Part shown: positions 1-64,000 of the stretch, piece by piece
Position numbering within the stretch: position 1 is the first letter of the stretch
Layout: each line of letters opens with the position of its first letter
Source of the DNA: Marinovum sp.
GTDB taxonomy: Bacteria; Pseudomonadota; Alphaproteobacteria; Rhodobacterales; Rhodobacteraceae
Length of the DNA stretch: 64,000 bases
Direction of reading: 5' to 3'
Assembly (NCBI RefSeq): GCF_048263515.1
Contig: NZ_JBLXEC010000018.1
Coordinates: 20,420 to 84,419 of the forward strand
The notes under the pieces: generated by a model
What the model saw: the letters and a program-made list of their open reading frames with translations, nothing else
What the model was told of the DNA's origin: nothing
The model's database searches: none
Made by a program: the position numbers and the translations under genes

Positions 1-353
1 ACCTGACGCGGGCGCTGGCCGAGACCACGGGCCTGCCGTTGAGTGAGGCCGAGCTGCATGTGCATGACGTGCTCAATGTCTTCATGTGCACTGGCTTTAC
101 CCGCGATACCGGGCAGTATTTCATGAAGGCCAGCCCGGTGCGGCCGGGGGACTACTTCGAGCTTTTTGCCGAGATCGACCTGCTGGGGGCGCTGAGCGCC
201 TGTCCCGGCGGGGATTGTTCGGCAGAGCACACCTCGGATGTGGCGGCCTGTTATCCGTTGCTGATCGAGGTCCTTGCGCCCGAGGCCGCGGCGCTCGAGG
301 GATGGCAGCCGGCGCAGGCCAATGGCTATGACGGGACGCATGGGGTCGGGTGA
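1..353 (+). CDS. DUF1989 / urea carboxylase-associated family protein, C-terminal part (5' truncated by window edge)
   Basis: Frame is open from the window start; motifs HDVLNVFMCTG, PVRPGDYFELFAEIDLLGALSACPGGDCS. Confidence 0.8.
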   Translation, partial: LTRALAETTGLPLSEAELHVHDVLNVFMCTGFTRDTGQYFMKASPVRPGDYFELFAEIDLLGALSACPGGDCSAEHTSDVAACYPLLIEVLAPEAAALEGWQPAQANGYDGTHGVG

Positions 354-451
354 GCGGTGAGGTCCCGGCTCGGGGGCCGGGACTGCGGTGCGCGACAGGG
401 TTGTCAAGAGTCCAGGTGCGCCGGAGAGGGAGGGCGGGCATCCGCCCCCTG

Positions 452-1789
452 TCAGCCTTCGTGGATGAAGTGCAGCCGGTCGAAGGTCGCCCGCCAGGCG
501 GCGACATCGGCGGCGAGGGTCTCCGGCGCATCGGCGGTGAGCGCCTTGGCAATCAGCCGGGCGAGCTCCGGCGCGTGCTCCTCGGTCATGCCCCAGCGCA
601 CCAGCTCGGGCGTGCCGATCCGCAGACCGTTCATGTCACCCTCGACCGGTTCGCCGGGCAGGCCGATGCCGCAGGCGAGGAAGCCGGCCTTGCGCAGGGT
701 GCGAGAGGCCGCCTGACCGCCGCCGAAGCTCTCGGCCTGGAGCGCGAACTGGTGCGAGCGGGTCGGCCCGTCGGAGGTGCGAAACACCGGCAGGCCCTCG
801 GCGGCCAGCGCCCGGGCCAGCGCGCGGGCCATGTCGATCATCTGCGTGGCATAGGCCGCGCCATGGTCGCGCCAGTCGAGCAGAGAGACGGCGAGCGCGG
901 CGGATTTGGCGGCGTCGAAGTTGGCGGTGAGGCCGGGAAAGGCGATCTGTTCCAGCCGCCTGGCGATCTCGGCCTCGCGGGTGACGATGAGCCCGCCGGG
1001 CGGGCCGCCCAGCGACTTGTAGGTGCTCATCGTCATAAGATGCGCGCCCTCGTCGAGCGGGTTGGGCCAGGCACCGCCGGCGATGATGCCGCATTGATGG
1101 GCGGCGTCGAACAGCAGCTTGGCGCCGCAGCGGTCGGCGATGGCGCGGATCTCCTTGACCGGGTGGGGCAGCAGGTTGAGGCTGCCGCCGATGGTGATCA
1201 GCCCCGGCTCGACCGCCTGCGCCAGCTCGGCCAGACCGGCGAGATCGACGGTGTAATCCTCGGCATTCACCGGCGCTTCGTAGACCGTCAGACCGAACAG
1301 CCCGGCGGCGCCGTCCTCGTGGTGGGTGACATGCCCGCCGATCTCGGCCGGCGGCACGATCACGGAATCGCCAGGCTGGCAGAGCGCCATGAAGGCAAAG
1401 AGATTGGCCATGGCGCCAGAGGGCACGCGGATCTCGGCATGGCTGGCGTCGAAGATCTCGCAGGCCAGTTCGGCGGCAATCACCTCGATTTCCTCGATCG
1501 CCTCGAGCCCCATCTCGTATTTGTCACCGGGATAGCCCAGCGAGGGCCGCGTGCCGATGCCGCTGGACAGCAGCGCCTCGGCGGCGGGGTTCATCACGTT
1601 GGTGGCGGGGTTGAGGTTGAAACATTCGCGCTCGTGGATGCGTCGGTTCATCGCCGCAAGGGTGGAGATGCGGCTGGCGATGCGGGCGCTCTCGCCGCCG
1701 GCGGTGCGGGCGGCGATCCGATCGATCAGCGTGGCGCTCTGCTCGGGCAACCAGGGGCGGGCCGCGAGCTTGGCTTTGGGGTCTGACAT
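452..1789 (-). CDS. Serine hydroxymethyltransferase-family PLP enzyme (divergent)
   Basis: NLNPATN, GGHVTH, FDAAH, STYKSLGGPPGG, GLRIGTPE motifs; ATG at 1789 (MSDPK) chosen. Confidence 0.85.
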   Translation of the reverse strand: MSDPKAKLAARPWLPEQSATLIDRIAARTAGGESARIASRISTLAAMNRRIHERECFNLNPATNVMNPAAEALLSSGIGTRPSLGYPGDKYEMGLEAIEEIEVIAAELACEIFDASHAEIRVPSGAMANLFAFMALCQPGDSVIVPPAEIGGHVTHHEDGAAGLFGLTVYEAPVNAEDYTVDLAGLAELAQAVEPGLITIGGSLNLLPHPVKEIRAIADRCGAKLLFDAAHQCGIIAGGAWPNPLDEGAHLMTMSTYKSLGGPPGGLIVTREAEIARRLEQIAFPGLTANFDAAKSAALAVSLLDWRDHGAAYATQMIDMARALARALAAEGLPVFRTSDGPTRSHQFALQAESFGGGQAASRTLRKAGFLACGIGLPGEPVEGDMNGLRIGTPELVRWGMTEEHAPELARLIAKALTADAPETLAADVAAWRATFDRLHFIHEG

Positions 1790-1879
1790 CTGGGCCTCAT
1801 GGCATGATTGCCCGGCCACTCAACCCTGTCGCGCGGGCGGGTGCAAATCGATAGTCGCTGCGAAGGGCCGCGAGCGGGG

Positions 1880-2452
1880 TCAGCCCTGCGCGGCGCGGCG
1901 CTCGCGGCGGATGCGGAACACCTCTTTGCGTGGCGTCCAGGTGTAGCGGAAATCGTCGCGGGTGGGCGCCCAGAACAGGGTGCCGCCCCGGCGCCAGGGA
2001 TCGAGCACGATGCCGTCATAAAGCGACTGGCCGGCGGCCGAGATGATGACAGTGGAATGTTCGAGCAGCAGGTTGTCCCAGTTCGCCACGGCGCGGTGCA
2101 GCTGGAGGGTCTGGAACTGCTCCTGCTTCAGCCGCCGCTCCAGATCGTCGGCCCAGTGATAACACAGTCCCCGCGACTTGATCCCGAGGTTGACCTTGGA
2201 ATTGTGCACCAGCGGCGGATCCTCGATCTCGTATAGCTGCGCCAGCCGCCAGGTCTCGGCATAGGCCACCCGCGCGGCGCGGTAGGCCTCTTCCGGGTCG
2301 ACATGCGGCCCGAGGATGCGCAGCGCCTGGGTCAGCGCCTCTTCGTCGTCGGGGGAGGCCAGTGTCGGGCCATAGGTGCCGGGCACGGCACAGGCCGACA
2401 GCCCGGTGGCGGGCAGGGCCATGAGGAAAAAGCGGCGGGTGAGGGCGGGCAT
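1880..2452 (-). CDS. Hypothetical lipoprotein
   Basis: TRRFFL N-terminus and LSAC lipobox; conserved-looking RGLCYHWA, EHS, VLDPWR motifs. Confidence 0.7.
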   Translation of the reverse strand: MPALTRRFFLMALPATGLSACAVPGTYGPTLASPDDEEALTQALRILGPHVDPEEAYRAARVAYAETWRLAQLYEIEDPPLVHNSKVNLGIKSRGLCYHWADDLERRLKQEQFQTLQLHRAVANWDNLLLEHSTVIISAAGQSLYDGIVLDPWRRGGTLFWAPTRDDFRYTWTPRKEVFRIRRERRAAQG

Positions 2453-2557
2453 GAAGGTCCTGCGTCTGTCGGTGTTGCCGCAGGTTCTACCGCCCAGAGC
2501 GCTGCTGTCGAGCCATCCGGACCTGCCGGATGGCCGATTGTTGCGTACAAGCCCCGG

Positions 2558-3439
2558 CTAGTTCAGCCGCACCATCCGCGTGCCCTTGTCATTGACCAGG
2601 GTGTTGCGGTCGGCGATGCGCAGCTGAAAGGCGCCGCTGACGCTTTCGACGAAGGGCCCGGTGTCGAGGTAATAGGTCGCCTGGCCTTTCAGAACCAGCA
2701 CGAAGCCCTGGGCGCTGACGTTCTGCACTTCCCATGTGCCTTCAAGTGTGAAGTTCAGAAGCTGGGTGTAGCCCTGCGCCATCATCTCGACCTGGCCGAA
2801 GCCCTCGTAGGTCTTGTCGCGGCGGTACTCGGTGGTGCCGGTGATGCTGGCGCGGTCGACGCCGGTGATCTGCATCTGCTCGGGGTCAGAGCGCCAGGTG
2901 CCGGGCAGGTAGCCCATGATGTCGAAGTCCGGGGTTTCGGGCTTTGCCGGAGCGGCGGCGAGGATCTCGCGCAGCTGCGGCACCTCGCTGGCGCGTTTCC
3001 ACTCGCCCATGCCCTCCATCCAGACATAGGTGTCGCCGGTCAGCGCGCCGCTGGCGACCTTTTCCTTGAGCTGGGCGGCATCGAAGGGCCCGGTGGTGGC
3101 GCCGCTGACCGCGATATAGACCGCCAGCACCGGATCGGGGGGCGGCGGTGGCGGTGGCGTGGCCCCGCCGCCATTGTCGGGCGGTGGCGGTGGCGGGGTG
3201 ACGCCGCCGGGGGTGTCGCCTCCTGGCGGTTCCGGCGTGTCGCCTCCGGCGGGCGGCGCGGGGCTGACGGTGATCGGCGGGGTCGGGGCCTCGCCCTCGG
3301 CAGGGCTGGCGCCGGCGCCCAGCCTGTCGAAGAGCCCGGGGGCGCTGAAGGCCACCTGCGCCTCGGCCGGGGGCGGCGCTGTCAGGGTGGCAGAGGCCAG
3401 GAACAGGGCGGCCGCGAGGCCGCGCATCGGAATAGGCAT
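2558..3439 (-). CDS. Secreted protein with proline-rich linker and GYF_2/DUF4339 domain
   Basis: Signal peptide ending AEA; polyproline runs; GPFDAAQL...DTYVWMEGMGEWKRASEVPQL; RBS AAGGGAGA before ATG 3439. Confidence 0.75.
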   Translation of the reverse strand: MPIPMRGLAAALFLASATLTAPPPAEAQVAFSAPGLFDRLGAGASPAEGEAPTPPITVSPAPPAGGDTPEPPGGDTPGGVTPPPPPPDNGGGATPPPPPPPDPVLAVYIAVSGATTGPFDAAQLKEKVASGALTGDTYVWMEGMGEWKRASEVPQLREILAAAPAKPETPDFDIMGYLPGTWRSDPEQMQITGVDRASITGTTEYRRDKTYEGFGQVEMMAQGYTQLLNFTLEGTWEVQNVSAQGFVLVLKGQATYYLDTGPFVESVSGAFQLRIADRNTLVNDKGTRMVRLN

Positions 3440-3547
3440 CGTCAAATCTCCCTTGGTACAATGGCGGCAGCATAGCAGATGCAGCCCGCCGCCCAAAGAG
3501 CGCGGCGCTTGTACACGGGGATTGTCAGAGAGCAGGCAGGCGCCCGG

Positions 3548-4534
3548 TCAGAGCATCGAGGGCACCACCTGGTCGGGCGGGCGATGGCCGTCGGCAAAGG
3601 TCTTGATGTTCAACAGCACCTTCTCGCCCATCTCGATCCGGCCTTCGAGCGTGGCCGAGCCCATGTGCGGCAGCAGCGCCACGTTGGGCATGTTGCGCAG
3701 GTCGGGATTGACCGTGGCGCCATGTTCATAGACGTCGAGGCCTGCGCCGGCGATCTCGCCCGCCTGGAGCATCCGGGTCATGGCATTCTCGTCGATCACC
3801 TCGCCGCGCGAGGTGTTGACGATCACCGCGGTGGGTTTCATCAGCTTGAGCCGCCGGGCGTTCATCAGGTGGAAGGTCGAGGGCGTGTGCGGGCAGTTGA
3901 CCGAGATCACGTCCATTCGCGCCACCATCTGGTCGAGACTGTCCCAATAGGTGGCCTCGAAGCGCTCTTCGACCTCGGGGCGCAGCCGGCGGCGGTTGTG
4001 GTAGTGTACCTGCATGCCAAAGGCCATGGCGCGCCGCGCCACTGCCTGTCCGATGTGCCCCATGCCGAGGATGCCCAGCCGGCGCCCGCCGACGCGGCCA
4101 CCCAGCATGGCCGAGGGCGACCAACCGGCCCAGTCGCCGGTCTGCATCATCGCCAGCCCCTCGGGCAGGCGGCGGGTGACGGCAAGGATCAGCGACATCG
4201 CCATGTCGGCGGTGTCCTCGGCCGAGACGCCCGGGGTGTTCGACACCAGCACCCCGCGGCTGCGGGCGGTGGCGACGTCGATGTGATCGACCCCGGCGCC
4301 GTAGTTGGCGATCAGCTTGAGCCGCTCGCCGGCGCCCGAAATCAGCCCGGCGTCGATGGTGTCCGACAGGGTCGGGACGAGGACGTCGGCCTCCTGCATG
4401 GCGGCGGCCAGTTCCTGGCGCGACATCGGCGTGTCGTCGTCACGCAGGCGCACGTCGAAGAGTTCCGTCAGCCGGGTTTCTACCACCTCGGGCAAGCGTC
4501 GCGTAACGACAACACTCAGGCGTTTTGATGGCAT
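3548..4534 (-). CDS. D-glycerate dehydrogenase / glyoxylate reductase (2-hydroxyacid dehydrogenase)
   Basis: GILGMGHIG Rossmann motif, VNTSRG, GLDVYE, LPHMGSAT. Confidence 0.9.
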   Translation of the reverse strand: MPSKRLSVVVTRRLPEVVETRLTELFDVRLRDDDTPMSRQELAAAMQEADVLVPTLSDTIDAGLISGAGERLKLIANYGAGVDHIDVATARSRGVLVSNTPGVSAEDTADMAMSLILAVTRRLPEGLAMMQTGDWAGWSPSAMLGGRVGGRRLGILGMGHIGQAVARRAMAFGMQVHYHNRRRLRPEVEERFEATYWDSLDQMVARMDVISVNCPHTPSTFHLMNARRLKLMKPTAVIVNTSRGEVIDENAMTRMLQAGEIAGAGLDVYEHGATVNPDLRNMPNVALLPHMGSATLEGRIEMGEKVLLNIKTFADGHRPPDQVVPSML

Positions 4535-4644
4535 GTGTTCCCGGCTCCTTCTTTTCATCGGGGTCGTCTTGGGGGCACACTGCCGCAGAGCACGCGGAGG
4601 CACAAGAACCCCGCGGCGAATAAACGATTGGCAGGCAGTGCAAG

Positions 4645-5163
4645 GTGACTGACATGGTGTCGCGGGTCACGCGAACAGGCGCTATTGGCGCAATAATTCT
4701 GAGTATCTGGATGGGGATGGCCACCGCGCAGGAGACGCGCGGTCCGGTGACGAACCTGCCCTTGCCGCGGTTCGTCTCGCTCAAGGCGAGCGAGGGCAAC
4801 GTGCGCCGCGGGCCGTCGCTGTCGCATCGCATCGACTGGGTGTTCAAGCGGCGCGACATGCCGCTCGAGGTGACGGCGGAATACGGCCACTGGCGCCGGG
4901 TGCGCGACCGCGAGGGCGCCGGCGGCTGGGTGCATTACGCGCTGCTCTCGGGCTCGCGCACGGTGATCGTCGACGGCGATCTGCTGGCGTTGCACGTGCG
5001 CCCCGACGGGCGCACCCCGGTCAAGGCGCGGCTCGAGCGCGGGGTGATCGCGCGGCTGGGCGATTGCGACCTGGAATGGTGCGAGGTAAGCTCCGGCGGC
5101 TACAAGGGCTGGGCCGAGAAGCGCGCGCTCTGGGGCGTGGCGCCCGATGAAATCCGGGAGTGA
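4645..5163 (+). CDS. Double bacterial SH3-domain secreted protein
   Basis: Signal peptide; LPRFVSLK..NVRRGPS..WRRVRD..GWV and second WCEV..GW repeat. Confidence 0.85.
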   Translation: MTDMVSRVTRTGAIGAIILSIWMGMATAQETRGPVTNLPLPRFVSLKASEGNVRRGPSLSHRIDWVFKRRDMPLEVTAEYGHWRRVRDREGAGGWVHYALLSGSRTVIVDGDLLALHVRPDGRTPVKARLERGVIARLGDCDLEWCEVSSGGYKGWAEKRALWGVAPDEIRE

Positions 5164-5181
5164 CTTTGGGGTGAAGCCCTT

Positions 5182-5570
5182 GGCGCGGAACAAGGCTGAA
5201 GGCCGCCGCGCCATCGCCGGTCCGCCCCCACGGCACGGCGATTGGTTGACGTGCGCGCACCGCTCTTTCAAAGCGCGCCAGTGGCCGGGATAAACCGAAC
5301 AGACCTCAGGTTGGATCGCCGCACCGCGGCCCGACGATGACACAGCCTGCACGGTGGGTCTGACAGACGGGGCGCGGAATCAAGGCCGAAGGCCGCCGCG
5401 CCATCGCCGGGCCGCCCCCCGGCACGGCGATTGGTTGGCCTGAGCGCATCGCTCTTTCAAAGCGCGCCAGTGGCCGGGATAAATCACACAGACCTCAGGT
5501 TGGATCGCCGTGCCGCGGCCCGACAATGACACGGCTTGTGCGGTGGGTCTGACGGGGCGAGGCGCGGGAT
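5182..5570. repeat. Tandem ~189-bp repeat (2 full copies plus start of a third), each folding as a long imperfect hairpin
   Basis: Units start at 5182, 5371 and 5561; shared blocks GGCCGCCGCGCCATCGCCGG, CGCTCTTTCAAAGCGCGCCAGTGGCCGGGATAAA and CAGACCTCAGGTTGGATCGCCG; 21-bp arms 5205-5225/5326-5346 and 5395-5415/5515-5535. Confidence 0.95.
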
Positions 5571-5640
5571 TAAAGCCGCAGACCGACGCGGCATCGACGC
5601 ACCGCCCCCCGTCAATGACGCCGTGAGACCAGACCTCAGT

Positions 5641-6348
5641 TCACCCCTTGAACGCCGCCTCCAGCGCAATCTCCACCATGTCGCCGAAACTTTTCTCCCG
5701 CTGCTCGGACGGCAGCGCCTCGCCGGTCAGCAGGTGGTCCGACACCGTCAGCACCGCCAAGGCCCGCACCTTGTGCCGCAACGCGAGGATATAGAGCTCG
5801 GCCGCCTCCATCTCGACACCGAGAATGCCGTGGCGGGTCATCTGCTCGTTGAGGTCGGGGCGCTCGTCGTAGAACACGTCGGACGAATAGATCCCGCCCA
5901 CATGGGTCGGCGTTCCCCGCGCCTCGGCCGCTTCGGCCGCCGCCCGCAACAGGCCATAGTCCGCACAAGGCGCAAAGTTCAGCTCGCGCAGGATCCCACG
6001 CGACGGCGTCGACAAGGTGGTCGAGGTCATCGCGATGATGATGTCGCGGACCTTGACGGCTTCCTGCATGGCCCCGCACGACCCGATGCGGATCAGCGTC
6101 TTGGCGCCATAGTCGCGGATCAGCTCGTTGGCATAGATCGACAGCGAGGCCATCCCCATGCCGGAGCCCTGGATGGTGACGCGCTGGCCCTTCCAGGTGC
6201 CGGTATAGCCCAGCATGCCGCGCACCTCGTTGATGCAGACCGCATCCTCGAGAAAGGTCTCGGCCGCCCAGCGCGCCCGGTAGGGATCGCCCGGCATCAG
6301 CACGGTTTCAGCGATGTCGCCGGGCTTGGCCCCGATGTGGATGGTCAT
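5641..6348 (-). CDS. deoD: Purine-nucleoside phosphorylase
   Basis: [35 protein letters not shown]. Confidence 0.95.
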
Positions 6349-6497
6349 GGCACTCTCCGCCGTCAGATTTCGTTTGGCGCAAGAGTGACATCGGGGCTTT
6401 CGGATCACAAGTGGCCGGCAATGGCGCGATTAGCGATTGAAGGCGCGCGACATATCCTTAAGGTTGAATGTGGGAGCAAAAAGGAAGGCATGGCCTC

Positions 6498-7952
6498 ATG
6501 TCGACCCTGACGATCATCATCGGTCTTCTGGCCGGGACAGCGGCCCTCACGGGCCTCGGCGTTGCGCTCCGACAATGGCAGCGGCGCGCCGAGGAGATCG
6601 CCGGCCTGCGCCAGCGCCAGGTGGATCTGGTGGCCGAGAATGCCAGGCTGATGCGGATGGTGGAGTATGACGATCTCACCTCGGCGCGGTCACGGCGCTA
6701 CCTGCGCGAATTGTTCGCCCGCACCCGGCAGGACGGTAGCAACGCGATGATTTTTGTCGATCTCGACGAGTTCAAGAGCGTCAATGACGGCTTCGGCCAC
6801 CGCGCCGGCGACGGTTTCCTGCGGCGCATCGCCCAGGCGCTGCGCAACGAATGCCGCGAGCAGGAGACGCTGTTCCGCCACGGCGGCGACGAGTTCTGCA
6901 TCTACCTGCAGGGCGTGCCGCTCGATGCTGCGGCCGAGCGGGCGCGGACCTTCGTGCAGGTGGTGCGCGACACCTCGGTCGATGTCAGCGGCGTCACTGT
7001 GCGCCGCACCGCCAGCGCCGGCGTGGCGCGGATCGACCCCAAGCAGGACATGATGGGTGCGCTCTATTACGCCGACGAGGCGCTATACGCCGCCAAGCAG
7101 GCCGGCGGCAATTGCGTGCGGGTGACCGAGGGCGAGACGCTGCGGTCGATGATCGCCCGGCGCACCGGGCCGCGGGCCGAGGATCTGGCCGAGGCGCTGC
7201 GCCGCGAGGAGATCACCTATTACGTCCAGCCGATCTACGACACCCGCGCCGGCCGTGCCGTCGGCGTCGAGGCACTGATCCGCTGGGTGCGCAGCGATGG
7301 CGACGTGGTGCTGCCGGCCAAGTTCATCGACATGATGACCCGCAGCCAGCACCGCAACCTGTCACCGCCAGACAGCGCCCTTGTCGAGGTGGCGCAGAGC
7401 TTCTGCCCGGTCAACGACCAGCTCTATTGCGCCTTCAACATTTCGGCGCAGATGCTGGAGCGGCCGGTCGAGGACAACATGGCCTTTGCCAGCGCGCTGA
7501 CCCGCGGGCTGAACCCGTCGCAGGTGGTGCTGGAACTGGTCGAGAGCGCGGCGATCCGCAATCCCGCGCGCGCCAGGGAGGTGCTGCAGCAATTCCGCGC
7601 CCATGGCATCCGCATCGCGCTGGACGATTTCGGCACCGGTTTCTCCAACCTCGAGCGGTTGCAGGACTTCGAGGTCGACATCGTCAAGATCGACCGCCGC
7701 TTCCTGCGCGGTCTCGGCATGGGGCAGGGCGACCGCGGCATCCTGCGGGCGCTGCACGCGCTGTCGCGCGACATGGGCTTTGCGCTGATCGCCGAGGGGG
7801 TGGAGACCGAGCAGGAACTGCAGGTGCTGCAGGAGATCGGCATTCACACCGCTCAGGGCTACCTGCTGGGCCGCCCCGAGACGGTGGATTACTGGCAGGC
7901 CCGGATCAACCAGCCGCTGGCGCCGGGGCTCTGCCTGCGCAAGACCGCCTGA
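6498..7952 (+). CDS. Membrane-anchored GGDEF-EAL diguanylate cyclase/phosphodiesterase
   Basis: N-terminal TM helix; intact HGGDEF, VEALIRW, DDFGTG and AEGVET motifs. Confidence 0.92.
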   Translation: MSTLTIIIGLLAGTAALTGLGVALRQWQRRAEEIAGLRQRQVDLVAENARLMRMVEYDDLTSARSRRYLRELFARTRQDGSNAMIFVDLDEFKSVNDGFGHRAGDGFLRRIAQALRNECREQETLFRHGGDEFCIYLQGVPLDAAAERARTFVQVVRDTSVDVSGVTVRRTASAGVARIDPKQDMMGALYYADEALYAAKQAGGNCVRVTEGETLRSMIARRTGPRAEDLAEALRREEITYYVQPIYDTRAGRAVGVEALIRWVRSDGDVVLPAKFIDMMTRSQHRNLSPPDSALVEVAQSFCPVNDQLYCAFNISAQMLERPVEDNMAFASALTRGLNPSQVVLELVESAAIRNPARAREVLQQFRAHGIRIALDDFGTGFSNLERLQDFEVDIVKIDRRFLRGLGMGQGDRGILRALHALSRDMGFALIAEGVETEQELQVLQEIGIHTAQGYLLGRPETVDYWQARINQPLAPGLCLRKTA

Positions 7953-7964
7953 GCGGGCGGCGGC

Positions 7965-9932
7965 TTATTCTGCCGCCACCGACTGCGGATCGGCGAGGGT
8001 GACGATATCGGCCATGATGGTGTTCAGCTCGAAATCCTTGGGCGTATAGACCCGCGCCACACCCATGGTCAGCAGCCGGCGGGCATCCTCGTCGGGGATG
8101 ATGCCACCGACGATCACCGGCACATGGCCAAGGCCTGCGGCGCGCATCCGGTCCATCAGGTCCTCGACCAGCGGGATGTGACTGCCCGACAGGATCGACA
8201 GGCCCACCACATGCGCCTGATCCTCCTGCGCGGCGGTGACGATCTCTTCGGGGGTCAGGCGGATGCCTTCGTACTTGATGTCCATGCCGCAATCGCGGGC
8301 GCGATAGGCGATCTGTTCGGCGCCGTTGGAGTGGCCGTCGAGACCGGGCTTGCCAACCAGGAACTTGAGCCGACGGCCCAGACGGTCACTGACCGCATCC
8401 ACAGCCGAGCGCAGATCGTCGAGGTTCTCGGTCCGGTTCGACTGCGACGGCGAGACGCCGGTCGGCCCGCGATATTCGCCATAGGCCTGGCGCATCTCGG
8501 CGGCCCATTCGCCGGTGGTGACACCGGCCTTGGCGGCGGCAATCGACGGCGGCACGATATTGGCCCCGTCGCGCGCGGCGGCGCGCAGGTCGGCGAGCGC
8601 TGCCTCGACTGCCGCGGCATCCCGCGCGCTGCGCCATTCGGTCAGCCGGTCGATCTGTTCCTGCTCCACCGCCGGGTCCACCACCATGATGCCGCCATCG
8701 GCGGTCATCAGCGGCGAAGGCTCGGTCTCGGTCCAGCGGTTGACGCCGACAACCGTGGTCTCGTTACTCTCGATCCGGCCAAGCCGGTCGGCATTGGCAT
8801 CGACCAGCCGGGATTTCATGTATTCGATCGAAGACACCGCGCCGCCCATGCTGTCGAGATTGGCCAGCTCGTGGCGCGCACCATCCTTGAGCGCCTCGAC
8901 CTTGGCATCGACCGCCGGGTTGCCGTCAAAAAGATCGTCGAATTCCAGCAGGTCGGTCTCGTAGGCGAGGATCTGCTGCATCCGCATCGACCATTGCTGG
9001 TCCCAGGGGCGGGGCAGGCCCAGCGCCTCGTTCCAGGCGGGCAGCTGCACCGCGCGGGCCCGGGCCTTTTTCGACAGCGTCACCGCCAGCATCTCGATCA
9101 GGATGCGGTAGACGTTGTTTTCGGGCTGCTGCTCGGTCAGGCCCAGCGAGTTCACCTGAACGCCATAGCGGAAACGACGCATCTTGGGGTCGGTGATGCC
9201 GTAACGCTCGGCGCAGATCTCGTCCCAGAGGTCGACGAAGGCGCGCATCTTGCACATCTCGGTGACAAACCGGATGCCGGCGTTGACGAAGAACGAGATG
9301 CGGCCCACGACCGTCGGGAAATCCGCCTCGGGGATACGCGGCTTCAGCTCGTCCAGCACCGCCGTCGCCGTGGCAAGCGCAAAGGCCAGCTCCTGCTCGG
9401 GCGTCGCGCCGGCCTCTTGCAAGTGGTAGGAACAGACGTTCATCGGGTTCCACTTGGGAATGTTGGTGTAGCAATACTCGGCCACGTCCGCGATCATCTT
9501 GAGGCTGGGCTTCGGCGGGCAGATATAGGTGCCGCGCGACAGGTATTCCTTGATCAGGTCGTTCTGCACCGTGCCCTGCAGCTTCGAGACATCGGCGCCT
9601 TGTTCCTCGGCCACCGCGATGTAGAGCGCCAGCAGCCAGGGCGCCGTCGCGTTGATCGTCATCGAGGTGTTCATCTCTTCAAGCGGGATCTGATCGAAGA
9701 GAGCGCGCATGTCGCCCAGGTGACAGACCGGCACGCCGACCTTGCCGACCTCGCCGCGCGCCAGCACGTGGTCGCTGTCGTACCCGGTCTGCGTCGGCAG
9801 GTCGAAGGCCACCGAAAGGCCGGTCTGCCCCTTGGCAAGGTTGTTGCGGTAGAGCGCGTTCGAAGCGGCTGCGGTGGAATGGCCAGCATAGGTGCGGATC
9901 AGCCAGGGCTTGTCCTTCTTGGTCTCGGTCAT
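7965..9932 (-). CDS. ecm: Ethylmalonyl-CoA mutase (MeaA, B12-dependent)
   Basis: KPWLIRTYAGHS start, GLSVAFDLPTQTGYDSD, GLDGHSNG cobalamin motif; adjacent to ccr. Confidence 0.92.
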   Translation of the reverse strand: MTETKKDKPWLIRTYAGHSTAAASNALYRNNLAKGQTGLSVAFDLPTQTGYDSDHVLARGEVGKVGVPVCHLGDMRALFDQIPLEEMNTSMTINATAPWLLALYIAVAEEQGADVSKLQGTVQNDLIKEYLSRGTYICPPKPSLKMIADVAEYCYTNIPKWNPMNVCSYHLQEAGATPEQELAFALATATAVLDELKPRIPEADFPTVVGRISFFVNAGIRFVTEMCKMRAFVDLWDEICAERYGITDPKMRRFRYGVQVNSLGLTEQQPENNVYRILIEMLAVTLSKKARARAVQLPAWNEALGLPRPWDQQWSMRMQQILAYETDLLEFDDLFDGNPAVDAKVEALKDGARHELANLDSMGGAVSSIEYMKSRLVDANADRLGRIESNETTVVGVNRWTETEPSPLMTADGGIMVVDPAVEQEQIDRLTEWRSARDAAAVEAALADLRAAARDGANIVPPSIAAAKAGVTTGEWAAEMRQAYGEYRGPTGVSPSQSNRTENLDDLRSAVDAVSDRLGRRLKFLVGKPGLDGHSNGAEQIAYRARDCGMDIKYEGIRLTPEEIVTAAQEDQAHVVGLSILSGSHIPLVEDLMDRMRAAGLGHVPVIVGGIIPDEDARRLLTMGVARVYTPKDFELNTIMADIVTLADPQSVAAE

Positions 9933-10070
9933 CTCGGGCCTCTCGATTCGTTTGCGCAACAATGTTTCGTCGGGAGTGAGATAAGCGAAAGAAAGTGGCG
10001 CTGTCAATTCGCTGCGTTGCGGCGTGCGACTTATGTTTACGCAAATGCAGCAAAATGCAAATGTCTGCGG

Positions 10071-11411
10071 ATGTCAGGCAGTATTGAAATCCCGATATGG
10101 CTGTTTTTGTTGATCCTTGCCTTCGCAGCGATCACCTTTGCCTCGCATTTCCTGTTTCCCTCGGTGCGCTGGTTTCTGCGCCGCAGGATGGAACGGGTGG
10201 TGGCGCGCATCAATGCGCGGCTTGAACGGCCGATCCATCCGTTCAAGCTGGCGCGGCGCACCGACATGATCCAGCGGCTGGTCTATGACCCGCAGGTGAC
10301 CGAAGCGATCGTCGATTACGCCCGCACCGAGGGCGTGCGCGAGGATGTGGCCTTCGAGAAGGCGCGCGACTATGCCCGCGAGATCGTGCCGTCGTTTTCC
10401 GCCACCGCGTATTTCGGCTTTGCTATCCGCGCCGCGCGCTGGCTGTCACGTTCGCTGTATGAGGTGAAGCTGATCCGCAAGGACGCCGGCGCCATCGCCG
10501 AGATCGACCCCGAGGCGACGGTGGTCTATGTGATCAACCACCGCTCGAACATGGATTACGTGCTGGTCACCTACCTCGCGGCGGAAAGCTCGGCACTGGC
10601 CTATGCGGTGGGCGAATGGGCCCGGGTCTGGCCGCTGTCGGGGCTGATCCGCTCGATGGGGGCCTATTTCATCCGGCGCAAATCCCGCGACGACCTCTAT
10701 CGCCGGGTGCTGGCGCGCTATGTCGCGATGGCCACCGCCGGCGGCATCAACCAGGCGATGTTCCCCGAGGGCGGTCTGAGCCTGACCGGCGAATTGGCGA
10801 CGCCCCGGGTGGGGCTTTTGAAGTACATCGTCGACGGCTGGGACGCCGAAGGGCGCGACGTGGTGTTTGTGCCGGTGGCGCTGAACTATGACCGGGTGCT
10901 CGAGGACCGGGTGCTGATCGCCGCCGGGAAATCCGGCGAGCGGCGGTTCCGCGGCCGTCTGGGCGAGGCGCTGGCCTTTCTCGGCCGCCACGTCTGGCTG
11001 CGGATCACCGGGCGGTTCCGCCGCTTCGGCTGCGCCGCGGTGAGCTTTGGCCCGCCGGTGACCATGCGGGACTTCGTGCGCGAGCGCGGCCGCAAGCCCG
11101 AGGCGCTGGCCACCCTGCTGATGGGCCGGATCGCCCAGGTGATGCCGGTGCTGGCGGTGCCGCTGGTGGCACAGGTGCTTCGCGACGGTGCCATGCGCAG
11201 CGAGGCCGAGATCACCCGGGCCGCGCGGCAGATCGCGCCTGACGCGGCAGAGGACCTCGTGCCCCTCGGTCTCAAGGCGTTGCTGTCGCGCCGGCTGATC
11301 CGCGAGGTTCCGGGCGGCTACGAGATTCTGCCCGATCAGGCCGATGCGGTGACCTTCTACGCCAATTCCATCGCCCATCTCGATCAGGAGCATGCTGCGG
11401 CCGCACAGTGA
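10071..11411 (+). CDS. Glycerol-3-phosphate / lysophospholipid acyltransferase (PlsB/PlsC-like)
   Basis: NHRSNMD (HxxxxD) and FPEGG motifs; N-terminal TM; ATG at 10071. Confidence 0.85.
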   Translation: MSGSIEIPIWLFLLILAFAAITFASHFLFPSVRWFLRRRMERVVARINARLERPIHPFKLARRTDMIQRLVYDPQVTEAIVDYARTEGVREDVAFEKARDYAREIVPSFSATAYFGFAIRAARWLSRSLYEVKLIRKDAGAIAEIDPEATVVYVINHRSNMDYVLVTYLAAESSALAYAVGEWARVWPLSGLIRSMGAYFIRRKSRDDLYRRVLARYVAMATAGGINQAMFPEGGLSLTGELATPRVGLLKYIVDGWDAEGRDVVFVPVALNYDRVLEDRVLIAAGKSGERRFRGRLGEALAFLGRHVWLRITGRFRRFGCAAVSFGPPVTMRDFVRERGRKPEALATLLMGRIAQVMPVLAVPLVAQVLRDGAMRSEAEITRAARQIAPDAAEDLVPLGLKALLSRRLIREVPGGYEILPDQADAVTFYANSIAHLDQEHAAAAQ

Positions 11412-11543
11412 CTTTCTGCATCGGCTCGGTTATAAAATTACAAAACGACTACATTCCGTGTTGCAATGTTGCGCGTGCGTGGATATTTCATACAAACAGC
11501 CCGCGATTCTGCGTTGCGGCACGATTTTGTTAAGGAGGCCCAT

Positions 11544-12836
11544 ATGGCACTGGACACGCACGGCGGCATCGCCGCCTATGAGGCGCCTGAAAAGGACCTG
11601 TATGAATTGGGCGAGATGCCCCCGCTGGGCTACGTGCCCAAGCAGATGTACGCCTGGGCGATCCGCAAGGAACGCCACGGCGAGCCGGATACGGCGATGC
11701 AGCTGGAAGTGGTCGACGTGCCGGTGCTCGACAGCAACGAGGTGCTTGTCCTCGTGATGGCGGCGGGCGTGAACTACAATGGCGTCTGGGCGTCGCTCGG
11801 CCAGCCGATCAGCCCGTTCGACGGCCACAAGGCCCCGTATCACATTGCCGGATCCGATGCCTCGGGCATCGTCTGGGCGGTGGGTGACAAGGTCAAGCGC
11901 TGGAAGGTCGGCGACGAGGTGGTGATCCACTGCAACCAGGATGATGGCGACGACGAGGAATGCAACGGCGGCGATCCGATGTATTCGCCGAGCCAGCGGA
12001 TCTGGGGCTACGAGACGCCCGACGGCTCTTTCGCGCAGTTCACCAACGTTCAGGCGCAGCAGCTGATGCCGCGGCCCAAGCACCTGACCTGGGAAGAGGC
12101 GGCCTGTTACACGCTGACGCTCGCCACCGCCTACCGGATGCTCTTCGGCCATGAGCCGCATGATCTGAAGCCCGGCCAGAACGTTCTGGTCTGGGGTGCG
12201 TCGGGCGGCCTCGGCTCCTATGCGATCCAGCTGATCAACACCGCCGGCGCCAACGCCATCGGCGTGATCTCGGACGAGAGCAAGCGCGACTTTGTCATGA
12301 GCCTTGGCGCCAAGGGCGTGCTCAACCGCAAGGACTTCAACTGCTGGGGCCAGCTGCCCAAGGTGAATACGCCGGAATATGCCGAGTGGTTCGCCGAGGC
12401 GCGCAAGTTCGGCAAGGCGATCTGGGACATCACTGGCAAGGGCGTGAACGTGGACATGGTCTTCGAACACCCGGGCGAGGCGACCTTTCCGGTCTCGACC
12501 TTCGTGGTGAAAAAGGGCGGCATGGTCGTGATCTGCGCCGGCACCACCGGGTTCAACCTGACCTTCGACGTGCGCTACATGTGGATGCACCAGAAGCGTC
12601 TGCAGGGTTCGCACTTTGCCCACCTAAAACAGGCGGCGGCGGCCAACAAGCTGATGCTGGAGCGGCGGCTTGATCCCTGCATGTCAGAGGTCTTTGACTG
12701 GGCCGACCTGCCGGCAGCGCACATGAAGATGATGCGCAACGAGCACAAGCCCGGCAACATGTCGGTGCTGGTGCAGTCGCCCCGCACCGGGCTGCGCACC
12801 TTCGAGGACGCGCTGGAAGCCGGCCGCAAGGGCTGA
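11544..12836 (+). CDS. ccr: Crotonyl-CoA carboxylase/reductase
   Basis: MAAGVNYNG, HIAGSDASG, WGASGGLGS, KRLQGSHFA; RBS AAGGAGG. Confidence 0.95.
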   Translation: MALDTHGGIAAYEAPEKDLYELGEMPPLGYVPKQMYAWAIRKERHGEPDTAMQLEVVDVPVLDSNEVLVLVMAAGVNYNGVWASLGQPISPFDGHKAPYHIAGSDASGIVWAVGDKVKRWKVGDEVVIHCNQDDGDDEECNGGDPMYSPSQRIWGYETPDGSFAQFTNVQAQQLMPRPKHLTWEEAACYTLTLATAYRMLFGHEPHDLKPGQNVLVWGASGGLGSYAIQLINTAGANAIGVISDESKRDFVMSLGAKGVLNRKDFNCWGQLPKVNTPEYAEWFAEARKFGKAIWDITGKGVNVDMVFEHPGEATFPVSTFVVKKGGMVVICAGTTGFNLTFDVRYMWMHQKRLQGSHFAHLKQAAAANKLMLERRLDPCMSEVFDWADLPAAHMKMMRNEHKPGNMSVLVQSPRTGLRTFEDALEAGRKG

Positions 12837-12858
12837 GCCAACCAGAACGTGAACATTT

Positions 12859-12897
12859 GCGGCCCGCGCCACCCCGTGAGGGGGTGGTGCGGGCCGC
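12859..12897 (+). terminator. Long GC hairpin after ccr (terminator or stabiliser)
   Basis: GCGGCCCGCGCCACCCC-GTGA-GGGGGTGGTGCGGGCCGC; no U tract. Confidence 0.5.
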
Positions 12898-13032
12898 AGC
12901 CTGTCCGGGGACTGCCCCGCCGTTCATCTTTCTAAACACTTCATTTCAAATGCTTCGGATTTTCAGTCTCGCCATTTCTGGGGAGTTGGAATGCGTGAAT
13001 TTATTGGAAACCTCTCACATGGTAGAGTTGTG

Positions 13033-13048
13033 TTAATCCTTCGTTAAC
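13033..13048 (+). promoter_or_regulatory. CtrA-binding box upstream of the small ORF/luxR
   Basis: Exact TTAA-N7-TTAAC (TTAA TCCTTCG TTAAC); extra GTTAAC half-site just before ATG 13070. Confidence 0.75.
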
Positions 13049-13069
13049 CAATCGAAATGAGAGTTAACA

Positions 13070-13285
13070 ATGCAACACGACTGGATACTCGACGTACTTG
13101 CCGACCTCAAAACCTTTGCCCTGACCAACGGGCTGCCGGCCCTGGCCGAACAGCTCGACGATGCGCGGATCGTTGCGATGGCCGAACAGGCGTCGTCCAC
13201 GGAGGGGAGTGGCATTGGGATTCGAGGCAGTACAACCGAAGCTGGAGACGGTGCTCGCAACATTGGAGCAATCCGACGCGCTTGA
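13070..13285 (+). CDS. Small hypothetical protein overlapping the luxR 5' end
   Basis: MQHDWILDVLADLKTFALTNGLPALAEQLDDA amphipathic helical ORF directly behind the CtrA box. Confidence 0.7.
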   Translation: MQHDWILDVLADLKTFALTNGLPALAEQLDDARIVAMAEQASSTEGSGIGIRGSTTEAGDGARNIGAIRRA

Positions 13286-13943
13286 GGAATTACAGACATT
13301 CATTACGGAATTGCGCGACGCATTCGGCGTCGATCATCTGGTTTACCATTGGGTCAGCAGCAATGGCGAACAATATGGCTGCGGTACCTATGACCCGGCC
13401 TGGGTCGAGCGGTATCTCGAACAGGGCTATCTGCGGATCGATCCGGTGGTGCTGGGCTGTTTCCAGCGCTTTCACCCGGTCGACTGGAAACAGCTCGACT
13501 GGTCGTCCAAGGCGGCGCGGGCCTTCCAGAAGGAGGCAATAGACCATGGCGTCGGCAACCAGGGCTATTCGATCCCGATCCGTGGTCCGAACGGCCAGTT
13601 CGCCCTGTTCACCGTCAGCCACAATTGCGACGACGCCGCCTGGGCGGAATTCTGCGAAGTCTCGCGCCGCGATCTGATCCTGGTGGCGCATTACTTCAAC
13701 CAGAAAGCGCTGGAGTTCGAGCCGGGGCGGCTGCCGGAACAGGGCCAGGCGCTGAGCCCGCGCGAGGTGGATGCGATGACCATGCTCGCCATCGGCTACA
13801 GCCGGGCACAGGCGGCCAATGCGCTGGAGATCTCGGAACATACGCTGCGGGTCTATATCGAATCCGCGCGCTTCAAGCTCGGGGCGCTGAACACCACCCA
13901 CGCGGTGGCGCGCGCGCTGAGTCGCGGTTTGATCGTTGTCTGA
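13209..13943 (+). CDS. luxR: LuxR-family AHL-binding transcriptional regulator
   Basis: W..RY..GY..IDP autoinducer-binding motifs and C-terminal HTH LSPREVD..SEHT; GTG start at 13209 is uncertain. Confidence 0.9.
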   Translation: MALGFEAVQPKLETVLATLEQSDALEELQTFITELRDAFGVDHLVYHWVSSNGEQYGCGTYDPAWVERYLEQGYLRIDPVVLGCFQRFHPVDWKQLDWSSKAARAFQKEAIDHGVGNQGYSIPIRGPNGQFALFTVSHNCDDAAWAEFCEVSRRDLILVAHYFNQKALEFEPGRLPEQGQALSPREVDAMTMLAIGYSRAQAANALEISEHTLRVYIESARFKLGALNTTHAVARALSRGLIVV

Positions 13944-14027
13944 TCGTTAACCCGGGCATCGGTCTGCTCCGGCGGGCTTAACGGCTCGGGCTGCAGCCTC
14001 CTCTTCGACACGAGAGGAGAGCCCGAG

Positions 14028-14669
14028 ATGATCCGTTACCTTTATGCCGACCAACTGGCCCAGGACCCGCAACTGGCCCGCGCCATGTTCCGCGACCGCG
14101 CCGACCAGTTCCGCCACCGGCTGGGCTGGGACGTGGCCGTCGATGCCAGCGGCGAGGAGCGCGACGAATACGACCGGGAAAACCCGCTCTACGTGATCTG
14201 GCAGGACCGTGACGGCAGCCATGGCGGCTCGATGCGGTTTCTGCCGACCACAGGGCGGACCATGGTCAACGATCACTTCGGACATCTGACCGGCGGCGGC
14301 CGGATCGAGAGCCCTTTGATCTGGGAATGCACCCGTTTCTGCCTGTCGCGCGGCGCTGGCGGTCATGTCGCGGCGGCGCTGATGCTGGCGGGGGGCGAGA
14401 TCATGCTCAACTTTGCGGTGCGCCATTTCGTCGGCGTCTTCGATGCGCGCATGGTGCGGATCTACCGCCGGATCGGTGCCTCGCCAGAGGTGCTGGGCAG
14501 CGAGGGCGAGGGGCGCGCCAGGATCAGCGTCGGGCTCTGGGGCTTTTCCGAGACGGCGCGGGCGCAGGTGGCACAGAGCGCCGGCATTCCGGCGGCGCAG
14601 TCGGCGGCCTGGTTCGATCTGGGCTTCGGGGGCTGCGGGACGGACCAGCCTTTGGCGGCCAGCGCCTGA
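14028..14669 (+). CDS. luxI: Acyl-homoserine-lactone synthase
   Basis: MFRDRADQFRHRLGW, ERDEYD, GSMRFLPT, WECTRFC; RBS GAGGAG. Confidence 0.95.
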   Translation: MIRYLYADQLAQDPQLARAMFRDRADQFRHRLGWDVAVDASGEERDEYDRENPLYVIWQDRDGSHGGSMRFLPTTGRTMVNDHFGHLTGGGRIESPLIWECTRFCLSRGAGGHVAAALMLAGGEIMLNFAVRHFVGVFDARMVRIYRRIGASPEVLGSEGEGRARISVGLWGFSETARAQVAQSAGIPAAQSAAWFDLGFGGCGTDQPLAASA

Positions 14670-14684
14670 GGGCGGGCGGCGCCT

Positions 14685-14742
14685 GGGGGCTCTGCCCCCC
14701 GGCCTGCGGCCGCCCCCCGAGGGTATTTGAGAACAGAAGAAG
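14685..14742. repeat. Short intergenic palindromic repeat (GGGGGCTCTGCCCCC...GGGTATTTGAGAACAGAAGAA)
   Basis: G5/C5 hairpin plus AT-rich tail; resembles an intergenic repeat type recalled from Rhodobacteraceae, not verified. Confidence 0.4.
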
Positions 14743-14790
14743 CAGGGGATCGCTCTGGTGCTTGTTTGGCGGGGCTTGTAGTGTCCGCGC

Positions 14791-16317
14791 ATGACACTGC
14801 CAGCGCTGACATTTTCCGAAGATCAGGCCGAAGCCTTTGACCGCGTCAGCGCCGCCCTGCGCGAAGTTGGCGTCGACCTCGAAGCCGGCCACGTGGCGCC
14901 GCCGCGCGAGGGGCGCTCGGGCGTGCTGGCGGTGATCGGCAAGGCGGGGTCGGGCAAGACGCTGCTGCTGGCCGAGCTTTACAAGGCGTTGAAGGAGGCC
15001 GGGGTCGACATCGTTTCCGGCGACTGGGAGGGCAAGCGCAAGAAGGACCGGCGCACGCTGGCGATCCTGGCGCCCACCAACAAGGCGGCGAGCGTGTTGC
15101 GGATGCGCGGCGTGCCGGCGACGACCATCCATCGCATTCTCTATACCCCGGTCTATGACCCCGAATACGAGCGGATTGCAGAATGGCTGGCCGGGCAGGG
15201 CGAGCGGCCCGAGATCGAGGGGCTGACCGATGCCGCGCTCGACCGGGCGCATGGGTTCTACCAGTCGAACAATTCCATTCCCGGCGCGCTGGCCGCCGCC
15301 GGGCTGCGCGGGTCGGATTTCATCACCGGCTGGAAACGCCGGGAAGAGCCTCTGGACATCGGGTTTGTCGACGAGGCCTCGATGCTGGATGACCGGCAGT
15401 ACGACGATCTGCGCGAGATTTTCCCGACGCTCTGCATGTTCGGCGATCCGGCGCAGCTGGCGCCGGTTAACCAGTCGGGCGCCATGGTGTTCGAGAAGCT
15501 GCCAGAGGAAAAGGTGCTGGCGCTGCGCCGCATCCACCGGCAGGAGGCCGACAACCCGATCCTCGACCTGGCCCATGCGCTGGCCGATCCGGCGCTCGAG
15601 TTCCACGACTTCGAGCGCATGGTCGAGGAGAAATCCAAGAGTGACGAACGGGTTGTCTGGGGCCAGCGGGTCGAGGTTGACCTGATGGCGCGCTCGCCGG
15701 TGCTGGTCTGGCGCAATGCCACGCGCATCCGGCTGATCAACGCCTTTCGCAAGGTGCATGACGCGCCTGACGATCGGCTGCTCGAGGGCGAGCCGCTGAT
15801 CTGCGACGGTATCGAGCTGCCGCTGAAGCACCGCAAGAAGCGGCTCGATCTCGAGGCGCGCGGGCTGATCAAGGGCGCCCAGGTGATCTTTCTGGGCGAG
15901 GGCAAGCGGCCCGGGTTTTCCCGGCTGCATGTGATGGGGGCGGAAGACCCAAGGGTCTCGGCAGCGTCCATCGTCAAGATCGAGATGCCCGACGAGGAAG
16001 AGCCCTTCATTCCCTTCGCCGCCCGCATGGGCGCCACGTTCCTGCATGGCGCGGCGGTGACGATCCACAAGGCGCAAGGCTCGCAGTGGGATTCGGTGCA
16101 GGTCTTTGCCCCCGATCTTTATGTCGCGGCGCGCATGGGGCGGGTCGAGGCCGGGCAGCCCTTGTGGAAACGTCTGGCCTATGTGGCGATCACCCGGGCG
16201 CAGGAGCGGCTGATCTGGGTGGTGCGCAACCGCTTGTCAAAGCCCACTTATCCGCTGAGGATCGACGATCTGCCGGTGCCGCAGCAGGCGTTGACGCTGG
16301 AAATGCAGGACGAGTAG
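14791..16317 (+). CDS. RecD-like / ExoV-alpha superfamily 1 helicase
   Basis: Walker [45 protein letters not shown]. Confidence 0.9.
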
Positions 16318-16358
16318 CGCCTCTTCCCACGGCGCGCGCGCTCGTTTATAGCGCGGGC

Positions 16359-17732
16359 ATGACAACCAATCCCCCGAACCTCCGCCCCGACCTTGCCCAT
16401 ATGACCCTGCCAGAGGCCGAGGCCCGCCGTGGCGGGCCGACCATCGGCATGGTCTCGCTGGGCTGCCCCAAGGCGCTGGTCGACAGCGAGCGCATCCTGA
16501 CGCGGCTGCGCGCCGAGGGTTACGGCATCTCGCCAGATTATGCCGGGGCCGATGCGGTGATCGTCAACACCTGCGGTTTTCTCGACAGCGCCAAGGCCGA
16601 GAGCCTTGAGGCGATCGGCGAGGCGCTGCAGGAAAACGGCAAGGTGATCGTCACCGGCTGTCTTGGGGCCGAGCCCGAGTATATCACCGGGGTGCATCCC
16701 AAGGTTCTGGCCGTGACCGGCCCGCATCAATACGAGCAGGTGCTCGATGCGGTGCATGGCGCGGTGCCGCCCGATCCCGATCCCTTCATCGATCTGCTGC
16801 CGGCCTCGGGCGTGACGCTGACGCCGCGGCATTACAGCTATCTGAAGATCTCGGAAGGCTGCAATCACAAGTGCAAGTTCTGCATCATTCCCGACATGCG
16901 CGGCCGGCTGCAGTCGCGCCCGGCGAAAGCGGTGCTGCGCGAGGCCGAGAAGCTGGTCGAGAGCGGGGTCAAGGAACTGCTGGTGATCAGCCAGGACACC
17001 TCGGCCTATGGCACCGACTGGAAGGACCGCGAGGTCAAGGCGCCGATCCTGCCGCTGGCGCGCGATCTGGGCAGCCTCGGCGCCTGGGTGCGGATGCACT
17101 ACGTCTATCCCTATCCGCATGTGCGCGAGCTGATCCCGCTGATGGCCGATCCGTCGAACGGCATCCTGCCGTATCTCGACATCCCGTTCCAGCATGGCCA
17201 CCCCGAGGTGCTCAAGCGCATGGCGCGGCCCGCGGCCTCGGCCAGGACGCTGGACGAGATTGCCGCCTGGCGTGCGGCCTGTCCCGAGATCACCCTGCGC
17301 TCGACCTTCATCGTCGGCTATCCGGGCGAGACCGAGGCGGAGTTCGACTATCTGCTCGACTGGCTCGACGAGGCGCAGCTCGACCGGGTGGGGTGCTTTC
17401 AGTACGAAAACGTCGCCGGCGCGCGGTCGAACGATCTGCCGGATCACGTGGCCCCCGAGGTCAAGCAGGAGCGCTGGGACCGGTTCATGGAAAAGGCGCA
17501 GGAGATCTCCGAGGCGCGTTTGGCGGCCAAGGTGGGCAAGCACCTGCCGGTGATCGTCGATGACATCGACGAGGACGGCATTGCCACCTGCCGCACCATG
17601 GCCGATGCGCCCGAGATCGACGGCAATCTCTTCATCGATGAAGGTGCGGGCGATCTGAGCCCCGGCGATATCGTCACGGTCGAGGTCGACGAGGCCGGCG
17701 AATACGATCTCTGGGGACGGCTGACCGCCTAG
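16359..17732 (+). CDS. rimO: Ribosomal protein S12 methylthiotransferase
   Basis: [18 protein letters not shown], radical [12 protein letters not shown]-terminal TRAM domain. Confidence 0.95.
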
Positions 17733-18187
17733 TGCGAGCCGTCCTCGAGGTGCAGCTTCATGTCGATCAGCACCTGCTGCAGCGCCAGGGTTTCCTTGAG
17801 CATGCGCTTGGCCTCGTTGATGGTGATCACCCCGTCTTCGATTGACTGGGAGTATTCCGTCATCAACATGGCAAAGCGCTGGCTCAGCGCCACGACGTCG
17901 GCATTGACGCTGCCCGAGCGTTCGGCGTTGTTGCGGCGGCTGTCGAAGGACAGGGTGATGCCGCGCAGCTCGGACAGGGCGGCGGTCACATGCGGGTAGG
18001 AGGCCGCCGCCTCGAGCGCGGCCACCGCGTCGATCGGCATGAAGCGGTCGGAATGTTCCTCGTGCTCGGAGTAATAGCGGCCCAGCGTCGCCTTGGATTT
18101 GCCTGTCACCTCGCAGGCCGGCTCGATGCCCACGTCCTTTACAAGCGCTTCGGTGTGCTTCTTGAGATAACTTCCGACGCTGTTCAT
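17729..18187 (-). CDS. Hypothetical protein resembling phage CII/CP76-type regulators
   Basis: N-terminal HTH-like ([18 protein letters not shown]), [11 protein letters not shown]-terminal [11 protein letters not shown]; RBS AGGAG. Confidence 0.6.
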
Positions 18188-18448
18188 GCCCACTCCTGGC
18201 TGTGCCGCCTTCGACCGCGAAGTCGGGGAAATCCCCGGCTTTTTTCCCATTAAGAGGTTTAGCAGCTTTTGTCATTGAGGGAACACCCCAAACGGGGTTT
18301 CACGAGTATCCGGAGGCCCAAGGCCGGGTTCGGGTGCAGGGATGCGACGTGTTCGCCGATTTGGGAGGCGGAATTGCCAGCTGGCCACGTCGTGCCCCGT
18401 CTGCCCGCCTCTTGCCTCCGCACGCGCGGCGCGGCATAGGATCGCGCC

Positions 18449-19030
18449 ATGGCCAAGCTCTACTTTCACTACTCGACGATGAACGCAGGCAAATCGACCC
18501 TGCTGCTGCAAGCTGCGCACAATTACCGCGAGCGCGGCATGGAGGTCTACCTGATGACCGCGCGCCATGATGACCGCGCCGGCAACGGCCGCATCGGCTC
18601 GCGCATCGGGATCGGCAGCGAGGCGGTGACCTATGCGCCGGGCGAGGACCTGTTTGCCCATCTCGCGGCACGGCTCGAGCAGGGGCCGCTGGCCTGCATC
18701 TTCATCGACGAGGCGCAGTTTCTCGAACCCGGGCAGGTCTGGCAGCTGGCGCGGGTGGTCGATGACCTGCGGGTGCCGGTGATGTGCTACGGGCTGCGGG
18801 TGGATTTCCAGGGGCTGCTGTTCCCCGGATCGGCGACGCTGCTGGCGCTGGCCGACGAGATGCGCGAAGTGCGCACCATCTGCCATTGCGGCAAGAAGGC
18901 CACCATGGTGGTGCGGCAGAACGAGAAGGGCGAGGTGATGACCACCGGCGCCCAGGTGCAGATCGGCGGCAACGAGACCTATGTCAGCCTCTGCCGCAAG
19001 CATTGGCGCGCCACCACCGGCGAGGCCTGA
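18449..19030 (+). CDS. tdk: Thymidine kinase
   Basis: STMNAGKST P-loop, IDEAQF, zinc motifs CHCG and SLCRKH. Confidence 0.95.
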   Translation: MAKLYFHYSTMNAGKSTLLLQAAHNYRERGMEVYLMTARHDDRAGNGRIGSRIGIGSEAVTYAPGEDLFAHLAARLEQGPLACIFIDEAQFLEPGQVWQLARVVDDLRVPVMCYGLRVDFQGLLFPGSATLLALADEMREVRTICHCGKKATMVVRQNEKGEVMTTGAQVQIGGNETYVSLCRKHWRATTGEA

Positions 19031-19036
19031 GCGCCG

Positions 19037-20227
19037 CTAGTGCCGCGACAGCTGGTCGTGCATGTCGCTGGCGGCATGGGCCATGGCTGCGTTGGGATGG
19101 CGTGACAGCCGGGTCAGCAGGTCGAAGACCCGCGCCGTGACATCCGGATTGTCGATACCGTCGCGCGAGATCGGCAAAACCGCGCAATCGAGCAGCGTCC
19201 GCGCCCGCACCACCGGCAAAGAGACCCTCGGAAAGGTCGGGGTGTACTCGGCCTCGGGCTGCGGCTCGTCGGGGGTTTCCTCCCACAAGAGACGCTCGAT
19301 CCGGCCCAGCACCTCGATCGCGGTGCCGGGATCGTTGATCCCGGGTGACAGCGCCCGCTGGCCGGATTCGGCGAGGATGGTCAGACCCAGCGTCGGGTCC
19401 TGCTCGAAGGTGCGGACATCGCCGATGTCGAAGGCGCGGGCGGCGGGCGCGGCGAGGCTCTCGTCGCTGCTGCCGATGGTGCCGATCACGGTGTTGCGCA
19501 ACACGAATTCGCCCGGCACGGCAGTGACATGGACATCGGTGCCGGCCTCCTCGGCCAGTTCGTCGAGCTTGGCGACGTCGATGAAGCGGATGTAGCCCGA
19601 GCTCTGTGCCCGGATGCTGACAGCGCCGTCGGGCACCAGATCGCCCTCCAGCATCCGCCGCGCGCCCAGCGAGGGCCTGCGGGCGCGGGCATGCATCGCC
19701 TCGCGGGCGCGGACCTCGATGATCTGCAGGGTGTGGTCCATCGAGCCCAGGTGCGACAGGTGCTCGATCCAGCGCAGGATCGCCAGCACGATCAGGGCAA
19801 AGACAATCATGGTGAAGCCGAAGACCACCACCGCCGCATCCTCGGAATAGACCCGGGCGTGAAACAGGATCACCGCGCTCAGCGAATAGACGAACCCGCC
19901 CACGAATGTCGCCAGCACCGACTGGGTGATCGTGTCGTCCAGCAGCAGCCGGTAGGCCCGCGGCGTCGCCATCGACGAGGCCGCGCGATAGGCCGAGACC
20001 ATGACGTTGAGCGAGAAGGTCGTCACCGCCAGCATGCCCGAGGCCAGGATCGTCAGCACCGGCAGGATCGCCTCGCGGCCGAGCTTGAGCTTGATGTTGT
20101 CGGGGATGAAACCGGTCAGCAGCGGCGCGATCGCCAATGCCAGGAGCGAGAAGATCGAGATCAGCACCACCCTGACCAGAAGCGTGCGCCAGATCCGCTG
20201 AACAATGACCAGAAGTTTGGAAATCAT
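19037..20227 (-). CDS. DUF2254-family membrane protein
   Basis: ASGMLAVTTFSL, TPRA, ALSPGINDPGTA motifs; multiple TM helices. Confidence 0.85.
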   Translation of the reverse strand: MISKLLVIVQRIWRTLLVRVVLISIFSLLALAIAPLLTGFIPDNIKLKLGREAILPVLTILASGMLAVTTFSLNVMVSAYRAASSMATPRAYRLLLDDTITQSVLATFVGGFVYSLSAVILFHARVYSEDAAVVVFGFTMIVFALIVLAILRWIEHLSHLGSMDHTLQIIEVRAREAMHARARRPSLGARRMLEGDLVPDGAVSIRAQSSGYIRFIDVAKLDELAEEAGTDVHVTAVPGEFVLRNTVIGTIGSSDESLAAPAARAFDIGDVRTFEQDPTLGLTILAESGQRALSPGINDPGTAIEVLGRIERLLWEETPDEPQPEAEYTPTFPRVSLPVVRARTLLDCAVLPISRDGIDNPDVTARVFDLLTRLSRHPNAAMAHAASDMHDQLSRH

Positions 20228-20796
20228 GAGAGACTCATCAGAATACGGGCTCCGGCATCGGTAAGGTGATCGCGGAACAGCGCGCGTTCGTCGGGCGTCA
20301 GGACCTGATGACGAGGATAGCGCGGCACGGCCCGGTCGTCGAGGATCGGCGCCTCCCAGCCGTCGGTGGTGGCGATGAAACCGGTGACGCCCTCGGGGCC
20401 GTAGCGATGCAGATAGCCCTGCAGTACGCACTCGAGATAGGACATCAGGATCGGGTTGGCCGCGCTCGGCGCGCGGTGCCGGTCGGCGGGAATGGCATAG
20501 GTCGCGATGTCGAGCGCCTGCGGCGCGTCATGCTCGATCTGGGCGCTGGCGGCGAGCCGATCATAGGCGTGTTCGCGGGCATCGAGCGCCGCCCAGTCGC
20601 CGCCGGGCACGGCGGCAATCACCCCGTCGATCACGCAGAGATCATCCGGCACTGCCGTCAGGAAGGAGACCGGCCTGAGATCGCTGTGCCGCCACGCCCG
20701 GCGCCAGCCACGGGCGCGGGCAGGGCGCACCTGACCGAAAGCGTGGGTTGCGGTGTTGACGAGCGAGCCGTATCCGAAAAAAAAAGGATCATTCAT
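20224..20796 (-). CDS. Gamma-glutamylcyclotransferase (ChaC-like) family protein
   Basis: FFGYGSLVN and LDAREHAY motifs. Confidence 0.8.
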   Translation of the reverse strand: MNDPFFFGYGSLVNTATHAFGQVRPARARGWRRAWRHSDLRPVSFLTAVPDDLCVIDGVIAAVPGGDWAALDAREHAYDRLAASAQIEHDAPQALDIATYAIPADRHRAPSAANPILMSYLECVLQGYLHRYGPEGVTGFIATTDGWEAPILDDRAVPRYPRHQVLTPDERALFRDHLTDAGARILMSLS

Positions 20797-20888
20797 GATG
20801 TAACTTTGTGTCAGCAGTGACGAAAGTCAAACAGTCGATTTCCTTTCTGTGGCATGGTATTAACATAGTTATTGACAGGGGTTCATCT

Positions 20889-21338
20889 ATGCGTGTCACC
20901 AAGCGTACAAATATCGCCATACGGGTGTTAATGTATTGCGCCGACAATTCCGGACGACTGGTGACCAAATCGGAAATTGCGACCCGCTGCAGCGCGTCGG
21001 AAAACCATGTGGCTCAGGTAGTTAACCAATTAGGGCAGCTTGGATTTCTGAAAACCCATCGCGGCCGGAATGGCGGATTGGAATTGGCCCGCGTGCCGCA
21101 TGACATCTGTATCGGCGAGGTGTTTCGCGCGGTGGAAGTCGCGGTGCCGGCGACCGAATGCACGAATGATTGTGATGGCAATTGCCCATTGATCGCGGCC
21201 TGCCGTCTGCGCCATGCCCTGGCCGAGGCCTGCGAGGCGTTTTATGCGCAGCTCGATGCGCTGTCGCTCGACATGCTGGTCGGCGGCAATCCGGCGCTTC
21301 TGGACGCGATTGCACCGCAGGCCAGCGCGCATCCGTGA
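20889..21338 (+). CDS. Rrf2-family (NsrR/IscR-like) transcriptional regulator
   Basis: MRVTKRT..AIRVLMY, RGRNGGLELAR, Cys cluster ECTNDCDGNCPLIAAC. Confidence 0.9.
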   Translation: MRVTKRTNIAIRVLMYCADNSGRLVTKSEIATRCSASENHVAQVVNQLGQLGFLKTHRGRNGGLELARVPHDICIGEVFRAVEVAVPATECTNDCDGNCPLIAACRLRHALAEACEAFYAQLDALSLDMLVGGNPALLDAIAPQASAHP

Positions 21339-21383
21339 ACGTTTTGCCGTTGTCAAAGCCTTGGCCCATCGCATAAAGTCGCC

Positions 21384-21545
21384 GCGACTCGACGGGAGAA
21401 CCGGCCATGCCGGTGCCGAAGGAGCAACCGCCCCGGAAACTCTCAGGCCCCGAGGACCGTCGAAGTCGCAAAAATCTGGAGAGATCCCGGCCTTGTCCGG
21501 GGCGCCGAAGGGATAACGATCTCAGGCAGAAGGACAGATGGGGCA
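21384..21545 (+). promoter_or_regulatory. Tandem glycine riboswitch
   Basis: Two aptamers with GGAGA...GCCGAAGG...CTC(A)GG signatures; P1 GCGACTCGACGG/CCGTCGAAGTCGC; upstream of gcvT. Confidence 0.93.
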
Positions 21546-21632
21546 TCGCCGAGCTGACCTGCGGGTCAGGGATTGGGGATGCCGGTTTGTATCCGAAAGA
21601 CGGACACTCCGGCCCGGAACGGGAGATGGAAG

Positions 21633-22769
21633 GTGTCTGACGAGGACGAGGCGCTGAAGCGCACGCCGCTATACGATCTGCATGTGGACCTGGGCGCCAA
21701 GATGGTGCCCTTTGCCGGCTACGAGATGCCGGTGCAATATCCGCTGGGGGTGCTCAAGGAGCACCAGCACACCCGCGCCAAGGCCGGGCTGTTCGATGTC
21801 AGCCACATGGGCCAGGTGGTGCTGCGCGCCAAGGACCCGGAGGTGGCGAAGACGGCTCTGGAAGGTCTGGTGCCGGTCGATGTGTTGGGTCTGGCCGAAG
21901 GGCGCCAGCGCTACGGGTTCTTCACCAATGATCACGGCGGCATAGAAGACGACCTGATGATCGCCAACCGCGGCGACCATCTGTTTGTCGTGGTCAATGC
22001 CGCCTGCAAGCAGGCCGACATCGCGCGGATGCGCGCGGCGCTCGAGCCCGAGGTCACGGTCAAGGAAATCACCGGCCGCGCGCTTCTGGCGCTGCAGGGC
22101 CCGGCCTCCGAGGCGGTGCTGGCCGAGCATCATCCGGGCGTGAAAGACATGAAATTCATGGACGTCGAGACCCTGCCGATTGCCGGCGCCGAATGCTGGG
22201 TGTCGCGCTCGGGCTATACCGGCGAGGACGGTTTCGAGATCTCGGTGCCAGAGGCGGCGGCGGTCGATCTGGCGCGCGCACTGCTGGCGCATGAGGATGT
22301 CGAGCCGATCGGGCTTGGCGCCCGCGACAGTCTGCGGCTCGAGGCCGGGCTTTGCCTCTATGGCCACGACATCGACAGCGACACCACGCCGGTTTCCGCA
22401 GGTCTGACCTGGGCGATGCAGAAGGTGCGCCGCCCCGGTGGCGACCGCGAAGGCGGCTTTCCCGGTGCTGCCGAGATCTTCAGCGACCTGGCCGAAGGCT
22501 GCGGGCAGAAACGCGTGGGTCTGAAGCCCGAGGGCCGCGCGCCGATGCGCGAAGGTGTCGAGATATTTGCCGAGGACAGCGGTGGCGAGGCGGTCGGCCG
22601 GGTCACCTCGGGCAGTTTCGGCCCGACGGTCGGCGGCCCGGTGGCGATGGGCTATGTCTCGACAGCCCTCGCAGCCGAGGGCAGGCTGCTTTATGGCGAG
22701 GTACGCGGCAAGCGGCTGCCGGTCAGGGTGGCCAAGCTGCCCTTCGTCGCGCCAGGTTTCAAGAGATAG
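21633..22769 (+). CDS. gcvT: Glycine cleavage system aminomethyltransferase T
   Basis: KRTPLY, GLFDVSHMGQ, SGYTGEDGFE, GLGARDSLRLEAG; GTG start. Confidence 0.95.
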   Translation: MSDEDEALKRTPLYDLHVDLGAKMVPFAGYEMPVQYPLGVLKEHQHTRAKAGLFDVSHMGQVVLRAKDPEVAKTALEGLVPVDVLGLAEGRQRYGFFTNDHGGIEDDLMIANRGDHLFVVVNAACKQADIARMRAALEPEVTVKEITGRALLALQGPASEAVLAEHHPGVKDMKFMDVETLPIAGAECWVSRSGYTGEDGFEISVPEAAAVDLARALLAHEDVEPIGLGARDSLRLEAGLCLYGHDIDSDTTPVSAGLTWAMQKVRRPGGDREGGFPGAAEIFSDLAEGCGQKRVGLKPEGRAPMREGVEIFAEDSGGEAVGRVTSGSFGPTVGGPVAMGYVSTALAAEGRLLYGEVRGKRLPVRVAKLPFVAPGFKR

Positions 22770-22787
22770 GTCCAACAGGAGACGACC

Positions 22788-23150
22788 ATGAAATACACCG
22801 AAGAACATGAATGGCTGGAAGCCGATGACGAGGGCGTCGTGACCGTGGGCATCACCGCCCATGCCGCCGAGCAACTGGGCGACGTGGTCTTTGTCGAACT
22901 GCCCGACGTCGGCGCCTCGGTGAACAAGGACGACGAGATCGTCGTGATCGAGAGCGTCAAGGCCGCCAGCGACATCCTCGCCCCGATCGACGGCGAGATC
23001 GTCGAGGTCAACGAAGCCATCGTCGGCGAGCCCGGCAAGGTCAATGACGATCCCGAAGGCGACGCCTGGTTCTTCAAGATCAAGGCCGAGGACCTCAGCC
23101 AGATGGACGACTACATGGATGAAGCCGCCTACAAGGACTTCATCGGATAA
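22788..23150 (+). CDS. gcvH: Glycine cleavage system H protein
   Basis: MKYTEEHEW, lipoyl site ESVKAASD. Confidence 0.97.
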
Positions 23151-23233
23151 GCCCTTTCCGCCGGGGGCTGCGGGTCTTGCCTGCCAGCCCCCGGTGGAAG
23201 ATTGCCTGGCCAGTTGACGCAGGAGCTGCGCGC

Positions 23234-26083
<2,850 letters not shown>

Positions 26084-26149
26084 GTGATCGGGACGGGGCA
26101 GCGGGGGACCGCTGCTTCGGTGGCCTCTGGCGACGCGCCTTCGATAGAC

Positions 26150-26184
26150 AAAACGGCCGCCCGCTGAAGCAGGCGGCCGTTTTT
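26150..26184 (+). terminator. Intrinsic (bidirectional) terminator after gcvP
   Basis: AAAACGGCCGCC-CGCTGAAGCA-GGCGGCCGTTTTT. Confidence 0.8.
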
Positions 26185-26211
26185 CATAAAGCTTGCAATA
26201 GCCCATACGGT

Positions 26212-26375
26212 GCCGGGCCAGCGGCTGCCCGCGGGGTGCCGCGGCCCCCGCAGTTCGGCAGCGCTTTATCCCGGCCAAATCCGCAGAAGTTCAGGTCGAC
26301 GCGCCCAGCCCAGCCATAGCGGCAGCCCGATGGGGCGGGCAGCCGCTGGCCCGGCGGGCTTCGCCCTTGTTCCGG
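26212..26375 (-). repeat. Diverged inverted copy of the 5.2-kb hairpin element
   Basis: Reverse complement shares CGGAACAAGG..GAAG.CCGCCG.GCCA.CG and TGGCCGGGATAAA; perfect 21-bp arms 26212-26232/26335-26355. Confidence 0.8.
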
Positions 26376-26400
26376 GCCGGGACGATATTCGAAGGGGGGC

Positions 26401-26423
26401 GGTGGGGTGGAACCCCACCCTAC
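26401..26423 (-). repeat. Isolated REP of the RAYT family
   Basis: Reverse complement GTAG-GGTGGGGT-TCC-ACCCCACC. Confidence 0.85.
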
Positions 26424-26457
26424 GCGGTTTCGCCGGCGGGATTTCCCGCAGACCCGC

Positions 26458-27351
26458 TCACTCCGCGAGGCTCTCGCTCTCGGGCTTCGGACCCAGCAGG
26501 AAGCCAAGCTCTGCCGCCACGGTGTTCCAGGCCGCCTCGGAGCCGGCGCAGAGCAGGTAGCCTTCTTTCTCGGCCACCGAATATTCCCGCCCGTCGAGGA
26601 ACGCCACGTGACCGCCGGCCTTCTGGCACAGCAGCACACCGGCGGCGTGATCCCAAGGCGTCATCTTGCACGACAGCACGAAATCGCAATGCCCCTCGGC
26701 CAGCAGCCGGTACTCATGCGCCGAGCAGCGCAGCGCATCCGGCCGGCCGATCCGCGGATAGAGCGCCGCGACCTGCGGCTGCACATCCGCGGGCATCAGC
26801 TTGAGGTGAATGTAGCCCACCATCTCGGCCAGGGTCTTCGGCTCGGCGGTGGTCAGCGTGCGGCGCCGGCCGCGCGGGCCGGTCCAGGTGGTCAGGCTGT
26901 CTTCATCCGCCACCACCACGTCATCGTTGAGCGGGTCGTAGATCATGCCGTAGACCGGCTTGCCGAAGCGCGTCGCCGCGACCATCGTGCCAAAGAGCGA
27001 CAGCCCGTGGGCAAAGTTCCATGTGCCGTCGACCGGATCGATCAGAAAGCCCAGTTCGGCATCGCCCAGGGCATCGAGGATCTTCGGATCGCGCGAGGCC
27101 GCCTCTTCACCGACGATCACCGCCGAGGGAAAGGCCATCTGCAAGCCGCGGGTGATCATCGCCTCGGCAGCCTCGTCGGCGGCGGTGACGAGGTCGAGCT
27201 TGGATGTCTTCTCGGAGATCTCCGACGGGTCGAGCGCGCGGAACCGCGGCAGGATCTCGGCCTTGGCGGCGCGGCGGACGAGATTGAGAAGCGCTGTCTT
27301 CTGCGCGCGGGTCAGCGGCGCATGCACGGCCATCGGCAGGTTGTCTGACAT
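26458..27351 (-). CDS. Inositol monophosphatase family protein
   Basis: DLVTAADEAAE, GEE, IDPVDGTWNF, PWDHAAG. Confidence 0.92.
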   Translation of the reverse strand: MSDNLPMAVHAPLTRAQKTALLNLVRRAAKAEILPRFRALDPSEISEKTSKLDLVTAADEAAEAMITRGLQMAFPSAVIVGEEAASRDPKILDALGDAELGFLIDPVDGTWNFAHGLSLFGTMVAATRFGKPVYGMIYDPLNDDVVVADEDSLTTWTGPRGRRRTLTTAEPKTLAEMVGYIHLKLMPADVQPQVAALYPRIGRPDALRCSAHEYRLLAEGHCDFVLSCKMTPWDHAAGVLLCQKAGGHVAFLDGREYSVAEKEGYLLCAGSEAAWNTVAAELGFLLGPKPESESLAE

Positions 27352-27475
27352 GGTGGTCTCCGATTCTGGCGGAAGTTCTGTGGGGTTTGCCAGTCAGGGG
27401 GCATGGGTTCAAGAGAAGCTTTGGCGCAGCGCCCGATCCGGGGTATGTTTCCCGGGGCAGCACAGGACGACGGCC

Positions 27476-27961
27476 ATGACCCCATCCGCCAAGGTGGCGA
27501 CCTGCCTCTGGTTCGAAAAGGACGGGTTGGAAGCCGCCCGGTTCTATACGTCGCTTCTGCCCGGGTCGGAGATCCTGACCACGCAGACCTTCGACCACAT
27601 GGCCACCGGAGAGGCGGACGGCGTCAAGGTGATCACCTTCACGCTTGCCGGGGCGCCTTTCGTGATCCTCGAGGCCGGACCCTACCAATCCCACAGCGAC
27701 ATGGTGTCGATCCTGATCACGACGGAGGATCAGGCCGAGACCGACAGGCTGTGGCACAGCCTGACCGCGGATGGCGGGCAGGGGGTGCAGTGCGGCTGGC
27801 TGAAGGACCGTTGGGGCATCACCTGGCAGATCACGCCGCGCCGGATTGCCGAACTGACGGCGCTGGGCGACCGGGCAAAGACCCGCGCGCTGATGCAGGC
27901 GATGCAGCCGATGGTGAAGCTGGACATCGCGGCGCTCGAGGCGGCCTATCACGCCGGCTGA
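27476..27961 (+). CDS. VOC/PhnB family protein (3-demethylubiquinone-9 methyltransferase-like)
   Basis: TCLWF, QCGWLKDRWGITWQI. Confidence 0.88.
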   Translation: MTPSAKVATCLWFEKDGLEAARFYTSLLPGSEILTTQTFDHMATGEADGVKVITFTLAGAPFVILEAGPYQSHSDMVSILITTEDQAETDRLWHSLTADGGQGVQCGWLKDRWGITWQITPRRIAELTALGDRAKTRALMQAMQPMVKLDIAALEAAYHAG

Positions 27962-30478
27962 CTATTCCCGCGCACGCAGCACCCGCGCCGGGCGCGCCGC
28001 CAGTGGTCGCCAGGCAAAGCCCAGACCCGCCAGCAGAGTCGCCAGCACGCCGCCCAGCACGATCAGCAGGGCCGAGCGCCATTGCACCGCGAAATCCACC
28101 TCCATCACGTAGGTCATCACCGCCCAGCCGCCGATGACCCCCGCCGCCAGCGCTACCAGACCGGCGGCCGCTCCCAGCAATGCCGAGCGCAGGGCAAAGC
28201 TCTGCAGGATGCGCGCCCGCGCGGCGCCCAGCGTCTTGAGCACCGCCGCCTCGTAGGTGCGCGCCTGTTCGCCTGCCGCCGCCGCGCCGATCAGCACCAG
28301 AAAGCCGGTCAAGAGCGTCGCTGCCGCGCCCCAGGCGGTGGCCGAGGCGATGCCGCCCATGATCTCGGCCACCCGGTCGACCGCGTCGCGCACCCGGATC
28401 GCGGTGATGTTGGGATAGGCCGAGGCCAGATCGCGCAGGATCGCCGCCTCGGCCTCTTCCTCGGCATAGACGGTCGAGATGAAGCTGTGCGGCGCGCCTT
28501 CCAGCGCGGCGGCGTTCATCGACATGACGAAGCCGATGCCGGCGGTCGAGAAATCCACCTCGCGGAACGAGGCGATGGTGGCGGTGATGTCACGGGCGAG
28601 GATGTTGACGGTCAGCTCGTCACCGAGCTTGAGCCCGAGCTCGGCGCCTTCCTCGGCGGCAAAGCTGATCAGCGGCGGGCCGGTGTAATCCTCGGGCCAC
28701 CACTCGCCTTGGGTCAGCGTCGTGTCCTCGGGCAGGGCGGCGGAATAGGTGATGCCCCGGTCGCCGCGCACCACCCAATGATCGCCGGCGACGTCGCGCG
28801 CCGGCTGGCCGTTGATCTGGGTGAGGATGCCGCGCAGCATCGGCGCGCTCTGCACCTTCGACACCGCCGGGTCCTCGTCGAGCCTGGCGCGGAAGCCGGG
28901 CATCTGGTCTTTCTGGATGTCGACGAAGAAGAACGACGGCGCCACGTCGGGCAGGTCGGTCTGGATCGCGGCGCGCATGTTGCCCTCGATCTGGCCCACT
29001 GCCGCCAGCACCGACAGCCCGAGGCCCAGCGACAGCACGGTCGAGGCCGCGCCTTCCTGCGCGCCCGAGATCGCCGAGAGCGCCCAGCGGAGCGCCGGGC
29101 GGTGGCGCGCGGCGCGCTGGCTGCGGCGGGCGGCCCAGCGGATCGCCATGGCGGCCAAGGCCAGCACGGTCAGCGCCGCGAGGATGCCGCCGGCGGTCCA
29201 GAGCGTCAGCATCGACGAGCCGGAAAACAGTGCCGCTGCACCGATCAACCCGGCCAGCAGTGCCAGGGTCACCACCACATGCGGCCAGCGCGGCAGCAGC
29301 CGCGCGCCGCCCAGAGCGTCGCGGAAGAGCGTGGCGGGGCGGATTTCCTCGGTGCGGGCCAAGGGCCAGAGGGTAAAGATCAGCGCGGTGAAGATGCCAT
29401 AGAGCGCCGCTTCTAACAGCGGCCCGGGGTGCACGGCAAAGACCGCCGGCACCGGCAAGAGGCTCTGCAACAGCGGGCCCAGCGCCAGCGGCACCAGAGC
29501 GCCGAGGCTGAGGCCGATGGCGATGCCCAAGAGGCTGAGCGCGCCGATCTGCAGGAAATAGGTCAGGAAGATCACCTGCCGCGTGGCGCCCAGCGTGCGC
29601 AGGGTGGCGATCACCGAGGTCTTGGAGGCGAGGTAGGCCCGCACCGCCGCCGAGACGCCGACACCGCCCACCGCCAGCCCCGAGAGACCCACGAGGATCA
29701 GGAAGCTGCTCAGCCGGTCGACAAAGCGCGAGATGCCGGGCGCGCCATTGCGGGCATCGCGATATCGCCCGCCGACCTCGGTAAAGCGCTCGCGCGCCTC
29801 GGCCTTGAAGGCATCGAGATCGGTGCCGGTGGGCAGGGCCATGCGGTAATGCGTCTCGAAGAGCGTGCCGGGCTGCAGCAGGCCCGAGGTCGCAAGTGCT
29901 TCGGTGCGGACCAGCGTGCGCGGCCCGAGGGAAAAGCCGCCGCCGGCGTCGTCAGGCTCGACCGTGAGCAGGGCGCTCAGGGTGAAGGTGCCGGTGCCCA
30001 GCTGGAAGGTGTCGCCGGGCGTCAGGGCCAGCCGGTCGGCCAGCACCGGCGCCATCACCGCGCCCTGGCCGGCAAGTGCCTCGTCGAGCGGCATCTCCGG
30101 GTCGAGCGTGACCTGGCCCACCAGTGGATAGGCGTCGTCGACGGATTTGACCTGGGTCAGCGCGCGTTCGGTCTCGCCGTCGCGGGTAACCACGACCATC
30201 GAACGGAAATCGGTGATCTCCGAGACTGCCAGCGCCCGCTCGCTCATCCAGGCGCGCTCCTCGGGCTCGGCAAAGCGGTAGGTCAGGCGGACCTCGGCGT
30301 CGCCGCCCAGCAGCTCGGCGCCTTTCTCGGTCAGGCCGAGCTCGATCGAGGTGCGCACCATGCCGATGCCGGCAATCGCGGCGACACCCAGTGCCAGGCA
30401 CGCAAGGAAGATGCGAAAGCCGCGCAGGCCGCCACGCAGCTCGCGTCGGGCCAGTCGGGCCGCGGTGGCAAGGCTCAT
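27962..30478 (-). CDS. FtsX-like ABC transporter permease (YbbP-like)
   Basis: RRELRGG start, LLGGD, two IATLRTLGA/AVLKTLGA FtsX motifs, PSFFFVDIQ. Confidence 0.9.
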   Translation of the reverse strand: MSLATAARLARRELRGGLRGFRIFLACLALGVAAIAGIGMVRTSIELGLTEKGAELLGGDAEVRLTYRFAEPEERAWMSERALAVSEITDFRSMVVVTRDGETERALTQVKSVDDAYPLVGQVTLDPEMPLDEALAGQGAVMAPVLADRLALTPGDTFQLGTGTFTLSALLTVEPDDAGGGFSLGPRTLVRTEALATSGLLQPGTLFETHYRMALPTGTDLDAFKAEARERFTEVGGRYRDARNGAPGISRFVDRLSSFLILVGLSGLAVGGVGVSAAVRAYLASKTSVIATLRTLGATRQVIFLTYFLQIGALSLLGIAIGLSLGALVPLALGPLLQSLLPVPAVFAVHPGPLLEAALYGIFTALIFTLWPLARTEEIRPATLFRDALGGARLLPRWPHVVVTLALLAGLIGAAALFSGSSMLTLWTAGGILAALTVLALAAMAIRWAARRSQRAARHRPALRWALSAISGAQEGAASTVLSLGLGLSVLAAVGQIEGNMRAAIQTDLPDVAPSFFFVDIQKDQMPGFRARLDEDPAVSKVQSAPMLRGILTQINGQPARDVAGDHWVVRGDRGITYSAALPEDTTLTQGEWWPEDYTGPPLISFAAEEGAELGLKLGDELTVNILARDITATIASFREVDFSTAGIGFVMSMNAAALEGAPHSFISTVYAEEEAEAAILRDLASAYPNITAIRVRDAVDRVAEIMGGIASATAWGAAATLLTGFLVLIGAAAAGEQARTYEAAVLKTLGAARARILQSFALRSALLGAAAGLVALAAGVIGGWAVMTYVMEVDFAVQWRSALLIVLGGVLATLLAGLGFAWRPLAARPARVLRARE

Positions 30479-31167
30479 TCCGCGGCCTCGCGCAGGCTGG
30501 TGTCGAGACGGCCATCGCGCAGGCGCACCACGCGGTCGCAGCGGGCGGCCAGCGCCGGGGCATGGGTGACCAGCACCAGCGTCGCGCCGTGGCGGTCGCG
30601 CAGGTCGAAGAGCAGGTCCATGATTGCGCCGCCGTTGGTTTCGTCGAGATTGCCGGTGGGCTCGTCCGCCAGCAGGATATGCGGCCTGGGCGCCGAGGCG
30701 CGGGCCAGCGCCACGCGCTGCTGCTCGCCCCCCGACATCTGCGCCGGGTAGTGATCGGCGCGGCTGCCCAGCCCCACCGCCTCGAGCTCGGCGGCGGCGC
30801 GGTCAAAGGCATCGCGGTGGCCGGCCAGCTCCAGCGGTGTGGCGACATTTTCCAGCGCGGTCATGGTGGGGATCAGGTGAAAGCTCTGGAACACCACGCC
30901 CATGTGATCGCGGCGAAAGCGCGCCAGCGCATCCTCGTTCATCGTGCCGAAATCCTGTCCCAGCACCGTCACGCTGCCGCCTGTGGCCCGCTCGAGCCCG
31001 CCCATCAGCATCAGGAGCGAGGATTTGCCCGATCCCGACGGCCCGATCAGCCCGATGGATTCGCCTTTCGTCACGTCGAGCGAGATGCCATGCAGGATCT
31101 CGACCCTGCCGGCATTGCCATCGAGCGCAAGGTGCACATCTTTAAGCAAGAGAACGGGATCAGACAT
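30475..31167 (-). CDS. ABC transporter ATP-binding protein (YbbA-like)
   Basis: GPSGSGKS, MSGGEQQRV, LLADEPTGNLD. Confidence 0.93.
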   Translation of the reverse strand: MSDPVLLLKDVHLALDGNAGRVEILHGISLDVTKGESIGLIGPSGSGKSSLLMLMGGLERATGGSVTVLGQDFGTMNEDALARFRRDHMGVVFQSFHLIPTMTALENVATPLELAGHRDAFDRAAAELEAVGLGSRADHYPAQMSGGEQQRVALARASAPRPHILLADEPTGNLDETNGGAIMDLLFDLRDRHGATLVLVTHAPALAARCDRVVRLRDGRLDTSLREAAE

Positions 31168-31861
31168 GCAAAGGGCCTTTCGGGCAATGTATCAGCTTTT
31201 GACATATGGGGGTTGTGCCCGCCTGAGCAAGGCGGTCGCGGCGGTTTTGACGCTGGCTGCGCCGGCGGCGGCGGACGAGTTGGAGATCCTGGCGCTGGGC
31301 GACAGCCTGATCCAGGGCTACGGGCTGATGGCCGAAGAGGGCTTCGTGCCGCAGATGCAGGAGTGGCTGACAGAGCAGGGCCACGCGGTGACCCTGATCA
31401 ACGGCGGCGTCTCTGGCGACACCACGGCGGGTGGCCTCGCGCGGGTGGCCTGGAGCCTCTCGCCCGAGGTCGACGCGATGATCGTGGCTTTGGGCGGCAA
31501 CGACGTGCTGCGCGGCATCGATCCCGGCGTGGCGCGGGCCAACCTCGACGGCATCCTCAAGGTCGCGGCAGAGCAGGACCTGCCGGTGCTGCTGGTGCCG
31601 ATGCGCGCGCCGGGGAATTACGGCCCGGACTACAAGGCGGCGTTTGACGGGATGTATGCGGAACTCGCGGCAGAGCATGGTGCGCTTGAGTCGCCGGCCT
31701 TCTTCGACATCCTGCTGCCCGAGGGCGGCGATCCGGGGCAAGTGTCTGACCTGATGCAGGGCGACGGCATCCACCCGAATGCGGAAGGCGTGGCGCAGAT
31801 CGTCGAGGGGATCGGGCCGCATGTGGAGCGGTTGATCGCGGCGGTTGAGGGCGCATCGTAA
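31166..31861 (+). CDS. Arylesterase / GDSL-SGNH hydrolase (TesA-like)
   Basis: LGDSL, GVSGDTT, LGGND, DGIHPN; start uncertain (31166 or later). Confidence 0.88.
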   Translation: MQRAFRAMYQLLTYGGCARLSKAVAAVLTLAAPAAADELEILALGDSLIQGYGLMAEEGFVPQMQEWLTEQGHAVTLINGGVSGDTTAGGLARVAWSLSPEVDAMIVALGGNDVLRGIDPGVARANLDGILKVAAEQDLPVLLVPMRAPGNYGPDYKAAFDGMYAELAAEHGALESPAFFDILLPEGGDPGQVSDLMQGDGIHPNAEGVAQIVEGIGPHVERLIAAVEGAS

Positions 31862-31879
31862 ACGCCACCCCGCAAATAC

Positions 31880-31908
31880 AAAAAGCCCCACCGAATGGCG
31901 GGGCCTTT
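31880..31908 (-). terminator. Intrinsic terminator of the cold-shock gene
   Basis: Minus strand GGCCCCGCC-ATTC-GGTGGGGCT-TTTT. Confidence 0.75.
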
Positions 31909-31931
31909 CAATCACTTCGAGGCAAGAAGCC

Positions 31932-32138
31932 TTACGCCAGCGCGATGTTCTCGGCGGCTTCGCGGCCATCACGGCCCGGCTTGATGTCGAAGGTGACTTT
32001 CTGGTTGTCGGCGAGGCCGGTCAGGCCGGAGCGCTCAACAGCAGAGATGTGCACGAACACGTCTTTGCTGCCGCCGTCGGGTGCGATGAAACCAAAGCCT
32101 TTGGTGGTGTTGAACCATTTCACAGTGCCAGTGGCCAT
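31932..32138 (-). CDS. Cold-shock protein
   Basis: MATGTVKWFNTTKGFGFI, DVFVHISA. Confidence 0.97.
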   Translation of the reverse strand: MATGTVKWFNTTKGFGFIAPDGGSKDVFVHISAVERSGLTGLADNQKVTFDIKPGRDGREAAENIALA

Positions 32139-32452
32139 GTGTTTACTCCTAGTAGTACTACTGCCCGCGGGATTGCGGCAGGTCGGCTTAGTCAGTGCAG
32201 ATCGAAGGACTGAGCCGTAGAAGGAGCAGCGGTCGATAGATAACTTCGCACGCAAGATATGCGGGTAAGCCGACGCCATTTCAAGGGGAATTTGCGGGGC
32301 TTTCGGCAAGGCGTTGCCGGCGCAAAGGCGGGACACGTTATCCTTGCGTTACGCTAGCGCTATCGCACCCGCTTTGAAGCGCAGACGACCTGTGCGCCGA
32401 TCCACAGGGCAAATGAGAGAGACCCACGCGAGAATCGGGGCGCGCAGGGGTG

Positions 32453-33601
32453 TCACGCCTTGGAGCCACCGAAGGCCCGGATCAGGTAGCTCGGCAGCCG
32501 CCGCACCAGCGCGCGCATCAGGTCGGGATATTCGATCTCGCCGCCCAGAAGCCGCATGTAGTCATACCGCAGGTGGCCGGATTTGCGCACCGCGCGGACG
32601 AAGCCTTGCTTGAACGGCCCCCAGTAGAGCAGCAGCCGCACCCGGTTGGCATGGCGCATCGCCGTCAGGATCGGGCGGAGCCGCGCGCGGTAGAGCCGCA
32701 GCGCCGCGTCGGGTTCATGCCGCGCCAGCGCGTCGCGCGCGGCCAGCGCCGCCATCTCGCCGGATTTCATCGCATAGGCAATGCCCTCGCCGGTGACCGG
32801 ATCGACCAGCCAGGCGGCATCGCCGGCCAGCAGCACGTTGTCGCGCCCGGGGCGGCGGCGGGCCTGGCCGAAGGGCAGGTACTGGCCCTTGATCCGGGTC
32901 CCCGGCGGCACCCCGAGATCGGCCATGTAGGCGCGCATGATCGTCTTGAGATCGGGGTTGCGGCTGTGCACGCCGCCGACACCCACAGTATGGGTGCCGG
33001 ATTTGGGGAAGGACCAGCCGTAACCCCAGTTCGCCGCCCCCATGTCGATGCGCAGCGGCGCATCGGCCGGCAGGGGAGGGCCCTCGGCCTCGAGCGCGAA
33101 GCCGATGCGGGCGGGATCGAAAGGCCGGCCAAAGAGCGCCCGGGCGGTGGCGCTGTTGACGCCATCGGCACCGATGACGATGGGCGCCTGAAGCGTGAGG
33201 CCGGAGGCCAGGGTCACGCGGCCGGCCTCGGGGGTCAGCTCGGTGATGCGCTGGCCGGTGAAATCCTCGGCCCCGGCGTCGAGCGCCAGCGCGCAGAGAT
33301 GGGCGTCGAGCGACAGCCTCATGGTCAGGTAGACCGGCGGAATATCCTCGATCACGCCCAGCTTTTCGCCGAAACCATAAAGGGTTACCGCCGACTTGCT
33401 GTCGAACTCGGCGGGCAGCTCGGTGGCAAAGATCTCGCGGTAGTAGCGCGCCGCCCGGCCGGTGAACCCGGCGCCGCAAAGCTTGTCTCTGGGAAAGCGG
33501 GCCTTGTCGACCAAAGCGGTCCGAAGGCCGGCTTTCGCGGCGGTGCGCGCAGCAGCCGCCCCGGCAGGGCCCGCGCCGATGACAATCAGATCAAACAACA
33601 T
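32453..33601 (-). CDS. Geranylgeranyl reductase-family FAD monooxygenase/reductase
   Basis: IGAGPAG, FPRDKLC, GADG, GDAA..VDPVTGEGIAYA. Confidence 0.88.
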   Translation of the reverse strand: MLFDLIVIGAGPAGAAAARTAAKAGLRTALVDKARFPRDKLCGAGFTGRAARYYREIFATELPAEFDSKSAVTLYGFGEKLGVIEDIPPVYLTMRLSLDAHLCALALDAGAEDFTGQRITELTPEAGRVTLASGLTLQAPIVIGADGVNSATARALFGRPFDPARIGFALEAEGPPLPADAPLRIDMGAANWGYGWSFPKSGTHTVGVGGVHSRNPDLKTIMRAYMADLGVPPGTRIKGQYLPFGQARRRPGRDNVLLAGDAAWLVDPVTGEGIAYAMKSGEMAALAARDALARHEPDAALRLYRARLRPILTAMRHANRVRLLLYWGPFKQGFVRAVRKSGHLRYDYMRLLGGEIEYPDLMRALVRRLPSYLIRAFGGSKA

Positions 33602-33710
33602 GCAGGCTCTTTCCCCGCTCGCCCCGGCGCGGTCAAGAGGCAAAAGGAAACCGGCGCGCGGGGGGCTCCAAGCCCCCATGCACGCCGGCAAAATTGACCT
33701 TGCGGAAGGT

Positions 33711-34268
33711 TCAGATCACGGTGACCGTGGTACCGATCGGCACCCGCGGATAGAGGTCCATCACATGGGCGTTGGCCATCCGGTAGCAGCCGTTCGATGC
33801 CGCCTGGCCGATCGAGGCGAGGTTGTCGGTGCCGTGGATTGCCGCATAGGTGTTGACGCCGTTCTGGAACAGATACATCGCCCGCGCGCCCAGCGGATTG
33901 CCCGGACCGCCCGGCTGGACGTAATCGTTGCCCTTGAAGCGGCCATAGGTCTGCGGCTCGCGCTCGATCATCGCGTCGGTGGGCCGCCAGGTGGGCCATT
34001 CCTTCTTGGCCTGGATCACCCCGGTGCCGGAAAACTCGAGCCCGGTGCGACCGACGCTGATGCCGTAGCGCAGGGCGCGGCCCGGTTCTTCGATGAAGTA
34101 GAGGAAACGCGATTTCTGCAGCACGATGATCTGGCCCGGGGCCAGGTCGGCGCGCACGCGGACGTATTGCGGGGCGAATTTCGGATCGAGTTGAAACTGT
34201 GCCCGGGCCAGCGACGGCAAGGCCAGGGCAGCGGCGACAGAGCCTGCAAACGTACGGCGCGAAATCAT
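33711..34268 (-). CDS. L,D-transpeptidase (YkuD), Tat-like signal
   Basis: SRRTF N-terminus; NPLGARA, IHGT...SNGCYRM. Confidence 0.92.
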   Translation of the reverse strand: MISRRTFAGSVAAALALPSLARAQFQLDPKFAPQYVRVRADLAPGQIIVLQKSRFLYFIEEPGRALRYGISVGRTGLEFSGTGVIQAKKEWPTWRPTDAMIEREPQTYGRFKGNDYVQPGGPGNPLGARAMYLFQNGVNTYAAIHGTDNLASIGQAASNGCYRMANAHVMDLYPRVPIGTTVTVI

Positions 34269-34385
34269 GGGGGTCCCTCCAGCAATGAGCCGGGGAATCA
34301 TATGGCAGGAGGTCCGTGAGCGGGAGTCAGGTTTCCGTTACCCCGGAAAGTTGTGGGCCCTGTGCAACGGAGTGCAGCGGCAGGC

Positions 34386-34607
34386 TCAGGCGGCGATCGG
34401 GCCGCGGGCCGGGGCGCTGTCCTCGGAGGGGCTGCTGCGCAGCGGCGCGGTGATCAGCGACAGCGCGATGCAGAGCATCGGCAGGGCCAGAGCGAGACCG
34501 AAATAGAGGCTCAGGGCGGCAAGACCGCTCATCCCGAAGACCAGCCAGCCCAGCAAACCGCCGAAGGCACCGAAGGTGCTGCCGAAGATGAATGCGATGC
34601 TGGCCAT
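34386..34607 (-). CDS. Small hypothetical membrane protein
   Basis: 73 aa, two Gly-rich TM helices, RBS GGAGA. Confidence 0.6.
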   Translation of the reverse strand: MASIAFIFGSTFGAFGGLLGWLVFGMSGLAALSLYFGLALALPMLCIALSLITAPLRSSPSEDSAPARGPIAA

Positions 34608-34768
34608 GTCGGTCTCCTGTCCCTCTGGTCTGAAATCCAGTAAGCGCGGCAAATGGGGCAGCAATGCGGCGCATTCGGTGCATTTTCCGGCGCAAGGTGC
34701 CGGGGTCTTGCCGCAAAGGCAAGCCGTCCCCAGATATTCGCAAAGCACGATATGAAGGAATCCGCGTC

Positions 34769-35191
34769 ATGAGCGCAAAGAAACTGACATGCCTCGACTG
34801 CGGGCAGGTGAACAAGGTGCCCGAGGCGCGGCTCGACGCCGGCCCGAAATGCGGCACCTGCGGCGCGCGGCTTATGCCGGGCAAGCCGGTGGAGATCGAC
34901 CTCGCCACGCTGAAAAAGGCCGCGCGCAACGACGAGGTGCCGCTGGTCGTCGACTTCTGGGCGCCCTGGTGCGGCCCCTGCCGGATGATGGCGCCGGAGT
35001 TCGACCGGGCCGCGGGCCAGGTCGGCACCAGGGCGCGGCTGGTCAAGCTCAACACCCAGGACGAGGCGCAGGCCGCCGGCAGCTACAACATCCGCGGCAT
35101 CCCGACCATGGTCCGCTTTGACCGGGGGCGCGAGGCGGGGCGGCAGTCGGGCGCGCTGACCGCCGACCAGATCTTGGGCTGGATCGGCTGA
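34769..35191 (+). CDS. trxC: Thioredoxin 2 with N-terminal zinc finger
   Basis: CLDC...CGTC zinc finger plus WCGPC. Confidence 0.92.
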   Translation: MSAKKLTCLDCGQVNKVPEARLDAGPKCGTCGARLMPGKPVEIDLATLKKAARNDEVPLVVDFWAPWCGPCRMMAPEFDRAAGQVGTRARLVKLNTQDEAQAAGSYNIRGIPTMVRFDRGREAGRQSGALTADQILGWIG

Positions 35192-35263
35192 AATCACGGG
35201 TCCACCCCTTGCAGGCCGGCGCAGGCTCTGACAGCTTCCCGCGCGTAAGGCAGGAGGTTGGTG

Positions 35264-35746
35264 ATGAGCGCGTTGATCTGGATCGGGTTGGTCATGGGGC
35301 TGGGGGGCACCCTGGCGATGGACATCTGGTCCGAGGTGCTGGCGCGGGGCTTTGGCCAGCCGCGCCCGGCCTGGGGGCGGATCGGGCGCTGGGCGGCGCA
35401 GCTGCCCGGGGGCCGGGTCTTTCACGACGACATCGGCGCGGTACACCCGGTGCAGGGCGAGGTCGCCCTGGGCTGGCTGGTGCATTACAGCGTCGGGCTG
35501 GCCTATGGCGTGATCTTCGTGCTGCTGTCGGGGCCGGACTGGCTGGCAGCGCCGAGCTTTCTGCCGTTGTGGATTTTCGCGATGGTCACCATCGGCGCGG
35601 GCTGGTTCCTGTTGCAGCCCGGGATGGGTCTGGGCTGGGCGGCGTCGCGCACGCCAAACCCCTGGAAGGTGCGCGGCATGGGGCTGGTGGCCCATACGGT
35701 CTTTGCCATCGGCATGTACGCGGTGGCGGTGCTGGGCGCGCCCTGA
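35264..35746 (+). CDS. DUF2938-family membrane protein
   Basis: GTLAMD, IGRW, GWLVHYSVG, LQPGMGLG..ASRTP; RBS GGAGG. Confidence 0.8.
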   Translation: MSALIWIGLVMGLGGTLAMDIWSEVLARGFGQPRPAWGRIGRWAAQLPGGRVFHDDIGAVHPVQGEVALGWLVHYSVGLAYGVIFVLLSGPDWLAAPSFLPLWIFAMVTIGAGWFLLQPGMGLGWAASRTPNPWKVRGMGLVAHTVFAIGMYAVAVLGAP

Positions 35747-35749
35747 GGC

Positions 35750-36289
35750 TCAGCGCTCTGACAAGGGCCTGAAGGGCCTGGCGCTGGTGTCCTTTTCCTG
35801 CGCCTGCATCCAGCCGTTTTCCCAGGACTGGTGATCGACGGTGTTCTCGGAATACGGATTGGCTTGGAAGGAGACCCCCTCCTGCCGGGCGATGTAGCCT
35901 TCGTCATAGGCGGCCATCCGCGGGTCCATCCCGGCGGAATGATGCGCCGTCTTCTGCAGGTGCTCGGCGAATTCGGGGTATTTCACCAGCACCGTCTGGT
36001 CGAGCCCGTCCGGATACTCCTCGAGTGCCTGCCGCCCGCGATCGGTCAGCGCGAGGGCGCCGTCCTCGGCAGGCTCCAGAATGCGGGCGATGCGCAGGTG
36101 ATCGAGCTGTCGCAGCAGCCGGACCCGCCGCTCATCCTCGGGCAGGCCCGGCGTCTTGCCGGCGGTCTGGAATAGGGCGTCGAGCCGGGCGGAACAGCTG
36201 TCGATGGTCACCGGTCCCCTTGCGGCGGCATGCAGGATGAGCGCCGTCAGGCTGGCGGTGCTGAGCAGGGGGTAGTCATTGTCGAACAT
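35750..36289 (-). CDS. Mrr-N-like winged-helix protein with C-terminal RMF-like motif
   Basis: LTDRGRQAL..YPDGLD..L.KYPEF followed by AYDEGYIA..G..NPY..SWENGW. Confidence 0.65.
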   Translation of the reverse strand: MFDNDYPLLSTASLTALILHAAARGPVTIDSCSARLDALFQTAGKTPGLPEDERRVRLLRQLDHLRIARILEPAEDGALALTDRGRQALEEYPDGLDQTVLVKYPEFAEHLQKTAHHSAGMDPRMAAYDEGYIARQEGVSFQANPYSENTVDHQSWENGWMQAQEKDTSARPFRPLSER

Positions 36290-36407
36290 GCGCGGCGGTC
36301 CTCTGATCTGACGCTTGAGGTCAGCCTAGGCGCAGGACGACGACCGGTAAAGAGGCAGGGTGAGGCCGGCGGGGCCGGGCCTCACCTCTGGTCGCGGGGC
36401 AGGGGCG

Positions 36408-36563
36408 TCAGACCCGGCCCATCAGCACGAGGATGATCAGCACGATCAGCACCACGCCGAGGATGCCCGAGGGCGCATAGCCCCAGTTGCGCGAATGCCC
36501 CCAGCGCGGCAGGGCGCCGATCAGGGCAAGGATCAAAAGGATGATCAGAATGGTATAGAGCAT
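36408..36563 (-). CDS. DUF3309-family small membrane protein
   Basis: GALPRWGHSRNWGYAPSG. Confidence 0.9.
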   Translation of the reverse strand: MLYTILIILLILALIGALPRWGHSRNWGYAPSGILGVVLIVLIILVLMGRV

Positions 36564-36748
36564 GGCGGTGTCCCTCTTCGGTTCGGGGTGATGGCGGTCT
36601 CGGAGCCTTTGCCGCAGCGACAAGGTCCGCGGCAGGTTGGCAACGCGCGAGCCGGGCTTCGGTTCCCTTGCGGAAGCGCGGTCTCTGGGCAGGGCGCGCG
36701 GGGTGGTGTAGCCTCGGGCCGAACAGCAGTTTTCAGAGGCAGAGCAAC

Positions 36749-37132
36749 ATGACAGAGACCCAATCGGCGCCGGACGGAGAGCTGACCCTGCGCACGCTGG
36801 CAATGCCGGCCGACACCAACGTCAACGGCGACATCTTCGGCGGCTGGGTGCTGAGCCAGATGGACATGGCCGCCGGCATCGTCGCCGGCGAAAAGGCGCA
36901 GGGCCGGGTGGCCACCATCGCCGTCGACGCGATGAAGTTCATCCGCCCGGTCAAGGTGGGCGACGTGCTCTGCGTCTACTGCCACATCGCGCGGGTGGGC
37001 CGGACCTCGATGGCGATCGAGGTCGAAGCCTGGGTCCGCCGCGAGCGCATGGGCATGCGCGAGAAGGTGACCGAGGCGATCTTTACCTTCGTGGCGATCG
37101 ACGGCGACGGGAGACCGCGCGAGGTCCCGTAG
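36749..37132 (+). CDS. Acyl-CoA thioesterase (YciA-like hotdog fold)
   Basis: MPADTNVNGDIFGGWVLSQMD. Confidence 0.92.
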   Translation: MTETQSAPDGELTLRTLAMPADTNVNGDIFGGWVLSQMDMAAGIVAGEKAQGRVATIAVDAMKFIRPVKVGDVLCVYCHIARVGRTSMAIEVEAWVRRERMGMREKVTEAIFTFVAIDGDGRPREVP

Positions 37133-37185
37133 GGTGGGTTTCCAACCCACCTTTTCGGGCGCGGTGGGTTGAAAACCCACCCCGC
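37129..37185. repeat. Inverted REP pair (REPIN-like) upstream of RAYT
   Basis: GTAGGGTGGGTTTCCAACCCACC (37129-37151) and reverse GGTGGGTTGAAAACCCACCCCGC (37163-37185). Confidence 0.9.
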
Positions 37186-37225
37186 GGTTACCTCGTGTTA
37201 ATCGCTTTTCGGGCAGTTTCGGCGC

Positions 37226-37837
37226 ATGCCGAACTACATTCGCCCGAAGGCCAGAGGGGCCACCATCTTCTTCACCGTCGCCCTCGCACAGCGCGGCGCG
37301 ACGCTTCTGACCGACGAGATCGAGCTGCTGCGCGATGCCGTCAGGGTCACCCGCGCGCGCCGGCCCTTTGTGATCGAGGCCTGCGTGGTGCTGCCGGACC
37401 ACCTGCACATGCTCTGGACCCTGCCATCTGACGATAGCAATTATTCCGACCGCTGGGGCGCGATCAAGGCGCGGTTCTCCAAGAGGGTGCGGCTGAAGCG
37501 GGGGGATGCGGTGGGTTGCAAACCCACCCTACGAGAGGCGGCGTCGTCCGGTTCTGCCCGCTCTGACGTAGAGCGACTGAGGGCGCGCCGCTCGGCCAGT
37601 AAGGTGAAGAAGCAGGACGCCGGCATCTGGCAGCGGCGGTTCTGGGAGCATCACATCCGCGACCGCACCGACTTGGAAAACCACATCAGGTGTTGCTGGG
37701 GCAATCCGGTAAAACACGGGCTGGTCGAGAGGCCGGTGGATTGGCGGTATTCCTCGATCCATCGCGATGTGCGGCTGGGGCGGGTGGAGCCGGAGTGGCG
37801 CTGCGGCGATCTGCGCGACATGTTCGGAGAGCCGTAG
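37226..37837 (+). mobile_element. REP-associated tyrosine transposase (RAYT/TnpA-REP); catalytic Tyr apparently replaced by Cys
   Basis: FFTV, HUH motif PDHLH, WQRRFWEHHIRD, NPVKHG, DWRYSS; flanked by REPs. Confidence 0.92.
37510..37532 (-). repeat. REP embedded in-frame within the RAYT CDS
   Basis: Reverse complement GTAG-GGTGGGTT-TGC-AACCCACC; encodes VGCKPTL. Confidence 0.9.
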
Positions 37838-38005
37838 GGTGGGTCTGTGACCCACCGCAGCGGGGCATTAGGCACGGGGCAAGCCCGCGAGATAACCCCG
37901 TAGGGTGGGTCTGTGACCCACCATGCCGCGGAGCTTCCGCCAAGGCGGTGGGTTGAAAACCCACCCTACGGGCCGCATCGGGTGCGCCGAGACGGCGCAC
38001 CCTGT
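37834..38005. repeat. REP cluster downstream of RAYT
   Basis: GTAGGGTGGGTCTGTGACCCACC at 37834-37856 and 37900-37922; reverse REP 37947-37969; variant hairpin GGGTGCGCCG-AGA-CGGCGCACCC 37980-38002. Confidence 0.9.
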
Positions 38006-38008
38006 ATC

Positions 38009-39664
<1,656 letters not shown>

Positions 39665-39776
39665 TGCTCGCCCCTTGGTTTGCCTGGAGGGCTAGATAAC
39701 GCTGCGCGGGACGAGGTGCAATGTGTCGCGGAGGGATGGGGTTGGAATGCCGCTCGGTGAGGCAGTGGGTTGTAGC

Positions 39777-39848
39777 GGTGGGTTACAAACCCACCCTACG
39801 GTGAAGCGCACGACGGACAGGACGGGTAGGGTGGGTTTGCAACCCACC
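39777..39848. repeat. Divergent REP pair between ettA and MOSC gene
   Basis: Reverse REP 39777-39799 and forward GTAGGGTGGGTTTGCAACCCACC 39826-39848. Confidence 0.9.
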
Positions 39849-39880
39849 TGCACGGAACGCGGCAAGGGAAGGAAAGACCT

Positions 39881-40351
39881 ATGGACCGACTGGCAGACCT
39901 GATCGCGCGCTATGCGCAGCCCGGGCGGTTTGACTGGATCGGCATCAGGCCGGTCCGGCGCGGCGAGATGCAGGCGCTGGACCGGGTGGAGATCACCGAG
40001 GCGGGGCTCAAGGGCGACCGGGGCCGCGCCGGCAAGCGGGCGGTGACGCTGGTGCAGGCCGAGCACATGGCGGTGATCGGCGGCTTTCTCGGCCAAGGCA
40101 CGGTGCCGCCAGAGGCGCTGCGCCGCAACCTGGTGATTTCGGGGATCAACATCGCGGGGCTGCGCCGCCGTCAGGTGGCACTGGGCGGCGCGCTGCTCGA
40201 GATCACCGGGCCCTGTGCGCCCTGCAGCCGGATGGAAGAGCACTTCGGTCCCGGCGGCTATGCGGCGGTGCGCGGTCATGGCGGCATGACGGCGCGGGTG
40301 TTGCAGCCCGGCGCTGTCGCGCTGGGCGATGTTCTGCGGCCAATCGATTGA
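39881..40351 (+). CDS. MOSC domain protein
   Basis: [32 protein letters not shown]. Confidence 0.88.
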
Positions 40352-40403
40352 CAATCCCGCCGGGTTTCCGCGAGATGGGCGCGTTTCCAAGGGGGCTGAC
40401 GCC

Positions 40404-41030
40404 GTGACATCCATCCCGACGCTGCGGCGCGGCCTGACCATCGGTTTGCTGGGCGGCTCCTTCGATCCGCCGCACGAGGGCCATGTGCACATCACCCGCG
40501 AGGCGCTCAAGCGGTTCGGGCTCGATCGGGTGTGGTGGCTGGTCAGCCCCGGCAACCCGCTCAAGGCCCATGGTCCGGCGCCGCTGGACGAACGAATGGC
40601 GGCGGCGCGGCGGATCATGCAGCACCCGCGGGTCGAGATCAGCGATTACGAGGCGCGGGCGGGAACCAGATACACCGCCGAGACGTTGGAAGCTCTGAGA
40701 CGGGATTACCAGGGCGCGAAATTCGTATGGTTGATGGGCGCGGACAACCTCGTGCAATTGCCGCAGTGGCAGGATTGGCAGCGCATCGTCGAGACGGTGC
40801 CAATCGGCGTGCTTGCCCGTCCCGGAGACCGCATCCGCGCCCGCAACTCCAAGGCCGCAAGGGTCTATGCCGCCGCGCGCATCCGCGGCCGCGAGTCGCT
40901 TCGGCTGGCGCAGGCCGAGGCGCCGGCCTGGTGTTTCGTCAACGTGCCGATGAAGGGCGAAAGCTCGAGCGCGATCCGCGCCACCGGGGCCTGGCGCCAT
41001 GATGGGGCCGGGGACACCTCTGAGGATTGA
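40404..41030 (+). CDS. nadD: Nicotinate-nucleotide adenylyltransferase
   Basis: [23 protein letters not shown]; GTG start chosen. Confidence 0.93.
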
Positions 41031-41173
41031 AACGGCCCATTGCACGCAGGGGTTGTGCGCTGTTCGCTCCTTCACGACGATGTGTCACCACGAGGTGAAT
41101 TGCGCGTTAAATTCGCCGCGACCGCAGGTATCGCGCGCTTGTCTGACACCAAGGGCTGAGGTTTAATCGATCC

Positions 41174-42676
41174 ATGACGCAAGCATTTTCAAGACGCATG
41201 TTTCTCGGCGCGGCGCTCGGATTTGCCGCGGTTCACGCCAATGCGGCCTCGCCCAGCCGGTCTCTGCGTCCGGTGGCGCGGCCGGGCAGCACCAAGCCCA
41301 TTCCCAAGGTCTTTCCCGCCGCCGAAACGATGGTCAAGGAGGCCAATCTTTCCGGACAGGTGACCTATGCGGTGATGGACGTCTCGACCGGCCAGTTGCA
41401 CGAGGCCGGCCAGCCCGAGCTCGGCCTGCCGCCGGCGAGCGTCGCCAAGGCGGTGACCGCGCTTTATGCGCTGGATGCGCTGGGAGAGGATCACCGGTTC
41501 ACCACGCGCGTGCTGGGCACGGCGCCCATCGTCGAGGGGGTTCTGGACGGCGACCTGATCCTCGCCGGTGGCGGTGATCCGACGCTGGGCACCGACGAGC
41601 TTGCCGCTCTGGTCAAGGCGCTGAAGGAGGCCGGACTGAAAGAGGTGACCGGCGACTTCCTGGTTTGGGGCGGGGCGCTGCCCTTTACCGACCGGATCGA
41701 CGTTGAGCAGCCCGACCATGTGGCCTACAGCCCGGCGGTTTCGGGGCTGAACCTGAATTTCAACCGCGTGCATTTCCAGTGGGCCCGCGAGGGCAGCGAG
41801 TACGAGGTGAGCATGGACGCCCGCAGCGGTCGCTACACCCCAGAGGTCTCGGTGGCGCGGATGCAGGTCGAGGACCGCAACCTGCCGGTCTATACCTACG
41901 AGGACGTAGCTGGCACCGACAGCTGGACCGTGGCGCGCGGCGCGCTGGGCAAGGGCGGGTCGCGCTGGCTGCCGGTGCGCAAGCCCGAGGCCTATGCCGG
42001 CGAGGTGTTCCAGATTCTGGCCGGGGCCGAGGGGATCTCGCTGAAGACGCCGCGTATTGTCGAGACCGCGCCGGAGGGCGAGACCCTGGCCGAGGTGCAA
42101 TCCGGCAAGCTGACCGACATCCTGCGCGACATGCTGAAATATTCCACAAATCTCACCGCCGAGGTGGTGGGCCTCTCGGCGACGAGGGCGCGGGGCATCG
42201 CGGCCGACGGGTTGCCGGCCTCGGGGCAGGCGATGTCCGACTGGGCGCGCGAGCGCTATGGCCTGACGTCCGACATGCGCTTTGCCGATCACTCTGGGCT
42301 GGGCGGCGACAGCCGGATCACCGCGACAGACATGGTGGCGATGCTGCGCGAGGCGCGCGGCGCGGGGCCGCTGCGTGAGCTTATGAAGCCGATCCCGATG
42401 CGCGACGAGAAGCGGCAGATCATCGACGATCATCCGGTCGACGTTGACGCCAAGACCGGAACCCTGAACTTTGTCTCGGCGCTGGCGGGCTATGCCACCG
42501 CCATCGACGGCAGCGAACTGGCCTTTGCGATCTTCACCGCCGATGTGCCCCGGCGCGACGCGCTGAGCATGGCCGAGCGCGAGCGCCCCGAGGGCGGTCA
42601 GGTCTGGCTCACCCGGTCGCGCAAGCTGCAGCAGCGGCTGCTGCAGCGCTGGGGCCAGGCCTTCGCCAACAGCTGA
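41174..42676 (+). CDS. dacB: D-Ala-D-Ala carboxypeptidase/endopeptidase (peptidase S13), Tat-like signal
   Basis: SRRMFL; SxxK (ASVAK), GGGDP, SxN (STN), KTG. Confidence 0.9.
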   Translation: MTQAFSRRMFLGAALGFAAVHANAASPSRSLRPVARPGSTKPIPKVFPAAETMVKEANLSGQVTYAVMDVSTGQLHEAGQPELGLPPASVAKAVTALYALDALGEDHRFTTRVLGTAPIVEGVLDGDLILAGGGDPTLGTDELAALVKALKEAGLKEVTGDFLVWGGALPFTDRIDVEQPDHVAYSPAVSGLNLNFNRVHFQWAREGSEYEVSMDARSGRYTPEVSVARMQVEDRNLPVYTYEDVAGTDSWTVARGALGKGGSRWLPVRKPEAYAGEVFQILAGAEGISLKTPRIVETAPEGETLAEVQSGKLTDILRDMLKYSTNLTAEVVGLSATRARGIAADGLPASGQAMSDWARERYGLTSDMRFADHSGLGGDSRITATDMVAMLREARGAGPLRELMKPIPMRDEKRQIIDDHPVDVDAKTGTLNFVSALAGYATAIDGSELAFAIFTADVPRRDALSMAERERPEGGQVWLTRSRKLQQRLLQRWGQAFANS

Positions 42677-42678
42677 GC

Positions 42679-43104
42679 CTAGAGCGTGAGGTGCCGCGCT
42701 CGGGCGCCCCGTTCGATCGCGGCGGCATGCAGCCGGTCGATGTTCAGCTCATAACGTATTTCCTCGAGCAGGCGCAGCTCTGCCTCGTGCAGCAGGCCGT
42801 CGGCGGCGGCCACGTCACACGACAGCGCATAGGCGGTCTCGAACAACCGTTCGGGCAGGTTGTCGCGGATCAGACCGAAGAGTGCGTCGAGACCGTCCTC
42901 CTGTTCGAACAGGTCAAAGACCGTGCGCGCCACCACGTTCATCCGGTCGACGTCGTAATCGGCAAAGACCGGCAGGTTGTTCACCGCGGTCTCGATCTTG
43001 ACGAGCTGGGCGGTATGGATGTTCTCGTCAGAGGCCGAGATGGCAATCATCAGGCCGACAAGGCAGTCCTGGGCGCTCAGCGTAAAGGCGTTTTCTTCGG
43101 TCAT
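42679..43104 (-). CDS. TerB-family protein
   Basis: ETAYALSCDVAAADG..EAELRLL..LNIDRLHAAAIERGARAR; RBS AGGAG. Confidence 0.8.
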   Translation of the reverse strand: MTEENAFTLSAQDCLVGLMIAISASDENIHTAQLVKIETAVNNLPVFADYDVDRMNVVARTVFDLFEQEDGLDALFGLIRDNLPERLFETAYALSCDVAAADGLLHEAELRLLEEIRYELNIDRLHAAAIERGARARHLTL

Positions 43105-43211
43105 TGGCATCTCCTGTTGCGGCGCAGAATATTGACCCCGCCCCCCGCCCGCAATAGGGAGAGCGAGCCTGCGCGCATGGGGCGCGTGTGCCTACCGGAG
43201 ATGCCCTGATT

Positions 43212-44855
43212 ATGTCTGACCTGCGCGATGCCGCCATGACCTCGAAAGCCTGGCCTTTTGAAGAGGCGCGCCGCCTGCTCAAACGTTACGAGAAGGCGCC
43301 GCCGGAAAAGGGCTATGTGTTGTTCGAAACCGGCTACGGCCCGTCGGGCCTGCCGCATATCGGCACCTTCGGCGAGGTGCTGCGCACCACGATGATCCGT
43401 CGTGCGTTTGAGGTGATCTCGGACATTCCGACCCGGCTGATCTGTTTTTCCGACGATCTCGACGGGATGCGCAAGGTGCCGGGCAACGTGCCCAATCAAG
43501 AAGAGCTGGCCGAGCATCTGCAGAAGCCGCTGACATCCGTGCCCGATCCCTTCGGCACGCACGACAGCTTTGGCGATCACAACAATGCCATGCTGCGGCG
43601 GTTCCTCGATACCTTCGGCTTCGAGTATGAATTCTACTCGGCGACCGAGTTCTATCGCTCGGGCCAGTTCGACGAGGTGCTGCTGCGCGCCTGCGAGAAA
43701 TACGACGAGGTGATGAAGGTCATGCTCAAATCGCTCCGCGAGGAGCGGCGGCAGACCTATTCGATCTTTTTGCCGATCCACCCCGAGACCGGCCGGGTGC
43801 TCTATGTGCCGATGAAGAATGTCGATGCGGCCAAGGGCGAGATCACCTTCGACGACGAGGACGGCCGCGAATGGACCCTGCCGGTGACCGGCGGCAACGT
43901 GAAGCTGCAGTGGAAGCCCGACTTCGGCGCGCGCTGGGCGGCGCTGGGCGTCGATTTCGAGATGTACGGCAAGGACCACTCGACCAACACGCCGATCTAT
44001 GACGGCATCTGCCGCATCCTCGGCCAGCGGCCGCCGGAGCATTTCACCTATGAGCTGTTCCTCGACGACAAGGGGCAGAAGATCTCGAAGTCGTCGGGCA
44101 ACGGCATCTCGATCGACGAATGGCTGACCTATGCCTCGACCGAGAGCCTCAGCTACTTCATGTATCTCAAGCCCAAGACCGCCAAGCGGATGTATTTCGA
44201 CGTGATCCCCAAGGCGGTGGACGAATACCACCAGCAGCTGCGCGCCTATGCGACGCAGGATGCGGCGCAGCGGCTGAACAACCCGGTGTATCACATCCAC
44301 GGCCACAACGTGCCGGCGTCTGACATGGTGGTGTCCTTCTCGATGCTCTTGAACCTCGCCAGCGCGTCCTCGGCGGAGGACAAGGAAACGCTCTGGGGCT
44401 TCATCCGCAAATACGCCCCCGATGCCACCGCCGAGACCCATCCCGGCATGGATCAGGCGGCCGGTCACGCGGTGCGCTATTTCCAGGATTTCGTGAAACC
44501 TGCCAAGGTGTTCCGGGCCCCGACCGAGCAGGAACGCGCGGCGCTGGAAGACCTGGCCAAGGCGCTGGGCGATGGCGATTATGCGCGCGATCTGATCGCC
44601 CGCAAGAACGCCATGGCCGGCAAGGACGAGCCGCTGCCCGAGGTGGATTTCGCCGACGAGGAGTTCCTGCAGTCCATCGTCTTCGCCGTCGGCAATGTGC
44701 ATGAGATCGAGCCGCTGCGCGACTGGTTCAAGGCAATCTACGAGGTGCTTCTGGGCGCCAGCCAAGGCCCACGCTTCGGCGGCTTCATCGCACTATACGG
44801 CGTCGAGGAAACCGTGGCGCTGATCCGGAAGGGCCTGAACGGCGAACTGGGCTGA
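43212..44855 (+). CDS. lysS: Lysine-tRNA ligase, class I
   Basis: [30 protein letters not shown]. Confidence 0.95.
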
Positions 44856-44931
44856 GCCCTGTCAACGGGGCCGTGATTTGATGCGCGGCCCCGGCGTGCT
44901 ATGGTTTGGGTGACCCATCGGAGGTTTCCCC

Positions 44932-45348
44932 ATGCTGCGCCGCATCCTTGCCGGTCTCGCCCTGATCCTTGCCCTGTCTCCCGCCATCGCGCAGGAGCCA
45001 CGACCAAGGAACCCCGAGATCGAGGCGGTGATCGGCGACCAGCTCGACGCCTTCGAGGCGCAGGATGTCGACCGCGCCTTTTCCCATGCCAGCCCGACGA
45101 TCCGCGGCATCTTCGGCTCGCCGGAGGTCTTTGGCCTGATGGTGCGGCGCGGTTATCCGATGGTCTGGCAGCCGGGCGAGGTGACCTATCTCGACCTCGC
45201 CGAGATCGGCGGCGCGCTCTGGCAGCGGGTCGAGATCATCGACCAGGCCGGCGAACGCCATTACCTCGGCTACCAGATGATCCCCGGCGAGACCGGCTGG
45301 AAGATTGGCGGCGTGCAGCTGCTGGAGGCGCCCGACATTTCTGTCTGA
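44932..45348 (+). CDS. DUF4864-family secreted protein
   Basis: Signal peptide; AFSHASPTIR..F..MVRRGYPMVW. Confidence 0.8.
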   Translation: MLRRILAGLALILALSPAIAQEPRPRNPEIEAVIGDQLDAFEAQDVDRAFSHASPTIRGIFGSPEVFGLMVRRGYPMVWQPGEVTYLDLAEIGGALWQRVEIIDQAGERHYLGYQMIPGETGWKIGGVQLLEAPDISV

Positions 45349-45388
45349 CGCCCGTTGCAGGAGCGGCGCACGGTGCTCTCAGCCGGCG

Positions 45389-45403
45389 TTAAGCCCCGAT
45401 TGA
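45389..45403 (+). promoter_or_regulatory. CtrA-like box (1 mismatch)
   Basis: TTAA-GCCCCGA-TTGA, 84 bp before ATG 45487. Confidence 0.4.
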
Positions 45404-45486
45404 TACCTCTTCCCCATCGGCGGGCGGCCCGGCTGCCCTGATGTGTGACATGCGCGATCTGGGCGCGATGCGGGAAAGGGACTTTC

Positions 45487-47772
45487 ATGAACAAGGCGAT
45501 TACCGAGGGCGTGGTTTTCATGCCGACGCCCTTCGCTGTCGGGCTCGATGTCTGGTCGAGCCAGAACGGCCGTCCGGGGGATGACACCTATGAAAACGCG
45601 GCCAATGCCGCATTCGTGCCGGCGGATCAGGATTTCGCCGGCTGTCTGGAAATCCAGAAATCCAGTTCGACGCAGAAGCTGCGCTACATGGGCCAGACGC
45701 CGATGCTGCCGGGCTGCTACCTGCGGGTGACGGCACGGGTCAAGGCGATCTCGGGCAACCTGCCCAGCGTGCGGATTGCGGGCTACCCGGCGCTGCCGAA
45801 CGGCACACAGGTCAGCGGGGTGACGGTCAGCGGGCCTTCGGTGGCGCTGACCACCTATGGCGAGATCGTCGAGGTCTCGGCCATCCTCGGGCCGGGCAAC
45901 CGCACCGGGGTCGACATGATCTGGGGCACGACGCCGGTGTTCGCGCATCTCGGTCTGGACCTGACCGGGGCCAACGGTGGCATCGTGCGGATCGACGATC
46001 TGGTGATCGAGGACATCACCGGCGTCTTTCTCGGCGAGTTGCTGGCTGCGGTCGATGTGCGCGACTATGGTGCCGTGGGCGACGGCACCACCGATGACAG
46101 CGCCGCCTTCGAGGCGGCCGACGATGCCGCCGACGGGCGCGAGATCCTGGTGTCCGACGGCACCTACCGGCTGGCCTCTGACGTGACGATCAACTCGCGC
46201 ATCCGCTTCGAGGGCACGGTGACCATGCCCGACAGCGCCATTCTGTCGCTGACCAGGAACTTCGAGCTCGGCAGCTACATCGACGCCTTCGGCAACGAGG
46301 AGCTGGGGTTCAGAAAGGCGTTTCAGTCGCTGCTGAACAACGCTGATCACGAAAGCCTCGACATGGGGGGACGGCGGATCACCATCACCGAACCCATCGA
46401 CATGCAGGCGGCGGTGAACAACAAGGACACCTATGCCCAGCGTCGCCATATTGCCAATGGCCAGTTCTATGCCACCGGCGACGCGGTCTGGGAGCCGGAT
46501 GTCTACACCAGCCAGGCGACCTATGCCGCCAGCGACGACAACACGCTGACCAATGTGACCAATGTCGCCAATATCCCGGTGGGTTCGCTGATCACCGGCA
46601 ACGGCGTCGCGCGCGAGACCTATGTCCGGTCCAAGAACGTCTCGGCGGGCGAGATCACCCTGTCGCAGCCTATGGGCGCGGCCACCGGCACGCAAAACCT
46701 GACCTTCACCCGCTTCAAGTACATGATCGATTTCAGCGGCTTCGAAAAGCTCACCAGCTTTTCCTTCTCTGACGTCGAGTTTCAGTGCAACAACAAGGCC
46801 AGCGCCCTGATGCTTGCCAAGACCGGCACGGTGTTTCAGGTGCGCGACTGCTATTTCACCCGGCCCAAGCACCGCGGCATCACCTCGATCGGCTATGGCT
46901 GTCAGGGGATGCTGGTCGACCGTTGCCAGTTTCTGTCGTCAGAGGGCAGCGAGCCGGCACAGAACCGGATCTCGATCGCGATCAATGCCAATGCCAATGA
47001 CGTCAAGCTGCGCAACAATCGCGCCAGCCAGTTCCGGCATTTCTGCATTCTGAGCGGCTCGAACTCGGTGGTGCAGGGCAACCACTTCTTCCAGGGCGAC
47101 GGCCAGCCCAACGGCGTGCGCATGGCCGGGCTGGTGCTGGCGCTGCGGTCCTGCAACGCCACGGTGGTGGGCAATTACGTCGACAATTGCTTCATCGAAT
47201 GGACCAACGAGCGCGAGGTGCAGCCGGATTTCGTCGGCGGTTTCGGCTTTGCGGGGCTGTCGATCACCAATAACGTCTTTCTATGTGGCGAGGTGCTGCC
47301 GTCCTTTGCCTGGATCGTGGTCAAACCCTTCGGCACCGGGCATTTCTTCAATGGCATCAACGTCACCGGCAACCTGTTCCGCGGCGTCGGCGCGGTGATC
47401 CAGCAGGCCGAGAAGGTCGACACCACCCATGCCGACATGAACTACGGCAACATGAAGAACGTCTATTTCACCGACAACACCTTCAACAACGTGTTCAAGA
47501 CCACCGAGAACCCGGTGGTGGTGTCGCATACCCAGTCGAGCGCCTCGGCGACCTGGCAGATCAGCGGCAGCGACGTCCTGGCCTTCGGCGGCGAGGCGCG
47601 GCGGGTTGTGGGGCTGGTGGCCACCGACCGGATCGAGACCGGGTCCAACGTGGCGCAGTGGGGGATGCCCTATACCAAGGCGGGGCAGGGCGCGGCCAAC
47701 GACCGGGTCGACCTGCACTGGGAAACGGCCGTGCGCGGACAGGTCGCCGTGACCATGCGCATGGACGTCTGA
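45487..47772 (+). CDS. Right-handed beta-helix (pectate lyase 3 / GH28-related) protein
   Basis: VDVRDYGAVGDGTTDDSAAF motif then Asn-rich beta-helix repeats; no signal peptide. Confidence 0.8.
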   Translation: MNKAITEGVVFMPTPFAVGLDVWSSQNGRPGDDTYENAANAAFVPADQDFAGCLEIQKSSSTQKLRYMGQTPMLPGCYLRVTARVKAISGNLPSVRIAGYPALPNGTQVSGVTVSGPSVALTTYGEIVEVSAILGPGNRTGVDMIWGTTPVFAHLGLDLTGANGGIVRIDDLVIEDITGVFLGELLAAVDVRDYGAVGDGTTDDSAAFEAADDAADGREILVSDGTYRLASDVTINSRIRFEGTVTMPDSAILSLTRNFELGSYIDAFGNEELGFRKAFQSLLNNADHESLDMGGRRITITEPIDMQAAVNNKDTYAQRRHIANGQFYATGDAVWEPDVYTSQATYAASDDNTLTNVTNVANIPVGSLITGNGVARETYVRSKNVSAGEITLSQPMGAATGTQNLTFTRFKYMIDFSGFEKLTSFSFSDVEFQCNNKASALMLAKTGTVFQVRDCYFTRPKHRGITSIGYGCQGMLVDRCQFLSSEGSEPAQNRISIAINANANDVKLRNNRASQFRHFCILSGSNSVVQGNHFFQGDGQPNGVRMAGLVLALRSCNATVVGNYVDNCFIEWTNEREVQPDFVGGFGFAGLSITNNVFLCGEVLPSFAWIVVKPFGTGHFFNGINVTGNLFRGVGAVIQQAEKVDTTHADMNYGNMKNVYFTDNTFNNVFKTTENPVVVSHTQSSASATWQISGSDVLAFGGEARRVVGLVATDRIETGSNVAQWGMPYTKAGQGAANDRVDLHWETAVRGQVAVTMRMDV

Positions 47773-47832
47773 CGACACCAAGGGGAGCCGGTGTCACGGG
47801 GTCGCGGCAACACCTGCCGCGGCCCTGAAGCC

Positions 47833-49296
47833 TCAGCGCACGCGCAGAAAGCGCGCCGACATCCAGCCGGCGGCGCCATCGGGCATGACCATGCGCCACC
47901 AGACGTCGTTCGATTCGCGGCATTCGGCAGCGGCCTGGAAATCCGTAGCGCTCAGCCCGTCGCGGGTCGCATGGTCGCAGGCGGCGCGGCAGATCTCTGA
48001 CGAGATGAAGAAGGCGCTTTCGTCCTTGGCGATGGGCGAGACGAAGGCCGCCTTGGGTGCTTCGGCGACGATCTCGGCACTGAAGTTCGGCTCGGACCGC
48101 AGGGTGGCGAATTCGTTGACGTTGACCACCTGGTAGCGATCGGCGCCCGGCGCACAAAGCGCGTTGGCGGCCGCCGGCGGCAGCTCTTCGCCGTCACCGG
48201 CGAGATCGGCCAGCTTCGAGGCGCCGGGGAAGATCACGATCGGCTCGAAGAAGGTGAAGGGGCCGGTGGCCTGTTCGATCAGCCGCTCGATTTCGAGGGC
48301 CGTTGGCGGCGCATCGCTGGGCGCCTCGCTCTGGCCGTTCCAGGCTGCCTGTTGCAACACTCGAGCCGAAACGCCGCCGGTGCCCGAGCGCGGTTGGAAC
48401 CAGCGCACCTCGCAGACCGTCCAGTAAAGCTCGCCCTCGGCACGGTAGCCGGTCAGCCAGGCGCCGCGCCGCGCGCCGGTCTCCGCAGGGGCCAGCATCA
48501 TGCCGGCGGTGGCCTGAAAGGTTCGGGTGCTTTCCGGGCGCGCGAAGTGATCGGGCCGCATCTCGGGGTCGATCCGCTCACAGATCTCGCGCAGCTGGTC
48601 CTGGCTCATCTCGTCGGGCAGGGGGCGCACGCCCTCGACGCGGATACCGACGTCGATGGTGCGGGTGACGGTGTCGACCATCAGGTGTTCGCCAGGCGGC
48701 TGGGTGAAGATCTCGAGCGCGAAACTGTGGCTGATGCTGAGGATCGGCAGCTTGCCGAAGAGCTCGGCGGTGGCGAGCTGCGCCTCCTGGAAGGCCTCGG
48801 TCACCTGGTCCTCGGTCAGGGTGCCGTCGGGCAGCTCCAGCCCCGGCGCCTGAAATCCGAGGGTCGCGGCGGCGTGAATCGAGCGGTCGAGGGTGCGCAC
48901 CACGCCTTCCTCCAGGCTCGCGCGGGTGCCGCCGAGAAAGGCCAGCGCACAGGCGCCAAGACAGCTCTTGCCCTCGGCCACATGGGACGAGATGCCCTTG
49001 AGCCGCAGGTATTCGGCGATCGCGATGCCTTCGACGAAGTCGCCGCCGGGGCTGTCGAGGCAGAGCCGGGGCGCCGCATCGAAGTATTGCGCATCCTCGG
49101 CGCCGCCGGGCAGGAGCCGGGCCAGCTTGGCCCGGTCGCCTGTCTCGATCTCGCCGGTGGCGCGGGCATTGCAGCCCTCGGGGTGCGAATTGACCAGCCG
49201 GATTTCCATTGCCTGCGCGGGCGCGGCGAGGCCCAGCCAGAGGCCAAGCCCCGCGGTCAGGGCGGCAAGCGAAGTCAGGCGGCGGATCAGGGGCAT
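47833..49296 (-). CDS. Secreted protein with COG3904-like domain and C-terminal SH3-like domain
   Basis: Signal peptide AQA; LCLDSPGG, CLGACALAFLGG, LGFQAP; C-terminal ATLRSEP...WWR..GWMSARFL. Confidence 0.65.
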   Translation of the reverse strand: MPLIRRLTSLAALTAGLGLWLGLAAPAQAMEIRLVNSHPEGCNARATGEIETGDRAKLARLLPGGAEDAQYFDAAPRLCLDSPGGDFVEGIAIAEYLRLKGISSHVAEGKSCLGACALAFLGGTRASLEEGVVRTLDRSIHAAATLGFQAPGLELPDGTLTEDQVTEAFQEAQLATAELFGKLPILSISHSFALEIFTQPPGEHLMVDTVTRTIDVGIRVEGVRPLPDEMSQDQLREICERIDPEMRPDHFARPESTRTFQATAGMMLAPAETGARRGAWLTGYRAEGELYWTVCEVRWFQPRSGTGGVSARVLQQAAWNGQSEAPSDAPPTALEIERLIEQATGPFTFFEPIVIFPGASKLADLAGDGEELPPAAANALCAPGADRYQVVNVNEFATLRSEPNFSAEIVAEAPKAAFVSPIAKDESAFFISSEICRAACDHATRDGLSATDFQAAAECRESNDVWWRMVMPDGAAGWMSARFLRVR

Positions 49297-49368
49297 GGGG
49301 TTCTTCCATTCTGGCGGATCGCTCCAGTCTAACCAACTGTCGCGCCATAGCAATTCCCCGCGTGTGGG

Positions 49369-50052
49369 TCAGAACTCCTGCCAGAGGCCGATTTTCACCC
49401 CGGGCGGCGCCGGGTCCTGCAGGTCGAAGATCACCCCGCCCTGGACCTTGACCCTGTCGCCGAAGGGCACCACGAGGCTGGGCGCAAAGCTGGAGTAGGG
49501 CGCGTCGCCGACCTGGGTGTGAAAGACCTGCGCCATTGCCTTGAGCCCGCTGGCAAAGGTCAGCCCCGCGGTCACGTCGACCTTGCTCTGGCGCAGGAAC
49601 TCGGCGCCGGGGCCCTCGGCCATGACCTGTCGGGTGTCGACCGAGAACCAGCCGTAGTGGGGCCCGAGCTCGAAGCCGCGGCCGAAATTGAGCCCGACGG
49701 CGGTGTAGGTCTGATCGCCGACCTTGCCGAGGCTGGCCTCGACGGCCAGCCGGCTGCCCTGCCGCTCGACCAGCGGCAAGCGGGCAAAGAGCCGGTAATC
49801 GGGGTCGGCGGCGTGGTAGTAGGGGTCGAAACCGATGCTCTGGCCGATGTCGAGCCCAAGGGTGAGCGACTGCGTCAGCCCGTATTCCAGGTAGAGATTG
49901 TTAAAGATGGTGAGGTCGGTCAGGTTCCCCGCCCCCCCGAAGCCGCTGATCTGCGTCGAGGTGGCGAGGAACCATCGGCCCTTGTCACGCGGCCAGGCCC
50001 CTGCCGACGCCATGCCCGCCAGCAAGGCAAAGATGACGGCCAGCAGGCGCAT
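49369..50052 (-). CDS. Hypothetical outer-membrane beta-barrel-like protein
   Basis: Signal peptide, AWPR..G, YLEYGLT, amphipathic strands, terminal Phe (WQEF). Confidence 0.65.
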   Translation of the reverse strand: MRLLAVIFALLAGMASAGAWPRDKGRWFLATSTQISGFGGAGNLTDLTIFNNLYLEYGLTQSLTLGLDIGQSIGFDPYYHAADPDYRLFARLPLVERQGSRLAVEASLGKVGDQTYTAVGLNFGRGFELGPHYGWFSVDTRQVMAEGPGAEFLRQSKVDVTAGLTFASGLKAMAQVFHTQVGDAPYSSFAPSLVVPFGDRVKVQGGVIFDLQDPAPPGVKIGLWQEF

Positions 50053-50195
50053 CGGCGGACCTTTCCGGTGACTCTCCCCACCGCCCAGAGTGGCGGCTCA
50101 TGGTAAACAAGAGGTTAACGGGACCCGCCGCCGCGCCGCTTCTGGCCAAGCCGCACCGGCTGCGGTATCACCGCAGGGCAATGGCAGGACGACAC

Positions 50196-51038
50196 ATGAC
50201 CGATTTGACCGAACTGGCCCGGCTGATCCGCGAAGACAGCGCCGCGCGCGGGCAGCCGATCTCGAAACTTGGCTATTTCTGCGCGCCGTTCCGGCCCACC
50301 CAAGGCCCGTTTTCCGATCGGGTGATCAAGGTCTATCGCGGCTCGACCGACGCCGCGTTGATGGCGCGGCTGGCGCAATGCCACGCGGATTACGTGGCCG
50401 CTCTGCACACGACTGGCGTGCCGGTGCCGGAAACCGAGTTTCACCTGCTGCCCGAGGGCGATCTGCAGGTGCCGGTTATCGTGCAGGAGGCGCTGCCGGC
50501 CGAGACGATGATGCGGCCGCAGATGCAGGCCGCGCCGCTGAACGAGGCGCTCGAGCTGATGGAGGCGGCGGGCCAGGTGATCGCGCGCTTCTGGAACAAC
50601 GCCGATCAGTTCGGCACCCGCATCGGCTTTCACCCCTCGATCCGCAATTTCGCCGTCGCCGACGGCACGGCCAGCTTCTTCGACACCTTCCCGCCGCTGA
50701 TCCACTACTCCCGCCCCGAAATGGGCCGGATGCTGCTGACCTTCTCGGAAAGCCCGATCATGCGCACCGTGGGCCCGCTGCTGCGCCGCCGCGTGACCGG
50801 CATTCAGGACGAATGGTATTCGCCTCCGGAGACGCTGGTCGGGTTGGTAGGCTCGGCCTGCCGGCTGCGACCCGACGATGGCGAGGCCTTCCTCGCCTGG
50901 GGCCGCGAGTTCATGAACCGCGAGATGCCGCGCTGGGCGGACGAGGCGTTGCCGCATCTGCAACGCCCGCCGCGGCTGCCCGGATACTGGACCGGCATGC
51001 GCAAGCTGCTGGGGCTTCAGGGCGAGCCGAACGTCTGA
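50196..51038 (+). CDS. Hypothetical protein (DUF6206-like, possible kinase-like fold)
   Basis: KLGYFCAPF, VIKVY, HPSIRNF..FFDTFPP. Confidence 0.6.
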   Translation: MTDLTELARLIREDSAARGQPISKLGYFCAPFRPTQGPFSDRVIKVYRGSTDAALMARLAQCHADYVAALHTTGVPVPETEFHLLPEGDLQVPVIVQEALPAETMMRPQMQAAPLNEALELMEAAGQVIARFWNNADQFGTRIGFHPSIRNFAVADGTASFFDTFPPLIHYSRPEMGRMLLTFSESPIMRTVGPLLRRRVTGIQDEWYSPPETLVGLVGSACRLRPDDGEAFLAWGREFMNREMPRWADEALPHLQRPPRLPGYWTGMRKLLGLQGEPNV

Positions 51039-51113
51039 GAGGTTCTCAAGCGATTTGGGGGCTTTGACTGCTGGCTGCACCGTGGCAGGGTGGAGTTCAC
51101 AGGAGGAGTTCCC

Positions 51114-51434
51114 ATGCCCGAAATCAAGCGCGACGCCCAGCTTCAGACCGTGATCACCACCTTCGAGATGACCCCCGGCACCTGCCAGGATCTGCTCGAC
51201 GCCCTGCAGGATGCCTACGAATCCTTCATCTCGAAACAAAAGGGGTTTGTCGCCGCCGGGCTGCATGTGAACGACGCCCAGACCCGGATCGCCAACTACT
51301 CGCAATGGCAGAGCCGCGAGGATTTCCTGGCGATGCTGCGCTCTGACGAGATGCGCAGCCGCAACCGCAAGATCAACGAGCTGTGCCGCAGCTTCGAGCC
51401 GGTGATGTACGACGTGGCGGCGACCTTCGATTGA
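51114..51434 (+). CDS. Antibiotic biosynthesis monooxygenase (ABM) family protein
   Basis: QKGF..AGLH..IANYSQWQS; RBS AGGAGG. Confidence 0.85.
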   Translation: MPEIKRDAQLQTVITTFEMTPGTCQDLLDALQDAYESFISKQKGFVAAGLHVNDAQTRIANYSQWQSREDFLAMLRSDEMRSRNRKINELCRSFEPVMYDVAATFD

Positions 51435-51982
51435 CCGATGAGGCACTGCGGCTGGAGCAGCGCGCCGGCCTGCCGGAGGCGCTGCGCGTGCTGCTGGCCG
51501 AATATCCGCGGGAGGGTTGGAAGGCGCATGCGAACTTCGCCGGGCTGGTGGCCTTCTGGCTCGACCGGCACTTGATGTTCCGCCAGCTGACCGAGACCCT
51601 GATCCGCGATGCCGAGACCAGGGTCGATGGCGGCATGGACCGGCAGGCCTATGGCCAGCGGCTGGGGCGGCTGGGGTCGATGCTGGTCAACCAGCTGCAC
51701 GGCCACCACCAGATCGAGGACATGCATTACTTCCCCAAGCTCGCCGGGCTCGAGACCCGGCTGCAGCGCGGCTTCGACCTGCTCGACAGCGATCATCACG
51801 CCATGGATGGCTTGCTCGACCGGTTCACAAAATTCGCCAACGGCGTGTTGCAAGGCGGCGAGGCGGGGCATTTTCACACCGAGGTTCAGGGCTTCACCGC
51901 CCTGCTGAACCGTCATCTGATCGACGAGGAAGAACTGATCGTGCCGGTGATCCTGAAATATGGGGCCGAGGGGCTGGAGTAG
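51431..51982 (+). CDS. Hemerythrin-domain protein
   Basis: WLDRHLMFR, LHGHHQIED, LDSDHH, HLIDEEE; TTG start overlapping the upstream stop. Confidence 0.85.
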   Translation: MTDEALRLEQRAGLPEALRVLLAEYPREGWKAHANFAGLVAFWLDRHLMFRQLTETLIRDAETRVDGGMDRQAYGQRLGRLGSMLVNQLHGHHQIEDMHYFPKLAGLETRLQRGFDLLDSDHHAMDGLLDRFTKFANGVLQGGEAGHFHTEVQGFTALLNRHLIDEEELIVPVILKYGAEGLE

Positions 51983-51984
51983 GC

Positions 51985-52365
51985 TCAGCCCACCGGTGGC
52001 GACGGGCGGGTGACGATGAAGAGCGCCGCCCCGGCCATCACCACCGCCTGCAACGTCAAAAGCCAGGCGCTGAGGCCGAAGACGAGGCCCGCGACCAGCA
52101 CCACACCCATGGTCGAGACCGCCAGCACCTTGGCGCGCTGGGAGATCGCGCGGTATTCGCGCCAGTTGATGATCGGCGGCCCGAGGGTGGGGTGTTCCAC
52201 CAGCCAGTCGTGCAGCCGTGGTGACGACCTGGCAAAGCAGAAGGCCGCGATCAGCAGGAACACCGTGGTGGGCAGCAGCGGCAGGAAGATGCCCAGCACG
52301 CCCAGGCCGATGGCCAGGCATCCGAGCACGATCCAGAATAGGCGAAGCAAGGCGGCAACTCTCAT
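51985..52365 (-). CDS. YbaN/DUF454-family membrane protein
   Basis: LPLLPTTVFLLIAAFCFARSSPRLHDWL. Confidence 0.9.
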   Translation of the reverse strand: MRVAALLRLFWIVLGCLAIGLGVLGIFLPLLPTTVFLLIAAFCFARSSPRLHDWLVEHPTLGPPIINWREYRAISQRAKVLAVSTMGVVLVAGLVFGLSAWLLTLQAVVMAGAALFIVTRPSPPVG

Positions 52366-52519
52366 GTCGCGCAAGCTAGCACGGCATCGGGAAATTGCCC
52401 GTGCGAAAGCCCGGGATCGCGGCTTTTTCACCACAGGGGCGGGGGCCGCAGGGCCGGTCGGCGTGAAAATCAGCGTCCGGGGGCTGGCGGCTGGGGGCCG
52501 CGCGGGATAGCTTTGCGCC

Positions 52520-52795
52520 ATGTCGGATGATCTCGTCAGTGAAATCAGAGCCTTGCGGAGGGAAGTTGAAAAGCTCAACGGCCACCGCTTCTTTCGCATT
52601 CACGACAAGTTCTGGACCATGCTCTGGCATTCGCTGGCGCGCGGGTTGATGATGGGCCTCGGCACCGTCGTCGGCGCGACGGTGCTGCTGTCACTGGTGA
52701 TCTGGACGCTGAGCCAGATCGAGTTCATCCCGATCGTCGGCGAATGGGCGCGGCAGATCATCGACATCGTACAGGACGTCGGCTCCGGCAACTGA
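52520..52795 (+). CDS. DUF5665-like small membrane protein
   Basis: RGLMMGLGTVVGATV..IPIVGEW. Confidence 0.75.
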   Translation: MSDDLVSEIRALRREVEKLNGHRFFRIHDKFWTMLWHSLARGLMMGLGTVVGATVLLSLVIWTLSQIEFIPIVGEWARQIIDIVQDVGSGN

Positions 52796-52810
52796 GGCGT
52801 CAGCGCCCGC

Positions 52811-53644
52811 TCAGAACCCCAGCCGGCGCAGCGGGCCGATGACGCGGCGAAAGACGATCGGCGGCAGCACGTCCTGCAGCATTTCGAGCCGGCGCACCTC
52901 GCGGTCGGCCTGGTCATGGGTGCCGGGGCGAGGGCGGAAGAGCGTGGTGTGGCTGCGCTTGGTATGGTCCCAGGTCGCGGTGTAATAATAGAGCGCCATC
53001 GACATCCGCGGCTCGCCCTTGGGGTGGTTCACCGTCTCGGGGTTGCCGTGCCAGGTGTCTGAGCCGGTGTTGAAACAGCACATGCGGTTGTATTCCGGCA
53101 CGAAGCTCTCGACCTTTTGGCTCATGTCTTCGTTCCAGATCTCGAAGGACCCGCCGTATTCGGCCTTCCAGTCCTTGTTGAGGTAAATCAGGATGTTGAG
53201 CCGCCGCTCGAGGTTGAGTTTGGCGTTGTGGTTGAAGTCGGCGTGGATGTCGAGATGACCGCCATTGGCCACCACATGCACCCCGCCGCCGGCGAAATAG
53301 GGATCGGGGATCAGCCCGCTGATGCCGGTCAGCTCTTCGAGAAAGCGCACGAAGGGACGGGAATTCAGCGTGTAGAACAGCTGCCGCGTGTACATCGGCA
53401 GGCGTTCCGGCAGGTAGGAGGTCTTCAGCTTTTCCTGCGGCCGGTTGAAGCTGTCTTCGGCCTCGGGCAGGGTCTTGAGCTCGGCAATGACCCGGTCCAG
53501 CACCTCTTCGGGCAGGAAATCGGTAAAGGTGCCATAGGGATAGGGCTTGCGGGCCTGATAGCTCTCGGCTGCGGATTTGGCAGCCGCCTGGGCGGCCTTG
53601 GAATCGATGAGAAGTGTTTCGGGATCAATCGGAATGACGGCCAT
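52811..53644 (-). CDS. 2OG-Fe(II) oxygenase family protein
   Basis: GGGVH, HLDIHADFN (HxD), RRLNILIYLN, TWHG, RMSMALYYY. Confidence 0.88.
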   Translation of the reverse strand: MAVIPIDPETLLIDSKAAQAAAKSAAESYQARKPYPYGTFTDFLPEEVLDRVIAELKTLPEAEDSFNRPQEKLKTSYLPERLPMYTRQLFYTLNSRPFVRFLEELTGISGLIPDPYFAGGGVHVVANGGHLDIHADFNHNAKLNLERRLNILIYLNKDWKAEYGGSFEIWNEDMSQKVESFVPEYNRMCCFNTGSDTWHGNPETVNHPKGEPRMSMALYYYTATWDHTKRSHTTLFRPRPGTHDQADREVRRLEMLQDVLPPIVFRRVIGPLRRLGF

Positions 53645-53707
53645 GAAAATATCCTCGCGAGGTTGCGGACCGACTAACAAGGGATCTTGGCAGAATTAAG
53701 GATGCCT

Positions 53708-54088
53708 TTACGGATTGTCGGCAGACGTGTCGAAATCCACATGGATATGGTTGCCGTCGGGGTCATGCAGGTTGACCTGGGTGATCGGAAAGCCGGGCAC
53801 CGGATCGATGCTGTGGGCAATGCCCCGGTCGGTCAGCTTGTCGATGAAGCCCTGCATCCCCTGGGCGCGAAAGGCGAAATGCTCGAGCGACAGGTCGTCA
53901 CCGGGCTCGGGCGCCTTGGTCTTGCCCACCAGATGCACCACCGCGCGGTCGCCGAGGTAGAGCCAAGCGCCGGGAAAAGCAAAGGGCGGGCGTTTGCCGG
54001 GGTGCAGCCCGAGGATATCGCCGTACCAGGCGATCATCTCGTCGAGATTGGCAGTGCGGAGATTGACGTGATCGAAGGCGATGAGCAT
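53708..54088 (-). CDS. VOC/glyoxalase family protein
   Basis: FDHVNLRT, GAWLY, EHFAF, HDPDGNHI. Confidence 0.88.
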   Translation of the reverse strand: MLIAFDHVNLRTANLDEMIAWYGDILGLHPGKRPPFAFPGAWLYLGDRAVVHLVGKTKAPEPGDDLSLEHFAFRAQGMQGFIDKLTDRGIAHSIDPVPGFPITQVNLHDPDGNHIHVDFDTSADNP

Positions 54089-54198
54089 GGCGCGGCCCCT
54101 GTTGTGTCTTCGGGCACCTTAAGCAGCCAAAGCGGGCCTTGCAAAGCAGAACGGGGCCGAAATCGGCCCCGTTTCAGGTTGGTCGAAAACCCTGCGGG

Positions 54199-54384
54199 TC
54201 AGACGTGTGCCGTGCGGCCTTTGGGGCCCATCAGCAGCCAGGCGATGAAGCCCAGCACCGGCAGGATCAGAATGACGAGGGTCCAGATCACCTTGGCCCC
54301 GGTTGAGGCCGAAGAGGTGAGGGTCTTGTAGATTGCGTAGATGTCGGCGATCAGGATGATCAGGCCAAAAAGTCCATATTCCAT
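54199..54384 (-). CDS. PLDc_N-domain small membrane protein
   Basis: IADIYAI..KVIWTLVILILPVLGFIAWLLMGP. Confidence 0.85.
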   Translation of the reverse strand: MEYGLFGLIILIADIYAIYKTLTSSASTGAKVIWTLVILILPVLGFIAWLLMGPKGRTAHV

Positions 54385-54558
54385 GACGAAGCTCCGGGTT
54401 GGTTGCGTTCGGGGTCGAGATGCCAAGTCAACGTTGGCAGCTTCGAAAATGTTCCCGGCACCAAGCTCGCGGGGGTCAGGTTGGTCGGCGGCGCGGGGCG
54501 CACTACCTTTTGGATGATGCTCTGTAGCGCGATGCCTTTGTCTTCGAGGAGACCGCTG

Positions 54559-55161
54559 ATGAAACGCCTGATCCACCCTGTGAGTGTGCTTCTGCTTGTC
54601 CTGCCCGGCCTCGCCGTGGCCGCCGAGGCGGTGCACATCCGCCCCGATCTGCCCTCTGTCACCGTCGAGACGCCGGAGGGCCCCGCCACCATCGCCCGCA
54701 ACCCCGACCCCGAGGCGCGGCTTGATGGCGACTGGGCGCGCACCTCGCGCGCCTGCCCGCCGTTCTGTATTCAGCCCGTCACTCCGGCCGAGGGGGTCAA
54801 ACCGATCGGCGAGCTCGAGCTGCTCGACATGCTGGCCGACCCGGATGCCGTGGTGATCGACAGTCGCACGCCGGACTGGTTCGAGGGCGGCTCGATCCCC
54901 GGGGCGATCAACATGCCCTGGGACCGGATGGCCGAAAAGCTCGACACCCTGGGGTGCGACCTGGATTTCGAGGGGTTTACCTGTGGCGACGAGGTGCCGG
55001 AGATCGCGCTGTTCTGCAACGGCGCCTGGTGCGGACAATCGCCGACCGCCATTCGCCGGATCATCGCCGCGGGTTATCCGCCAGAGAAGATCTCCTACTA
55101 CCGCGGCGGCATGCAGGCGTGGCGGATGCTCGGCCTGACGGTGACGGGCGAGGGCGGCTGA
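54559..55161 (+). CDS. Secreted rhodanese-like protein
   Basis: CPPFCIQP, IDSRTPDW..GSIPGAIN, FCNGAWCGQS, YYRGGMQAW. Confidence 0.85.
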   Translation: MKRLIHPVSVLLLVLPGLAVAAEAVHIRPDLPSVTVETPEGPATIARNPDPEARLDGDWARTSRACPPFCIQPVTPAEGVKPIGELELLDMLADPDAVVIDSRTPDWFEGGSIPGAINMPWDRMAEKLDTLGCDLDFEGFTCGDEVPEIALFCNGAWCGQSPTAIRRIIAAGYPPEKISYYRGGMQAWRMLGLTVTGEGG

Positions 55162-55180
55162 GCCGCCCCCGCGCCGCGCC

Positions 55181-55552
55181 TCAGCACTTGCCGAAGGTTT
55201 TCGACAGGATCTCGACGCCGGCCACGGTGACCGTGACCTTGATGCCGGTGGGGATGCCGAAGGTGGTGCAGATCTTCAGGCAGGCCTTGGCGGCGGTGCC
55301 GTTGGGGACGTTGATCGGGATCGGCAGGCAGACCGTGCCGATGCCCAGCGGCAGTTTGAGGCAGATCTTGTGGTTGCCGACCTTGACCTCGATGCAATCA
55401 GCCGCCAGCGACATCTCTCCGGTGTCGGGCAGGCCGGTCGAGGCGTCGAGGTTCTGGACGCCGGGGGCGACGTTTTCCTCGTGAAATGCCCGCGCGGCAT
55501 CCATCGCGTTGCGGATCTTCTCTTCGTCAAATGAATGGACTTCGTCAGCCAT
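55181..55552 (-). CDS. Hypothetical protein with acidic N-terminus and six-cysteine basic C-terminal domain
   Basis: 123 aa, RBS AGGAG, high-GC codon usage, terminal Cys. Confidence 0.75.
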   Translation of the reverse strand: MADEVHSFDEEKIRNAMDAARAFHEENVAPGVQNLDASTGLPDTGEMSLAADCIEVKVGNHKICLKLPLGIGTVCLPIPINVPNGTAAKACLKICTTFGIPTGIKVTVTVAGVEILSKTFGKC

Positions 55553-55815
55553 GGAGACTCTCCTGTCAATAAATTTAGAGTTGCCAAAAAACGGCACGAA
55601 TCGCCTTTAAGTGGAAATCGCGGCGATGCCAGAGAGCCTAACACAAAACCATAAGTTGCGCTATCACCCGTGGTGCGCGCAATAATGGTACCCGGTGATG
55701 ATCGGAAATTCAGGGATGTTGCGTCAGCGCGCAACGGCAGCCACGGCCCTGCCGGATGGCTGGGCCGTGGCTGCAACGCTCGGATTGGGGACGCCCGGCG
55801 GACCGGGCGAAAGGA

Positions 55816-56103
55816 TCAGCTGCCGCCGTCGGTGCCTTCGGGCAGGGCGCGGGCCAGACGATGCAGCGCATCGATCGAAACCATGCCGTCTTCGCCGGCG
55901 GTCTCGTAGACGAAATGCACCCGGTCGCCAGCGGCGAGATCGGCAGGGACTTCCAGAGCGCCGGGAATTTCCCAGACGGTGAAATCGGTCAGGACGATGA
56001 CATTGGCCTGCCGGTCGTAGGCCAGCACCAGGCCTTCGGTTTCATCGGCAAAGGCGGGAAGGGCGGTCAGGGTCACCAGAGCCGCGGCGAAGAGATTGCG
56101 CAT
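55816..56103 (-). CDS. Small secreted OB-fold-like hypothetical protein
   Basis: Signal peptide AFA; DETEG.V.AYDR..L..GDRV pattern. Confidence 0.65.
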   Translation of the reverse strand: MRNLFAAALVTLTALPAFADETEGLVLAYDRQANVIVLTDFTVWEIPGALEVPADLAAGDRVHFVYETAGEDGMVSIDALHRLARALPEGTDGGS

Positions 56104-56354
56104 GTGTCGTGTCTCGGAAGAGGAAAGCGCTCTCGGAGCGACCTCGCCCCTGCAGCCGCCGGACGGAGCCTCGCGCCCGGATTGACGGTAAATGGGGCGG
56201 CGAAGGCCCGCTGCAAGAGGGGCCGCCGGAATTATTTTCGCGGCCTGCATTCGAGGGGGCCTGGACGGGGTGTGACCTTTGTAACTCGGGGTTTGTGCGA
56301 AACTGTGCTACAAGCTTCCCTTGGGTCAATTCAGGCCCGGAAAAGGGGGATCAG

Positions 56355-56642
56355 ATGTTTGCACGTATCACCAAATTCAAGATGAAGCCGGGTTCGCGAG
56401 AGGGGGCACAAGCCAAGATGGAGGAGCTGAAGGACCAGATCCTCGGCCTTGACGGTATGCAGCATTTCACCTGCGCGATGAACGACGACGGCAGCGGTTA
56501 TATCGTCTCGATGGTGTCGGATCAGGCAACGTCGGACGGCAACGCCGAGAAGGTCAAGAAACTCTGGGGCAACTTCGCCGAGTTTCTGGAAGGGATGCCG
56601 ACCCCGGAGGGGTATGACGTTGTGGCCGACTGGAGCACCTGA
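56355..56642 (+). CDS. Hypothetical ABM-like protein
   Basis: MFARITKFKMKPG; RBS AGGGGG. Confidence 0.65.
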   Translation: MFARITKFKMKPGSREGAQAKMEELKDQILGLDGMQHFTCAMNDDGSGYIVSMVSDQATSDGNAEKVKKLWGNFAEFLEGMPTPEGYDVVADWST

Positions 56643-56657
56643 GCCGGGCCAACCGCG

Positions 56658-56678
56658 GGGTGGGCAAACTGCCCACCC
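56658..56678. repeat. REP-like palindrome between convergent genes
   Basis: GGGTGGGCA-AAC-TGCCCACCC, same GGTG...CACC frame as the RAYT REPs. Confidence 0.55.
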
Positions 56679-56688
56679 TTCGCGATCC

Positions 56689-58884
<2,196 letters not shown>

Positions 58885-59228
58885 GCGTCAGGCTCCTTGC
58901 CCGCTAAATGTGCGTCCTTGCCCGGCCAATGCAAGGGGCGGGGCTGCGACCGGTTGGCCAGGGGGCCGGAAATTGGTAAAGCCGTGGCACCGGATTGCCT
59001 GTGATTCTCGGCAGATCGAAAACGGGGCGTCGCGTCAAAGCCCTTTGAGATTATTCAGCTTTTTAGTCTAAGTGAATTCTTTACTTTGCCGTTTGCGGAC
59101 ATGTTGCAGCGATTCCATGGGGTTATCTCATGCGCGCTGGCTATTGTCGTGCCGTGCCGCGTGTCGCGCCCTTAAAAAGCGTTGCAATGCCGCTTTGCGC
59201 AATTGTACCTTGAATTTGCAAGCAGCAG

Positions 59229-59330
59229 GCTTGGCTGTCGAATGTGTTGCACCTACCCACCCCTCGCTCCCCGCGACACGACCGACAGCCAAGCTGTGCT
59301 TGTTCCTCCTCCCTGACATGCGACCGCTGG
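59229..59330 (+). ncRNA. Candidate small RNA with CCUCCUCCC anti-Shine-Dalgarno motif
   Basis: 12-bp stem 59229-59240/59283-59294 with C-rich loop, then TTCCTCCTCCC at 59303-59313 in a 530-bp intergenic region. Confidence 0.5.
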
Positions 59331-59413
59331 CCCTGGTTTGACGCGCGCTCTGTCCGTGCTTGAAACGGCGGGCGAAATTGCCGATAACCGGCGAAACACC
59401 CGGAGGCACATCC

Positions 59414-59725
59414 ATGCGCGCACGAATCTACCAACCGGCCCGGAACGCGATGCAATCCGGTGTCGCCAAGACCCGCCAATGGGTGCTGGAGTTCGCCCCC
59501 GCCTCGCGGCGCGAGGTCGATCCGCTGATGGGCTGGACCTCGTCCGAGGATACCCAGGCGCAGGTGCGGCTGAAGTTTGACAGCAAGGAAGCGGCGCTGG
59601 ACTATGCCAAGGACCACGGCATCGAGGTGACGGTGAGCGCCCCCAAGACCCGCCGTCTCAACATCCGCCCGCGCGGCTACGCCGAGAACTTCGCCGTCAA
59701 CCGCCGGAGCCCCTGGACGCACTGA
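59414..59725 (+). CDS. ETC complex I subunit (NDUFS4-like)
   Basis: [28 protein letters not shown]; RBS GGAGG. Confidence 0.92.
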
Positions 59726-59868
59726 GGGTGTAAGACATACCTGAGATATTCTCGCGGGGGGGGCTGAGTTTCTCCGGGGGGCTATATCTGGTGTGCGGCG
59801 AGGGGTGATTATCTTCATGCGGTAGGTGGTGGATCCGCGTCCCTCGACAGCCGCAGAGAATTTGGTCG

Positions 59869-59891
59869 GGCGCCCATCGGGCGCCTTTTTT
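59869..59891 (+). terminator. Hairpin plus U-tract 15 nt before the hydrolase start
   Basis: GGCGCCC-ATC-GGGCGCC-TTTTTT. Confidence 0.6.
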
Positions 59892-59905
59892 CTTCGAGGG
59901 GACCC

Positions 59906-60538
59906 ATGGAACTTCTGCTGAATGGCGATGAGCCCGGCTGCACGACCCTCCTGCTGGCCCACGGCGCCGGGTCCGCCATGGACACACCCTGGATGACCAC
60001 CGTGGCCGAGGCGCTGTCTGAGGCTGGCCTCCGTGTCGCGCGGTTCGAGTTCAGCTATATGGCCGCGCGCCGCACGGGCGGCTCGAAACGCCCGCCCGGA
60101 AAGGCCGAGACCTACGTGCCCGAGTACCTCTCTGCCATCGACGCATTGGCCTGCGACGGCCCGCTGCTGATCGGCGGCAAGAGCATGGGCGGGCGGGTCG
60201 CAAGCCTTGCCGCGCAGGACCTCTTCGATGCGGGCCGTATCACAGGGCTGGTGTGCCTCGGCTTCCCCTTCCACGCCCCGAAGAAGCCCGAGAAGACACG
60301 CTACGACCATCTCGAGGCGATCACCTGCCCAACGCTCATCTGCCAGGGCACGCGCGATCACTTCGGGTCCCGCGAGGAGGTCGACCGGTACCCGCTTTCG
60401 CCAGCTGTCGAGCTGTTCTGGTTGGAGGATGGCGACCACGATCTGAAACCGCGTAAACGGCTGACCGGGAGGAGCCTCGACGACCACCTCGCGTCCGTGG
60501 CGGCGCGGGTGTGCTCATGGAGCGCGGCACAGGGCTGA
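59906..60538 (+). CDS. Alpha/beta hydrolase (KANL3/Tex30-like)
   Basis: LAHGAGS, GGKSMGG nucleophile elbow, QGTRD, GDHDL. Confidence 0.88.
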   Translation: MELLLNGDEPGCTTLLLAHGAGSAMDTPWMTTVAEALSEAGLRVARFEFSYMAARRTGGSKRPPGKAETYVPEYLSAIDALACDGPLLIGGKSMGGRVASLAAQDLFDAGRITGLVCLGFPFHAPKKPEKTRYDHLEAITCPTLICQGTRDHFGSREEVDRYPLSPAVELFWLEDGDHDLKPRKRLTGRSLDDHLASVAARVCSWSAAQG

Positions 60539-60573
60539 GACGGGTGGGGGCGGGGTGAAAATCCCGTAAAATG

Positions 60574-60954
60574 CGTTTGTCTTGGCATCCTGCTTCGGCA
60601 GGTTTGCCAAGCGCAGACGATGGCGCGAAGGTTCACTGCATTTTCGGCGAGTGCCGAAGCTGGCCCCGTGCCGATTGAAAGCACGGCGAAGTGAGCCAGG
60701 GCAGGGGTGCGCTTTCGCTTTCCTTTGAAGGCAAAGGTCCCGGTATCTTTGAGCTTGCCAGCGGACGCACGCGGACCAAAGCTTAGGAGCGCGGCCGGCA
60801 TCAAGCGCGGCCGGATATGGTCAAGTTCGCGGCACCGACATCCCCCAGCGGCGCCACCCTCAAAAGGAAAGCGATTCGAAAATTCGCTAGAACATTGGAC
60901 TCACATCCGCAGCCAATGTTCTCGTGATGCCGTATCTCCGGCCCTGTGAGATGC
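60574..60954 (+). ncRNA. Candidate large structured RNA
   Basis: cUUCGg-capped long hairpin, three-way junction, long-range 14-bp stem and further hairpins in a non-coding gap. Confidence 0.35.
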
Positions 60955-61263
60955 AAGTGCCTCGCCTGCGATCTCGGGTTGCGGTCGGCTGGGATTCCCA
61001 AGCCTATCTAGAAAATTAAACCCTAATCCATTGAATTTCGTCGCTCTTCCGCGCAGGGCCGGCTCGCGCCTGCGCGCTTCCTTGCGCTTTGTCATGCTGA
61101 GCCCTGATGAACATTCGTATTTACAATTGCACAAAAGTGCGCTAAATACTTCCCTCAGATGCTCGCGGTGCCACCTGGTCCGACCCCACCAACCAGCCGG
61201 ACAGGCCCCGCAGAGAGCACATCGAAACCCCCGGCATCGGGGGCGCAAATCTGGAGGAGGCTC

Positions 61264-62175
61264 ATGGCTGAAATTTACGATCACGCCGGCAATCCGGTGA
61301 AACATGGCCGGGCGCGCGTGAACGGCATCCGCATGCACTATGTGACCGCCGGTCAGGGAGAGCCGCTCCTGCTGATCCACGGCACGCCGAAGACCAACTT
61401 CTACTGGCATCGCCTGTTTCCGCTGCTGACCGAGCATTTCACCGTCGTCGCACCCGACCTGCGGGGGTTCGGCTATACCGACAAGCCGCCGGTCAGCGAA
61501 GGCTATGACAGCGCCACCAACGCGCAGGACCTGGCCGAGCTGATGACCTTTCTTGGTCACGACAGCTTTCACGTCCATGGCGAGGATCGCGGCGCGGAGT
61601 TTGCCTATGTCCTGACGGCCAGGGAACGCGACCGGGTCAAGACCCTGTCGTTCTGCGAGATGCTGCTGTCGGGCGAGGGGCTCGAGGAGGCGTCGTTCTT
61701 TACCCCGGACAACGTCTCGGCCCAGTTCCGGCAGAACGGCGTCTGGGTCTGGCACATCCCGTTCTTCTGGATCCCGCATCTGCCCGAGATGCTGATCCAG
61801 GGCAAGGAACGTGCCTTCTGGGAATTCTGGATCAAGGCCGAAACCTGGAACCCCAATGCGATCTCGAAAGAGGCGCTGGATGAATGGATCGCCTGCCTGA
61901 CCGCTCCCGGCGGCCTGCGGGGCACACTGGAAACCTACCGTGCCGCCTTCAGGAACGCTGAGATCGTGCGCGAGCTCAAGCAGGAGAAGCTGACCCTGCC
62001 GATCATGACCGTCGGCGCGCCCGAGTTCTTCGGCCCCACGGTCGAGGCGCAGATGACCCGCCTGTCGGAGGGCGTCGAAAAGGCGGCGGTCTTCGAGGAA
62101 TGCGGTCACAGCCTGGCGCTCGAGGCGCCGGAGCGGCTGGCCGAGATGCTGCGCGACTTCATGCTCAACCGCTGA
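61264..62175 (+). CDS. Alpha/beta hydrolase of the epoxide hydrolase/dehalogenase group
   Basis: LIHGTP, PDLRGFG, GEDRG (Asp nucleophile), CGHS; RBS GGAGGAGG. Confidence 0.88.
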   Translation: MAEIYDHAGNPVKHGRARVNGIRMHYVTAGQGEPLLLIHGTPKTNFYWHRLFPLLTEHFTVVAPDLRGFGYTDKPPVSEGYDSATNAQDLAELMTFLGHDSFHVHGEDRGAEFAYVLTARERDRVKTLSFCEMLLSGEGLEEASFFTPDNVSAQFRQNGVWVWHIPFFWIPHLPEMLIQGKERAFWEFWIKAETWNPNAISKEALDEWIACLTAPGGLRGTLETYRAAFRNAEIVRELKQEKLTLPIMTVGAPEFFGPTVEAQMTRLSEGVEKAAVFEECGHSLALEAPERLAEMLRDFMLNR

Positions 62176-62230
62176 TCCTCGTCCGGGAGGGACGGAACAG
62201 CGACAGACTTCAACGGAGGAAGACAAGACA

Positions 62231-63412
62231 ATGATCAAGACAACCAAGAGAGCCCTGATGATCGGCGTCGCCGCGATGCTGGCCTGCGGCACCGCCCTGC
62301 CGGTCCTGGCTCAGTCCAACATCGGCGATGTGCGCCACCCGCTGTGGTACGAAGCGCCCAGCGAACGCACGCTCGAGCTGGCCAAGATCGACGATCTCTC
62401 GCAGACCGTCGTCAGCCAGGGTCCGCGCGGCGAGGATGGCGTGCTTTACACCGAGATCGGCCTGACCGACGCGCAGATCGAGAAGATCCGTGCCGGCCAG
62501 TTCACCGCCGCCATCTCGCTGGGCTGGCTGGGCGACGACTGGGCGACCCAGCAGCTGATCGGCCTGAAGGAGACCTTCGAGAACCTCGGTATCGAAGTGG
62601 TCGCCGAGACCAATGCCAACTGGGAAGACGCCCGCCAGATCTCGGACCTCGACGCCATCTCGGTGCTCAAGCCCGACCTGCTGGTCTCGATCCCGCTGAA
62701 CACCGCCACCACCGCCAAGGCCTATCAGAAGCTGGCCGCCAACGGCACCAAGATCGTCTTCATCGACCAGGCCGCCGACGACATGCAGCCCGGCCAGGAT
62801 TACGTCTCGGTGATCTCGTCCGACAACCTGGCGCTGGGGATGTATCTGGCCGACCTGCTGTCCGATGCCATCGGTGGCCAGGGCGATGTGGCGGCGATGT
62901 ATTATGCGCCTGACTTCCATGTCACCAACCTGCGCTACATCGGCTTCATCGCGCGGCTGATCGCCAAGTATCCGGACATCCAGCTGGTCGCCTCGGCCGG
63001 TCACGACAACCCGAACCGCGGTCAGGAAGTGGCGCAGGCGCTGTTCGCCCGCTACCCGACGCTGAAGGGTGTCTACGGCTCCTGGAGCATCCCGGCGATG
63101 GGCGCGGCCACGGCGGCGCGGATTTCCGGCAAGCGTCCGGAAGACTTCAAGATCGTCAACGAGAACTTCGACCAGATCGTTGCCGCCAACATGGCCGAAA
63201 ACGGCCTGATCGCCGGGATCTCGACCCAGCGCCCCTATACCCAGGGCGTGACCGAGGCCACCGCCGGTGCGCTGGCGCTGATCGGCGAGAGCCTGCCGTC
63301 CTACATCTCGGTGCCGTCGCTCGCGGTGTCGCGCGACAACCTCGCCGCGGCCTACGAGACCATCTACCGCATCCCGCTGCCGGCGGAGATGTCGGCCGAC
63401 CTGAACAACTGA
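62231..63412 (+). CDS. Sugar ABC transporter substrate-binding protein (RbsB/LacI-type fold)
   Basis: Signal peptide VLA; KPDLLVSIP, IVFID, SDN..G, QRPYTQG. Confidence 0.85.
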   Translation: MIKTTKRALMIGVAAMLACGTALPVLAQSNIGDVRHPLWYEAPSERTLELAKIDDLSQTVVSQGPRGEDGVLYTEIGLTDAQIEKIRAGQFTAAISLGWLGDDWATQQLIGLKETFENLGIEVVAETNANWEDARQISDLDAISVLKPDLLVSIPLNTATTAKAYQKLAANGTKIVFIDQAADDMQPGQDYVSVISSDNLALGMYLADLLSDAIGGQGDVAAMYYAPDFHVTNLRYIGFIARLIAKYPDIQLVASAGHDNPNRGQEVAQALFARYPTLKGVYGSWSIPAMGAATAARISGKRPEDFKIVNENFDQIVAANMAENGLIAGISTQRPYTQGVTEATAGALALIGESLPSYISVPSLAVSRDNLAAAYETIYRIPLPAEMSADLNN

Positions 63413-63493
63413 TGACACCCGCCGGGCGCCGCGACAGGCGCCCGGCTTTCCACGGCACCCGGCGCCTTGCGCCGACATGAGCAGGGGGCTCAG

Positions 63494-64000
63494 ATGCAGA
63501 CCGACCTTCTCCGGATGCGGGAAATCGACAAGGCCTTCAACGGCATCCCCGTCCTTCGCAATGCCGGCTTCAGCCTGCGCAAGGGCGAATGCCATGCGCT
63601 CATGGGCGAAAACGGCGCTGGCAAATCGACGATGATGAAGATCCTGACCGGGGTCTACCGGCGTGACGGCGGCACCGTGGAACTGGATGGTCAGGACGTC
63701 ACCTTCCACGCGCCCCGCGATGCCGAGGCCGCCGGCATCGCCATGATCTTTCAGGAATTCAGCCTGATCCCGACGCTCACCGTGGCGCAGAACATCTTTC
63801 TCGGCCACGAGCCGCGCCGGGCCGGCAACGCGGTGATCCGCGATGGCGAGATGGTCCGCCGCGCCCGCGCCATCCTCGAGGAATTCGGCGAGAGCATCGA
63901 TCCGCGCGCCCGCGTCGAAGACCTCAGCGTCGGCGCCAAGCAGATGGTCGAGATCGCCAAGGCGCTGTCCAAGAATGCCCGCATCATCGTGATGGACGAA
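63494..64000 (+). CDS. Sugar ABC transporter ATP-binding protein (3' truncated by window edge)
   Basis: MQTDLLRMREIDKAFNG..GENGAGKSTMMKILTG, QEFSLIPTLTVAQNIFLG, QMVEIAKAL. Confidence 0.92.
   Translation, partial: MQTDLLRMREIDKAFNGIPVLRNAGFSLRKGECHALMGENGAGKSTMMKILTGVYRRDGGTVELDGQDVTFHAPRDAEAAGIAMIFQEFSLIPTLTVAQNIFLGHEPRRAGNAVIRDGEMVRRARAILEEFGESIDPRARVEDLSVGAKQMVEIAKALSKNARIIVMDE

Follow-up and report, generated by a model that had tools for sequence, protein, structure and literature searches.

What kind of element fills the gap between two convergent genes of Marinovum sp. with tandem hairpin-forming units, which of its strands is the structured one and how it is propagated are the questions raised by a locus in the window, the 64,000-nucleotide stretch of contig NZ_JBLXEC010000018.1 that was analysed here. 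A preliminary description had proposed a structured element of the minus strand, possibly non-autonomous and mobilised by an HUH enzyme such as the REP-associated tyrosine transposase (RAYT) encoded in the same window. The comparisons presented below favour, with moderate confidence, a REPIN/ERIC-like non-autonomous palindromic interspersed repeat that is here locally duplicated in tandem.

The Array between the SH3_4 and DeoD Genes

The only strong array detected in the window by Tandem Repeats Finder (score 634) spans 5182-5611 and consists of 2.3 copies of a 189-bp period with 86% matches. A repeat search of the window recovered 139-nt copies spaced 189 nt apart with 89% identity, together with the first 57 nt of the unit as a three-member repeat family. 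The array occupies a 477-bp gap between two convergent genes that flank the element without being part of it, which are the gene of a bacterial SH3_4 domain protein (4645-5163, plus strand) and the PNP_UDP_1 gene for the purine-nucleoside phosphorylase DeoD (5641-6348/6408, minus strand, with its stop at 5641), whose product has 235 aa in relatives and is 98-99% identical to Marinovum algicola proteins. The preliminary description of highly similar ~189-bp tandem units between convergent genes is thereby upheld. Three units were distinguished, all on the minus strand: the long-form unit 1 (5183-5346; nhmmer E 1e-34, also found by TRF), the long-form unit 2 (5372-5535; nhmmer E 5e-36), which shows 89-90% identity to unit 1, and the degenerate short-form unit 3 (5562-5625; nhmmer E 1e-4), through which the array extends to about 5625. 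Unit 1 spans from the 5' strand of its apical module, GCGCGG (5183-5188), to the 3' arm end GACACAGC, and its better-pairing strand is the window minus strand. The apical module of unit 2 lies at 5372-5401 on the minus strand, matching the module of unit 1 at 5183-5211, and in the plus reading it contains the stem P3 (GCGCGG/CCGCGC) around the junction AAUCAA, the hairpin P4 (GGCC-GAA-GGCC) and a single G. In unit 3 the apical module is decayed and is followed by a simple hairpin, CGCGGCATCGACG / CGTCAATGACGCCGTG, the ~85-nt interior being absent. The linkers between units 1 and 2 (5347-5371) and between units 2 and 3 (5536-5561) each include the sequence CGGTGGGTCTGAC, at 5352-5364 and 5541-5553, respectively.

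Direct reading of the sequence reproduced the pairing previously given for both copies, with 17 Watson-Crick pairs and 4 C-A mismatches in the arms of copy 2 (5395-5415 / 5515-5535) and 16 Watson-Crick pairs, 4 C-A mismatches and 1 T-C in those of copy 1 (5206-5226 / 5326-5346). The perfect 12-bp inner stem ascribed to copy 2 is also present, formed by CGGCACGGCGAT (5420-5431) with ATCGCCGTGCCG (5504-5515), and most family relatives carry two G-U pairs at this position. The C-A mismatches of the outer arms are private to this lineage (ATGGCGCGGC changed to ATGACACGGC or ATGACACAGC), with 4-5 mismatches in the outer 20-nt arms of the window copies as against 0-2 in most family members. Folded as RNA, the minus strand of unit 2 reached -91.1 kcal/mol (z -3.39, 0 of 200 shuffles equally good) and the plus strand -78.5 kcal/mol (z -1.21, 28 of 200 shuffles equally good), and the predicted structure of the window unit exceeds chance; with DNA parameters, the two strands were about equal (-46.9 vs -45.9 kcal/mol).

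A further full-length family copy was observed at 26206-26380 on the plus strand (nhmmer E 2e-22; z -2.88), in the orientation opposite to the array and motif-forward on the minus strand, where it lies between the convergent gcvP and inositol-monophosphatase genes. Its apical stem, GGGC-GAA-GCCC, and its closing stem, GGCCCGG/CCGGGCC, are both compensatory variants. The glycine-cleavage genes of this region, with gcvP at 23177-26083, are preceded by a glycine riboswitch aptamer (RF00504, 52.6 bits) at 21383-21469.

Anatomy and Covariation of the Family

The alignment of 82 canonical copies, about 172 nt in length, exhibits a constant order of segments in the window-plus reading, starting with GCSCGG, AAUCAA, a 4-5-bp hairpin with a 3-nt loop, a G, CCGSGC and arm a (AUCGCCGGGCCG), continuing with a C-rich bulge, arm a' (CGGNNCGGCGAU), UUGG and about 85 nt of variable sequence with AUAAAG, and closing with (GG)AUCGCCRNNCCG, CGGNCCGRCGAU and GCSCGGC-UU. 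Two structural parts are recognised, namely the apical module, in which the stem GCSCGG/CCGSGC encloses AAUCAA and the 4-5-bp hairpin with its mostly G-N-A loop, and a long interrupted stem of 26 bp (GCCGSGC-AUCGCCGGGCCG, C-rich bulge, CGGNNCGGCGAU). In the long form this stem closes around the ~85-nt variable interior with its almost invariant AUAAAG, for which no consensus structure was found on the 82-copy alignment, and in the short form a 4-7-nt loop replaces the interior and everything between a' and the last GCSCGGC is missing, as in loci L017, L023, L028 and window unit 3. Extra small hairpins are inserted at one fixed site of arm a in L011, L015, L025, L037, L039, L056, L076 and L117, and the orthologous unit of a related strain also has one of them. 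A tiny palindromic insert, TCATGCC-NNN-GGCATG-YCTTCG-RCATGA, was observed at a fixed point of arm a in L015 (2590-2625), L056, L076, L111 and the orthologue of the related strain, and it may represent an expansion stem or a separate repeat family. An outer inverted repeat, TGGCCTGGAGCGGACGTTG / CAACATCCGCTCCAGGCCA, was also seen about 30 nt outside the core in L014, L027, L084, L099 and L108, which are Rhodobacter and Roseovarius MAGs, so that a longer palindrome of ~235 nt surrounds the element in some lineages.

The stems covary well above the shuffled background among the 82 copies, in line with the covariation check proposed at the outset, since 95.8% of stem cells pair, as compared with a shuffled value of 83.9% and with none of 500 shuffles reaching the observed level. 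Compensatory changes affect 20 pairs (13.2 in shuffles), 304 cells are changed on both sides (76.6 in shuffles), the covariation score is 0.305 (0.098 in shuffles), and slid controls gave 35-45% pairing. The RNAalifold consensus of the minus orientation contains 34 pairs, 20 of them compensatory, and reaches -61.2 kcal/mol; for the plus orientation the values are 23 pairs and -33.3 kcal/mol. Strong covariation is displayed by the long stem as well as by the apical hairpin module. The invariance of the apical sequence in alignments A1 and A2 is largely due to the search pattern, which imposed that sequence; in the copies reached by nhmmer alone, the stem variants GGGC/GCCC, GGGGC/GCCCC, GGTGC/GCACC (twice) and GGCAC/GTGCC were found, with a loop that is usually, not always, G-N-A, and judged from these sequences the apical stem really covaries.

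The internal CCGSGC is complementary both to the 5' GCSCGG, with which it closes the apical module, and to the 3' GCSCGGC, with which it closes the long stem, and the three segments vary in concert, as at least two variants, GCCCGG and GCACGG, show. The two mutually exclusive helices could represent alternative conformations, or alternatively an internal guide could match the ends of the element, as it does in IS200/IS605. This three-way covariation recalls the recognition of cleavage and target sites through base pairing by IS200/IS605 ends or by bridge and seek RNAs, and by this analogy the element might act, by way of an internal segment resembling a guide, as the RNA or single-stranded DNA partner of a recombinase or reverse transcriptase yet to be recognised, which we consider quite improbable. 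Were it the case, the element would constitute a new self-propagating structured nucleic acid with programmable end recognition.

Asymmetry between the Two Strands

The stem cells comprise 2520 Watson-Crick pairs, and their wobble pairs are distributed unevenly, with 117 G-U pairs on the minus orientation and 16 on the plus orientation, 52 sequences leaning toward minus and 9 toward plus. The minus orientation deduced from the window copies is accordingly backed across the family, and the element is confirmed as structured, strand-asymmetric and non-coding. Six frequent wobble states, each present in 7-24 sequences, all fall on the minus orientation and may trace to few ancestral events, and the rare states exhibit a weak asymmetry (26 vs 16). 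Minimum free energies of individual sequences favour neither strand with RNA parameters (minus better in 36 of 82) and slightly favour minus with DNA parameters (48 of 82, p 0.001). Folding energy was therefore rejected as a strand selector, as it holds for window unit 2 and fails family-wide. A G-N-A loop closed by C-G is a hallmark of very stable DNA mini-hairpins, and in this family such a loop with C-G closure sits on the plus orientation, so that the strand signals conflict.

The orientation of the copies is also related to base composition, as the motif-forward orientation has a positive GC skew in 48 of 74 loci of 8 kb (p 0.014) and the motif-forward strand is the G-rich one in 33 of the 46 strongly skewed loci, so that the better-pairing strand is more often the C-rich one. 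A replication-linked mutation bias was considered as the origin of the wobble asymmetry and judged unlikely by reasoning, since the orientation bias would predict the opposite sign.

Distribution and Host Range

One genome per species was scanned with the 21-nt degenerate motif CAAGGCCGMAGGCCGCCGSGC, and at least 113 loci were recovered in about 30 named Rhodobacterales genera, on chromosomes as well as plasmids. All but four of the matches listed belong to Rhodobacterales, the four being chance matches without a partner arm, and among the matches listed several loci occur per genome, up to 8 in one genome. A BLASTN search with one unit against plasmids matched its 5' third, always in intergenic positions, in 99 records of Pseudosulfitobacter, Salipiger, Sulfitobacter and Roseinatronobacter, and in contigs of the related strain a pile-up of about 50-fold depth covers the conserved part of the unit. 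The further copies whose search had been suggested for one unit are thus abundant in Rhodobacterales by both BLASTN and motif scan; the family is multi-copy per genome and, among the matches listed, confined to this order, and its copies per genome probably number in the dozens. Phage records gave no match to the element motif, and viral contigs gave only one, in L135 (an IMG/VR contig of 4870 nt). The L135 match adjoins an ORF that by eye resembles a large terminase, and the contig may be a gene-transfer-agent or Rhodobacterales prophage region instead of a free phage.

Comparison with Rfam, likewise proposed in the preliminary description, assigned the element to no family: release 15 gave no match to it at the gathering score, the sole match in the window being the glycine riboswitch mentioned above, and a scan of 5000-5800 at E<=10 returned two chance matches only, of 15 bits. 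Literature searches by motif strings and topic keywords found no prior description of the repeat. The family is therefore apparently an undescribed, Rhodobacterales-wide palindromic interspersed repeat of about 165-175 nt. Rhodobacterales, with the roseobacters, Paracoccus and Rhodobacter, include some of the most intensively studied marine and model alphaproteobacteria, and still the repeat is absent from Rfam and from the searchable literature. Cataloguing it would tidy annotation, as many spurious ORFs, breaks in assemblies and long intergenic stretches that seem "empty" are explained by it, and the repeat also provides a means of typing strains and of following recent genome dynamics. Its size and clean definition justify giving the family a name and a covariance model.

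Genomic Context and Transcription

A crude GC3-based gene call around the 82 copies placed 25 between convergent genes, 16 + 15 between co-directional genes (RR and FF, respectively) and 3 between divergent genes, indicating that copies lie after the 3' ends of genes and avoid promoter regions, with an orientation independent of neighbouring transcription. Conservation of the flanks is gone within about 7 nt and consists of a C-rich stretch (CCCC) upstream and TTnGCG downstream, with C at 57-67% at positions -5 to -3 and T at 80% at +1 and 66% at +2. No target-site duplication above the shuffled control was detected when the longest flanking direct repeats were compared, and the only long repeat was the linker of the window tandem. 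The copies lack coding capacity, and no transposase or autonomous master copy was found in the element-bearing loci. The ORFs beside truncated or interrupted copies look like housekeeping genes, with no transposase recognised by eye, and although the arms are inverted repeats, no IS sharing their ends occurs among the pattern matches or beside the interrupted copies. The earlier suggestion of non-autonomy is supported, a dispersed non-autonomous repeat being very probable.

No RNA-seq run with the present genome was found. In RNA-seq contigs from other hosts, copies of the element occur together with their flanking sequence, and these contigs, which are strandless and possibly include DNA, are consistent with co-transcription of the element with its neighbours. 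Such contigs speak for a structured non-coding RNA family, acting as trans sRNAs or as cis 3'-UTR elements, that is transcribed from the minus orientation and selected for RNA function. The strong covariation and the strand-specific G-U pairs also speak for this, as do the optional hairpins at fixed sites, which resemble the expansion segments of functional RNAs, and two invariant single-stranded motifs, UUGAUU and CUUUAU, of which CUUUAU stays mostly unpaired when the interior is folded. The surroundings of the copies point the other way. Neither a sigma-70-like promoter nor an intrinsic terminator was predicted in 5000-5800, no conserved promoter precedes the element in the minus orientation, where flank conservation ends by about 7 nt, and synteny is lacking, the element being missing from the orthologous site of close relatives; hence promoter, terminator and synteny, the features of a stand-alone sRNA gene, were not found in the window and the relatives compared. 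The orientation ignores flanking transcription (FF 15 vs RR 16), which means that in a quarter of the sites the neighbours would transcribe the worse-pairing strand alone. Dozens of copies, in tandem or nested, would moreover be unusual for sRNA genes, and energies computed with RNA parameters do not favour the minus strand family-wide. Selection for an RNA function is on this evidence an unlikely explanation.

The enrichment after 3' ends and between convergent genes might instead reflect a feature of double-stranded DNA, which could be a cruciform, a barrier between gene ends to transcription from both sides, or a BIME-like site with an architectural or protein-binding role. It would agree with the conserved non-stem motif AATCAAGG, a candidate protein site, with the near-equal DNA-parameter folds of unit 2 and with the BIME-like mosaic and tandem clustering. 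A duplex feature does not, however, predict the wobble/C-A strand asymmetry of 117 vs 16, no T-tract follows the hairpin on either strand, and presence or absence of the element among near relatives argues against a required local function, which leaves a duplex-DNA role rather improbable.

The RAYT Gene and Its REPs

The preliminary description connected the units to the RAYT gene of the window (37226-37837; NF047646, E 3e-47), the ORF of which matches Pfam Y1_Tnp at E 0.15 only. Twelve GTAG-type REPs of the pattern GTAGGGTGGG-N7-CCCACC occur in the window, none of them in 5182-5640, and the RAYT gene has GTAG-REPs of its own on both sides (37129-37185 and 37834-37969), forming a REPtron. More REP pairs were observed at 39777-39848 and 56655-56681, one REP match (37510-37532) lies inside the RAYT ORF, and a RAYT-type REP, GTAGGGTGGGGTTCCACCCCACC, is located at 26401-26423, 20 nt from the element copy at 26206-26380.

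A REPIN-like element mobilised by this RAYT would find encouragement in the gene being encoded in the window, in that full REP 20 nt from the copy at 26206-26380, in the absence of target-site duplication, which fits HUH enzymes, and in the short REP match that follows the units. As previously stated, CGGTGGGTCTGAC does follow units 1 and 2 and does match one REP half over 10-13 nt; it has neither the second half nor GTAG, however, and it is confined to the linkers, outside the family consensus. The element arms (GCCGCGC-ATCGCCGGGCCG) have no sequence in common with the REPs, and the family consensus contains no GTAG. A tblastn search with the RAYT detected no homologue in 117 element-bearing loci, the sole match being the window's own gene. 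With the RAYT flanked by unrelated REPs of its own and without a homologue in the element loci compared, mobilisation by it is very improbable; the features that define REPs and RAYTs are absent, and the element is REPIN-like in behaviour only.

Comparison with Known Repeats and Mode of Propagation

REP units are imperfect palindromes of 20-40 nt with a conserved GTAG at their head. The element resembles the REPIN/REP-RAYT systems as a short non-coding extragenic palindrome with tens of copies per genome in within-genome families, and in its two inverted arms that form a long hairpin without target-site duplication. It differs from them in having no GTAG head, no associated RAYT found and arms unlike the RAYT-flanking REPs of this genome, as well as in its far larger size (about 170 nt), its apical module outside the long stem and its ~85-nt variable interior. 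The ERIC/IRU repeats of enterobacteria are imperfect palindromes of >100 nt that lie in transcribed intergenic regions in either orientation and have no known transposase. The present element shares with them a palindrome of >100 nt, an intergenic position, occurrence in either orientation, non-coding sequence and size variants, which arise in both from internal indels at fixed sites with the structure kept by compensatory changes, whereas sequence and host clade are unrelated, so that the class is defined by behaviour and not by homology; the separate conserved hairpin module with its asymmetric internal loop and the frequent tandem arrays further distinguish it. The BIMEs of E. coli, unlike the present element, are assembled from REPs of 35-40 nt, and they serve as binding sites for IHF and gyrase. 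The mosaic palindrome clusters of BIMEs and of the RIMEs of rhizobia, alternating or in tandem after gene ends and with conserved linker motifs, are comparable to those of the element, the AATCAAGGCCGAA of which, as read from the sequence, misses the IHF consensus WATCAANNNNTTR in its second half.

IS200/IS605-type elements carry subterminal hairpins at both ends of one strand, insert 3' of a fixed 4-5-nt target and have their active strand preferentially on the lagging-strand template. The IS200/IS605-derived PATEs and other HUH single-stranded DNA elements are similar to the present one in their strand-specific hairpins and in the absence of target-site duplication and of DDE-type terminal inverted repeats, and its semi-conserved flanks (CCCC upstream, TTnGCG downstream) and GC-skew orientation bias extend this likeness. 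No TnpA or TnpB occurs near the element, in contrast, and it forms one long hairpin with an apical module in place of separate left- and right-end hairpins, with a bias that tends to put its better-pairing strand on the C-rich strand and not on the lagging-strand template. Correia/NEMIS elements and DDE-derived MITEs share with it the size class, co-transcription with neighbours and inverted-arm hairpins, and differ in that the element lacks target-site duplications and that a cognate IS sharing its ends was not found. The element thus belongs with the structured intergenic repeats of bacteria, REPIN-, ERIC- or BIME-like, and its sequence is apparently undescribed.

For the preferred reading as a non-autonomous interspersed repeat, a putative enzyme would copy the element in trans, by way of an intermediate whose complement of the window-plus strand is folded alone. 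It is proposed that, because only the strand of the minus orientation folds alone in this intermediate, G-U or G-T pairs accumulate only there, selection on the folded intermediate letting them persist and purging C-A. A mechanism without target duplication would fit best, of the HUH/Y1 type, of the IS110 type or RNA-mediated. Once inserted, the element would be co-transcribed as 3'-UTR hairpins, with effects on mRNA ends that would be incidental at most. Propagation is a testable question with a concrete core, which is the enzyme that copies a 170-nt hairpin without target duplication and the strand through which it does so, and the three-way covarying segments together with the strand-specific wobbles make it experimentally approachable.

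Turnover of Copies at Individual Loci

The variable interior shows an identity of 0.73 within genomes and 0.49 between genomes, suggesting that the element was amplified within lineages. Tandem arrays were also observed in other genera (L071, L080, L094 and L030), and copies further form head-to-head and nested mosaics. Two P. pseudonitzschiae plasmids, 95% identical in the flanks of their LysR/uraH locus, share the 3' half of the element there, and in one plasmid the 5' half is swapped for a reverse-oriented copy of another subfamily; the comparison of L136 (490-810) with L001 (1390-1700) and L083 (5860-6200) displays the subfamilies head to head, and this replacement of half an element indicates mosaic turnover between plasmids. 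Dispersal may have taken place through recombination or gene conversion, not transposition.

The window locus itself differs among relatives. A related strain carries one long unit and a short unit at this position, indicating that the second long unit of the window is a recent tandem duplication. In M. algicola-type contigs, with DeoD 98-99% identical, the orthologous SH3/DeoD spacer is 47-48 nt in length, unrelated and without the element, and it measures 93 nt and 141 nt, again unrelated in sequence, in two further Marinovum lineages. These spacers of 47-141 nt were considered as possible element remnants and rejected, as their similarity lies within the shuffle range. No filled and empty pair with identical flanks was found, the spacers at the window locus simply differing among the relatives, and on the spacers compared the array is not a conserved feature of the SH3/DeoD locus. 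The SH3/DeoD spacer is in turn a hot spot for unrelated small repeats in Marinovum. In L121 (3209-3349), from an unclassified Marinovum, it holds another GC-rich palindrome, GGGTAGGGAGGGGCTTTGCCCCTC..., and an AT-rich stretch.

Follow-up and report, generated by a model that had tools for sequence, protein, structure and literature searches.

An apparently undescribed family of ~170-nt palindromic repeats in Rhodobacterales, with a copy downstream of gcvP

The 64-kb stretch of Marinovum sp. DNA analysed here (called the window as a whole) carries gcvP and, convergent with it, a gene of the inositol-monophosphatase family. The 374-nt spacer between them holds a terminator-like hairpin, a complete copy of a repeated element (copy 3) and a REP hairpin. 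The top strand of copy 3 is the minus strand of the window. In the following lines, S1 denotes a 7-nt word, usually GGCGCGG in this family and GGCCCGG in copy 3, and S1' its complement. The scores are those of R1, a covariance model built from 32 diverse copies.

23177-26083, plus strand: gcvP, upstream of copy 3
26150..26183, plus strand: intrinsic-terminator-like hairpin of gcvP (inverted repeat I3, 16 nt, 94% complementary, then TTTT)
26209..26381, minus strand: copy 3, complete 173-nt unit (R1 136.2 bits, E 2e-32, model positions 1-172)
26212..26232, minus strand: rod 3' arm, ending in the 3' S1 word GGCCCGG (26213-26219), a direct repeat of the 5' S1
26233..26244, minus strand: 3' strand of the inner stem, CCGCGGCACCCC, placed by the covariance model and family pairing counts
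26265..26277, minus strand: central word TGGCCGGGATAAA, with an invariant ATAAA core; exact in 3/3 window copies
26318..26329, minus strand: 5' strand of the inner stem, CGGGCTGCCGCT, partner of 26233-26244
26335..26355, minus strand: rod 5' arm, made of S1' CCGGGCC (26348-26354) and then the box AGCGGCTGCCCG (inverted repeat I1)
26356..26366, minus strand: mini-hairpin GGGC-GAA-GCCC, a C(GNA)G triloop including GCGAAGC; 99.6% paired family-wide, with a covarying stem
26372..26378, minus strand: 5' S1 word GGCCCGG, which can pair with S1' at 26348-26354
26401..26423, minus strand: GTAG-tagged REP hairpin GTAGGGTGGGGTTCCACCCCACC, of a separate repeat family, 20 nt from the 5' end of the copy 3 unit
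26458-27351, minus strand: inositol-monophosphatase-family gene, convergent with gcvP

The two rod arms of copy 3 form a perfect inverted repeat (26212-26232, GCCGGGCCAGCGGCTGCCCGC, and 26335-26355; 21 nt each, 100% complementary, 102 nt between them). It is the sole perfect one of at least 17 nt with a spacer above 30 nt in the 64-kb window, the remaining top-ranked inverted repeats being REP doublets. The boundaries of the unit were drawn from the multi-copy breakpoints (26212 and 26378) and from BLAST hits restricted to the element. An intrinsic terminator was considered and rejected, as no T run follows the rod and the true terminator of gcvP is the separate hairpin at 26150-26183. The significance of the single-sequence fold is weak in this GC-rich DNA (z of -1.9 to -2.8); the case for a fold rests on comparative evidence.

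This comparison begins within the window, where two further copies and a stub are found near 5.2 kb:

5179..5349, plus strand: copy 1, in tandem, of a different subfamily from copy 3 (R1 124.9 bits)
5368..5538, plus strand: copy 2, in tandem with copy 1 at a 189-nt period (R1 127.1 bits; direct repeat D1, 89% identity)
5558..5625, plus strand: third tandem unit, reduced to a degenerate stub that adjoins the deoD stop codon (R1 17.3 bits, E 0.004)

Beyond the three copies, the stub is the only other match in an R1 scan of the window, and the reverse strands of the three copies score just 20-27 bits. Copy 3 had been presented in a preliminary description of this DNA as a third copy of the 5.2-kb unit. 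The homology is confirmed at high significance (136 bits, E 2e-32, with 127 and 125 bits for copies 2 and 1), with the correction that copy 3 lies on the strand opposite to the other two. Its arm differs from that of copy 2 (GCCGCGCCATCGCCGGGCCGC, 5395-5415) at 5 of 21 positions, and complements of all five are present in the partner arm; both this divergence and the perfect pairing over 102 nt had been reported correctly. The arms of copies 1 and 2 display four or five mismatches, nearly all of them C-A (four C-A pairs and one other mismatch in the outer stem of copy 1), and are separated by 100 and 99 nt, respectively, the very range given before. The compensatory changes are thus seen as described, but they reflect two subfamilies of a multi-copy family and did not arise at this locus.

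Two sequence words had also been put forward as retained. The loop word TGGCCGGGATAAA occurs exactly three times in the window (5282, plus; 5471, plus; 26265, minus) and five times with up to two mismatches, a number reached by 0 of 100 shuffles. Its conservation holds for the window, but in the family at large only ATAAA is invariant, as judged from copies outside the search pattern. The "flank" CGGAACAAGG..GAAG, which reads CGGAA(T)CAAGG-NN-GAAG in the window copies, is retained as well, but it is no flank: it belongs to the 5' module of the repeated unit.

Outside the window, a pattern scan of species-representative genomes returns at least 117 loci. Among the matches listed, essentially all belong to Rhodobacterales, in ~20 genera of Roseobacteraceae and Paracoccaceae; a match in Breznakiella lies inside a gene and was set aside as due to chance. 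With the covariance model, 125 top-strand copies are recovered from 100 loci, many of these copies lying outside the search pattern. The hosts represent at least 20 Rhodobacterales genera, and copies reside on chromosomes as well as on plasmids. BLAST against plasmids reveals unannotated intergenic relatives in Pseudosulfitobacter, Salipiger, Sulfitobacter, Paroceanicella, and Roseinatronobacter, and the family is devoid of annotation in every record examined. Rfam 15, applied to the whole window at the gathering threshold, returns a glycine riboswitch only, and at E up to 10 both loci yield noise far under gathering scores. No match to the element was found in 50,697 phage records, and no description of the family in the literature searched for REP, MITE, and REPIN in Rhodobacterales, Roseobacter or Rhodobacteraceae, and for the conserved 17-mer. 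This ~170-nt palindromic repeat family is widespread in Rhodobacterales and has apparently gone undescribed so far.

The unit has a fixed polarity. At its 5' end, S1 is followed by AAUCAAGG, the C(GNA)G mini-hairpin and S1', and then by an outer stem of 20 bp, which an asymmetric internal loop separates from an inner stem of 10 bp. The 5' strand of the inner stem leads into a variable centre, in which ATAAA is invariant; the return strands come next, and after them a second S1 and T(T/C). The 5' S1 continues into AA(U)CAAGG. The mini-hairpin has a covarying stem of 4-5 bp (CG 89 / GC 31) and a three-base loop. S1' opens the 5' arm and precedes a box, A(U/G)CGCC-N3-CCG, which a C-rich bulge of 4-6 nt separates from an inverted box, CGG-N3-GGCG(A/C)U. 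The centre (~75 nt) contains ...UUGG...GGG-AUAAA.... The long-range rod measures ~30 bp, and its arms vary by subfamily yet remain complementary.

The pairing of the 125 copies was counted over the mini-hairpin, the 20-bp outer stem and 8-10 bp of the inner stem. It reaches 94.3%, against 79.8% in column shuffles and 33-48% in controls with slid partners. Double-sided changes are found in 19 of 32 pairs, with 474 doubly changed cells against 139 in the shuffles. Taken individually, the rod helices are 91-95% paired; the inner helix reaches 94.9%, and its pair 79-178 is UA in 49 copies, CG in 27, GC in 14, and AU in 6. When all 118 pattern-derived copies are counted without selection or gaps, 90% of the pairs in the outer 20 bp are Watson-Crick; well over ten arm variants occur, each matched by its partner. 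The covariation of the arms holds in the larger set, which supports the selection on structure suggested from the window copies, or an active maintenance of the fold.

The two boxes of each side could also fold locally, as two REP-like hairpins, of which the left is 90.9% paired and the right 71.9%. Which of the two folds is maintained can be read from the variable N3 positions. Columns 41-43 are Watson-Crick with their rod partner in 126, 116, and 118 of ~127 copies, versus 81, 71, and 97 with the local partner. Since these positions pair with a distant partner, the rod is the maintained fold, and the local hairpins were rejected as the selected one.

A second helix is maintained at the 5' end. 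The 5' S1:S1' helix is 91.3% paired in the 125 copies, with GC 88 / CG 25 / AU 7 at one pair. S1 stands as a direct repeat at the two ends and tracks the internal complement S1'; the same S1' column covaries with both S1 words, forming a triple at model positions 6-31-164. As S1' pairs with either S1, the two helices are mutually exclusive. The rod and the alternative 5' S1:S1' pairing are kept by compensatory changes across many subfamilies. In the 24 copies outside the search pattern, the triloop is GNA in 22 (GAA 12, GCA 8, GTA 1, GGA 1) and closed by C-G, and nearly all retain ATAAA. Recognition of the conserved word by a protein, as proposed in the preliminary description, is something we can only infer. 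RNAalifold predicts no further conserved helices in the centre of the 125 copies. An apical TTT/AAA stem around the loop word, to which the DNA fold of one copy (L002) had pointed, was discarded, as no covariation supports it: positions 102-103 vary and AAA is fixed.

The box architecture brings to mind a host-serving double-stranded DNA site, a BIME/RIME-like mosaic in which ATCGCC-N3-CCG and CGG-N3-GGCGAT would serve as binding sites for a dimeric host protein, such as a nucleoid-associated protein, a topoisomerase or a recombinase. The complementarity of the arms would then be a by-product of palindromic sites and of quasi-palindrome correction. In ordinary duplex DNA the left box pair can indeed be read as a 12 - 4-to-6 - 12 inverted repeat. 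Conservation of the box cores extends over the whole order, and all four box copies change jointly at position 36 (T or G). The element lies between convergent genes, where supercoiling accumulates, and forms mosaics with REPs in Salipiger, Roseovarius, and one MAG. However, N3 covaries with its distant rod partner and not with the adjacent half-site, which a duplex-binding dimer would not need. The right-hand boxes make a poor palindrome, with 72% pairing, and the outer 8 bp and the S1 triple covariation fall outside the boxes. Furthermore, strict polarity and head-to-tail clusters are unexpected for a symmetric binding site, and we consider this explanation quite unlikely.

Among 94 scorable copies, 58 (62%) lie between convergent genes, as had been pointed out for copy 3, 16 and 17 lie in co-directional spacers (>E> and <E<, respectively), and 3 are between divergent genes. 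The elements are located at gene 3' ends, avoid promoter-side spacers, and have no strand preference relative to genes. Adjacent copies share their orientation (28:0 in a first set, and 10:0 for those more than 400 nt apart, in separate spacers 1-5 kb apart), with one neighbour pair of opposite orientation in a later set (L105). In 68 of 105 loci the top strand coincides with the G-rich strand (p 0.003, or ~65:35), a modest bias measured by a crude proxy, the GC-skew sign of 8-kb pieces, many of which are from the same genomes, so that the loci are not independent. In the window, copies 1 and 2 are opposite in orientation to copy 3 under one skew sign. Head-to-tail clusters are common; some are duplicated higher-order units, and others juxtapose different subfamilies (L004, L049, L081).

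The flanks of 121 copies are weakly C-rich at -4..-1, with T at +1 (94/121) and T/C at +2, then show no bias. Their logos reveal no direct repeat outside the unit that could be a target-site duplication, no shared promoter, and no clear target motif. The S1 direct repeats are not copied target sequence, as they covary with the internal S1'. No recurrent neighbour protein family emerges from the all-against-all comparison of 824 ORFs, which returns common families only (the largest of 24 members). No transposase, recombinase or autonomous insertion sequence was found in the 8-kb neighbourhoods of the copies. The genes between paired copies are housekeeping ones, encoding ribosomal proteins, RecQ-like, Fab, PurL, Pgk, and similar proteins.

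The REP recognised earlier next to copy 3 lies 20 nt from the unit and is a genuine, GTAG-tagged one. Its 10-mer GTAGGGTGGG has 8 exact occurrences in the window, which also encodes a putative transposase of this system:

37226..37837, plus strand: RAYT (REP-associated tyrosine transposase) gene (NCBIfam NF047646, E 3e-47; PDB 4ER8 TnpArep, E 8.6e-36)

This gene is flanked by GTAG REPs (GTAGGGTGGG) arranged as REP doublets, and its product is the matching partner of the GTAG REP. The element might accordingly be viewed as a long REPIN variant mobilised by the RAYT of the genome, all the more so as a rod with two inverted boxes recalls the outline of a REPIN. Most copies in Salipiger abyssi are enclosed by a pair of inverted GTAG REPs, and between two strains a REP-bounded segment, the element with short spacers, is inverted, with breakpoints in these REPs. 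Yet neither copy 3 nor the 172-position consensus contains a GTAG or CTAC tag, the covariance model finds no copy of the element around the RAYT gene, and a REP doublet lacks the polarity and asymmetry of this unit. Only 12 of 125 copies are accompanied by a GTAG-tagged hairpin at up to 80 nt, and REP adjacency was dropped as a family trait (the 3.5-fold density excess compares spacers with mostly coding DNA). We regard mobilisation by this RAYT as very improbable, and the earlier link to the neighbouring RAYT-type REP is not supported. The REP beside copy 3 belongs to a separate RAYT system; its adjacency appears incidental, nothing more being seen than two families that share permissive spacers.

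Occupancy of a given spacer changes between close relatives, which may have it empty, collapsed, inverted or filled by another subfamily. Downstream of gcvP, the element is absent in 79 of 80 metagenomic loci with gcvP proteins 77-96% identical. The exception, the closest gcvP locus (L123), harbors a 43-nt collapsed copy in which the 5' module is joined to the 3' S1, in the orientation opposite to copy 3. Four more distant relatives with the same convergent pair have spacers of 22-78 nt. In plasmids of Pseudosulfitobacter pseudonitzschiae with 97.7% identical flanks, strains H46 and TT37-68 carry different subfamilies on opposite strands of the same spacer. No clean filled/empty pair with exact junctions was found among the relatives compared. 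In another allele, the centre is deleted between two direct box copies.

Strong covariation is of the sort that defines RNA families, and mutually exclusive helices of S1' are met in RNA switches. The element could therefore be a structured non-coding RNA or a cis-acting RNA family, serving for example as a 3'-end stabiliser, a roadblock or a small RNA whose seed is conserved. RNA energy parameters make the top strand the more stable one in 86 of 118 copies, its position just past stop codons makes read-through transcription likely, and arms of the element are present in some RNA-labelled contigs of a related organism. These contigs, however, are of mixed origin, fragmentary and unstranded, with possible DNA carry-over. 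The orientation of the element relative to the upstream gene is evenly split in co-directional spacers (16 vs 17), its unconserved flanks imply that no promoter is shared, and the rod is followed by just T then T/C rather than by a U-run. Rfam has no match at E up to 10, orientation tracks neighbouring copies and GC skew, which are DNA-level properties, and GNA triloops are a hallmark of DNA rather than RNA stability. Multi-copy dispersal, within-genome subfamilies, and spacer turnover fit a mobile palindrome much better than an RNA gene, and so do the avoidance of promoter sides, the indifference to gene direction, and the polarity shared by neighbours. An RNA family is an unlikely explanation.

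We favour, with a probability of about one half, the reading that copy 3 belongs to a family of ~170-nt non-autonomous, REPIN/MITE-like mobile palindromes acting as folded single-stranded DNA. The working form would be the folded top strand, for instance when exposed on the lagging-strand template. An enzyme acting in trans (a HUH/Y1-type transposase or a recombinase reading folded DNA) would recognise ATCGCC-N3-CCG, the mini-hairpin, and ATAAA. S1' would pair in turn with the identical S1 words at the ends and so present both ends for cleavage and joining; such a guide, the simplest reading of S1', would resemble in principle the pairing of guide and cleavage site in IS200/IS605. Arm complementarity would persist since only folding-competent copies propagate, and a host benefit, such as protecting 3' ends or insulating convergent genes from each other, would be a secondary matter. 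Template switching within quasi-palindromes, a known mutational route by which a change in one arm is copied into the other, may also transfer changes between arms and may contribute to perfect arms without selection. By itself, it leaves the conserved unpaired modules and the S1 triple unexplained.

The GNA triloop closed by C-G, the replication-strand lean, and the long-range folding point to folded single-stranded DNA as the working form. Mini-hairpins of the d(GCGAAGC) type are reportedly exceptionally stable in DNA, according to Hirao, Yoshizawa and colleagues in the 1990s. Which of the two strands folds is a matter on which wobble counts and fold energies contradict each other. Near-complementary rod cells on the top strand are more often C-A than G-T (77 vs 44 and 84 vs 41 in two counts), an excess that would favour folding of the bottom strand, against the mini-hairpin evidence. 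RNA parameters favour the top strand, as given above, and DNA parameters give no difference.

Among known systems, the element shares with REPIN/REP-RAYT an extragenic, multi-copy, and non-coding character and a long hairpin in which a conserved box occurs twice, in inverted orientation. Order-wide persistence, within-genome subfamilies, location at gene 3' ends, and a likely single-stranded DNA mechanism are further common traits. It differs by its size (~170 nt, against 20-40 nt for a REP and 70-110 nt for a REPIN). It has no GTAG or CGTC tag, is polar, and possesses a 27-nt 5' module, a GNA mini-hairpin, ATAAA, and S1 direct repeats. Its rod has two inverted ATCGCC-N3-CCG boxes, as paired REPs of the REPIN type might provide, but the unit is asymmetric and carries extra modules.

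With IS200/IS605 and PATEs, the element has in common the absence of inverted repeats at the very ends and of target duplication, and possibly subterminal hairpins. IS200/IS605 elements also have a fixed active strand with replication-strand bias and, next to the hairpin, an internal guide that base-pairs with the cleavage sites, as the element's S1' complements both S1 words. Their guides, however, are 4-5 nt long and non-canonical, with the left cleavage site in the flank, whereas the element forms 7-bp Watson-Crick helices with identical end words. Moreover, its right local hairpin is weak, its bias is only ~65:35, no TnpA/TnpB is seen, and no conserved 4-5-nt target is apparent 5' of the copies beyond S1, where the flank is weakly C-rich; S1 would be such a target if it were itself the insertion site.

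Correia/NEMIS, ERIC, RIME, and BIME repeats are comparable in size class, intergenic location, imperfect long palindromes, clusters or mosaics, and possible transcript effects. Unlike MITEs, the element has an internal inverted repeat, which begins 27 nt inside the 5' boundary, and no terminal ones. It shows no target-site duplication (121 copies) and no parent insertion sequence in the 8-kb neighbourhoods, and the conservation of single-stranded modules at the order level would be unusual for MITEs. Integron attC sites resemble it in being folded single strands whose sequence varies while pairing is kept, with two boxes, an asymmetric unpaired spacer, and one-orientation arrays. The RYYYAAC / GTTRRRY core is nevertheless absent from the consensus, no cassettes or integrase lie nearby, the neighbours being housekeeping genes, and the element is dispersed genome-wide with long conserved unpaired modules. 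It is best filed with the REPIN/MITE kind, as an order-wide member of unusual polar and switchable architecture.

Small bacterial repeats that persist through a whole order are, to our knowledge, rare, the known case being REPIN-RAYT, which gave rise to the idea of long-lived intragenomic replicators. The conservation of the rod, of the DNA-type GNA mini-hairpin, and of the exclusive helices over dozens of arm variants suggests a partner enzyme dedicated to the family, and a mechanism that reads structure and may be self-guided. As a more speculative and rather improbable extension, the family could be a second, order-wide REPIN-like single-stranded-DNA replicator, mostly vertically inherited, with its own single-copy enzyme, S1' as a 7-nt guide, and helices of two conformations. 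Through ordinary pairing of S1' with the identical words at its two ends, the element would then specify by its own sequence which ends are recognised, as in IS200/IS605 but via full switching helices.

Near-identical plasmids differ by rearrangement, inversion or replacement of the spacers marked by these elements; the elements hence matter for strain typing and for the plasticity of plasmids and chromosomes in abundant marine bacteria. A family model would improve the annotation of Roseobacter-group and Paracoccaceae genomes and plasmids. Close relatives possess roughly 15-25 copies each, and the family is so frequent that short-read assemblies of these genomes break at it: in those of the nearest organisms, the depth over 26212-26378 is 15-25x that of the flanks, and contigs end at the element boundaries.

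The palindromic intergenic element also occurs as rearranged alleles. Between Salipiger abyssi SY10-16 (L015, 2540-2860) and JLT2014 (plasmid pPABY2; L122, 940-1230), the element and its short spacers are inverted. The breakpoints fall within two flanking inverted copies of the GTAG REP, a separate short tagged hairpin repeat, which suggests that the enclosed segment was inverted via these REPs. In Pseudosulfitobacter, a plasmid allele (L121, 700-1010, compared with L003, 1400-1760) has lost the centre of the element by deletion between two direct copies of the CGGC(A/C)C box, leaving a short hairpin and a 38-nt duplication bounded by ACGGCTT.

A collapsed copy of 43 nt, in which the 5' module is fused to the 3' S1 word, occupies the same gcvP/phosphatase spacer as copy 3 of the window in the closest metagenomic relative (L123, 3400-3500), in the opposite orientation. 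This spacer has no separate gcvP terminator hairpin, whereas that of the window has one. gcvP is the last of a run of gcv genes, upstream of which sits a riboswitch:

21383-21469 (+), aptamer of a glycine riboswitch (52.6 bits to Rfam RF00504)

The tandem copies 1 and 2 lie between two genes:

4645-5163 (+), ORF whose product is a bacterial protein with an SH3 domain (E 6e-33 to Pfam SH3_4)
5641-5643 (-), deoD stop codon

The SH3-domain ORF ends 15 nt ahead of copy 1. On the other side, a degenerate third tandem unit (5558-5625) extends to about 15 nt from the deoD stop codon, and the array thus abuts the deoD gene end.

Some elements are nested between copies of a second repeat. At L005, L012, L043-L052, and other loci of the MAG "Rhodobacter sp. 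MO_188.B50", as well as at L004, each lies between inverted copies (GCGGACGTTCG... / ...AACGTCCGC) of a repeat belonging to the CCGCTTTG-N-CAAAGCGG hairpin class, so that the local repeated unit reaches ~225 nt. The element and flanks of L073, on a contig labelled as a Thioalkalivibrio MAG, are near-identical to those of the Rhodobacteraceae MAG L010, and this contig is probably mis-binned.

The REP-associated tyrosine transposase (RAYT) gene of the window (37226-37837, +) and its neighbour are flanked by REPIN-like inverted GTAG REP doublets:

37127-37187, doublet
37832-37972, doublet
38009-39664, ABC-ATPase-like gene
39777-39848, doublet

Compared with E. coli TnpA-REP, the RAYT gene contains ~41 extra codons in-frame (about 37499-37621, +; query residues 92-132 have no match), and its reading frame remains open. 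A REP hairpin, GGTGGGTTGCAAACCCACCCTAC, lies inside this insert at 37510-37532; a REP appears to have inserted into its own transposase gene.

Follow-up and report, generated by a model that had tools for sequence, protein, structure and literature searches.

Does a protein that carries the fold of ribosome modulation factor (RMF) behind a restriction-enzyme-type winged helix silence ribosomes, or has the fold been put to some other use? The question is raised by a 179-residue protein encoded in a 64,000-nucleotide stretch of Marinovum sp. DNA, the whole of which is referred to here as the window. An earlier note had proposed that an Mrr-like N-terminal domain devoid of its nuclease is fused in this protein to an RMF-like C terminus and that the fusion may link nucleic acid sensing to ribosome shutdown or defense. 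RMF has been treated as a single-job gammaproteobacterial invention. The best explanation of the data that we have collected is that the gene product is a small cytoplasmic two-domain protein belonging to a family restricted to the Alphaproteobacteria, and we assign a probability of about 0.5 to the more specific reading that it functions as an adaptor or regulator that is derived from Mrr without its nuclease, binds nucleic acid, and has an acidic RMF-fold module as its output domain. In this family of Alphaproteobacteria the RMF fold is reused, with its charge reversed, as the C-terminal domain of an Mrr sensor that has no nuclease.

The gene and its family

The reading frame (Table 1) opens with an ATG at position 36289 and closes with a TGA at positions 35752 to 35750 of the minus strand, and the starting motif, MFDND, is common to 34 homologues that share 40 to 97% identity with the window protein. 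The putative promoter consists of a -35 box, TTTACC (36351 to 36346), a 17-nt spacer, and a -10 box, TAGGCT (36328 to 36323); this arrangement is kept in the upstream regions of four orthologues (70 to 88% protein identity), and a TAGGCT, TAGACT, or TACACT box situated 3' of the clear terminator of the preceding gene recurs upstream of the family gene in six distant loci. We infer that the RMF-fold gene is served by its own sigma70-like promoter. A consensus promoter and terminator scanner made no call between positions 35500 and 36700, inspection by eye of the 120 nt upstream revealed no evident alphaproteobacterial EcfG-type general-stress promoter (GGAAC...CGTT), and an Rfam search of positions 30000 to 42000 returned no RNA family. 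The putative -10 box overlaps an 8-bp palindrome, GCCTAGGC, which is the only operator candidate.

Upstream and on the same strand lies a gene encoding a 51-residue DUF3309 protein, with its stop at 36408, which is parted from the putative promoter by a GC-rich hairpin; the hairpin has no U-tract, and for this reason the scanner made no call there. Downstream, a DUF2938 gene (35258 to 35746) is convergent and lies 3 nt from the RMF-fold gene stop. With a hairpin after the DUF3309 gene on one side and a convergent gene on the other, the RMF-fold gene therefore forms a single transcription unit, monocistronic and probably with an independent promoter.

Table 1. Positions in the window of the RMF-fold gene, its signals, and the segments of its product
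Feature	Position	Strand	Basis
Complete CDS, 179 aa plus TGA stop	35750..36289	minus	ORF list and translation
Diverged Mrr_N-type winged helix plus linker helix, residues 1-115	35945..36289	minus	AF2, VIA, profiles, hhalign
Flexible interdomain linker, residues 116-121	35927..35944	minus	pLDDT <50; length varies in family alignments
Acidic RMF-fold helix-loop-helix module, residues 122-169	35783..35926	minus	Pfam, PDB profile, Foldseek, VIA
Poorly conserved C-terminal tail, residues 170-179	35753..35782	minus	pLDDT <50; closest relatives only
Shine-Dalgarno-like AGAGGA, 9 nt 5' of ATG	36299..36304	minus	sequence reading
Putative own promoter	36323..36351	minus	inference from conservation; consensus scanner negative
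GC-rich hairpin 3' of upstream DUF3309 stop (36410-36408)	36359..36386	minus	sequence reading

The gene belongs to a family that is conserved but rare. An exhaustive search of 1.84 billion cluster representatives with HMMER yielded 161 matches, about 100 of which have the two-domain length of 160 to 205 residues; these clusters, formed at 50% identity, extend to approximately 25% identity, and the family alignments contain invariant positions in both domains. The closest named relative is from Marinovum algicola FF3 (88%), and others come from Rhodobacterales (Leisingera, Ruegeria, Roseovarius, Defluviimonas, and Cribrihabitans) and Rhodospirillales (Telmatospirillum and Aestuariispira). The full-length form was present in 11 of 401 sampled Alphaproteobacteria, representing at least six GTDB families, and in 2 of the 201 genera that the sampled genomes cover in the taxonomic family of the window; in a sample of 401 genomes from the phylum, none outside the Alphaproteobacteria carried it, and the gene was not found in a genome of the same genus.

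The extent of this conservation bears upon the suggestion that the locus is a nonfunctional remnant or an annotation artifact, namely, a decaying Mrr gene with a chance RMF-like tail. Such a reading would suit the absence of a Pfam Mrr_N match in the window protein taken alone, as well as the several metagenomic relatives that appear to be frameshifted past the N-terminal domain, but it is difficult to reconcile with about 100 clusters of full two-domain length, with the invariant core residues and confident models of both domains, and with the conservation of the Shine-Dalgarno sequence and the putative promoter. Conservation effectively refutes this reading, which we regard as extremely improbable.

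The two domains are obligatorily paired. When a profile of the C-terminal module was used in a pairing search limited to proteins longer than 98 residues, 54 matches of 102 to 243 residues were obtained, nearly all of family length and marked in Pfam as RMF and/or Mrr_N. Above 98 residues, the acidic subtype of the RMF fold hardly occurs except behind an Mrr-type winged helix; the search returned essentially one architecture, and therefore the two domains travel together.

An RMF fold with a different surface

The C terminus had been said to follow the RMF pattern, and this was borne out by both sequence and structure. The string quoted as RMF-like is located at residues 126 to 163, and Pfam RMF (PF04957) matches residues 124 to 165 with 34.8 bits (E = 1.7e-8) against a gathering threshold of 27.9, spanning model positions 9 to 50 of 53; the same match was obtained for all 35 close homologues examined. 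A profile built from the C-terminal module alone of 46 family members matched only RMF chains among PDB sequences, with E values of 4.7e-7 (2JRM) to 1.6e-5 (6H4N and 4V8G, each at approximately 1e-5). A Foldseek search with the model of the whole protein yielded nothing beyond generic winged-helix matches (E > 0.01), and residues 117 to 171 were therefore modeled alone; the AF2 model (pLDDT 88.8) contains two helices with a 14-residue loop between them. With this model, the best four Foldseek matches were RMF chains (TM 0.69 to 0.77, rmsd 1.4 to 2.6 A over 48 to 51 residues), and VIA, run against 48,161 representative chains, placed RMF chain 4v8g_AV first (Z 7.6, rmsd 2.5 A, 52 aligned residues). 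The module passes the Pfam RMF family threshold and superposes on solved RMF; both a profile match and a structure match were thus obtained, where the earlier note had named the lack of any such match, together with a lack of ribosome association, as grounds for abandoning the proposal.

Likeness to RMF (E. coli rmf; PDB 4V8G, 6H4N, and 2JRM) extends to the arrangement of two helices and a long loop, and both RMF and the window module are built on the motif G-Y-x-A...G...P-Y...W-x-x-G-W-x-x-A, represented here by G131, A134, G138, N144-P145-Y, W156, G159-W160, and A163. These residues form the small hydrophobic core of the fold, whereas the functional surface differs. The positions that are conserved specifically in the family are acidic or polar (D122, D129/E130, the D149 position, D152-H153, and E157-N158), and the module of the window protein has a net charge of -6 and a pI of approximately 4.2; among 82 family members the net charge of the module ranges from -1 to -15, with a mean of -6.3. 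Canonical RMF is a very basic, stand-alone gammaproteobacterial protein of approximately 55 residues that partners the short form of HPF, as the earlier note had correctly stated with regard to its stand-alone nature and origin, whereas the window module forms the C-terminal part of a 179-residue alphaproteobacterial protein whose host encodes a long HPF. This single HPF of the window's own genome comprises 190 residues, with an S30AE domain and the C-terminal dimerization domain S30AE_C; long HPF is the arrangement by which bacteria form 100S ribosomes without RMF.

In the 100S ribosome of E. coli, the first helix of RMF enters a cleft in 16S rRNA, and the conserved residues Arg3, Lys5, Arg8, Arg11, and Arg15 bond to the phosphate backbone (preprint 10.1101/382572). 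All five of these contact residues are absent from the window module. In the HMMER alignment, Arg15 stands opposite a conserved Glu or Asp that precedes G131, Arg8 is opposite Pro123, and Lys5 and Arg11 are opposite Ala or Gly, while the interdomain linker stands in place of the basic N-terminal extension of RMF. Scores against the NCBIfam models agree with this divergence: the RMF equivalog NF011162 gave 26.9 bits against a cutoff of 40, the Rmf/CrpP model NF041886 gave 18.2 bits against 28, and the CrpP-related model NF041856 gave 15.2 bits against 35, so that none of the three cutoffs was reached. At the level of residues, the proposal of ribosome shutdown is consequently left unsupported by the charge reversal, the loss of the five contacts, the equivalog score, and the presence of long HPF. 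Since the RMF part is charge reversed and devoid of rRNA-binding residues, the protein probably represents a novel type of small regulator and not a ribosome silencer.

A ribosome-associated function could take another form. The RMF-fold module may dock on the small subunit at a site that need not be the RMF pocket, for example on basic ribosomal proteins, with the winged helix adding RNA or DNA sensing or a bridging capacity, and such a protein would supply Alphaproteobacteria with an accessory hibernation or translation-control factor. The genuine homology to RMF and the shared fold argue for this possibility, but the loss of the five basic contact residues and the strongly acidic character of the module are incompatible with insertion into the rRNA cleft, the score falls under the RMF equivalog cutoff, and we consider an association of this kind unlikely. 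Because the family occurs in only 11 of 401 genomes, its rarity rules out a core component of hibernation. If a ribosome link were nonetheless true, nucleic acid state would be tied to translational shutdown in bacteria that are thought to lack RMF.

RMF-like motifs occur elsewhere, in tandem arrays within very acidic proteins of unassigned function and, as weak matches, in three phage families of proteins that are likewise without an assigned function; a Pfam RMF match alone therefore does not imply hibernation. The small Rmf/CrpP proteins, including CrpP of Pseudomonas ICEs, share the RMF-like motif with the window family through weak matches and are themselves uses of the fold that are nonribosomal and outside the gammaproteobacterial core. 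CrpP-type proteins, in contrast, stand alone, comprise approximately 65 residues, and are borne by mobile elements, whereas the window family is chromosomal and fused to a winged helix.

These comparisons affect the names under which the family is filed. NCBI and UniRef call many members "ribosome modulation factor," JGI calls some "restriction system protein," and others are hypothetical. Names such as the first of these are probably overannotations; neither label is likely to fit the function of the family, and "ribosome modulation factor" may mislead counts of hibernation factors in marine Roseobacter-group genomes. The winged helix-RMF architecture was not described in the literature that we searched on RMF in combination with CrpP, Alphaproteobacteria, Roseobacter, or "RMF-like," in which the sole mention of the last term concerned the fold similarity of RecT C-terminal extensions (PMC13490951). 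The parts are known; for their combination, for a charge-reversed RMF fold, and for the restriction to Alphaproteobacteria we found no description in the literature searched.

The Mrr-type domain and a possible mode of action

The N-terminal domain is composed of helices 11 to 24, 29 to 43, and 51 to 67, a hairpin at residues 71 to 81, and a conserved T82-x-R84-G85-R86 wing, followed by the linker helix YPEFAEHL, and AF2 pLDDT values across it are 83 to 97. VIA aligned this domain with the winged helices of PadR, MarR, and Hel308 at Z scores of approximately 10. PadR and MarR regulators are its best structural neighbors (Z 9 to 10, rmsd 2 to 3 A over 72 to 84 residues) and share with the window protein the layout of a winged helix followed by a short helical C-terminal domain, but that domain is a dimerization element in PadR and MarR and an RMF fold in the window protein, and no sequence relationship between the window protein and these regulators was detected. 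A homodimer prediction made with two copies and the family alignment gave no answer (score 0.00).

The resemblance to the Mrr N-terminal domain claimed in the earlier note holds for the family but escapes the Pfam threshold for the window protein itself: HMMER gave no match to Mrr_N (PF14338, gathering threshold 29.5 bits) at E <= 10. Weak Mrr_N matches were present in 16 of 35 homologues (best E = 0.001), and precomputed annotations assign PF14338 to some of the distant family members. Positions 7 to 125 of the family profile matched Mrr proteins of 300 to 350 residues with E values of 1e-10 to 5e-23 per genome, and two of these proteins, when checked directly, contained Mrr_N and Mrr_cat; hhalign against one Mrr enzyme gave a probability of 93% (E = 3.3e-7), and the structural neighbors of the window protein in the ESM Atlas were Mrr clusters (TM 0.52 to 0.59). 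The Mrr_N homology of the N-terminal domain is real and is visible at the profile level only. It includes the wing, whose T82, R84, G85, and R86 are matched in Mrr by ITDRGKEAL and ITARGREVL, and the linker helix that follows, whose x-E-F element has its counterparts in FDEFRAF and FEEFQEF; as both the wing and the following helix are covered, the Mrr-derived part reaches the start of the RMF module.

Differences from Mrr (PF14338 plus PF04471) are equally plain. As previously claimed, the nuclease is missing: there was no Pfam match to Mrr_cat or to a PD-(D/E)xK nuclease domain, and the window protein terminates 10 residues past the RMF module. In addition, a 12-residue stretch of Mrr, SGRQTVVANRIHW, that leads into the third helix is absent from the hhalign alignment of the window protein. 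The N-terminal domain is not basic, with a mean net charge in the family of -2.7 (range, -11 to +7). Judged from these alignments, the family in effect arose from an Mrr-like type IV restriction enzyme by retention of the winged helix with its linker helix and exchange of the nuclease for a 48-residue RMF-fold module, and it offers a clean case of a restriction enzyme sensor domain domesticated with a noncatalytic effector.

We suggest that the winged helix still binds nucleic acid by means of the T-x-R-G-R wing that it has in common with Mrr. The ligand would most likely be DNA, and binding may depend on modification, as for the ancestral Mrr. The acidic RMF-fold module would act as a noncatalytic output that replaces the nuclease, either by presenting a docking surface to a basic partner protein or by serving as an intramolecular lid that occupies the wing in competition with nucleic acid, and it would not plug the anti-Shine-Dalgarno pocket of the 30S subunit as canonical RMF does. 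The role of such a regulator or adaptor may lie in stress or stationary-phase physiology. The main weaknesses of this scheme are that the N-terminal domain is not basic and that the region of the third helix is shortened. Winged-helix fusion endonucleases have been considered as sensors of 6mA in a paper whose treatment does not extend to Mrr_N (PMC11037411), and for that reason the idea that the window winged helix reads CcrM-type methylation is pure speculation.

The origin of the N-terminal domain invites a reading in terms of defense or counterdefense, in which the protein acts as a nuclease-less Mrr decoy on modified DNA sites or as an acidic, DNA-mimic-like modulator of restriction or immunity. 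Descent from a type IV restriction enzyme, the acidity of the whole window protein (net charge -9), and the weak matches to the three phage families with RMF-like motifs are in keeping with such a function. Searches of PADLOC-DB 2.0 with the whole protein and with each domain, however, gave no match at E <= 1, and no Mrr_N or Mrr-type gene scored above threshold in the window's own genome, an absence that places the decoy idea low in our ranking. The locus, unlike those of Mrr enzymes, has no restriction context. The distribution of the family is patchy and resembles that of accessory genes (2 of 201 genera, and a same-genus genome without the gene), and in the window the gene sits in a variable stretch beside a REP/RAYT cluster; against this, its chromosomal neighbors are of the housekeeping type, with no defense island, prophage, or plasmid, and synteny within the Rhodobacterales looks vertical. 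The PADLOC result, the lack of Mrr in the genome, and the housekeeping neighborhoods together leave the suggested link to defense without support, and we judge a defense function improbable.

Gene neighborhoods

Approximately 100 family loci were collected for a survey of neighborhoods, and no conserved operon partner was found across them. For a link to the ribosome, however, gene context is the only consideration that keeps the idea alive, since genes of translation and stress (ettA, csp, HPF-CSD, dksA-like, and era/rnc) lie upstream of the family gene or flank it in some lineages. In 10 loci of the Rhodobacterales type, ettA precedes the family gene on the same strand, at a distance of 0.13 to 3.3 kb. 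In the window it occupies positions 38009 to 39664, its identity is given by TIGR03719 (944 bits against a cutoff of 807), and it is separated from the RMF-fold gene by a REP/RAYT cluster, a thioesterase gene, and the DUF3309 gene. The same-genus genome that lacks the family gene keeps the order of ettA, DUF2938, thioredoxin, L,D-transpeptidase, and csp and has two unrelated small genes at the spot. Linkage to ettA looks like a single inherited block of Rhodobacterales synteny, and in six further lineages of Alphaproteobacteria the family gene is found elsewhere, in surroundings devoid of ettA, csp, and HPF genes; both observations weigh against the ribosome-associated reading.

A cold shock domain gene is the commonest immediate upstream neighbor, at 5 of the 52 upstream neighbors called, and tblastn placed csp directly upstream in six loci belonging to two clades that are approximately 40% identical to each other. 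As csp genes make up a small share of a genome, this adjacency is probably beyond chance; the csp loci are not independent of one another. Terminators, together with a separate promoter, set the family gene apart from csp, and this also speaks against a ribosome-associated factor. To us the recurrence of csp and ettA hints weakly at a place in stress or translation physiology and is not evidence for ribosome binding. A translation-linked factor in which an Mrr-derived sensor is coupled to an RMF fold that docks, in a mode other than that of RMF, on the small subunit or on HPF, CspA, or EttA is in our estimation quite unlikely; should this minority reading be true, the protein would add a new type to the factors linked to translation.

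For the adaptor or regulator that we favor, with DNA as its likely ligand, the neighborhoods count against the reading, in that they lean toward RNA and translation over transcription. Over three clades, a cold shock domain gene immediately precedes the family gene in 6 to 7 loci. In a third clade, a gene encoding an HPF(S30AE)-CSD fusion is located 82 bp upstream of the family gene with no evident terminator (locus L026), and a dksA-like gene is found 38 bp upstream at another locus (L024). In Ruegeria sediminis the family gene is flanked by era and rnc, and truA or rtcB is present at other loci.

A variable spot downstream of ettA

Comparison of window positions 35750-38019 with the corresponding locus of a same-genus genome (L116:1865-3105) identified the stretch downstream of ettA as a spot that carries variable cargo. 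The gene order ettA, DUF2938, thioredoxin 2, YkuD transpeptidase, and csp is kept in the same-genus genome, whereas the spot that holds the RAYT, thioesterase, DUF3309, and winged-helix-RMF genes in the window is occupied there by genes for a membrane protein of 123 aa and a secreted protein of 178 aa. REP hairpins flank the RAYT gene on both sides, with one further hairpin lying within it, and the cluster is situated between ettA and the thioesterase gene; it has therefore been inserted into the interval that separates ettA from the winged-helix-RMF gene.

The proposed promoter of the winged-helix-RMF gene contains a palindrome that, of four orthologous promoters, three preserve and the fourth has with one mismatch; it could be an operator or could simply reflect the context of the -10 box.

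Coordinates of features in the window and at comparison locus L026
Feature	Position	Strand	Description
REP/RAYT cluster	window 37127-37971		REP hairpins CCGTAGGGTGGGTTTCCAACCCACC and variants around the RAYT gene
RAYT transposase gene	window 37226-37837
Palindrome	window 36322-36331	minus	GCCTAGGC, perfect, 8 bp; overlaps the proposed -10 box
HPF-CSD fusion P0248	L026:4347-4919	+	190 aa; S30AE and cold-shock domain matches

Family names, probable frameshifts or pseudogenes, and the RMF motif as a repeat

Family members are annotated inconsistently in NCBI (P0010, P0012, and P0016) and JGI (P0216, P0236, and P0238). Some entries are labeled "Mrr restriction endonuclease-like protein" or hypothetical, and others carry the name "ribosome modulation factor" or "restriction system protein," both of which probably mislead. 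Five metagenomic relatives (P0117, P0120, P0122, P0130, and P0157) possess a normal N-domain followed, in place of the RMF module, by an Arg/Pro-rich tail that looks out of frame, and these probably represent sequencing-error frameshifts or pseudogenes. In four other metagenomic proteins of 281 to 624 aa (P0134, P0140, P0166, and P0171), several of them highly acidic, three to five RMF-like motifs (G-x-x-A...G...N-P-[YFH]...W-x-x-G-W) occur in tandem; the RMF motif thus also serves as a repeat unit in proteins of unknown function.

An HPF-CSD fusion beside a family member

On metagenomic contig L026, a winged-helix-RMF family member lies 82 bp downstream of P0248, in which domain profiles matched an HPF/YfiA-type S30AE domain (60.6 bits) and a C-terminal cold-shock domain (27.5 bits); this fusion may merit attention in its own right.

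Follow-up and report, generated by a model that had tools for sequence, protein, structure and literature searches.

A RAYT gene at 37226-37837 on the plus strand of the window (the whole 64-kb stretch of DNA that was analysed) carries cysteine at the position of the catalytic tyrosine. The reading that we favor, with a probability of roughly 0.6, is a real, young and strain-private TAT-to-TGT loss of the nucleophile, in which the protein has been spared, cleavage has been lost and the fate of the allele is still undecided. RAYTs are textbook examples of domesticated bacterial transposases; the enzyme normally copies short palindromic repeats (REPs) around the genome, and its cellular role is debated. 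By descent, the gene belongs to the canonical E. coli-type lineage (Bertels Group 2, Quentin subclass 2.2-like) and sits in its own REPtron. To judge by its sequence, it would no longer encode a tyrosine transposase in the functional sense, because the defining catalytic feature is missing. The host appears, from the names of homologs, to be a marine alphaproteobacterium of the Rhodobacteraceae type.

The RAYT gene and its active site

The gene, of the RAYT or TnpA-REP type, was taken from the list of open reading frames and codes for 203 amino acids. A profile search gave 160 bits against the NCBIfam model NF047646, "REP-associated tyrosine transposase" (cutoff 80), and Pfam-A gave no match at E <= 0.01. 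The only phmmer match of the protein among all PDB sequences was 4er8_A (E 8.6e-36), which is E. coli TnpA-REP bound to a REP hairpin, from the structure paper of Messing et al. 2012 (PMC3479197). The alignment to 4er8_A runs in two stretches, one on either side of a 41-residue insert. An AlphaFold2 model built on 63 sequences (mean pLDDT 81.5) led Foldseek to the same structure as best PDB match (E 2.5e-16, TM 0.86 on target), followed by the ISDra2, IS200 and IS608 transposases, with 2xo6 among them. Upstream lies a 4HBT thioesterase gene, an arrangement that is syntenic with locus L001 from a related genome. Elsewhere in the window, the only Rfam match at the gathering threshold was a glycine riboswitch aptamer (RF00504, 52.6 bits) at 21383-21469 on the plus strand, and no tRNA genes were found in the 64 kb.

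The preliminary description of this DNA had proposed that the catalytic tyrosine is replaced by cysteine at 37691-37693, and the alignment to the E. coli enzyme bears this out. In E. coli TnpA-REP, Y115 is the catalytic tyrosine and the metal ligands are H59, H61, N119, H123 and E161 (PMC3479197). The phmmer alignment sets "nhirccwgnpvkhg" of the window protein over "hhvdyiyinpvkhg" of 4er8_A, and C156 is placed on Tyr115 because there is no gap between WQ.RFWEH and NPVKHG. The corresponding codon 156 (plus strand) is TGT, followed directly by TGC at 37694-37696; residues 153-165 as a whole read HIRCCWGNPVKHG (37682-37720). Instead of the class-2 motif Y---NP, helix alpha-D thus carries C156-C-W-G-N160-P161. 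In an alignment of 207 related cluster representatives, the same column holds tyrosine in 194. The alignment check for a catalytic tyrosine elsewhere, which the description had suggested, has now been run, and the tyrosine column is not displaced. As it had also stated, codon 156 lies a single transition from TAT, the codon found in the closest relatives, that is, in both the ortholog and the metagenome sequences described below.

The rest of the active site is present, in agreement with the earlier statement that the HUH motif, WQ..FWEH and the full frame are intact over the 203 codons. The HUH motif H59-L60-H61 (37400-37408, plus strand) aligns to H59-M60-H61 of 4er8 and is invariant or nearly so in the 207 relatives. 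The signature WQRRFWEH (37628-37651, plus strand) is supported by both the 4er8_A alignment and the alignment of relatives. The NPVKH motif (37703-37717, plus strand) supplies N160 and H164, which the 4er8_A alignment makes the equivalents of the metal ligands N119 and H123. The C-terminal tail ends in FGEP, where the family consensus is G.FGE, and the equivalence of E202 to E161 rests on this motif, since the tail lies outside the HMMER alignment. No substitute tyrosine is at hand, again as first described: helix 147-163 (RTDLENHIRCCWGNPVK) is confidently predicted by AlphaFold2 and holds C156 and no tyrosine, and the tyrosine nearest to C156 is Y175. Position 150, which is often tyrosine in relatives and was considered as an alternative on helix alpha-D, is leucine here.

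The likeness to E. coli TnpA-REP (RAYT, YafM; PDB 4ER8) is therefore close in fold, in the spacing from WQ.RFWEH to NPVKHG, in the HUH motif at residues 59-61, in the asparagine and histidine metal ligands and in a C-terminal tail ending in GE. The E. coli gene is also single-copy with GTAG-tagged REP hairpins on either side; the window has one copy in 64 kb, and a second copy inside it was ruled out by tblastn. Unlike the E. coli enzyme, the window protein has cysteine for Tyr115 and a 41-residue REP-bearing insert between HUH and WQ, and its host is of the Rhodobacteraceae type.

REP hairpins around and within the gene

REPs were searched for across the 64-kb window with the pattern GTAGGGTGGGT-N5-ACCCACC, allowing at most two mismatches. 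The search returned 10 matches, compared with 0 in 100 shuffles, and six of them lie in or at the RAYT gene (two of the 10 overlap at 37900-37926). On the upstream side, a plus-strand REP at 37129-37151 supplies the TAG stop codon of the thioesterase gene (37130-37132), and its inverted partner, with two mismatches, lies on the minus strand at 37163-37185. On the downstream side, a plus-strand REP at 37834-37856 supplies the stop codon of the RAYT gene itself (TAG, 37835-37837), followed by an inverted doublet with its first arm at 37900-37922 (plus) and its second at 37947-37969 (minus). The same habit of GTAG REPs supplying stop codons was noted by Di Nocera et al. (PMC3733652). The five GTAG-tagged REPs around the gene form the classical REPtron arrangement. 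Beyond the ABC-F gene the pattern search found a further doublet of the same family, at 39777-39799 (minus) and 39826-39848 (plus), and a single copy lies at 26401. On the L001 contig, about 1 kb of additional sequence (5613-6630), with a 264-amino-acid open reading frame on the minus strand, separates the RAYT and ABC-F genes; the counterpart in the window, 37857-38011, holds REPs only.

The insert within the window protein (residues 92-132; 37499-37621, plus strand) is in frame and, by the two-stretch 4er8 alignment, absent in E. coli TnpA-REP. It is modeled as a low-confidence loop (AlphaFold2 pLDDT 44-60 over residues 93-133), and it lengthens the distance from HUH to WQ to 210 nt, whereas RAYTs without an insert have a constant 123-126 nt there. 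The insert contains a perfect GTAG-tagged REP hairpin (37510-37532, minus strand) that encodes AVGCKPTL and is identical to the extragenic copy at 39826-39848; its predicted stem is 8 bp (-12.5 kcal/mol as RNA). Similar in-frame inserts of 50-130 nt between HUH and WQRRFWEH occur in Rhodobacteraceae RAYT genes (the window and loci L001, L002, L082 and L084-L089), each with one or two perfect REP hairpins and with encoded peptides such as VGCKPTL or RVGFQPT, VGWNPTL, GGVNPALR and GRYAGLKPGLR. The type of hairpin varies among genomes and agrees with the REPs outside the gene.

A comparison of two phenylalanine-bearing genes suggests how such inserts come and go. The RAYT genes at L082 353-1000 and L083 112-660 are about 96% identical and differ by a precise indel of 99 nt (33 codons), which corresponds to the whole in-ORF REP doublet and has a CCGATTG direct repeat at its bounds. 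The in-ORF REPIN of this pair thus appears to have been gained or lost as a unit, with the frame kept. In-frame REPs within tnpAREP were reported by Quentin et al. 2018 (PMC6006769), who described them as "unique to subclass 2.4"; here the feature occurs in Rhodobacteraceae genes of an E. coli-like (2.2-type) clade. Our observation extends that report, and the phenomenon itself was already known.

Loss of the nucleophile in the window and in its relatives

The closest protein in a collection of 5.8 billion sequences is P0002, with 89% amino acid identity and TAT at codon 156. Its gene, at locus L001, lies downstream of the same thioesterase gene and is thereby a syntenic ortholog. Between it and the window gene there are 53 synonymous and 23 non-synonymous codon differences (12 of the latter inside the insert), for a dS of 0.58 and a dN/dS of 0.10. 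Closer relatives came from a single study of marine metagenomes, in three runs (X21, X22 and X23). Over the 3' half of the gene their contigs share about 95-97% identity with the window, and each has A at 37692 (TAT). Over codons 125-181, the window shows six synonymous differences from these contigs and a single non-synonymous one, namely codon 156.

With L001 as outgroup, the other private changes on the window branch are synonymous at S125 and V162 and non-synonymous at G193C and R199M, both of which fall in the variable C-terminal tail. The branch thus carries about 5 private changes per 270 bp, codon 156 included; for codons 114-203 the counts, which are small, are 2 synonymous and 3 non-synonymous changes, with two of the three in the variable tail. 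Since the 89% ortholog and the three roughly 96% metagenome contigs all have TAT, the tyrosine-to-cysteine change is private to this genome and young. The preliminary description had offered three alternatives without choosing, namely recent inactivation, a sequencing error, or a nuclease-dead REP-binding protein retained for another role; these TAT codons favor the first.

Replacement of the nucleophile is not confined to the window. The 207 cluster representatives (90% identity) were retrieved with the window protein and a second cysteine-bearing relative, so that both searches used queries lacking the tyrosine. The tyrosine column shows 13 non-conservative replacements in 207 (His 5, Phe 3, Cys 2, Ala 2, Arg 1), which represent about 11 independent events. 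Tyrosine is replaced in P0007, P0014, P0032, P0050, P0071, P0093, P0112, P0149, P0179, P0183, P0203 and P0205 and at locus L059. By comparison, P57, H59, W135, Q136, R138, R145 and P161 are unchanged in all 207, H61 and H164 are changed once each, and N160 changes to Asp only. Nine other catalytic or signature columns together hold 2 changes in 1863 cells, and the difference from 13/207 gives a Fisher p of about 6e-12 when sequences are counted as independent of phylogeny. Random decay should strike constrained positions alike, and the pattern in the tyrosine column does not look like that. Among 80 genome loci there was one further case, phenylalanine in Mameliella alba CGMCC 1.7290. A link between tyrosine loss and the in-ORF REP insert was considered and set aside, as the numbers (13/207 in a mostly insert-bearing set and 1/80 in a mostly insert-less set) are too small.

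Three lineages without the tyrosine appear to have gone on diverging since the loss, with intact reading frames and under purifying selection (dN/dS 0.13-0.27). P0050 and P0125 share phenylalanine at the site (dS 0.53, dN/dS 0.13). P0183, from Pararhodobacter sp. CCB-MM2, has His (CAC) and P0205 has Arg (CGC), with a dS of 0.42 (0.56 in the core) and a dN/dS of 0.21 (0.11 in the core). The clade of P0014, P0032, P0123 and P0124 has phenylalanine, with a dS of about 0.1 and a dN/dS of 0.15-0.27. These values match the 0.10 obtained for the window gene against its tyrosine-bearing ortholog. Furthermore, the tyrosine-less state recurs in independent assemblies, including those of the isolates Pararhodobacter sp. 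CCB-MM2 and Mameliella alba. In P0124 (L087 494-1141), the second histidine of HUH is also replaced (PDHMQAVW), which may mean that the active site has decayed further since the nucleophile was lost. As to REP context, the persistent tyrosine-less loci L084, L085, L088 and L089 have GTAG-tagged REP hairpins only inside the reading frame, within flanks of 1-6.6 kb, and at the tyrosine-bearing L001 and in the window REPs abut both ends of the RAYT gene. Such a distribution would fit decay of extragenic REPs after loss of activity, but the flanks are short.

At 50% clustering, whole RAYT-like groups lack the tyrosine and have Met, Leu, Phe, Arg or Trp instead (P0237, P0273, P0276, P0279, P0282, P0313, P0315, P0318, P0323 and P0327), and further cluster representatives without it are P0234, P0243, P0287, P0288 and P0292. 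One of these groups has also lost the first HUH histidine (P..IHTIW) and reads AP at the NP motif, and another has a degenerate WQRRFWEH motif. All ten tyrosine-less proteins that were scanned (eight 50%-cluster representatives, P0050 and P0183) score above the NF047646 cutoff. Sequences of this kind were put aside in earlier surveys as probably non-functional (202 of the 924 in Quentin et al. 2018, PMC6006769), and our literature search found no paper examining tyrosine-less RAYT sequences. Selective loss of the nucleophile with continued constraint appears to be undescribed, and it is a more interesting lead than the single allele.

These patterns raise the possibility that selection has retained, or is beginning to retain, the cysteine variant as a nuclease-dead REP binder that acts, for example, by occupying or structuring REP hairpins or in regulation. 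The excess of replacements in the tyrosine column over the nine others, the three constrained lineages with intact frames, the recurrence in independent assemblies and isolates, and the existence of entire tyrosine-less groups all point in this direction, and together the relatives make the idea plausible as a general phenomenon. We nevertheless consider it doubtful for the window allele, whose substitution is private and so is without post-mutation history. Persistence of the cysteine state within a clade was looked for and rejected: the two cysteine variants with checkable relatives, from the window and P0112, are both tips, and tyrosine is present in their closest relatives, including P0127, 93% identical to P0112. 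Of the three cysteine-bearing proteins, the third being P0354, this check covered the first two. The loss of the second HUH histidine in P0124 of the phenylalanine clade also looks like decay, the column counts ignore phylogeny and stem from searches with tyrosine-less queries, and earlier surveys treated such proteins as probably non-functional (PMC6006769). A broader version is similarly tentative and, in our estimate, unlikely: nucleophile-less RAYTs would be more than pseudogenes and would form a recurrent class of selectively maintained, REP-binding "dead" transposases in Rhodobacteraceae and beyond, with the window allele as a nascent example. In this class single-step replacements of the tyrosine would recur, and the metal site and DNA-binding surface would be under purifying selection.

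Reality, consequences and meaning of the allele

The young, strain-private loss that we favor presupposes that the base call is correct. If the G at 37692 were instead a sequencing, assembly or consensus error, such as a minority variant carried into a metagenome-assembled genome, the organism would have TAT and an active RAYT. Every related sequence found has A at this position, the protein forms a cluster of a single member from a single contig, and none of the indexed sequencing runs holds the reads of the source genome; the best run shares 0.19 of the sampled words. Among contigs from 12 runs that were aligned to the locus, only relatives span 37692, all with A, and the runs X1 and X2, with near-identical DNA elsewhere in the window, have no coverage of that position. 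A search of JGI metagenome contigs for an exact 28-mer that allows either base (R) at the site gave no match, and the species is not among the GTDB-representative genomes, where the best match has 62% amino acid identity. Against an error, the same branch has at least four further private substitutions in about 270 bp, the site is outside any homopolymer or repeat, and tyrosine-less alleles occur in relatives from independent assemblies and isolates. A true mutation is far more probable, a priori by orders of magnitude, than a consensus error because codon 156 sits among other lineage-specific substitutions, and we regard the error as improbable.

The likely consequences of a true mutation can be read from the chemistry of HUH/Y1 enzymes, in which the tyrosine is the nucleophile at the scissile phosphate and ends up covalently bound to the 5' end (PMC3479197, PMC3333891). 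An A-to-G transition would have exchanged the nucleophilic tyrosine on helix alpha-D for cysteine. The Cys156 protein should still fold, hold its metal through H59, H61, N160 and H164, and be able to bind the REP hairpin and its GTAG foot. It would form no 5'-phosphotyrosyl-DNA intermediate and would thus neither cut nor rejoin single-stranded REP DNA; without the nucleophile, no Mn2+-dependent cleavage of single-stranded REPs is expected. Duplication of REPs and REPINs would therefore cease in this lineage, provided that the genome encodes no other RAYT; a second RAYT acting in trans may lie outside the 64 kb seen. The allele would thus be a young loss-of-function variant and one more route to the elimination of RAYT function. 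The non-random loss of the nucleophile in relatives hints that such alleles may be favored or exapted, and not merely tolerated.

Homologous enzymes are the basis for expecting a loss of activity, and the nearest precedent is the Y132F mutant of ISDra2 TnpA (PDB 2XO6). In that mutant, too, only the nucleophile is replaced, and the protein is inactive and assembles a full active site on DNA without cleavage (PMC3479197). Our literature search found no tyrosine mutant of TnpA-REP, which leaves ISDra2 as the precedent for tyrosine-to-phenylalanine replacement. The ISDra2 case is a laboratory phenylalanine mutant of an insertion sequence transposase, whereas the window carries a natural cysteine allele of a domesticated RAYT.

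Continued activity, with Cys156 as nucleophile or with Y175 or water taking over cleavage, is highly improbable: the metal site and DNA-binding signature are intact and cysteine can be a nucleophile in other phosphoryl-transfer enzymes, but we know of no HUH or Y1 enzyme with a cysteine nucleophile, helix alpha-D has no tyrosine (position 150 being leucine), Y175 is not compensatory because it is conserved in tyrosine-bearing relatives too, and cysteine was not seen to persist in the two lineages with checkable close relatives.

Inactivation of a RAYT followed by decay of its REPINs has been documented, through a frameshift in Neisseria gonorrhoeae and through gene loss in some E. coli (10.1101/2021.07.10.451892). 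These cases, described by Bertels and Rainey, are likewise lineage-specific losses of RAYT function in REPIN-bearing genomes. They destroy or delete the protein, whereas the window allele keeps the reading frame and, by prediction, the fold and binding surface, and loses the chemistry. The window allele is thus another instance of RAYT inactivation, a known event, by an unusual, protein-sparing route.

A natural allele that removes the chemistry and spares the predicted fold, metal site and REP recognition amounts to a ready-made separation-of-function mutant. Comparison of this strain with its tyrosine-bearing sisters would show what becomes of a REP/REPIN population when cleavage stops and binding may continue. 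The allele also bears on annotation, since the NCBIfam equivalog model NF047646 says "tyrosine transposase" with or without the tyrosine. For the family as a whole, loss of the nucleophile far more often than of other catalytic residues, together with lasting purifying selection, bears on the question of what RAYTs do. Should the pattern hold up in tree-aware tests, it would point to a benefit of REP binding by itself.

Follow-up and report, generated by a model that had tools for sequence, protein, structure and literature searches.

The stretch of DNA analysed here (the window; 64,000 nucleotides, G+C content 66%) carries on its forward strand, at positions 37226-37837, an open reading frame for a 203-residue protein of the RAYT (TnpA-REP) family. 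The protein matches the NCBIfam equivalog NF047646 (REP_Tyr_transpos) with E=3e-47 and 160 bits against a cutoff of 80, residues 3-176 spanning profile positions 1-146 of 146 with some 28 residues extra; a Pfam search with the 203-residue protein returned no match. The E. coli TnpA-REP structure (PDB 4ER8) is matched at E=8.6e-36 in two blocks, i.e. query residues 2-91 with chain residues 2-91 and query residues 133-199 with chain residues 92-157, which leaves residues 92-132 as an additional segment of 41 residues between the equivalents of K91 and N92. An AlphaFold model built on a 45-sequence alignment (mean pLDDT 77.6, with most of the core above 90) has 4er8_A as its best Foldseek match (E=2e-15, TM 0.85), followed by the ISDra2, IS200 and IS608 transposases, and by model and structural search alike the protein adopts the Y1 HUH endonuclease fold. 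The HUH motif, H59-L60-H61 (codons at 37400-37408, plus strand), is aligned with H59-M60-H61 of 4ER8 and is invariant in the homologue alignment, whilst N160 and H164 align with the alphaD ligands N119 and H123.

Y115 is the catalytic residue of E. coli TnpA-REP (PMC3479197, PMC8266576), and Y115F was used as the catalytic mutant in PMC8266576. The aligned residue in the window is Cys156, encoded by TGT at 37691-37693 (plus strand), i.e. the protein lacks the catalytic tyrosine, whereas the 89%-identical homologue P0002 retains it. In a motif scan of 120 homologues, tyrosine was found at this position in 105, including P0002, and H, F or C truly occupies it in approximately nine more, the other non-tyrosine calls being off-target pattern matches. 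The alignment indicates that the window's gene belongs to the RAYT family by descent, but that nuclease activity is probably absent.

REPs lie on both sides of the gene. A GTAG-tagged copy upstream (37129-37151, plus strand) provides, with its TAG at 37130-37132, the stop codon of the thioesterase gene, an arrangement kept in loci L081 and L082; a REP hairpin without an intact tag follows at 37163-37181. The first downstream copy (37834-37856, plus strand), GTAG-tagged and of the GTCTGTGAC variant, supplies the stop codon of the RAYT gene itself with its TAG at 37835-37837, as is seen in most Rhodobacteraceae RAYT loci. Motif and hairpin scanning, which had also located the untagged hairpin, identified a further GTAG-tagged REP at 37900-37922 (plus strand) and a CTAC-tagged one in reverse orientation at 37947-37969 (minus strand). 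With these five elements around it the gene is flanked by REPs in the manner of a REPtron. Further away, at 39777-39848, two extragenic REPs form a tail-to-tail pair, a unit of the type that homologous RAYT genes carry internally.

Another REP lies within the gene itself. The element at 37510-37532 is complete and CTAC-tagged, and its reverse complement is GTAGGGTGGGTTTGCAACCCACC. On the plus strand, GGTGGGTTGCAAACCCACC at 37510-37528 forms a stem of 8 bp with a loop of 3 nt, and CTAC follows at 37529-37532. Read on the minus strand, this element is a full GTAG-tagged REP, GTAG-GGTGGGTTTGCAACCCACC, and so conforms to the definition of such elements as a palindrome with GTAG at one end; it departs from the extragenic location expected of REPs, being in frame within the RAYT ORF. 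Its codons, GTG GGT TGC AAA CCC ACC CTA, yield V96-G-C-K-P-T-L102 with the frame kept, between the HUH motif (H59/H61) and WQRRFWEH (residues 135-142). The original prediction had described a complete reverse-orientation REP in this part of the coding sequence, specifying VGCKPTL in frame, and was correct in every detail; the REP does, as had also been proposed, supply peptide sequence to the protein, namely residues 96-102. The motif GGTGGGTnnnnnACCCACC occurs eight times in the 64-kb window against 0.03 expected, a count reached in 0 of 100 shuffles, and seven of these copies are extragenic, five within approximately 130 bp of the RAYT gene and two some 2 kb downstream. The same element occurs at the same codon in independent assemblies (NCBI, ENA, JGI, Logan). 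This recurrence, together with the motif count, refutes chance resemblance or an assembly artefact, to which we attach a negligible probability.

Codon alignment with L083, L084 and L001 shows that the internal REP once had a partner. Where those genes read CGT AGG GTG GGT TTG CAA CCC ACC, the window reads GCG TCG TCC GGT TCT GCC CGC TCT (37541-37564, plus strand), the decayed remnant of a forward-orientation REP from an ancestral tail-to-tail pair; the first REP is kept and the second decayed in P0002, P0003 and P0004 as in the window. With a single intact REP the window does not contain a REPIN or BIME, i.e. an inverted pair with a short spacer forming one long hairpin, but its relatives do, inverted REP pairs being present in the linkers of L083, L084, L085, L024, L011, L007, L009, L166, L168, L170 and L171.

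Among the 120 closest homologues (52-89% identical, Rhodobacteraceae where the source names an organism, and many of them from metagenome contigs), 100 have a REP-derived peptide in the same linker, usually from an inverted REP pair. The survey of RAYT homologues for VG.{1,2}PTL that had been suggested accordingly finds VG..PTL or RVG..PT peptides at this position in most relatives, and the internal REP is not a sporadic insertion absent from them. At the DNA level we sampled 165 loci, of which approximately 35 were useful Rhodobacteraceae loci and the rest largely distant RAYTs sharing WQRRFWEH, and supplemented them with contigs encoding chosen homologues. The linkers of 26 loci contain 42 GTAG- or CTAC-tagged hairpins; none was found among the 165 sampled loci in the linkers of RAYTs from other taxa, where plain linkers of 19-22 aa occur. 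The REP-bearing linker is shown by these counts to be a general feature of Rhodobacteraceae RAYT genes, of which the window is a local instance.

These linkers fall into several classes. In the tail-to-tail class, to which the window belongs, a reverse REP precedes a forward one with the tags inside, giving VGxKPTL and, approximately 12 residues later, RVGxQPT; in the head-to-head class (GRVGFxPT ... VGWNPTL) a forward REP precedes a reverse one with the tags outside, and linkers with a single copy also occur among the homologues. Two further peptide classes are RRPGFSPA ... AGLKPGL and RRAGFxPP ... GGVNPAL. The former is, in DNA, a head-to-head pair of other palindromes, GGCGGGCTTCAGCCCGCC with GCCGGGCTGAAGCCCGGC; the GGVNPAL class (C3) is known from peptides alone, and a related form, RRAGFSPP ... 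AGVNPGL, is in DNA a head-to-head pair of GGCGGGGT.. with GCCGGGGT... Other stem families found in the linker are GGTGGGGT.., GGTGGGCAG..CTGCCCACC and GTCGGGGT.., and the natural cassettes include both GGTGGGTT tail-to-tail and GCCGGGCT head-to-head types.

The linker that receives these elements, between helix alphaC and strand beta4 (residues 86-133; 37481-37624, plus strand), is both the REP hot spot and the fastest-evolving part of the gene. Among six homologous genes sharing the same REP variant, the REP at codons 96-102 (21 nt) shows 0 of 21 differences in all 15 pairs, against 24-47% divergence in the rest of the linker and 12-32% in the catalytic core; the gene's most conserved block thus sits within its least conserved region. 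Its codons point to the DNA as the object of this conservation. GTG GGT .. .. CCC ACC CTA occur without exception in seven genes of the tail-to-tail class, with a third-position identity of 1.00 at these REP codons as compared with 0.51 in 72 other invariant-residue columns of the same seven genes, and several of the internal codons are uncommon in the window's long ORFs, where CTA accounts for 0.6% of Leu, GGT for 11% of Gly and AAA for 16% of Lys. Neighbouring residues vary just as the tags dictate: of 70 residues following PTL, 68 are R, P, Q or H, in keeping with the codon starting with C (CGN in the case of R) that the CTAC tag requires, and of 59 preceding RVG, 58 are G, R, C or S, all of which have a codon ending in GT, the requirement of the GTAG tag. 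The same DNA is moreover read in different frames, the hairpin GGTGGGGTGGAACCCCACC giving VGWNPT in L086 and L087 and GGVEPHP in L093, and the two arms of the GC-rich head-to-head class lying in frames 2 and 0. Given the invariant and rare codons, the tag-dictated neighbours and the frame differences, we reject retention of VGxKPTL for the function of the protein as the main constraint; the encoded peptide looks like a passenger, and it is the DNA palindrome that is conserved.

Stem positions 2, 3, 7 and 8 vary among the internal copies with Watson-Crick pairing almost always retained, which is no sign by itself of selection on these copies, because copies of any working REP would show the same. 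Compensation by point mutation at an orthologous internal REP was also considered; the L084 variant (GTCACAGAC) is another existing REP subfamily, making replacement more likely than stepwise compensation. That the REP stays invariant where the gene otherwise evolves fastest nonetheless shows active maintenance, since decay, as seen in the second copy of the window, would be the fate of a pure passenger, and to this extent it counts against a passenger reading.

Structural context offers arguments in both directions. Residues 96-112, i.e. the REP-coded peptide and the decayed partner, have pLDDT values below 50 in the model and are placed between helix 73-92 (alphaC) and strand 138-143, so that the REP-coded peptide is predicted to be probably disordered and its position a permissive surface site. 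The residues that hold the REP hairpin in the 4ER8 complex are R46, R78, K81, K82, Q83, T85, H86, K91 and R97 of alphaB and alphaC, with alphaC in the minor groove (PMC3479197). When aligned with that complex the insertion point, which separates the equivalents of K91 and N92 where alphaC ends, is inside the hairpin-binding surface as a matter of geometry. A segment between the DNA-contacting K91 and R97 is an unlikely place for a neutral insertion, leaving a functional reading possible.

Internal copies resemble the REPs around them. Across the 17 loci with both an internal and an external REP (some of them close relatives, although at least five stem families contribute), the internal stem differs from the nearest external stem of the same locus by a mean of 1.04 mismatches over seven positions, compared with 2.40 +/- 0.30 for permuted loci, and none of the 5000 permutations gave so small a distance. 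The expectation that the internal REP would match the local REP variant was therefore borne out with respect to the family flanking each gene, with exceptions: in L168 and L169 the internal pair is of the GGTGGGTT family and the external REPs are of the GGCGGGG family, and L087 shows a mismatch as well. Internal copies are thus shown to track the local REP family, though not universally.

The contents of the linker also turn over. On a tree of 180 RAYTs (linker columns removed, 154 columns, quick IQ-TREE search) we counted 67 changes of linker class, with the classes intermixed, and comparisons of DNA between gene pairs, which do not depend on the tree, bear this out. P0014 and P0032 are approximately 95% identical, and P0032 lacks a 99-nt segment containing both REPs, the gap being bounded by a 7-nt direct repeat, CCGATTG; P0030 differs from P0042 by a 60-nt deletion that leaves half a REP. 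P0033 and P0059, from the same metagenome sample, with the same gene neighbourhood and cores approximately 92% identical, have wholly different linker cassettes of approximately 100 nt, one a GGTGGGTT tail-to-tail pair and the other a GGCGGGC/GCCGGGC head-to-head pair, and the flanking REPs of P0059 are of the same family as its internal pair. The gene is otherwise stably placed, adjoining an ettA-like ABC-F gene in the window as in L082 (Marinovum), L083 (Maliponia), L084, L168 and L171. A single ancient insertion inherited vertically is rejected on these grounds, i.e. the intermixing of classes on the tree and the deletions or cassette swaps that separate genes 92-95% identical; the linker is shown to be a hot spot of fixed position whose content is repeatedly lost and replaced. 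The suggestion that the base-state linker of 20 aa is an obvious REP remnant is unsupported, the DNA of L172 having only a weak 4-bp complementarity.

Such turnover could in principle reflect homologous recombination between RAYT alleles or paralogs through the conserved IKARFS and IWQRRFWEH segments, REPs having entered the linker a few times, long ago, with no REP mobility. The boundaries of the P0033/P0059 swap do lie in conserved coding sequence on both sides, the linker classes are scattered over the tree, and a genome may hold several RAYT paralogs, as with P0026 and L029 in Marivita hallyeonensis. However, recombination of this kind leaves unaccounted for both the identity of internal REPs to the current variant and their match to the flanking family, and the P0014/P0032 and P0042/P0030 deletions are local events. 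We regard it as very unlikely to be the full explanation, and as compatible with our preferred one in the role of one turnover mechanism rather than as a full alternative.

A second possibility gives the cassette a role in specificity: the in-ORF pair would be a linked master copy, a candidate source of the genome's REPs, and its peptide would help to set the recognised family, such that a cassette swap changes substrate and recognition loop together. The insert falls in the stretch bounded by the K91 and R97 equivalents, residues that both touch the REP hairpin, where alphaC, the helix that enters the minor groove, comes to its end (PMC3479197). This position is consistent with such a role, as are the whole-linker swap between P0033 and P0059, with the flanking REPs of the latter in the family of its internal pair, and the internal/external match across at least five families. 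Against it, one and the same REP DNA codes for different peptides depending on the frame, the model predicts disorder for the peptide, RAYTs without the insert accompany equally diverse REP families, and L168, L169 and L087 show mismatches, and we consider it unlikely. Similarly small is the chance we give to the broader proposition that the RAYT frame in Rhodobacteraceae carries its cognate REPIN as a functional, co-evolving cassette, whether as linked master copy, as self-recognition site or as both. If that were true, swapping the approximately 100-nt cassette would re-specify the REP family propagated by the REPtron, a physical coupling of enzyme and substrate undescribed for any transposase.

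A third possibility, raised in part by the original prediction, is feedback. It had been proposed that the enzyme could bind or cut its own gene or mRNA, which would give feedback control or self-mobilisation. E. coli TnpA-REP requires a 5' GTAG on single-stranded DNA and does not detectably bind the inverse (iREP) orientation (PMC3479197), and the window's mRNA carries the hairpin followed by CUAC, i.e. the iREP orientation, the GTAG-tagged form being on the template (minus) strand. That the enzyme cuts its own gene is improbable in this strain, because Cys156 replaces the equivalent of the catalytic Y115; the missing tyrosine and the orientation of the mRNA together weaken the feedback idea in this strain. 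As a side observation on strands, GC skew is positive across the window, which weakly suggests, with little weight, that the plus strand, carrying the non-GTAG orientation, is the lagging-strand template. The gene was absent from the RNA sequencing runs searched, and four marine metagenome DNA runs contained at most 17% of its sampled words.

Feedback may also be framed as a self-limiting cis element, in which the internal REP or REP pair would be selected for lowering RAYT expression or activity and so keeping a potentially dangerous nuclease low, either through a hairpin in the mRNA or non-template DNA (by stalling, processing or premature 3' ends) or through binding of RAYT to its own single-stranded gene. 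The invariance of the REP in an otherwise fast-evolving linker argues for such a role, as does the agreement of internal and flanking families, which would be expected if recognition by the cognate RAYT matters. REP pairs form long stems, that of L083 being 24 bp (-32 kcal/mol, z = -8.4) and those of L085 and L024 folding at -25 to -31 kcal/mol. E. coli TnpA-REP has been described as auto-inhibited and severely down-regulated (PMC3479197), and effects of REPs on mRNA stability and translation are reported in the background sections of PMC3733652 and in work cited in PMC5581495. Intact RAYT ORFs from which the pair has been cleanly deleted (P0032, P0030) nevertheless occur, and whole RAYT clades with a plain 20-aa linker retain their flanking REPs. 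The window itself keeps a single 8-bp hairpin, which folds as single-stranded DNA at -8.2 kcal/mol (z about -2), in an mRNA of the orientation that E. coli TnpA-REP left unbound as DNA, and encodes an enzyme without the catalytic tyrosine. On balance we consider a self-limiting element doubtful, if the most plausible of the functional alternatives.

The explanation that we favour, with a probability of roughly one half, is that the internal REPs are nothing other than local REPs residing in a permissive linker, with the peptide as passenger and turnover by cassette. The 23-bp element would then truly belong to the GTAG-tagged REP family of the genome, situated in frame in its own RAYT gene, at a hot spot that usually holds an inverted REP pair (REPIN- or BIME-like) of the family also flanking the gene; the lineage of the window would have started with a tail-to-tail pair, of which the first REP stayed intact and the second decayed. 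Survival would come from the permissive site combined with an in-frame filter on insertions, and the force that conserves the flanking REPs of the REPtron may also keep the internal copy identical to the current variant. Even between close relatives, linker content is lost by deletion or exchanged as a cassette, and the internal copies would share the turnover and homogenisation that act on the extragenic REPs of the REPtron. A dedicated function would not be required, although the element might modestly limit expression of its own RAYT gene. We favour this passenger explanation because natural alleles with deletions exist, the hairpin is read in differing frames and the peptide is predicted to be disordered; the functional alternatives are kept alive because the REP is actively maintained and is located in the DNA-binding surface. 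Of the original interpretation, the contribution to the peptide, the outcome expected of the homologue survey and the family match all stand, whilst self-cutting is unlikely in this strain, and the DNA rather than the peptide is what is conserved.

These observations bear on how RAYTs and REP/REPIN populations stay matched in the long term and on how RAYT activity stays low. The internal elements combine three unusual properties: the pair belongs to the REP family in local use, it occupies the surface that binds DNA hairpins, and it turns over as a cassette between close relatives. The linker also offers, in a Y1 HUH enzyme, a site where insertions are naturally tolerated, and annotation pipelines and REPIN finders limited to extragenic space will miss internal copies. 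In the RAYT and REP literature searched we found no description of REPs or REP pairs inside RAYT reading frames, only overlaps with gene ends (PMC3733652). REPs outside or at the ends of RAYT genes, and in-frame REPs in unrelated genes, are known (PMC3733652, PMC3333891, PMC3116915, PMC5581495); a cognate REP within the RAYT frame is, as far as that literature goes, new.

The nearest known system is the REPtron, a single RAYT gene flanked by REPs or BIMEs (Nunvar 2010; Ton-Hoang 2012, PMC3333891; Bertels and Rainey 2011, PMC3116915), in the descriptions consulted of which REPs are only outside the gene or overlap its ends (PMC3733652). REPtrons and the window share a single RAYT gene, GTAG-tagged REPs directly up- and downstream, and REP families co-varying with the RAYT, and the window's locus, as a REPtron, retains its synteny across genera beside the ABC-F gene; unlike in described REPtrons, a REP, or in relatives an inverted pair, is found here inside the reading frame as well, in a fixed linker. 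Intragenic in-frame REPs and the Rickettsia palindromic elements are likewise palindromes, often dimers coding for 20-30 aa, tolerated in functional genes (Di Nocera 2013, PMC3733652, and the work on Rickettsia elements cited in it). They are dispersed among unrelated hosts, many of them replication and repair genes, and have been interpreted as insertions that are tolerated, whereas the host here is the cognate transposase, the site is the same family-wide, and its content turns over and tracks the local REP family.

E. coli TnpA-REP (4ER8; Messing 2012, PMC3479197) has the same fold, the equivalents of the HUH motif, N119 and H123, and a hairpin with a 5' GTAG as its substrate. It differs from the window's protein, which has the 41-residue REP-containing segment between the K91 and N92 equivalents and Cys in place of Y115. 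The IS200/IS605 elements resemble the present case in having a Y1 HUH enzyme, a transcript of its own with a stable hairpin related to the element ends, and low expression, and translation of IS200 tnpA is repressed by an mRNA stem-loop. The IS200 hairpins are located in untranslated or terminal regions, whereas that of the RAYT gene is in frame in the middle of the ORF, where a regulatory effect would be hypothetical.

The neighbourhood of the REP-associated tyrosine transposase (RAYT) gene is the same across genera, as seen in the window (36668-39664) and in five further loci carrying RAYT homologs (L082 from Marinovum, L083 from Maliponia, L084, L168 and L171). In all of these the RAYT gene has an ettA-like ABC-F gene as its neighbour, and a gene for a 4HBT thioesterase or a DUF2938 protein often lies close by; this retention of gene order across genera points to vertical inheritance of the RAYT locus.

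Within the window, the stop codons of both the upstream thioesterase gene and the RAYT gene itself are the TAG contained in the GTAG tag (37129-37132 and 37834-37837, respectively) of a REP, the short palindrome that this tag marks. The RAYT stop codon likewise coincides with the exact start of a GTAG-tagged REP in most of the Rhodobacteraceae RAYT loci examined. Some RAYT ORFs (the homologs P0021, P0031, P0037 and P0067, and those at loci L021 and L089) extend into downstream REPs, giving C-terminal tails such as VGWKPTLH...RVGL, so that the C-terminus of these proteins also holds REP-coded peptide.

The REP at the RAYT stop (window 37838-37856) has the stem GGGTCTGTGACCC, as against GGGTTTGTAACCC in the orthologous REP of locus L081 (5745-5763), a paired stem change that preserves the hairpin. 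A CTAC-tagged (reverse-orientation) REP at window 26401-26423 belongs to the GGTGGGGT..CCCCACC subfamily, a variant that also forms the second arm of head-to-head pairs within Tateyamaria-type RAYT genes. L168 and L169, the loci of homologs P0042 and P0030, are an exception to the matching of internal and external REP families, their internal pair being of the GGTGGGTT family and the REPs just outside the gene of the GGCGGGG family. Two further RAYT loci, L166 (353-1000) and L167 (112-660), form a natural filled/empty allele pair, differing by a 99-nt REP-pair segment that has the 7-nt direct repeat CCGATTG at its boundaries; this arrangement fits a slippage deletion, target duplication being less likely.

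A motif scan of the 120 closest RAYT homologs identified Tyr at the catalytic position in 105, and H, F or C in about nine others. The equivalent codon in the window RAYT gene (37691-37693) is TGT, encoding Cys156, where the 89%-identical homolog P0002 has Tyr; Cys156 aligns with the catalytic tyrosine Y115 of E. coli TnpA-REP.
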